Part shown: one piece after another, positions 1 through 7,396 of the stretch
How the letters are laid out: each line of letters starts with the position of its first letter
Position numbering within the stretch: position 1 is the first letter of the stretch
DNA from: a virus
Taxonomy: Duplodnaviria > Heunggongvirae > Uroviricota > Caudoviricetes
Length of the DNA stretch: 7,396 bases
Reading direction: 5' to 3' (one strand)
Virus record (IMG/VR): IMGVR_UViG_3300029310_000108
Coordinates: 1 to 7,396 of that record
Notes under the pieces: generated by a model
The model's database searches: none
What the model saw: the letters and a program-made list of their open reading frames with translations, nothing else
What the model was told of the DNA's origin: nothing
Program-made: the position numbers and the translations under genes

Positions 1-1446
1 GATAAATTAAGAGCTTTCGCAAATGAGAGAGCGAGAATTGTTCTTGGAGAACAGATAAGAGAAAAGTCAAAAGGTCGCAATCATGATTTATCGGTTATGG
101 AGTATAAGGTGTTAAAAGAGGAAATTCGTTACGACGAATTGAAGGAACAGGCTGATGAAAAGCAACAGGAGAATGAGCAGTTGGAGCGTGAAAAGAAACA
201 GCTTGTGCATGAGTATGATACTTTATACATGCGAGTAGCGGTTAAACAGCTGGATTATGAGGAAGCTGATGAACGAGTAAAAGAGGCAAATGGGCGAAAT
301 GCCGTGCGGCGATTGCAGAACAGGCCAAAGAAGAAGTTAAGGAAGTGGCAGATGGCGACTAAGAGCAATATTTATAAAGATCCGCGCTGGCTGTCGCTGG
401 TGGAGAAATATAAAGACAATTGGGTACTGGCAGCAAAAGAATTGTTTGATATTGATTTAAGCCACCAGCAACAACAAATTGTTGAAGCTATACAGCCCAA
501 TAATGCAAAAGCTACTGTCACCACTCCGTATGGGATCGGACGACCGCAAGTGCTTGCTGTTATTAGTACCCTTTATACGATTATGTATCCTGATTCCCGG
601 ACAGTAATTGTTTATCCAAAATCAAATGTTTGCAAAAGAGGAATTGTTGCATATGTGTGGCAATGTTGGGAGGCATTGCTGAAAAAACAACCTTTTATCA
701 TTGAGTATTTTAAGGTCGGTGATAGCGGTCTGATGTTCAATGAATTTTGGGGAATGTGCTTTTGTAACTACCGCCTTAACTATGAAGATAGCATTGCAGG
801 TCACTACGCCGACCATCTTTTATTCATTATTGTGGATTCCGCACATATCAGCGATCGGGCATACAGCATTGTGTGGGCAAGCATGACTAGTGGTGATTCA
901 CGCATATTGCTCACTTCAATTCCGTCACCAGAGGAAATAGGCTTTTTTTATGATTCACATCATGGACGTGCTTTAGCTGAAGATAATCCGAGTGGTGTAT
1001 ATAAAGCCATTAAGCTGAGTGCGGAGGATTCACCATTTATTACCCAAGAATATCTTGATCATTTTGCCGAAAGGTATGGCGGGCGAAATAGTGATGACTA
1101 TCGTCGTATGATTCTTGGTGAGTTCCCTGGTATTAGGGAGGCTGTTCTTGAATCAGATATGCCGAAGACAATGCGCTTTTCGATGCCTGATGGTAGTGAA
1201 TGGACAATGCCATTACGAGTGATAGCCCGGCATCATGCGCAGCACCACGCCAAAAAACATGGCGTCACGACATTAGAATGGTTGAAATCGCACACTATTC
1301 CACTCTTCACTGCAGATCACAATGCTATCGTTGAGTGGGCAAAAACAATTCCGTGGGAGCATGTCGCTGAATATGCTCACATGCTAAAACCGCCGAAAGA
1401 CAGGCACGAAATTAGCTGGCTGACAGCCGAAAAAATCATTGAATGA
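1..1446 (+). CDS. 5'-partial ORF: N-terminal coiled-coil segment followed by an ASCE-type ATPase-like core with terminase-large-subunit-like motif order; no nuclease domain; product uncertain
   Basis: Frame 1 is open from base 1: there is no stop before the first ATG at 97 and no Shine-Dalgarno in front of that ATG, so the gene probably starts upstream of the window. Stop TGA at 1444-1446. Motifs read from the translation: Q-rich LSHQQQQIVEAI, Walker-B-like LLFIIVDSAH, motif-III-like ILLTSIPSP, then RRMILGEFPG. The expected Walker A position (TTPYGIGRPQV) lacks GK[ST]. Family assignment is from remembered motif patterns only. Confidence 0.55.
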   Translation, partial: DKLRAFANERARIVLGEQIREKSKGRNHDLSVMEYKVLKEEIRYDELKEQADEKQQENEQLEREKKQLVHEYDTLYMRVAVKQLDYEEADERVKEANGRNAVRRLQNRPKKKLRKWQMATKSNIYKDPRWLSLVEKYKDNWVLAAKELFDIDLSHQQQQIVEAIQPNNAKATVTTPYGIGRPQVLAVISTLYTIMYPDSRTVIVYPKSNVCKRGIVAYVWQCWEALLKKQPFIIEYFKVGDSGLMFNEFWGMCFCNYRLNYEDSIAGHYADHLLFIIVDSAHISDRAYSIVWASMTSGDSRILLTSIPSPEEIGFFYDSHHGRALAEDNPSGVYKAIKLSAEDSPFITQEYLDHFAERYGGRNSDDYRRMILGEFPGIREAVLESDMPKTMRFSMPDGSEWTMPLRVIARHHAQHHAKKHGVTTLEWLKSHTIPLFTADHNAIVEWAKTIPWEHVAEYAHMLKPPKDRHEISWLTAEKIIE

Positions 1447-1453
1447 TATCAAC

Positions 1454-1486
1454 AAAAAGCCCGCCAGGTCTGGCGGGCTTCTTTAT
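1454..1486. terminator. Bidirectional rho-independent terminator between convergent genes
   Basis: GC-rich inverted repeat GCCCGCCAG / CTGGCGGGC (about 1459-1478) flanked by AAAAA on the left and CTTCTTTAT on the right. On the minus strand it reads as stem-loop followed by TTTTTGTTG. It sits between the stop of the plus ORF (1446) and the stop of the minus-strand humD-like gene (1492). Confidence 0.65.
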
Positions 1487-1491
1487 GCGCC

Positions 1492-1881
1492 TTAAATCAC
1501 AGGTCTATAATCAAACTCCCCACTTCGGGCATCATTAATGACATGAGTGATCACACCAAACACAGCATTACTGCCCGTGCATCCATCGTCATCTACTGGT
1601 AACGCCTCTTTCTTCCCGGTGCTTAAATCCTCCAGGTGCTGGCGCGGATACTTCCTGTATCTCTTTATGCGATATTCACCCTCCATAGCGCATATAAGCA
1701 GTGAACCATCAACCGGAGTAAGTGAGGAATCAACCACCAGCAAAGCACCTTGCAATATTCCCTCACGGTGATGGCTGTCTGCCGCCCGCATGAAGTAGGT
1801 CGCGGAAGGATGTCTGATTAGTTGCTGATCAAGAGAAATGCGGCTCTCTGCATAATCCGCCGCAGGAGAAGGGAAGCCCAT
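1492..1881 (-). CDS. humD: UmuD'-like S24 (LexA/UmuD family) protein, HumD-like; begins at the residue equivalent to the post-cleavage N-terminus of UmuD'
   Basis: 129-aa ORF with ATG at 1881 and GAGG 9 nt upstream. The translation [30 protein letters not shown]... closely follows E. coli UmuD from its Cys24/Gly25 cleavage site ([29 protein letters not shown]). The Ser (ADSHH) and Lys (EYRIKRYRK) at the UmuD active-site positions are present, and the C-terminal VFGVITHVI matches UmuD VFGVVIHVV. Recalled from memory, not searched. Confidence 0.85.
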   Translation of the reverse strand: [129 protein letters not shown]

Positions 1882-1899
1882 AGCGTTTTACCTCAATGA

Positions 1900-1919
1900 T
1901 ACTGTTTATTCATACAGTA
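1900..1919. promoter_or_regulatory. LexA (SOS) box, CTGT-N8-ACAG
   Basis: Plus strand tACTGTttattcatACAGta: CTGT at 1902-1905, 8-bp AT-rich spacer, ACAG at 1914-1917. This matches the E. coli LexA consensus TACTGT(AT)4ACAGTA. It lies 19-38 bp upstream of the humD-like start codon and overlaps the putative -10. Confidence 0.8.
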
Positions 1920-1945
1920 TACATTGAAAAGGCATAGTTTGTGAA
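1916..1945 (-). promoter_or_regulatory. Putative sigma70 promoter of the humD-like gene (-35 TTCACA, 18-bp spacer, -10 TATACT), with the -10 overlapped by the LexA box
   Basis: On the minus strand: TTCACA (plus 1940-1945), 18 bp, TATACT (plus 1916-1921). The -10 hexamer shares bases with the first half-site of the LexA box. Predicted by eye only. Confidence 0.45.
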
Positions 1946-2004
1946 AGCGGGGTTTGTAGGCGCGCCACGCTGGGGGCTAATCACATTTCTCCCCCATCTT
2001 GCCG

Positions 2005-2256
2005 TTATTTTTTTGGTGCATCCTCGTTCTGATACACCGGATCGCTCCCTTTTGGCAACTGGAGGCTTAACTTCCGGTAGTGCCGTAGCCGTTCCATGAA
2101 ATAGGCGCGCAGGTTTTCCGGTTGCTCACGGGCCACCTGCTCTGCAATCACAGGTATATTCAGCCGTTCTTTGTAAGCAACGCCGCTGGCGGCAAGGTCT
2201 ACGTTCACCTTGTCTCGCTCTTCCTGGCTTTTAGCTGCTATATTTCGATCTGACAC
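2005..2256 (-). CDS. hot: Homologue of DNA polymerase III theta subunit (HolE-like; phage P1 Hot-like)
   Basis: 83-aa ORF with a GTG start at 2256 preceded by AGGAGG and a 6-nt spacer. The translation ...[47 protein letters not shown]... matches E. coli theta (...[46 protein letters not shown]...) nearly residue for residue in the core. Recalled from memory. Confidence 0.85.
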
Positions 2257-2288
2257 AAGAAACCTCCTAGAGTTAGTGGATCAGGCAC

Positions 2289-2645
2289 ATGCACAATAAC
2301 GTTCTCAATGTTAGCCGTTCAATTCAGACAATCAGAGACTGCACCAGTGTGGTGGCATCAATCCCATTGCGAAATAGCATAGACGAACTGCAAATTCGTG
2401 TATTGAACCTGAATCATGCCAATGCAATTAAGCAATTGCGCTTTATTTTGACGCTTAAAAGTGAAGCAGAGGGGGTAAAGCACAGCGTAAAAGTGTTTTC
2501 TGAGGCCATCCTGCTTAATGGGAGGCTTCGGCATCTGGTGAGGCCAGAACGTCAATATCATGACGTCCTGGCTTGTGAAAAAGACCTTCTTTCTGAAGTT
2601 CAGGATAGGGTGATCGATTTCGTTAAATCTCATCCCCTGCATTGA
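2289..2645 (+). CDS. Possible antisense-oriented hypothetical protein (118 aa) in the gap between two minus-strand genes; coding status uncertain
   Basis: Only protein-like ORF in the roughly 370-bp space between the minus-strand genes at 2630-2914 and 2005-2256. The translation has helix-like periodicity and no low-complexity runs, whereas the overlapping minus-strand ORF 2358-2642 looks like a shadow ORF. Against it: weak ribosome-binding site (CAGGCAC before ATG), several AGG/AGA/ATA codons, only 32 bp to the divergent hot start, and a 16-bp convergent overlap with the neighbouring gene. Confidence 0.3.
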   Translation: MHNNVLNVSRSIQTIRDCTSVVASIPLRNSIDELQIRVLNLNHANAIKQLRFILTLKSEAEGVKHSVKVFSEAILLNGRLRHLVRPERQYHDVLACEKDLLSEVQDRVIDFVKSHPLH

Positions 2646-2914
2646 GGGCAGGTGTTACCTTCCGCAAAGTAGGGAAAGCTGCTATCAAGTTCATCGCACC
2701 ATCTGCGATGGTCGTAGCACCAAAAAGTCTCCCACGACAAACAAAAAGACTTCATCCACCGGGACACTCGGTCGGGTATATCTGCTGGTGGTCGCTCCTC
2801 TGGCAATAATTTACCTGATAATTCCCTTTCCGCCCGCGCCAGCATTCCTTTGAGGCTGGCATTCTCTTTTTCAAGAATCTCTACGCGCGCCTGTAACTCA
2901 GCTTTCGTTGGCAT
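2630..2914 (-). CDS. Hypothetical small protein (94 aa): N-terminal coiled-coil-like segment and a Cys/Trp-rich C-terminal tail ending in CPQC
   Basis: Minus-strand ORF; start chosen at ATG 2912-2914 (MPTKAELQARVEILEKEN...) because GAGG lies 6 nt upstream. Upstream in-frame ATGs at 2926 and 2986 lack a Shine-Dalgarno. Overlaps the stop of the upstream gene (2898) by 17 nt. Five Cys in the tail (C-x7-C-x6-C-x15-C-x2-C). Confidence 0.45.
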   Translation of the reverse strand: MPTKAELQARVEILEKENASLKGMLARAERELSGKLLPEERPPADIPDRVSRWMKSFCLSWETFWCYDHRRWCDELDSSFPYFAEGNTCPQCRG

Positions 2915-3662
2915 GGTCCGCCTCATGTTTATCAGCCACCAGCGGCAATAAAGCCTTCGCCATTTCATGAACCAACATGGCATCAATGACGCCTAGCGTA
3001 TGGCCCGGCTTAATCTTTAATGCGGCCTCAAGATAGCCTCTTTCCAGAGTGGTTTTTACGCTTTTCCTGGGCGCTTGTTGGGAACTATCCGGAAAATCCG
3101 GATGGTTGCCAGCCTCATAAGCTACCCGCAACCAGTGCATGAATGTTTCCGCAGACACACAACCGCAGTCCACATCGATTTTCCCGCGCTGCTGCTCCAG
3201 CCATTGCTCAAAATCTAACTTGTAAGCCTTACTTTCAAGTTCATCACCATTGAACTCGACTTGCTGCGACGCTATGAGAGCGGCTTCGTATTGTTCGTGA
3301 GTGACAACTGACTGGTATTCATCGCTATCAAGGTCATGAATTGGAAGCTCAATCTCAAAACAAAAATTGCGCCCATCGAACTGGTCTTTTTTGCAGTCTG
3401 AGCCAAAAGCAAAAGTCGCGCATGGCACCATTAAATTGGCACTGAGCAGGCGACAATCGATCATACCATAAGGCCATCCGCCGCGCTTAGGCAACTCCTT
3501 CACTAACAAGTCGATCAGCTTCATTGTTTTACCATCTTTGCAAGTCGCCAAAGCCATTTGGGCAAGCTCCAATACCTCATCTGCCGTGTATCCAGCGCCG
3601 TGTCCATACATTTCGATGCGTGCAATAATCTCTGATATGCGAAATTTAGTGATTTTAGTCAT
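2898..3662 (-). CDS. Hypothetical protein (254 aa; 260 aa if the in-frame ATG at 3680 is used), Cys-containing, no family recognised
   Basis: Longest ORF in the array. ATG 3660-3662 overlaps the TGA stop of the upstream small gene as ATGA (MTKITKFRISEII...). An alternative in-frame ATG at 3678-3680 has AAGG 6 nt upstream. Stop TGA at 2898-2900. Seven Cys including VDCGC. Confidence 0.7.
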   Translation of the reverse strand: MTKITKFRISEIIARIEMYGHGAGYTADEVLELAQMALATCKDGKTMKLIDLLVKELPKRGGWPYGMIDCRLLSANLMVPCATFAFGSDCKKDQFDGRNFCFEIELPIHDLDSDEYQSVVTHEQYEAALIASQQVEFNGDELESKAYKLDFEQWLEQQRGKIDVDCGCVSAETFMHWLRVAYEAGNHPDFPDSSQQAPRKSVKTTLERGYLEAALKIKPGHTLGVIDAMLVHEMAKALLPLVADKHEADHANES

Positions 3663-3868
3663 AGTTTTATTTCCTTGCATGGTTCGCCTTTACGGCATAC
3701 GGCTACACGGTCATTTCTTACATTAACCACTGTCACCGTTCCGTCATCACATTGAATAACGATGAAAGGGTGTTCATTCTCTTTTGTGCAATGTTGCTGT
3801 TCTCCAGCCATTGCAGCCGGAGGATCAAATAGCGCCAGAACAAATGCCAACCTTAAAAAATGCTTCAT
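3659..3868 (-). CDS. Small secreted protein (69 aa) with predicted Sec signal peptide and four Cys in the roughly 47-aa mature part
   Basis: ATG at 3866-3868 with AAGG 4 nt upstream. N-terminus MKHFLRLAFVLALFDPPAAMA has a basic n-region, a hydrophobic core and an AxA-type cleavage site. Mature region GEQQHCTKENEHPFIVIQCDDGTVTVVNVRNDRVAVCRKGEPCKEIKL. Stop overlaps the next gene's start (ATGA). Confidence 0.6.
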   Translation of the reverse strand: MKHFLRLAFVLALFDPPAAMAGEQQHCTKENEHPFIVIQCDDGTVTVVNVRNDRVAVCRKGEPCKEIKL

Positions 3869-3875
3869 TTGGCCT

Positions 3876-3928
3876 TATCCGTTATCAAAATTGGAATATC
3901 CGTTATCACGAGCGTGATATCCGTTATG
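3876..3928. repeat. Three direct repeats of (A/T)TATCCGTTAT(C/G) at 21-bp phasing, with a 6-2-6 inverted repeat between copies 2 and 3; putative operator or iteron-like protein-binding array
   Basis: TATCCGTTATC at 3876-3886 and 3897-3907, TATCCGTTATG at 3918-3928. Inverted repeat ATCACG-AG-CGTGAT at 3905-3918. The array begins 8 bp upstream of the start codon of the gene at 3659-3868. Confidence 0.65.
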
Positions 3929-4081
3929 AAGTGGGGAATAAGACCACTTACCAATACCCTCCGCCTGACTCAAAGTTGGCGATAAGCCAGGCTGCGAAAA
4001 GAGTAACCCCTGCTCCAAAAACTCGACCGCATCAAAATCAAATACGGCTTAGCGGAATAGCACCAGCAGACCCACGCACTG

Positions 4082-4091
4082 NNNNNNNNNN
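4082..4091. other. Assembly gap (run of 10 N)
   Basis: Literal nnnnnnnnnn in the sequence; true length and content unknown. It lies in a roughly 320-bp non-coding interval between two minus-strand genes. Confidence 0.97.
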
Positions 4092-4192
4092 ACACCCCAC
4101 CGTACCCCATTTAACACCACCAGCTAATAAAATAAATAAACCGCAAAGGCATACAAACAAAAAAGTAATCCAAAATTTCTTTCTGTTTTTCA

Positions 4193-4486
4193 TTATGGTT
4201 GACTCCAGTTATCTTCAATAACAATACTTAACCTCTGAAGCCATTCTGCTAATTTCAGCATGGCTTCTCTTTCGCTTAAACCACGCGGAAAATCATCAAG
4301 CGAAATTGTTGGCTTGAAGTTCCCCGAATTATCCATTTCAACGGTCAGATTTTGCTCCAGCACGGTATTCCTTACGCGGCTATTGTGCCGAAGCAAATAT
4401 ACTGAGCGTGATTTATTGGTTTTGTGGTCGAGCTGATATTCGGTAAGTATCATCTGGCTTCCACCATGATTATTACCGCGCCACAT
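4193..4486 (-). CDS. Hypothetical protein (97 aa), no family recognised
   Basis: ATG at 4484-4486 preceded by GGAG and a 5-nt spacer; stop TAA at 4193-4195. Follows the upstream gene's stop by 12 nt. Translation MWRGNNHGGSQMILTEYQLDHK... Confidence 0.55.
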   Translation of the reverse strand: MWRGNNHGGSQMILTEYQLDHKTNKSRSVYLLRHNSRVRNTVLEQNLTVEMDNSGNFKPTISLDDFPRGLSEREAMLKLAEWLQRLSIVIEDNWSQP

Positions 4487-4498
4487 AATTACTCCGTG

Positions 4499-4927
4499 TT
4501 AATAAGAGAAATAGACCGTTGCAACACTGTTATATTGGTCGAACGAAATAGCATTTACTTCATAGCTGGTGGGCAGCTTCTTACCAAGAATGTAGCCAGG
4601 CCATGAGTTCCACGGAATTTCTGTTCGGTCGTCGTCTTGCCACATTACGCAACCAAGAGAGCCAACCATTTCACCATATCGCTTGCCACAAGTAACAAAG
4701 CCTATATTCGGTTTTGATTGTGTGACTGATACCGTGGTGGTGTTTGCGGAAGCATTGGTTGCAGCACGCCGCGCTTGCTCGCTGGCGATAGAAGCATTTA
4801 CTGCCGCCGTGGTCGCCGCTGTTGCCGCCGCTGTTGCCGCCGCTCCAGCGGCAATAACTGACGCGTGGGATAAATGACTGGCTGATAACATAGCCAGAAA
4901 AATAATAGCTCTTTGAAATTTAGCCAT
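4499..4927 (-). CDS. Secreted protein (142 aa): signal peptide, Ala/Thr-rich low-complexity linker, and a roughly 70-aa C-terminal domain with two Cys
   Basis: ATG at 4925-4927 with AAGGTG upstream. N-terminus MAKFQRAIIFLAMLSASHLSHA is signal-peptide-like. The linker AAGAAATAAATAATTAA is encoded by a GCN-rich 12-bp tandem repeat. C-terminal domain ...GFVTCGKRYGEMVGSLGCVMWQDDD... Confidence 0.7.
   Translation of the reverse strand: MAKFQRAIIFLAMLSASHLSHASVIAAGAAATAAATAATTAAVNASIASEQARRAATNASANTTTVSVTQSKPNIGFVTCGKRYGEMVGSLGCVMWQDDDRTEIPWNSWPGYILGKKLPTSYEVNAISFDQYNSVATVYFSY
4803..4845. repeat. About 3.5 tandem copies of a 12-bp unit (GCCGCTGTTGCC) inside the secreted-protein gene
   Basis: Plus strand gccgccgtggtc (4803-4814), gccgctgttgcc (4815-4826), gccgctgttgcc (4827-4838), gccgctc (4839-4845). 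It encodes the Ala/Thr-rich linker on the minus strand. Confidence 0.85.
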
Positions 4928-5201
4928 TGATATTCACCTTTATCGCGTACACCTTTACCGGTTTATCACCGAAGTGCGGATGTGTGATTGTCTTGATTTC
5001 ATATCCGTTATACGGGACGTCTATTCTGCGACTGGAATCGTCGCGCTTCGGATATCCCTTTGTGATAATCAGGCGGTCATATTCCCGGAACATGATTCGC
5101 TTATTCCAGTAGCCATTACACAAGCGATACTCTTCCGTTTTCTCTCCGCGAATCATGGCATCGAAGTATTCACCTTTGACGGCAAGTTGCAGGTTAGCCA
5201 C
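4920..5201 (-). CDS. ASCH-domain-like (PUA-like fold, DUF3850-type) small protein
   Basis: 93-aa ORF with a GTG start at 5199-5201 preceded by AGGAGG and a 6-nt spacer. Translation MANLQLAVKGEYFDAMIRGEKTEEYRLCNGYWNKRIMFREYDRLIITKGY... follows the remembered ASCH/DUF3850 pattern (..L.V.PEYF.A...G.KT.E.R.ND..F..GD.L.L.E..). Start overlaps the upstream stop and the stop overlaps the next start, both as TGGCTAA. Confidence 0.7.
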   Translation of the reverse strand: MANLQLAVKGEYFDAMIRGEKTEEYRLCNGYWNKRIMFREYDRLIITKGYPKRDDSSRRIDVPYNGYEIKTITHPHFGDKPVKVYAIKVNING

Positions 5202-5742
5202 GGTTAACCTCCTGCGGCGGCTCTGGTAGTGGCATCCAGTACAAGGCGTTCCCTAACCACGATAAAGTGCCGTCGCTCAACTCCACGTATTCCCCTTGTA
5301 CCTGTCCTGCCATATACTCGCCGTGCTTTGAATAAATTAAAATCCAATCATCTTGAGGGGGCATTCGCTCACTACAGCTTATCCAACCATCCGGAGTTAC
5401 CGGATAGTTGCCATTCACAAGGTCAGCTCGAACATATAGCGTGTCATCATGGTGCTGATTGTGGCTGCACCACGTTAATTCGCTTAACTCGCCATCTTCT
5501 GGCCATACTCCAGCCGTTTGCAGCCAGATATGGGCTGGCGCATCTTGGCAAGGTGTATTAACTGGCAACTTGTAAGTTTGGCTTACAGGTTCTGCACTAT
5601 CAGCTTCGCGCCGCTTCTGTAGCTCTGCTGCCATCGCTCTCACGACTTCAACTGGTGCCCTTGCAGCAAACTCTATGTTGGTGATCAGCTCATTAAGATA
5701 TTGCTCGCTGGGATACTGTTTCTTATTGGTAATAGTGGTCAT
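5194..5742 (-). CDS. Phage-type protein with DUF551-like C-terminal domain (182 aa)
   Basis: ATG at 5740-5742 preceded by AAAGGAGAGTGAT, coupled to the upstream stop as TGAtATG. The C-terminal region WISCSERMPPQDDWILIY...YWMPLPEPP matches the remembered DUF551 hallmark (W...HWMPLP.PP) seen in lambdoid prophage proteins. Confidence 0.75.
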   Translation of the reverse strand: MTTITNKKQYPSEQYLNELITNIEFAARAPVEVVRAMAAELQKRREADSAEPVSQTYKLPVNTPCQDAPAHIWLQTAGVWPEDGELSELTWCSHNQHHDDTLYVRADLVNGNYPVTPDGWISCSERMPPQDDWILIYSKHGEYMAGQVQGEYVELSDGTLSWLGNALYWMPLPEPPQEVNRG

Positions 5743-5743
5743 A

Positions 5744-6166
5744 TCACTCTCCTTTCCCCTTAAGCATGGCAGCACGGCAGGCATTCCAGCCTCTCACCTC
5801 TGCAATAGCGGCAACAGCATCAACCGCGTACATGCTAAGAGGGTTAGGCATTGGTTTTTCTTCCGGCACTACAGGCACTGGCGGTGCGGTATAAAACTTC
5901 GTCCCCAGCGGCAACAACTTCATCGCTTTTTCTCCCTTAATGATGCGATAAGTTGATTTCTCACCAAGATATACCGTTCCATCCATAACAAGGCCATGTC
6001 GCTGCTCTGAAACTTCACCAATAGCCTCTGCTTCCAGCGATGCCAGCGCGATACGAAACACATTGGCAAGCAGGCTGTCTGAAGATTGGTTATCGTGCGC
6101 CGGGTCGCTCAGGAAGCCTGTGATGAATGATTTAATCTCCGCACGTTCTTTGGTAATAGTGGTCAT
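5744..6166 (-). CDS. Hypothetical protein (140 aa) sharing its first five or six codons (MTTIT) with the downstream DUF551-like gene
   Basis: ATG at 6164-6166 with AAGGA 7 nt upstream; stop TGA at 5744-5746, 1 nt before the next ATG. The first 17 nt of coding sequence are identical to the next gene. Confidence 0.65.
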   Translation of the reverse strand: MTTITKERAEIKSFITGFLSDPAHDNQSSDSLLANVFRIALASLEAEAIGEVSEQRHGLVMDGTVYLGEKSTYRIIKGEKAMKLLPLGTKFYTAPPVPVVPEEKPMPNPLSMYAVDAVAAIAEVRGWNACRAAMLKGKGE

Positions 6167-6176
6167 GTGTTAGTCC

Positions 6177-6932
6177 TTAAACTGCCAGTTGCAATTGCAT
6201 TTCAAAGCGGTCGCGTTGTTCACAATACGCAAGAGAACCAGGGCTATTGTGTGCCTCAATCCGTTCTACCATTAATGCTGCGCGTGTCTCTTTACTTGCA
6301 GGTGCATAAGCCCCAGACCAGGCTTTATCAATACCGATGTTTCGAGCGACGTTCGTACTATCTGCGCTGGCTAAGGGTAATTTTGTGAATATCAGCGGAT
6401 TTAACATGCGCAACCCATGTAGTTTCGTAACCGGCTGACCATACTCATCAACAATGTGACGAATCAGGTCTTTCATTCTGGCTACCGCAAGAGTTGGGCG
6501 CTTTACGTCATAGTCGCCACAACTACCGATAGCCACTCGCGGAAACTCATTGCACAAATGAATAAATCGCTCGTCACTTTCATTCATGTGCCACACTGGA
6601 ACGCCAGCTAGTTTTCCGTGAGGCCACTCATTCAGAAGCGCATCATTTTCCTCCTCTCCGCCATCAATAACATCCGGGATAATGGCAAAATCGAATCCTG
6701 GGTGATTCTTCCAGCGAGCAACAAACTCGTAGTAATCGCTCCAGTCGATTTTGTTTTTGCCAGCTGCTTTCCAGGCGGTGAATGCACCGTTGTCCAGCGC
6801 GAACGACTGACAGTATTCAGCCGCGAGATTGATCTGGCCTGAATGCGCAAAACTGATAAACGCATGTCGCCCTTTCCATGCTCTCATTGCGCACGTATCA
6901 GGAGTAATAGGCCCACCGTGGTAGTGAATCAT
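6177..6932 (-). CDS. tRNA-guanine-transglycosylase-fold protein, minimal TIM-barrel core (DpdA-like candidate DNA 7-deazaguanine transglycosylase)
   Basis: 251-aa ORF; ATG at 6930-6932 preceded by AAGGAG and a 6-nt spacer, coupled to the upstream stop (TGAgATG). Motif correspondences with E. coli Tgt: SFAHSG ~ GNTFHL; ALDNGAFTAW ~ LTDSGGFQVF; RVAIGSCGD ~ YAVGGLAVGE; ASADSTNVARNIG ~ DMFDCVMPTRNARNG. It lacks the C-terminal CxCxxC...H zinc subdomain and the N-terminal roughly 50 aa of tRNA-TGTs. Recalled from memory, not searched. Confidence 0.7.
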   Translation of the reverse strand: MIHYHGGPITPDTCAMRAWKGRHAFISFAHSGQINLAAEYCQSFALDNGAFTAWKAAGKNKIDWSDYYEFVARWKNHPGFDFAIIPDVIDGGEEENDALLNEWPHGKLAGVPVWHMNESDERFIHLCNEFPRVAIGSCGDYDVKRPTLAVARMKDLIRHIVDEYGQPVTKLHGLRMLNPLIFTKLPLASADSTNVARNIGIDKAWSGAYAPASKETRAALMVERIEAHNSPGSLAYCEQRDRFEMQLQLAV

Positions 6933-6933
6933 C

Positions 6934-7396
6934 TCACTCTCCTTTGATGCGAATGCCAGCGGCGCGTGGCACATTAACTTCCACGATGCGCACTGTTGGT
7001 TTGTACATCTCAATCGCTGTCAGCCAGTCAGCTCCTGTCATGCGCTTTTCCGCATCGCCATTAGTCCACTGAACCGGTACACCAATAGCCTTCATCGCGA
7101 TTTCTATTTCCCCGGCAATGGCGCTTTTTCCGCAACCAGTAAAACCAGATACAACGACCAGAACTTCACCTTTGGCTGGTTTTATTCCCCGCGCTTCCAG
7201 TTCTGCTATGCGCTTACTTCCATCCGAGATAACACCTTCGTAATACTCACGCTGCTCGTTGAGTTTTGATTTTGCTGTTTCAAGCTCAACACGCAGTTTC
7301 CCTACTGTTAGCGCAATATCCTCGTTCTCCTGGTCGCGGCGTTTGATGTATTGCTGGTTTCTTTCCCGTTCATCCAGCAGTTCCAGCACAATCGAT
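6934..7396 (-). CDS. 5'-partial ORF (start beyond the right window edge): coiled-coil region followed by a Walker A motif (GFTGCGKS) close to the C-terminus; function unknown
   Basis: Reading frame is open to the window edge: the codons at 7390-7395 are in frame with no stop, and the GTG at 7387-7389 is only the first in-frame start inside the window. Stop TGA at 6934-6936. Translation ...RVELETAKSKLNEQREYYEG...GEVLVVVSGFTGCGKSAIAGEIEIAMK... Only about 50 aa follow the P-loop. Confidence 0.65.
   Translation of the reverse strand, partial: SIVLELLDERERNQQYIKRRDQENEDIALTVGKLRVELETAKSKLNEQREYYEGVISDGSKRIAELEARGIKPAKGEVLVVVSGFTGCGKSAIAGEIEIAMKAIGVPVQWTNGDAEKRMTGADWLTAIEMYKPTVRIVEVNVPRAAGIRIKGE

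Follow-up and report, generated by a model that had tools for sequence, protein, structure and literature searches.

At the left edge of the window (the whole 7,396-nt stretch of viral DNA that was analysed), frame 1 is open without a stop from base 1 through the stop codon at 1444-1446, in agreement with an earlier note on this DNA that had described a reading frame running past the left edge. This ORF is real but composite, consisting of a fragment of a foreign gene, the tail of a second gene read out of frame, and a conserved gene for a 364-aa protein; bases 1-351 of the reported ORF do not belong to that conserved protein. The features, all on the plus strand, are the following:

1-291: internal fragment of a MobV/Mob_Pre relaxase gene, from the charged, coiled-coil-like stretch that follows the relaxase domain
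292-362: truncated 3' end of an isaA-like gene, true frame 3, ending in AKCRAAIAEQAKEEVKEVADGD before the stop TAA at 360-362
339-345: Shine-Dalgarno sequence AAGGAAG, 6 nt upstream of ATG 352, read directly in the sequence
352-1446: conserved gene of 364 codons, a PacB paralogue, by its motifs catalytically dead, with a C-terminal add-on module
352-1128: TerL-type ATPase-fold domain (aa 1-259), predicted to be non-catalytic
463-474: Q motif H38-Q39-Q40-Q41, retained (Q40 is invariant and Q39 nearly so among active and dead relatives)
523-546: degenerate P-loop T58-P-Y-G-I-G-R64-P65, aligned to S-G-H-G-T-G-K-S/T, with Lys replaced by Arg and Ser/Thr by Pro
817-840: degenerate Walker B L156-L-F-I-I-V161-D162-S163, aligned to LLxIVDEA, with Asp replaced by Val and the catalytic Glu by Asp
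907-927: remnant of motif III, L186-L-T-S189-I-P191-S, with Ser and Pro kept and Gln190 and Thr192 replaced
1129-1443: C-terminal module, about 105 aa long and with no relationship to the nuclease domain of PacB

The start at ATG 352 matches the RefSeq annotation of pTB423 and a protein cluster of 392 member sequences (P0001), and the 364-aa product is 99% identical to the cluster protein (P0001 / WP_032342034), a hypothetical protein from D6-like phage-plasmids of E. coli. The start codon overlaps the end of the isaA-like gene. A 438-aa database entry named 'Terminase large subunit' (P0002) was considered as a genuinely longer protein and rejected: because its N-terminal extension contains the same out-of-frame linker, GRNAVRRLQSRPKKKLRKWQ, we judged the extension to be an over-extension by the gene caller.

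The first 291 bases are, by their sequence matches, foreign to the phage-plasmid and unrelated to the terminase-like protein. They have 53 protein relatives (80-95% identity; E down to 6e-48), gut-metagenome Mob proteins of the MobV/Mob_Pre plasmid recombination enzymes, and the similarity covers the region downstream of the PF01076 domain. Some of these relatives carry PF01076 themselves; one that overlaps the window's fragment does so at E 2.5e-12 (P0027), and another lies directly after a PF01076 gene (P0033). Pfam found no PF01076 within the window's fragment itself, which is internal to the gene; the catalytic relaxase domain would lie past the left edge. At the DNA level, bases 1-275 are 99.3% identical to gut Firmicutes-type chromosomal islands (locus GC 0.33-0.39) and bases 5-297 are 89% identical to a further locus (L003), while bases 1-291 had no match in the E. 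coli genomes, plasmids or phages searched and a DNA pattern internal to the fragment had none in viral contigs.

From base 292 the sequence is 100% identical to pTB423. The true frame of the isaA-like gene ends in KEVADGD at its stop codon, and the frame-1 reading of bases 292-351 yields a 20-codon linker, GRNAVRRLQNRPKKKLRKWQ. The coiled-coil N-terminus that the earlier note had assigned to the terminase-like protein thus falls away, being made up of the Mob_Pre fragment and of the isaA-like 3' end in the wrong frame. The junction lies at 291/292, with a microhomology of about 5-6 nt (G.GCGA), and the Mob relatives run on as VKEAN-ERADRI at the point where the window sequence switches. The full 481-codon reading would be real if a recent recombination had produced a new fusion of the PacB-like protein with a coiled-coil segment from a Mob relaxase; this would agree with the frame being open through the junction and with the microhomology, which fits illegitimate recombination in vivo. 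We consider this quite improbable, however, since the two sides are near-identical to DNA from hosts that are not related, Firmicutes-type islands on one side and E. coli phage-plasmids on the other, the genes on both sides are broken off mid-gene, the linker is another gene read out of frame, and the window is a scaffold that contains a 10-N gap. The junction also appears to be unique: it was not seen in 72 E. coli plasmids or 88 PLSDB plasmids, a 41-mer across it was not found in the viral, metagenome or genome contig collections, and exact-product look-ups of the 449-aa and 481-aa readings returned no match. The first 351 bases were most probably joined by chimeric assembly, with a real recent recombination as the alternative; in either case the native Shine-Dalgarno sequence and ATG are intact, so the 364-aa protein would be produced. 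In practical terms, an apparent extra N-terminal domain arose here from a chimeric junction and out-of-frame read-through, and long ORFs at contig edges therefore need comparison with relatives.

The conserved protein is homologous across its whole ATPase domain to PacB (pacase B), the large terminase of P1, P7 and D6-type elements, which is found in the same kind of genome (BLASTP E 6e-62; 37% identity to D6-type PacB and 33-35% to PacB of P1, P7, RCS47 and SJ46). Both belong to phrog_5902 (E 2.7e-164 for the window ORF; 3.3e-150 for PacB). For the ORF, Pfam gave only sub-threshold noise, NCBIfam only a sub-threshold PBSX terminase match (E 0.05), and PADLOC and a PDB sequence search with a 6-sequence profile gave no match. 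Its sequence identity with the ATPase domains of P74-26 TerL, T4 gp17, HK97, D6E and Sf6 gp2 is only 9-17%; these proteins are active motors whose motifs are canonical and whose full-length forms include a nuclease domain. An AF2 model from a 26-sequence alignment was confident and showed the TerL ATPase fold, the same as that of PacB, to be intact, with a C-terminal tail of low confidence; a 6-sequence alignment was too poor beyond about aa 140, and the 26-sequence model was used.

Twelve short, dead PacB-like proteins form one clade (195/200 bootstraps) that has diverged to 26-40% identity; the clade is old. It has its own conserved residues (W24, A27, A28, L36, and R251), and the N-terminal helices are 44% conserved within it vs 28% among active terminases. 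For the N-domain, dN/dS was estimated at 0.27 and 0.16, and for the C-terminal module at 0.06; the values are approximate because N-domain dS is near saturation. The range of 0.16-0.27 argues for a maintained pseudoenzyme and not a decaying pseudogene. A functionless, decaying remnant of a duplicated or captured pacB could be suspected from the loss of the catalytic residues and the nuclease domain, from the position of the gene in a variable accessory slot, from its absence in D6, P1 and P7, and from truncated versions of 266 aa (P0007) and 263 aa (P0003). This is nonetheless very doubtful: besides the dN/dS well below 1 and the confident model, the ORF is intact in 392 + 122 + 100 clustered sequences, a clade this divergent has kept the fold core and gained invariant positions, and the start has a good Shine-Dalgarno sequence and is in translational coupling with the gene before it. 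On these comparisons, the 364-aa protein can be described as a maintained, PacB-derived pseudoenzyme under purifying selection.

Loss of catalysis was assessed from the alignment, a census of 157 relatives and per-column statistics. Aligned with active relatives, the Q motif (SHQQQQ), the P-loop remnant (TTPYGIGRPQ to SGHGTGKS), the Walker B strand (HLLFIIVD to HLLIIVDE), motif III (LLTSIPS to LLSQPT) and LGEFP (to VLGQFP, where the ATPase domain ends) follow one another in terminase order. Both the motif order and the degenerate Walker A of the earlier note therefore stand; its hhhhDS Walker B is a real strand read in the wrong register, D162 being at the position of the catalytic Glu and Val161 at that of the Walker B Asp. 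The Walker A Lys position is K in 100% of active relatives and R, Q, H, M, C, T, I or E in the dead clade; the Walker B pair is D (94%) and E (100%) in active relatives, whereas the Asp position is V, T, A, M, P, L or I in the dead clade and the pair reads TE, AE, MD, VN, TD, PN, LH, PQ, PD or IN. Ten positions conserved in active relatives, S58, G59, K64, Q93, D161 (94%), E162, S164, Q190, T192, and R194, are replaced only in the dead clade, and the Arg194 position (codon 931-933), just past motif III, is replaced in the window protein also. The fold-core positions are common to active and dead relatives, and the P-loop glycines are kept. In comparison to PacB, the paralogue has thus lost the Walker A Lys and Ser/Thr, the Walker B Asp, the catalytic Glu and the motif III Gln, Thr and Arg, that is, judging from the alignment, every residue for productive Mg-ATP binding and hydrolysis, although Arg64 and Asp162 of this subgroup could in principle permit residual nucleotide binding. 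A divergent but functional packaging ATPase, one of the earlier note's two options, would be a second motor subunit using Arg64 for Lys and Asp162 for Glu and would fit the intact fold, the retained Q motif and P-loop glycines and the Arg and Asp of this subgroup, but it is extremely unlikely given the free variation at the Lys and Walker B Asp positions, the Pro at the Walker A Ser/Thr position, the loss of the motif III residues and other active-only conserved positions, the lack of a nuclease domain and of an adjoining small terminase or portal gene, and the presence, on long contigs with the gene, of an intact pacB or a PacB-sized gene, pacB being essential in P1 (PMC10695390).

The whole nuclease domain of PacB, about 240 aa, is missing, as the earlier note had proposed: PacB homology stops at aa 259 of the 364-aa protein, tblastn of the PacB nuclease domain (aa 263-502) against the whole window gave nothing better than E 0.74, and the stop codon is followed after 46 nt by the convergent humD gene. 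The possibility of a sequencing frameshift, with a canonical Walker A upstream and a nuclease domain in another frame, is not borne out either. In place of the nuclease domain is the unrelated C-terminal module, which matches positions 399-491 of phrog_17928 (E 2.6e-14), is missing from clade members of ~260 aa, and forms a gene of its own (98 aa) in Cronobacter phage JK004, with a match in Xanthomonas phage SAC. Relatives with N-domain identities of only 54-57% share the module at about 97% identity (dS: 0.19 for the module vs 1.46 for the N-domain). Its AF2 pLDDT is <50, a PDB sequence search gave no significant match to solved structures, and a word-indexed protein search with the module returned two fragments only. 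The actual activity could reside in the module, for which the dead ATPase domain would only be a scaffold.

The gene is, as had been noticed, more A+T-rich than its surroundings (GC 0.43 vs 0.48 for both the rest of the window and pacB) and lies outside any structural-gene context; a check of the flanking genes revealed no small terminase, portal or pac context within the window. Its neighbours are the isaA-like gene upstream and humD or doc-phd downstream. In every contig long enough to judge, clade members lie in accessory regions of P1/D6-like phage-plasmids, and in pTB423, L008, MH422554 and L015 the gene shares its element with pacA/pacB (or two genes of matching size) and with a C1 repressor gene. 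The paralogue does not adjoin pacA, unlike PacB; pacA-pacB is about 5-6 kb away in pTB423 and L008. The start codon overlaps the isaA-like stop by 11, 8 or 14 nt, and the coupled upstream gene varies across the clade (isaA-like, Ref-like nuclease or radical-SAM protein); for the clade member P0063, no confirmed related locus was found in genome contigs. Two candidate relationships were rejected. The P1 gene isaB is not an IS1-truncated remnant of this gene, as neither IsaB nor IsaA of P1 is similar. The isaA-like partner is not supported as a Ref-like or other nuclease supplied in trans, having no Pfam match and only one to phrog_2326, of unknown function, and it does not resemble the Ref-like protein that is coupled to P0063.

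All of this agrees with the other option of the earlier note, a terminase-derived protein repurposed for something else: the protein is a PacB paralogue with a TerL fold, replaced catalytic sites and no nuclease domain, encoded in an accessory slot and under purifying selection. We consider it probable that the gene encodes a PacB-derived, selected pseudoenzyme that acts by binding, behind foreign bases that most probably stem from chimeric assembly. Because the 364-aa protein would be unable to power packaging or to cut DNA, it most likely works through binding, without catalysis. The clade-conserved N-terminal helices and the retained surfaces of the ATPase domain would engage PacA, PacB or the portal; an additional or alternative partner may be the translationally coupled IsaA-like protein, an idea weakened by the lack of conservation of the upstream coupled gene across the clade. 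The outcome would be that terminase assembly or pac cleavage is modulated or blocked, either for the element itself or for a competing P1-like phage.

More tentatively, and in a reading that is more likely wrong than right, P1-like phage-plasmids may keep a clade of inert terminase mimics, either as decoys or dominant-negatives against rival packaging or as shields from Avs-type sensors. The first branch would amount to an exclusion system between phage-plasmids, in which the motor or pacase of P1-like competitors is poisoned. The protein acting specifically as an anti-defence decoy, an inert TerL-shaped protein that binds Avs1-3-type STAND NTPase sensors without activating them or that masks the real terminase, is unlikely: the nuclease domain, half of the TerL surface, is missing, there is no match to PADLOC or any other defence-related profile, a neighbour is Tad2-like by Pfam family assignment only, and a decoy that binds the sensor risks setting it off.

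Viral pseudoenzymes are enzyme-dead paralogues that act by binding, and the PacB-derived pseudoenzyme resembles them in being an enzyme homologue without catalytic residues that is conserved under selection. Our literature search found no example of a terminase-derived pseudoenzyme; if the mimic reading is true, this would be the first to serve in regulation or counter-defence. Large terminases are used for phylogeny and annotation and are regarded as hallmark genes that are essential, catalytically active and present in a single copy. Here, a conserved side lineage of large terminases appears to keep the fold and none of the chemistry, under database names that read 'hypothetical protein' or, wrongly, 'terminase large subunit'. 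In E. coli and Salmonella, P1-type phage-plasmids commonly carry resistance genes, and if these proteins act on the packaging machinery or on terminase-sensing immunity, they would add a new layer of regulation or conflict in these elements.

The reported ORF is open in frame 1 from base 1 to its stop at 1444–1446 and is composed of three unrelated pieces, which are listed here with the other features of the window.

Features of the window
1–291: Mob_Pre-related segment, with 53 protein relatives, PF01076 in some
292–362: 3′ end of an isaA-like gene, true frame 3
352–1446: conserved gene, 364 aa, frame 1
1492–1881, minus strand: humD, Peptidase_S24
2005–2256, minus strand: hot, DNA polymerase III theta
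4082–4091: run of 10 N
Rest of the window: DUF551, ASCH and ead/Ea22-type genes

The remaining genes are the usual accessory set of D6/P1-like elements. We also noticed a 142-aa ORF (4499–4927, minus strand; no Pfam match) whose N-terminus resembles a signal peptide (MAKFQRAIIFLAMLSASHLSHA) and leads into a low-complexity stretch rich in Ala and Thr. The conserved gene, with AAGGAAG 6 nt ahead of its ATG at 352, is annotated as a CDS of its own in the D6-like E. coli phage-plasmid pTB423, and its 364-aa product is 99% identical to protein cluster P0001 (392 members).

A Pfam search with the ORF returned only noise, an NCBIfam search only a sub-threshold match and a PADLOC search no match; in PHROGs the hits were phrog_5902 (E 2.7e-164) and, weakly, phrog_2, 'terminase large subunit' (E 1.9e-8; PacB itself, E 2e-40). 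A profile built from the six nearest sequences, searched against 1.84 billion representatives, matched 1,634 proteins (403 below 1e-10), most of these relatives being 450–570 aa long and matched across the N-terminal 260 residues. The comparison that is decisive for the identity of the protein is that with PacB: residues 7–259 align with residues 10–264 of the 502-aa PacB terminase of pTB423 (37% identity, E 6e-62), whose gene lies ~5.4 kb upstream on that plasmid, and identity with PacB of P1, P7, RCS47 and SJ46 is 33–35%. Databases list the gene as a 'hypothetical protein' or under the misleading name 'terminase large subunit', and no account of a PacB paralogue or a terminase-derived pseudoenzyme was found in a full-text literature search.

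Judged from its sequence, the conserved protein is CATALYTICALLY dead and lacks a nuclease domain. Where active relatives read SGHGTGK[ST], it reads TPYGIGRP (Lys to Arg64, Ser/Thr to Pro65), and instead of hhIVDEASG it has FIIVDSAH (Walker B Asp to Val161, catalytic Glu to Asp162). In a census of 157 relatives, all four residues were intact in 102 long proteins, a further 10 long proteins were 'partial' (mostly an EE variant), and nearly all proteins lacking both the Lys and the Asp had fewer than 380 aa. Column statistics revealed that the positions conserved in active proteins only (S58, G59, H60, T62, K64, Q93, K100, H152, D161, E162, S164, G165, Q190, T192 and R194) are exactly the active-site motifs; fold-core positions are common to active and dead groups (Q39/Q40, G61/G63, W133, E146, G150, S189, P191, G197, F199, Y200, S227, P228, G256 and F258). 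Since the Lys position is occupied by R, Q, H, M, C, T, I or E across the dead clade, even nucleotide binding is not conserved. The earlier note had raised the possibility of a nuclease domain displaced by a frameshift, which is excluded: homology to PacB extends no further than residue 259, a search with the nuclease domain of PacB gave no match in any of the window's frames (best E 0.74), and humD starts 46 nt past the stop of the conserved gene.

By neighbour-joining, 12 short dead proteins (the window protein, P0004, P0006, P0007, the P1-like copy in MH422554, P0061, P0063, P0064, P0065, P0067, P0106 and P0112) formed one clade near the PacB-type terminases in 195 of 200 bootstraps. The clade has conserved residues of its own (W24, A27, A28, L36 and R251), and conservation of the N-terminal helices is 44% within it vs. 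28% among active terminases. The Nei-Gojobori dN/dS of the N-domain was 0.27 against a 66%-identical relative (locus L008) and 0.16 against the copy in MH422554, both values being approximate as N-domain dS is near saturation, and that of the tail was 0.06; the gene is maintained and not decaying. A second dead pair of independent origin, P0095 and P0145 (~267 aa, ATPase domain only, Walker motifs degenerate), lies within another branch of the TerL tree, indicating that joint loss of the nuclease domain and catalysis occurred more than once.

Residues 260–364 are a separate module. This tail matches positions 399–491 of phrog_17928 (511 positions), which has the module at its C-terminal end. 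The ~260-aa clade members lack it. It also occurs in Xanthomonas phage SAC, and Cronobacter phage JK004 encodes it as a gene of its own (gene_35, 98 aa; locus L006, 4001–4297), two genes downstream from one for a DnaB-like helicase. Relatives that share only 54–57% identity in the N-domain share ~97% in the tail (dS 1.46 vs. 0.19), which points to a recent exchange of the module.

Bases 292–7396 gave patchy, mosaic matches to D6/P1-like phage-plasmids of E. coli and Salmonella, and the region of the ORF is 100% identical to ~90-kb plasmids such as pTB423 from base 292 onward only (72 matching E. coli genomes, all on plasmids; 88 PLSDB plasmids). For bases 1–291, E. coli genomes, plasmids and phages yielded no match. 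Their translation matched the 53 small metagenomic proteins at 80–95% identity, some with PF01076 Mob_Pre (P0027, E 2.5e-12) and one directly downstream of a PF01076 gene fragment. At the DNA level, bases 1–275 are 99.3% identical to islands in low-GC (0.33–0.39) contigs adjoining rplM-rpsI, truA and cbiQ, and the alignment with a more distant Mob gene extends to base 297. The protein relatives run on '...DYEEADERVKEAN-ERADRI...' exactly where the window turns into D6-like sequence. Dozens of short database proteins also contain the Mob_Pre segment and depart from it into unrelated sequence at differing points (P0008 after ...ADER; P0019, which carries PF00472; P0048, which carries PF03309; also P0056), suggesting either that this is a mobile-element end prone to recombination or that the sequence often gives rise to chimeric contigs.

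The parent sequences overlap by just ~5–6 bases at 291/292, and a 41-mer across the junction was absent from viral, metagenome and genome contig collections. A chimeric contig explains this most economically, because near-identical DNA of two unrelated host groups has been joined within a gene on either side, and in a scaffold; the run of 10 N marks the sequence as a scaffold, fits metagenomic or short-read assembly and renders such a junction less surprising. The junction may instead be a very recent illegitimate recombination. Under either reading, the coiled-coil N-terminus that the earlier note assigned to a terminase-like protein is no domain of it: bases 1–291 are Mob_Pre-related and 292–351 are isaA-like tail read out of frame. 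The true frame terminates '...AKCRAAIAEQAKEEVKEVADGD*' at 360–362, and the frame-1 reading, GRNAVRRLQNRPKKKLRKWQ, is meaningless as protein. Bases 1–351, roughly one quarter of the ORF as reported, are an artefact. The same out-of-frame linker is present in an over-extended entry for this gene, P0002 (438 aa, 'MAG TPA: Terminase large subunit'), whose 74-aa N-terminal extension is spurious and whose terminase label is wrong.

The order in D6-like plasmids is pacA - pacB - c1 - cre-like - ... - dut - DUF2829/Tad2-like - isaA-like - conserved gene - (doc - phd) - humD. The DUF2829 gene (PF11195, 'Tad2-like'; L008 6500–7201, L001 7620–8297) follows dut, two genes upstream of the dead paralogue, a hint that the cre-to-humD stretch may be an anti-defence or accessory island. 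The isaA-like stop and the conserved gene start overlap by 11, 8 or 14 nt. In phage D6, pdcA-doc-phd occupies the slot and the conserved gene is absent; D6 has only the isaA-like tail in common with the window here, to about base 335 (L002 3738–3781 vs. window 292–335), and then diverges into pdcA-doc-phd, so the isaA-like 3′ end is a recurrent recombination boundary in these elements. Three P1-like phages carry the isaA-like and conserved gene pair between ssb and hxr, where classical P1 has isaA-IS1-isaB, a known variable region (RD-2; PMC6906374); in P1, both pacA and pacB are essential genes and isaA is not (PMC10695390). More distant members of the clade likewise lie in P1-like or plasmid-like accessory regions with different genes upstream, one behind a radical-SAM gene and another ~3 kb from a pacA/pacB-sized pair (P0061, on a 1.2-kb contig only, was outside this comparison). 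In a more distant P1-like element (L010 7336–8792), a gene for a Ref-like RecA-dependent nuclease (PF16786, phrog_2321) shares its last 4 nt with the gene of the dead paralogue P0063 (263 aa), and a nuclease is thus coupled there to a nuclease-less terminase ATPase fold.

The conserved protein is a TerL ATPase fold without catalytic residues or a nuclease domain, under selection and with an active PacB co-resident. We infer that the protein would act by binding. The co-translated IsaA-like protein is one candidate partner; others are PacA, PacB or portal, through which it may modulate, or poison in a dominant-negative manner, pacase or motor assembly of its own element or of a rival P1-like phage. 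More speculatively, it could be a decoy against terminase-sensing Avs immunity; Avs1–3 bind the TerL fold (PMC13581612).

What the first reader, a model, noticed from the sequence alone, without database searches (positions are those of the whole stretch)
1492..2256. P1-like hot / LexA box / humD module: SOS-controlled, pre-activated UmuD' next to a Pol III theta homologue
Seen: the 83-aa protein is nearly colinear with E. coli theta (HolE). A near-consensus LexA box (CTGT-N8-ACAG, 1900-1919) overlaps the putative -10 of the downstream gene. That gene encodes a UmuD homologue whose first residues ([10 protein letters not shown]) correspond exactly to the N-terminus RecA-mediated cleavage produces in UmuD', so the product would not need processing. 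Established: phage P1 carries hot, a LexA-regulated region and humD in this order. Inference: the element supplies a damage-inducible mutagenesis or replication accessory function. Differences from P1: no phd/doc follows, and the module is convergent with a terminase-like gene. No umuC-like partner is in the window, so it would rely on the host.
Basis: partly seen in the sequence, partly recalled or inferred. Interest (0 to 1): 0.6.

Follow-up and report, generated by a model that had tools for sequence, protein, structure and literature searches.

The report
P1-type hot and LexA-controlled humD
This stretch carries the well-known phage P1 pair of genes hot (a copy of a small DNA-polymerase III subunit) and humD (a ready-made UmuD' mutagenesis factor behind a LexA/SOS switch), in a compact layout already present in phage RCS47 and about two hundred sequenced E. 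coli/Salmonella phage-plasmids, so it is real but ordinary.

Summary
On the minus strand the window has hot (2005-2256, 83 aa), a 123-bp spacer and humD (1492-1881, 129 aa). Hot passes the Pfam theta model (E 5.6e-33) and is 90% identical to P1 HOT. HumD passes NCBIfam's HumD equivalog model (209 bits, cut-off 120) and is 95% identical to P1 HumD. Its Gly2 aligns with Gly25 of E. coli UmuD, the first residue of UmuD'. The 20-mer at 1900-1919 matches the LexA consensus at 17 of 20 positions, is unique in the window, and overlaps the -10 of the only consensus-type minus-strand promoter between 1400 and 7396. In ten related loci the half-sites are invariant although five different spacers occur.

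The junction without lxr is 98.6% identical in phage RCS47 and occurs in 194 PLSDB plasmids. The layout lacking phd/doc occurs in 14 D6-like plasmids. The exact HumD protein is on 698 public contigs.

- P1 has lxr between the two genes; here it is absent.
- The P1 late promoter of hot is absent.
- The "449-aa terminase-like ORF" is really a 364-aa gene with weak terminase-ATPase resemblance. It is extended in frame by a 291-nt fragment of a Lachnospiraceae mob gene, so the left end of the contig is probably chimeric.

LexA binding and HumD/Hot activity are inferred from P1 work, not tested here.

The parts
2005..2256 (-). hot: 83-aa homologue of the theta subunit (HolE) of DNA polymerase III, with a GTG start
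   Evidence: Pfam PF06440 E 5.6e-33. NCBIfam NF008207 104.9 bits against a cut-off of 97. P1 HOT structures 1se7/2ido E 1.4e-44 and E. coli theta 1du2 E 1e-19. 90% identical to P1 Hot and 99% to RCS47 Hot.
2263..2268 (-). Ribosome-binding site of hot (AGGAGG, 6 nt before the GTG)
   Evidence: Read directly from the sequence.
1882..2004 (-). 123-bp hot-humD spacer. It has no lxr gene, no ORF of note and no terminator-like fold
   Evidence: Short chance ORFs, the longest 52 aa and mostly antisense to hot. Fold z-score +0.41. Identical in length to the RCS47 spacer and aligned with it without a difference; P1 carries lxr here.
1940..1945 (-). Candidate -35 hexamer of the humD promoter (TTCACA)
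   Evidence: Promoter scan, 10 of 12 matches with an 18-nt spacer. Partly conserved in relatives, which have TTGCAC or TGCAC.
1916..1921 (-). Candidate -10 hexamer of the humD promoter (TATACT), overlapping the LexA box by 4 nt
   Evidence: Promoter scan. TATACT is present in 8 of 9 aligned relatives; P1 has TGTACT.
1900..1919 (.). LexA operator (SOS box): TACTGTATGAATAAACAGTA on the gene strand, 18 nt before the humD ATG
   Evidence: 17 of 20 to the consensus, unique in the window, 0 of 200 shuffles. The homologous site is annotated as a LexA protein_bind feature in P1 and P7. Half-sites are invariant across 10 loci that carry 5 spacer variants.
1890..1894 (-). Ribosome-binding site of humD (GAGGT, 8-9 nt before the ATG)
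   Evidence: Read directly from the sequence. Conserved in most relatives.
1492..1881 (-). humD: 129-aa UmuD'-like protein. It begins at the equivalent of UmuD Gly25 and keeps the Ser/Lys pair (Ser36, Lys73)
   Evidence: NCBIfam NF051876 HumD equivalog, 209.4 bits against a cut-off of 120, covering 1-129 of 129. UmuD' 1umu E 5.8e-23. 95% identical to P1 HumD; S36 and K73 are invariant columns aligned with UmuD S60 and K97. The exact sequence is on 698 public contigs.
1454..1483 (.). Hairpin between the convergent stop codons, followed on the humD strand by UUUUUGUUG. Probably a bidirectional intrinsic terminator
   Evidence: Minus strand dG -24.7 kcal/mol, z -4.5, 0 of 200 shuffles as stable. 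Plus strand -19.3 kcal/mol, z -3.0. The consensus terminator scan did not list it.

Best explanation
This is the hot-humD accessory region of a P1/D6-type phage-plasmid, in the compact variant that lacks lxr.

Shown by sequence: hot encodes a theta-like protein and humD encodes a UmuD'-sized protein without the N-terminal arm or cleavage site. A near-consensus LexA operator sits over the -10 and the predicted start site of the only promoter-like site in front of humD. A strong hairpin with a U-run follows humD.

Inferred mechanism:
1. In an undamaged lysogen the host LexA dimer occupies 1900-1919. It occludes the humD promoter and probably also blocks read-through from hot, because no terminator separates the two genes.
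2. After DNA damage, RecA-stimulated LexA self-cleavage frees the promoter.
3. HumD is then made directly in the active UmuD' form, so the slow RecA-dependent UmuD-to-UmuD' step is skipped.
4. HumD dimerises and joins host UmuC, since the element carries no umuC of its own, to give a Pol V-like translesion polymerase.

Hot is not under the box. It is probably transcribed with the long leftward gene block upstream. As shown for P1 Hot, it would bind the epsilon proofreading subunit of host Pol III and stabilise it.
For: Protein family membership.

Near-identity to the experimentally studied P1 proteins: HumD 95%, Hot 90%.

P1 and P7 records: the P1 and P7 records annotate the homologous LexA site, and the P1 record notes that HumD 'functionally complements E. 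coli UmuD''.

Box statistics.

Box conservation: TACTGT/ACAGTA is invariant in 10 loci and always lies 16-19 nt before the humD ATG. The 8-bp spacer takes five forms and the upstream flank diverges completely in Cyrano, CMS-2020a and PhiR41_1.

Promoter: the -10 overlaps the box. No other minus-strand promoter-like site occurs in 2200-7396.

Transcript ends: no terminator lies between hot and humD, and there is a terminator after humD.

[quoted passage not shown] P1 hot can substitute for theta (PMID 16077097). The epsilon186-HOT structures exist. PMC2528190 states that HOT may stabilise epsilon.
Against: Nothing was measured for this element: LexA binding, SOS induction, the HumD-UmuC interaction and the Hot-epsilon interaction are all carried over from P1.

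The promoter call is a consensus match, and the scan as a whole is not above chance (2 found, 1.4 expected).

The P1 record places its predicted PhumD about 470 nt upstream, inside lxr. That sequence does not exist here, so promoter assignment in this region is uncertain even for P1.

The promoter for hot was not found. The P1 late promoter LPhot is not conserved.

In a CRISPRi screen of P1, hot, lxr and humD were all non-essential for lytic growth (PMC10695390). The benefit to the element is therefore unknown.
Confidence: 0.88

Rival explanations
1. hot and humD form one transcription unit driven from far upstream. The LexA box works mainly as a roadblock or internal gate rather than as the operator of a dedicated humD promoter.
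For: No terminator-like structure lies in the 123-bp spacer. No minus-strand promoter-like site occurs in 2200-7396, so hot itself must be read from upstream. The humD promoter call rests on a scan that is not above chance.
Against: A 10-of-12 promoter match has its -10 fused to the box. TATACT is kept in 8 of 9 relatives, including three whose upstream DNA, and upstream gene, are unrelated and lack hot. In those relatives humD must have its own promoter. The two mechanisms are not mutually exclusive.
Confidence: 0.25
2. The box is a relic of the control of lxr, the divergent LexA-regulated gene of P1. It now serves no purpose, or drives only a plus-strand transcript antisense to hot.
For: In P1 the site is annotated as lying in the regulatory region of both lxr and humD. 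lxr has been lost here. A 52-aa plus-strand ORF (1941-2099) exists.
Against: The half-sites are perfectly conserved at a fixed distance from the humD ATG in all ten loci, whether or not lxr is present. No plus-strand promoter-like site lies near the box. The plus-strand ORF lies antisense to hot and matches no family that was examined.
Confidence: 0.05
3. The 129-aa protein acts as an S24 self-cleaving peptidase or a LexA-like regulator, not as a UmuD'-type polymerase accessory factor.
For: It has a Peptidase_S24 domain and keeps the catalytic Ser and Lys. Older annotations call it 'S24 family peptidase'.
Against: It has no DNA-binding domain and no Cys/Ala-Gly cleavage site, because the protein starts at the residue after the site. 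The LexA model scores 25.8 bits against a cut-off of 111, whereas the HumD equivalog scores 209 against 120. It is 95% identical to the P1 protein shown to work as UmuD' (PMID 10559166, cited).
Confidence: 0.03

Closest known systems
Escherichia phage RCS47 (Punavirus RCS47, NC_042128) hot-humD region
   Same: The gene order and orientation are the same, and the 123-bp spacer carries the identical LexA box and promoter-like hexamers. Identity is 96.4% over 860 nt and 98.6% over the junction. Hot is 99% and HumD 95% identical. The same divergent hypothetical gene lies upstream of hot.
   Different: In RCS47 humD is followed by phd-doc, as in P1. Here it is followed by a terminator and a convergent 364-aa gene.
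D6-like plasmid prophages of E. coli, e.g. pTB423 (NZ_CP034790), pMTY1586 and p23AR1183B
   Same: The whole context matches: cre, dut, DUF2829 gene, the 364-aa gene converging on humD, then hot and the leftward ASCH/DUF551/Ead-Ea22 block. The 364-aa-gene/humD junction is 100% identical in pTB423.
   Different: Only 58-63% of the window is covered, because the leftward accessory genes are mosaic. The type phage D6 itself has a deletion that truncates hot, and it has phd-doc.
Bacteriophage P1 hot-lxr-humD-phd-doc region (NC_005856)
   Same: hot, the LexA site and humD are homologous, in the same order and on the same strand. The proteins are 90% and 95% identical. There is no umuC partner.
   Different: P1 has lxr (191 aa, opposite strand) between hot and the box. 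It has the late promoter LPhot upstream of hot and phd-doc downstream of humD. None of these is present here.
E. coli umuDC operon and holE
   Same: The LexA-box logic is the same. HumD is 45% identical to UmuD from Gly25 onward. Hot aligns with theta at E 1e-19; the P1 record gives 61% identity between P1 Hot and theta.
   Different: UmuD is made as a 139-aa precursor that needs RecA-mediated cleavage and is co-transcribed with umuC. HumD is born processed and has no umuC. HumD also has a C-terminal extension of about 10 residues.

Membership tests
DNA polymerase III theta / HOT family (Pfam PF06440, NCBIfam NF008207) | Scores above the curated family thresholds | tested here: met
   Pfam 113 bits against 34.6. 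NCBIfam 104.9 bits against 97.
DNA polymerase III theta / HOT family (Pfam PF06440, NCBIfam NF008207) | Full-length, gap-free alignment with P1 HOT and with the core of E. coli theta | tested here: met
   Residues 1-83 align to 1-83 of 1se7. Residues 4-68 align to 3-67 of 1du2. 75/83 identical to P1 Hot.
DNA polymerase III theta / HOT family (Pfam PF06440, NCBIfam NF008207) | Binds and stabilises the epsilon (DnaQ) exonuclease domain | not testable with these tools
   Known for P1 HOT (structure 2ido; PMC2528190). Inferred here from 90% identity.
HumD family (NCBIfam NF051876, equivalog) | Scores above the equivalog cut-off over the full length | tested here: met
   209.4 bits against 120, covering 1-129 of 129.
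HumD family (NCBIfam NF051876, equivalog) | Starts at the equivalent of UmuD Gly25, so it has no N-terminal arm and no Cys-Gly cleavage site | tested here: met
   Query residue 2 aligns to residue 25 of 8gmt_B and to residue 1 of 1umu_A; see also the alignment.
HumD family (NCBIfam NF051876, equivalog) | Not in an operon with a umuC homologue | tested here: met
   Pfam, PHROGs and NCBIfam scans of ORFs across the window gave no match to a DNA-polymerase family. The gene downstream is convergent and lies behind a terminator. This covers only the 7.4-kb window; related whole plasmids list no such gene nearby.
HumD family (NCBIfam NF051876, equivalog) | Forms a dimer, binds UmuC and RecA filaments, and supports SOS mutagenesis | not testable with these tools
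   Reported for P1 HumD (PMID 10559166; the title was seen and the details are from my own knowledge of the paper). Inferred here from 95% identity.
LexA operator (gamma-proteobacterial SOS box) | Palindrome CTGT-N8-ACAG close to TACTGTATATATATACAGTA | tested here: met
   17 of 20 positions match, with all three mismatches in the central spacer. 0 of 200 shuffles produce such a site.
LexA operator (gamma-proteobacterial SOS box) | Placed over or next to the promoter of the regulated gene | tested here: inconclusive
   It overlaps a 10-of-12 consensus promoter by 4 nt and covers the predicted start site. The promoter is predicted only.
LexA operator (gamma-proteobacterial SOS box) | Half-sites conserved among relatives while the spacer and flanks vary | tested here: met
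   Ten loci with five spacer variants have invariant half-sites at a fixed distance from the humD ATG.
LexA operator (gamma-proteobacterial SOS box) | LexA binding and SOS-dependent expression | not testable with these tools
   Needs an EMSA or a reporter assay. The P1 and P7 records annotate the homologous site as LexA-binding.
P1 hot-lxr-humD-phd-doc arrangement | lxr gene between hot and the LexA box | tested here: not met
   The spacer is 123 bp with no lxr-like ORF.
P1 hot-lxr-humD-phd-doc arrangement | phd-doc addiction module directly downstream of humD | tested here: not met
   Downstream lie a terminator and a convergent 364-aa gene, as in pTB423.
P1 hot-lxr-humD-phd-doc arrangement | Lpa-dependent late promoter LPhot (AAGTTACTT at -22) upstream of hot | tested here: not met
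   The upstream region is not homologous to P1. The 9-mer is absent from the window even with one mismatch allowed.
Compact RCS47/D6-like hot-humD arrangement | hot, a 123-bp spacer with the LexA box, then humD, all on one strand | tested here: met
   98.6% identical junction in RCS47 and 98.1% in vB_EcoM-813R1. 194 PLSDB plasmids cover at least 80% of the junction, one of them at 100%.

The most novel reading that the evidence does not exclude
In the variant without lxr, hot and humD may form a single leftward transcript. The LexA operator would then act both as the operator of an internal promoter and as a roadblock, giving constitutive Hot and strictly SOS-gated HumD. The two products might act together on the host Pol III core. 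Hot would stabilise epsilon, while the UmuD'-like HumD, whose E. coli counterpart is reported to contact the alpha, epsilon and beta subunits, would promote the polymerase switch. That would make the pair one functional unit for replicating a damaged phage-plasmid rather than two unrelated accessory genes.
Probability: 0.1. Interest if true: 0.35.

Novelty: already known. Interest (0 to 1): 0.08.

Why it matters
It matters little beyond correct annotation. The module shows that a common group of E. coli and Salmonella phage-plasmids carries an SOS-inducible, already processed UmuD' together with a theta homologue. Under DNA-damaging antibiotics this could raise mutagenesis or damage tolerance in hosts that carry these plasmids, many of which also carry resistance genes. 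That idea dates from the P1 work of 1999-2007 and is already reflected in RefSeq product names. The practically useful outcome is the warning that the left 291 nt of this contig come from an unrelated Firmicutes mobilisation gene. ORFs that cross that junction should not be interpreted.

Tried and rejected
1. I looked for an lxr remnant in the spacer. There are only short chance ORFs, the longest 52 aa and mostly antisense to hot, and P1 Lxr has no counterpart.

2. I looked for the P1 late promoter of hot. The upstream region is not homologous, and the -22 palindrome AAGTTACTT is absent even with one mismatch allowed.

3. I searched for the P1 C1 operator consensus, taken from memory, with up to 3 mismatches. 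There was no match.

4. I looked for a terminator between hot and humD. The fold is no better than shuffled sequence.

5. An Rfam scan of the whole window found nothing at gathering score.

6. I tested whether the convergent 364-aa gene is related to the MinD/Mrp-like gene that occupies the same position in phages Cyrano and PhiR41_1. There is no similarity.

7. I tried to read the primary P1 papers (PMC94175, PMC523184, PMC2072811). They are not held, so what they show is cited from the GenBank notes and reference lists seen here, and from my own knowledge where I say so.

8. I did not compute a Lewis-type heterology index for the box, because I had no reliable copy of the frequency table. 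Mismatch counts and conservation were used instead.

Full report
**Observation**

Both genes lie on the minus strand.

hot runs from 2256 down to 2005. It has a GTG start, AGGAGG six bases upstream, and encodes 83 aa.
- It passes Pfam DNA_pol3_theta at E 5.6e-33, 113 bits against a cut-off of 34.6.
- It passes NCBIfam's theta model, 104.9 bits against 97.
- Against solved structures it aligns end to end with P1 HOT (1se7/2ido, E 1.4e-44). Residues 4-68 align without gaps to residues 3-67 of E. coli theta (E 1e-19).
- It is 75/83 identical to P1 Hot and 82/83 identical to RCS47 Hot.

humD runs from 1881 down to 1492. It has an ATG start, GAGG nine bases upstream, and encodes 129 aa.
- It matches Peptidase_S24.
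- It matches NCBIfam NF051876, 'HumD family translesion DNA polymerase', an equivalog model. The score is 209.4 bits against a cut-off of 120, over the full length.
- Residue 2 (Gly) aligns with residue 1 of crystallised UmuD' and with Gly25 of full-length UmuD.
- The Ser/Lys pair of the S24 fold is retained: Ser36 and Lys73 align with UmuD Ser60 and Lys97.

**The LexA box**

TACTGTTTATTCATACAGTA at 1900-1919 is the only CTGT-N8-ACAG in the window, where 0.10 are expected by chance. It is also the only site within three mismatches of the 20-bp consensus, and none of 200 shuffles produces one. All three mismatches fall in the central spacer.

A sigma-70-like site on the gene strand overlaps the box by four bases: TTCACA, 18 nt, TATACT, at 1945-1916. 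That scan alone is not above chance. However, it is the only minus-strand hit between 1400 and 7396.

Comparison with relatives is more telling. I compared ten loci: RCS47, D6, P1, P7, Cyrano, CMS-2020a, PhiR41_1 and three plasmids.
- The only LexA-type site in each lies 16-19 nt before the humD ATG.
- The half-sites TACTGT and ACAGTA never vary.
- The 8-bp spacer takes five different forms.
- The DNA further upstream is unrelated in Cyrano, CMS-2020a and PhiR41_1.

This is the pattern expected of a working operator. The P1 and P7 records annotate the homologous site as LexA-binding.

**Surroundings**

The 123-bp spacer between hot and humD holds no ORF of note and no terminator-like fold (z +0.41). 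Transcripts of hot could therefore run into humD unless bound LexA stops them.

Eight bases past the humD stop codon a 13-pair hairpin with a 4-nt loop is followed by UUUUUGUUG. Its dG is -24.7 kcal/mol with z -4.5. It also folds on the other strand, so it probably terminates both convergent genes.

Upstream of hot, only 32 bp separate it from a divergent 118-aa ORF (2289-2645). That ORF is annotated in RCS47 and D6. Its substitutions against those phages fall mostly on third codon positions, 12 of 19-20, so it is probably a real gene.

I found no promoter for hot. The P1 late promoter LPhot is not conserved. Hot is most simply read from the long leftward block of accessory genes.

**What it is**

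The window is a piece of a P1/D6-type phage-plasmid.
- The nearest phage is RCS47, at 96.4% over hot-humD.
- The nearest overall contexts are D6-like E. coli plasmids such as pTB423, pMTY1586 and p23AR1183B. Their order is cre, dut, a DUF2829 gene, a 364-aa gene converging on humD, then hot and a mosaic leftward block.

P1 differs in three ways. It has lxr (191 aa, opposite strand) between hot and the box, phd-doc after humD, and LPhot before hot. Homology with P1 runs from humD through the box to about 1934 and resumes in hot.

Neither difference makes this element unusual.
- The compact junction is 98.6% identical in RCS47 and 98.1% in vB_EcoM-813R1.
- At least 80% of that junction is covered in 194 PLSDB plasmids, one of them at 100% identity.
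- The junction between the 364-aa gene and humD is in 14 plasmids, one identical.
- The exact HumD protein is on 698 public contigs and the exact Hot protein on 3.
- A survey of P1-like phage-plasmids already lists pmgT...hot-lxr-humD as one of eight highly variable regions (PMC9603915).

**Mechanism**

Shown here: the family membership of both proteins, the processed-form N-terminus of HumD, the operator sequence with its position and conservation, and the terminator.

Inferred from P1 and E. coli knowledge:
1. LexA represses humD by sitting on its -10 and start site.
2. DNA damage removes LexA, and HumD is made already active.
3. HumD dimerises and uses host UmuC to form a Pol V-like enzyme (P1 HumD: PMID 10559166, cited; P1 record note).
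4. Hot binds and stabilises the epsilon proofreading subunit (PMC2528190; structure 2ido).

In P1 all three genes (hot, lxr, humD) are dispensable for lytic growth (PMC10695390). The benefit is presumably to the lysogen or plasmid state under stress.

**Rivals**

A read-through/roadblock model, in which humD has no dedicated promoter, is not excluded. It is made less likely by relatives that keep TATACT plus the box although hot is not upstream of humD in them.

The idea that the box is a relic of lxr control is contradicted by its perfect conservation at a fixed distance from humD whether or not lxr is present.

A LexA-like regulator role for the 129-aa protein fails on domain content and on model scores.

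**Side findings**

The first 291 nt of the window are nearly identical to an internal part of a 400-aa Mob_Pre 'plasmid recombination protein' gene (codons 191-288). That gene is found in Lachnospiraceae, Roseburia and Eubacterium. The join to the phage-plasmid DNA falls at a 4-5-nt microhomology and happens to be in frame.

This inflates the real 364-aa gene (352-1446) to an apparent 449-aa ORF that is in fact open to the window edge. Together with a run of ten N at 4082-4091, it suggests a scaffolded and partly chimeric metagenome contig.

The 364-aa protein belongs to phrog_5902, of unknown function. It has a weak hit to terminase large subunit (E 2e-8). Its N-terminal half, in a low-confidence model (pLDDT 57), resembles terminase ATPase domains (Foldseek E 2e-5, TM 0.36-0.50). 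'Terminase-like' is therefore defensible only at the level of the ATPase fold. The plasmids carry their real terminase elsewhere.

**Verdict**

The module is already known, annotated and widespread, so interest is low.

Noticed in passing
window 1-294: The left end is not phage-plasmid DNA. It differs at about 3 of 291 nt from an internal part (codons 191-288) of a 400-aa Mob_Pre (PF01076) plasmid recombination gene of Lachnospiraceae, Roseburia and Eubacterium. The join to D6-like E. coli DNA at about 291/292 falls at a 4-5-nt microhomology and is in frame, so it creates an artificial long ORF. GC content is 39% here against 43-52% elsewhere. This is probably a chimeric assembly.
   Followed up: yes
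window 4082-4091: There is a run of ten N, which is a scaffold gap. ORF calls across it show X residues.
   Followed up: partly
window 352-1446 (+): This 364-aa gene converges on humD. It belongs to phrog_5902 (unknown function) and has no Pfam or NCBIfam hit. It has a weak terminase-large-subunit hit (phrog_2, E 2e-8). Its modelled N-terminal half resembles TerL ATPase domains (P74-26, T4 gp17; Foldseek E about 2e-5; model pLDDT only 57). By eye the Walker A-like stretch reads TPYGIGRP, without the usual GK[ST]. It looks like an orphan, possibly degenerate, terminase-like ATPase in D6-like plasmids, which encode their real terminase elsewhere.
   Followed up: partly
window 2289-2645 (+): This 118-aa ORF is divergent from hot, with only 32 bp between the two start codons. 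It belongs to phrog_2594 and is annotated in RCS47 and D6 but not by PGAP in pTB423. Substitutions against RCS47 and D6 favour codon position 3 (12 of 19-20), so it is probably a real gene. It interrupts the otherwise uniformly leftward gene block and leaves the hot promoter unlocated.
   Followed up: partly
window 6177-7013 (-): This 278-aa ORF matches phrog_887, 'queuine tRNA-ribosyltransferase' (E 1.8e-103), but no Pfam family. The overlapping segment 5360-6966 matches an Stx1a-converting phage at 98.8% identity. It may be a DpdA-like 7-deazaguanine DNA-modification enzyme; that reading is from my own knowledge and was not tested.
   Followed up: no
window 2200-7396: Sigma-70-like sites are depleted in the leftward accessory block: 2 found against 8.0 +/- 3.3 expected, and none on the coding (minus) strand. 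This fits one long transcription unit that enters from beyond the right edge of the window.
   Followed up: no
L007 14-1114 and L010 14-1114 (phages Cyrano and PhiR41_1): In these phages of about 108 kb, humD with its LexA box converges on a MinD/Mrp-like ATPase gene of 366 aa. That gene is unrelated to the 364-aa gene of this window, and hot is not upstream of humD in these phages. humD plus its box therefore travels as a unit independently of its neighbours.
   Followed up: partly
L003 5394-5540 (phage D6): The D6 'theta subunit' CDS is a 48-aa truncated remnant. A deletion removes the 3' part of hot and part of the spacer, and the annotated CDS runs over the LexA box.
   Followed up: partly

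Follow-up and report, generated by a model that had tools for sequence, protein, structure and literature searches.

A solo DpdA-like gene of the phage "DpdA-only" clade in the accessory region of a P1/D6-like phage-plasmid

The viral DNA analysed here, a stretch of 7,396 nucleotides referred to as the window, raises the question of whether a small gene near its right end encodes an enzyme that exchanges guanine in DNA for a 7-deazaguanine, and whether it does so with partners that would make up a new variant of the known systems. An earlier note had proposed both. The first part of that interpretation, the assignment to the DpdA family, stood in our analyses, while the second, a novel variant with novel partners, did not.

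The minus-strand open reading frame spans 6177..7013 and corresponds to 278 amino acids (aa) when read from a TTG start; a 251-aa version begins with the ATG at 6932. As the homologues are about 250 aa long and start with MIHYHGG, 6177..6932 (minus strand) is the correct gene, the CDS of a solo, zinc-less homologue of the TGT-fold DNA guanine transglycosylases. Direct reading of the sequence places a Shine-Dalgarno site, AAAGGAGAG, at 6937..6945 (minus strand), with a spacer of 6 nt between its AGGAG core and the ATG, so that the site (6945-6937) falls within the 3' end of the upstream gene. The TGA of that gene occupies 6934-6936 and is followed by one spacer base and the dpdA ATG, and the downstream gene starts 10 nt past the dpdA TAA stop. 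With this ribosome-binding site and gene junctions of 1 nt and 10 nt, the earlier description of a tightly coupled operon with a strong ribosome-binding site is accurate. The cassette is carried in a tightly packed leftward gene string (4193..7396, minus strand), delimited from open reading frames, junctions, a promoter/terminator scan and family scans, which comprises a partial Ea22-like gene, dpdA and the 140-aa, DUF551, ASCH-like, 142-aa and 97-aa genes. No leftward promoter-like site was found within 4193-7396, and a terminator-like hairpin is located at 4048-4026, after the last gene of the string. Ten consecutive N, either an assembly gap or masked bases, occupy 4082-4091 and separate the end of the leftward operon from the sequence on its left; ORFs that span them are translated with XXXX.

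The window corresponds to a mosaic accessory region of a P1/D6-like phage-plasmid. Family scans identified humD at 1492-1881 (NCBIfam HumD, E=1e-62) as well as hot-like, Ea22-like, DUF551 and ASCH-like genes. The best overall matches were to E. coli plasmids, about 90 kb in size and by prediction non-mobilizable, and to the phages RCS47, D6, SJ46 and P1; the highest coverage of the window by any match was at most 63%. A 449-aa ORF on the plus strand (97-1446) matched PHROG 5902 (E=2e-164) and contains a weak terminase-large-subunit-like segment; its first approximately 65 residues form a coiled coil that is highly acidic and weakly matched the DNA mimic Ocr (E=0.012). The plasmid and D6 matches all start only at position 292 of the window, and the N-terminal extension of this ORF is therefore not common to them. 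Signal-peptide-like N-termini were seen in a 69-aa ORF (3659-3868, minus strand) and in the Ala/Thr-rich 142-aa ORF (4499-4927, minus strand; PHROG 8805), both of which may be morons of the phage-plasmid that encode secreted proteins or lipoproteins.

The product of the gene is a member of the phage DpdA family and belongs to its gammaproteobacterial "DpdA-only" clade. PHROG 887, "queuine tRNA-ribosyltransferase", was matched with E=6e-103, and tblastn returned relatives in 107 phage records, including BTP1 and SPN3UB, whose proteins are 93% identical, SfI (68%), HK106 (36%), phage 7-11 (36%, E=3e-24) and MED16 (38%, E=2e-34). In profile-profile comparison, 55 diverse family members matched the DpdA of CAjan with 98.9% probability, and the 55-member profile matched a 30-sequence profile of DpdA1, the CAjan family, with 99.1% probability and E=1.1e-18 over 173 columns (hhalign). 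The aligned motifs of the clade and of DpdA1 are LDNGAF/LDSGAF, IDG/LDG, PVWH/PCFH, AIGS/TLGG, KLHG/KVHG and SADST/SCDSS, respectively. The PHROG match, the tblastn relatives and the alignment to the CAjan family all agree that the earlier note had named the family correctly. Epa33 (47% identity) was considered as a closer validated relative and rejected, as it is a temperate Hollowayvirus with a solo gene and not an iggy-type member of the Queuovirinae. The protein encoded by another record, OR850331.1 (1719 bp, labelled "Staphylococcus phage SA 1298 Kay"), shares 92.8% identity with the product of this enterobacterial gene, and the record is probably mislabelled or contaminated.

General family and structure databases were silent at the sequence level. 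The 251-aa protein had no match in Pfam, to any NCBIfam model or in PADLOC, including the PADLOC DpdA model, and the 55 family members had none in Pfam and PADLOC. The Pfam TGT family (PF01702) was matched neither by the protein, nor by any of the 55 members, nor by three profiles. In the PDB, phmmer gave no match for the 251-aa protein, and hmmsearch with three profiles of growing breadth did not reach TGT; hhalign against the single E. coli Tgt sequence was likewise without a match. These negatives do not count against membership, because the experimentally validated DpdA of CAjan fails the same sequence tests for TGT and bacterial DpdA. An AF2 model built from a narrow alignment (pLDDT 72.6) was replaced by one built from a diverse alignment (pLDDT 95.8), and the protein has the TGT-type (beta/alpha)8 TIM-barrel fold. 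The Foldseek ranking is topped by tryptophan synthase alpha and further generic barrels, which, together with the missing Pfam and PDB sequence matches, would suit a generic TIM-barrel enzyme unrelated to TGT and DpdA whose motifs resemble theirs by chance; we regard such an enzyme as extremely improbable.

The motifs on which the earlier note had relied, LDNGAFT (residue 46), RVAIGSCGD (132) and DSTNVARN (191), are present in the 251-aa protein, and the TGT motifs to which they had been compared do occur in E. coli Tgt (TDSGGFQ at 88, GGLAVGE at 213 and DCVMPTR at 264, with the zinc motif CDCYTC at 302). Across the alignment of the 55 members, which have a mean identity of 31%, D47, H172, D191 and S192 are invariant, and D87, H115, N96, E118 and G136 are each found in 52 or more members. 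The joint alignment with DpdA1, which is less than 21% identical to this protein, leaves D47, A50, H115, H172, D191 and S192 as invariant positions. Both equivalents of the catalytic Asp residues, D47 and D191 (55/55 each), are thus at conserved positions. D47 of the LDNGAF motif (codon 6792..6794, minus strand), aligned with the invariant D63 of DpdA1, is the predicted general acid/base, and D191 of the SADST motif (codon 6360..6362, minus strand), aligned with the invariant D206, is the predicted catalytic nucleophile. A hydrogen bond to the nucleophile is predicted for H172 of the KLHG motif (codon 6417..6419, minus strand; 55/55; H187 in DpdA1), and a contact with the base for H115 of the PVWH motif (codon 6588..6590, minus strand), which is present in 54/55 members, is invariant in the joint alignment of the family and DpdA1, and aligns with H132 of the latter.

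In bacterial DpdA, D95 is the general acid/base, F99 lies four residues on and D256 is the nucleophile; alanine at D95 or D256 abolishes guanine exchange. Judged from the order of the motifs rather than from superposition, D47 and D191 would correspond to D95 and D256 of bacterial DpdA and to D89 and D264 of Tgt, and D47-x3-F51 would repeat the D95/F99 pattern. By analogy, the 19-residue spacing of H172 and D191 appears to resemble the H226/D248 pair of Cap10. A difference was seen in the mid-barrel Asp region, residues 87-90 (6662-6674, minus strand), where the conserved Asp is D87 (54/55 members) and the residue aligned to the invariant D105 of DpdA1 is D90, found in 32/55 members and replaced by Gly or Glu in many. 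The base-recognition Asp may be shifted by three residues with respect to the validated DpdA1, with a base pocket built slightly differently, and the use of D87 in place of the D105 position could mean a different base or target specificity.

The protein contains no CxCxxC zinc motif, and its five cysteines all lack conservation among the 55 members, which bears out the reported lack of a Zn-binding CxCxxC...H tail. The N-terminal tRNA-contacting region, also described as missing, is indeed absent, as the protein lacks the lid of Tgt. The zinc site does not define the phage branch, because CxCxxC is likewise absent from the DpdA proteins of CAjan, 7-11 and MED16, and the site is also absent from Cap10.

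The search of 8000 scored candidates yielded 7847 homologues at E<=1e-3, forming 814 clusters at 50% identity. Of 5426 complete E. coli genomes, 204 carry the dpdA-like gene, which NCBI always annotates there as "hypothetical protein"; 213 of its 218 places are chromosomal and five are on plasmids, with four plasmid records carrying it. These numbers of homologues, clusters and E. coli copies show that the gene is real and under selection, and that it is mostly a chromosomal prophage gene.

Whether the gene works with its neighbours was assessed in 80 viral loci encoding DpdA proteins 82-100% identical to this one and in six annotated phages (BTP1, 7-11, MED16, Epa33, Phc and K396). The upstream ORF (6934-7396, minus strand) is partial and runs off the window edge. 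It consists of an Ea22-like coiled-coil N-terminal part and a C-terminal, P-loop-like module of 86 aa (6937-7194, minus strand) with a Walker-A-like GFTGCGKS; the module has a weak APS-kinase match (E=0.029) and matches PHROGs 250 and 11761, both of unknown function. The Ea22 N-terminal part was found in 13 of the 80 related loci and the P-loop module in none of them. The downstream 140-aa gene recurs in 7/80, the DUF551 gene in 18/80 and the ASCH-like gene in 4/80 loci. The genes directly flanking dpdA were grouped into 17 clusters on the upstream side, among them Ea22-like, DnaB-like, DnaC-like, methyltransferase and repressor-like ones, and into 27 on the downstream side, EaA-type and RusA included. 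The P-loop module was also detected in 21 phage records, phiV10, D6, JL22 and Burkholderia and Ralstonia (jumbo) phages among them, nearly all of which lack dpdA. Genes identical to this dpdA sit elsewhere after Ea22 genes with other C-termini, and a recombination junction therefore lies within Ea22. The distant relatives in 7-11, MED16, Epa33, Phc and K396 are solo genes as well.

The absence of precursor genes, claimed for the window by the earlier note, was confirmed: Pfam, PHROG and NCBIfam scans of the 7.4 kb detected no queC, queD, queE or folE. No folE or que gene occurs among the immediate-neighbour clusters of the 80 loci or in the annotated flanks of the six phages, and no ParB-like DpdB was present among the neighbours. 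The gene is a self-contained single-gene cassette without a conserved partner.

This result bears on the proposal that the P-loop protein and the downstream unknowns serve as accessory subunits of a multi-component DNA-modification system, in the manner of the DpdB ATPase. It is true that bacterial DpdA requires DpdB, and that in the window the P-loop-like module stops 1 nt before the dpdA start codon. However, the module does not accompany dpdA in any related locus and elsewhere nearly always occurs without it, the downstream genes are rare companions, the neighbours are highly varied, and the DpdA1 of phage 9g and the DpdA2 of nt-1 work alone in E. coli. The multi-component system is therefore a very remote prospect, and neither the P-loop gene nor the downstream unknowns are retained as accessory components. 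Nor is the gene part of a new variant with non-canonical partners, as its product is 93% identical to the BTP1 DpdA listed in 2019.

Methyltransferase genes were noted near several homologues. A 696-aa C-5 cytosine methylase lies directly downstream of the homologue in Epa33 (L086, 7740-9830), and adenine methyltransferases lie near those of Phc (L087, 8828-9541), MED16 (L003, 4136-4783) and an IMG/VR locus (L059, 1845-2552), which hints at a loose DNA-modification neighbourhood. In Vibrio phage K396 (L088, 6449-7468), a longer homologue of 339 aa is placed among head and tail structural genes with a tRNA gene after it, a context very unlike the early-region cassette of the enterobacterial phages.

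Taken as a whole, the gene rather probably encodes a minimal TIM-barrel enzyme of the phage DpdA-only clade, borne on a mobile single-gene cassette, that places sparse 7-deazaguanine of host-precursor origin on the DNA of its element. The enzyme, of about 250 aa, is related to TGT but lacks its zinc subdomain and N-terminal lid. The cassette moves as a single gene among lambdoid and P22-like phages, in their accessory (ea/nin) regions, and would here be expressed from the leftward operon. In the proposed reaction, D191 would expel guanine from a deoxyguanosine of duplex DNA by attacking its C1', with D47 acting as the general acid/base, and the covalent intermediate would be resolved by a 7-deazaguanine that the host makes in its queuosine pathway, either preQ0 or a close derivative ending as dADG. 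The outcome would be sparse, probably motif-specific 7-deazaguanine marks on the DNA of the element after replication.

By analogy with characterised phage enzymes, the most likely activity is the insertion into DNA, at a low level, of preQ0-derived bases made by the host. The phage 9g DpdA alone produces about 790 dPreQ0 per 10^6 nt in E. coli, and insertion by the nt-1 DpdA2 is abolished in a queD mutant; both DpdA1 and DpdA2 of phages act alone in this host, unlike the bacterial DpdA with its need for DpdB. No modification is present in the mycobacteriophage Orion, which infects a host that does not produce preQ0. Among the relatives of the present protein, phage 7-11 carries 50 dADG per 10^6 nt (about 0.02% of G) and MED16 carries 354 dADG per 10^6 nt (about 0.13% of G); enzymes whose sites contain G cut MED16 DNA normally. 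Since the relatives carry only 0.02-0.13% dADG and MED16 is unprotected, protection of the element's DNA from restriction is doubtful for the gene described here as well.

The substrate and the benefit can each be read otherwise. An active TGT-fold transglycosylase could act on something other than DNA, such as a protein-linked 7-deazaguanine, as does Cap10, or host tRNA, and so rewire the host. Such a substrate is unlikely: the homology is to phage DpdA1 (E=1e-18) and not to Cap10 or TGT, neither the window nor the neighbours in the 80 loci include a Cap9/QueC-like gene or a CD-NTase, the tRNA-binding N-terminal lid and the zinc subdomain are missing, and dADG is present in the DNA of 7-11 and MED16. 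The benefit, in turn, might be something other than the protection of the element's own DNA, either interference with host processes that draw on 7-deazaguanine precursors, such as the Dpd, type IV CBASS or Qat defences, or rare marks for regulation or packaging. The modification of the relatives is too sparse to counter restriction, and MED16 is unprotected; the gene sits among early-left accessory and host-takeover genes, e.g., beside ral, abc1/abc2 and kil in BTP1, and defence systems with QueC- and TGT-like proteins exist. Yet the idea is speculative, this clade is not known to be linked to any defence system, and the catalytic residues needed for a full base exchange are strictly conserved, which a simple precursor sink would not need; we consider it quite unlikely.

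A broader conjecture, for which we see only an outside chance, would be that the solo, zinc-less mini-DpdA clade found in enterobacterial temperate phages and phage-plasmids either sets rare, site-specific dADG-type marks from host precursors or uses a non-DNA acceptor as Cap10 does, with a role in regulation, packaging or anti-defence and not in bulk anti-restriction. Compared with these alternatives, sparse host-derived marking of the element's DNA by a single enzyme is the reading that we prefer. What the DpdA-only phages gain, given the trace dADG of the relatives and the lack of restriction protection in MED16, is the question of interest, and the clean single-gene cassette is found on genetically tractable elements such as P1-like plasmids, BTP1 and lambdoid prophages. 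In the literature searched, there were no experiments on BTP1-type or prophage DpdA or on other members of the clade with >60% identity, one apparent match being a DOI string. The gene does not represent a new system, as its family was catalogued in 2019 by the 7-deazaguanine field, and phage RefSeq and PHROGs already label the family "queuine tRNA-ribosyltransferase"; the "hypothetical protein" label in the 204 E. coli genomes can be improved.

Among the known systems, the type IV CBASS enzyme Cap10 (9NTN) acts on protein-linked 7-amido-7-deazaguanine, with Cap9 and a CD-NTase as its partners. At the sequence level the present protein showed no similarity to Cap10, and a gene for Cap9 (QueC-like) or a CD-NTase was present neither in the window nor in the related loci. 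[quoted passage not shown] The bacterial DpdA of the Dpd system (S. Montevideo, 7UI4) is a protein of about 413 aa that carries a structural zinc site and four insertions, one of them the 128-residue Ins8; it is encoded in the dpdA-K cluster and depends on the DpdB ATPase. None of these features occurs here.

The validated preQ0 DNA transglycosylases of the Queuovirinae, DpdA1 of Escherichia phages CAjan and 9g, share with this protein a homologous core of about 175 residues and the invariant D, H, H, D and S positions, and neither has CxCxxC. However, the two are only about 18-20% identical, and DpdA1 has 306 aa with another N-terminus and a longer C-terminal region, compared with 251 aa here. 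Moreover, DpdA1 adjoins folE, queD, queE and queC and replaces 25-32% of G, whereas this clade is solo. The preQ0/G+ clusters of groups 1-2 of Hutinet et al. (2019), with folE, queD, queE and queC with or without gat-queC, arcS and queF, are likewise different from the locus described here.

The closest counterparts are the DpdA-only phages. Hutinet et al. (2019) described a third group of 76 such phages and suggested that they rely on host preQ0; their supplementary tables list BTP1 (SIU02687), SPN3UB (YP_007011024), SfI (YP_009147480), HK106 (YP_007151699), SEN1 and 7-11 with DpdA alone of the pathway. The proteins of Salmonella phages BTP1, SPN3UB, SEN1 and 7-11, Shigella phage SfI, coliphage HK106 and Pantoea phage MED16, described in 2021, belong to the same family as the one studied here and, like it, have about 250 aa and are encoded by a solo gene without phage preQ0 genes. 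BTP1 contains the same module, an Ea22-like gene, dpdA and then eaA/ASCH genes, in its early-left operon. The gene is an already catalogued (2019) solo DpdA. The locus differs from its DpdA-only relatives in that the upstream Ea22 gene ends in a different, P-loop-like C-terminal module, and in that the cassette resides in a P1/D6-like phage-plasmid whereas theirs are in chromosomal lambdoid prophages; its presence on a P1-like phage-plasmid is the only, and modest, addition to what was known.
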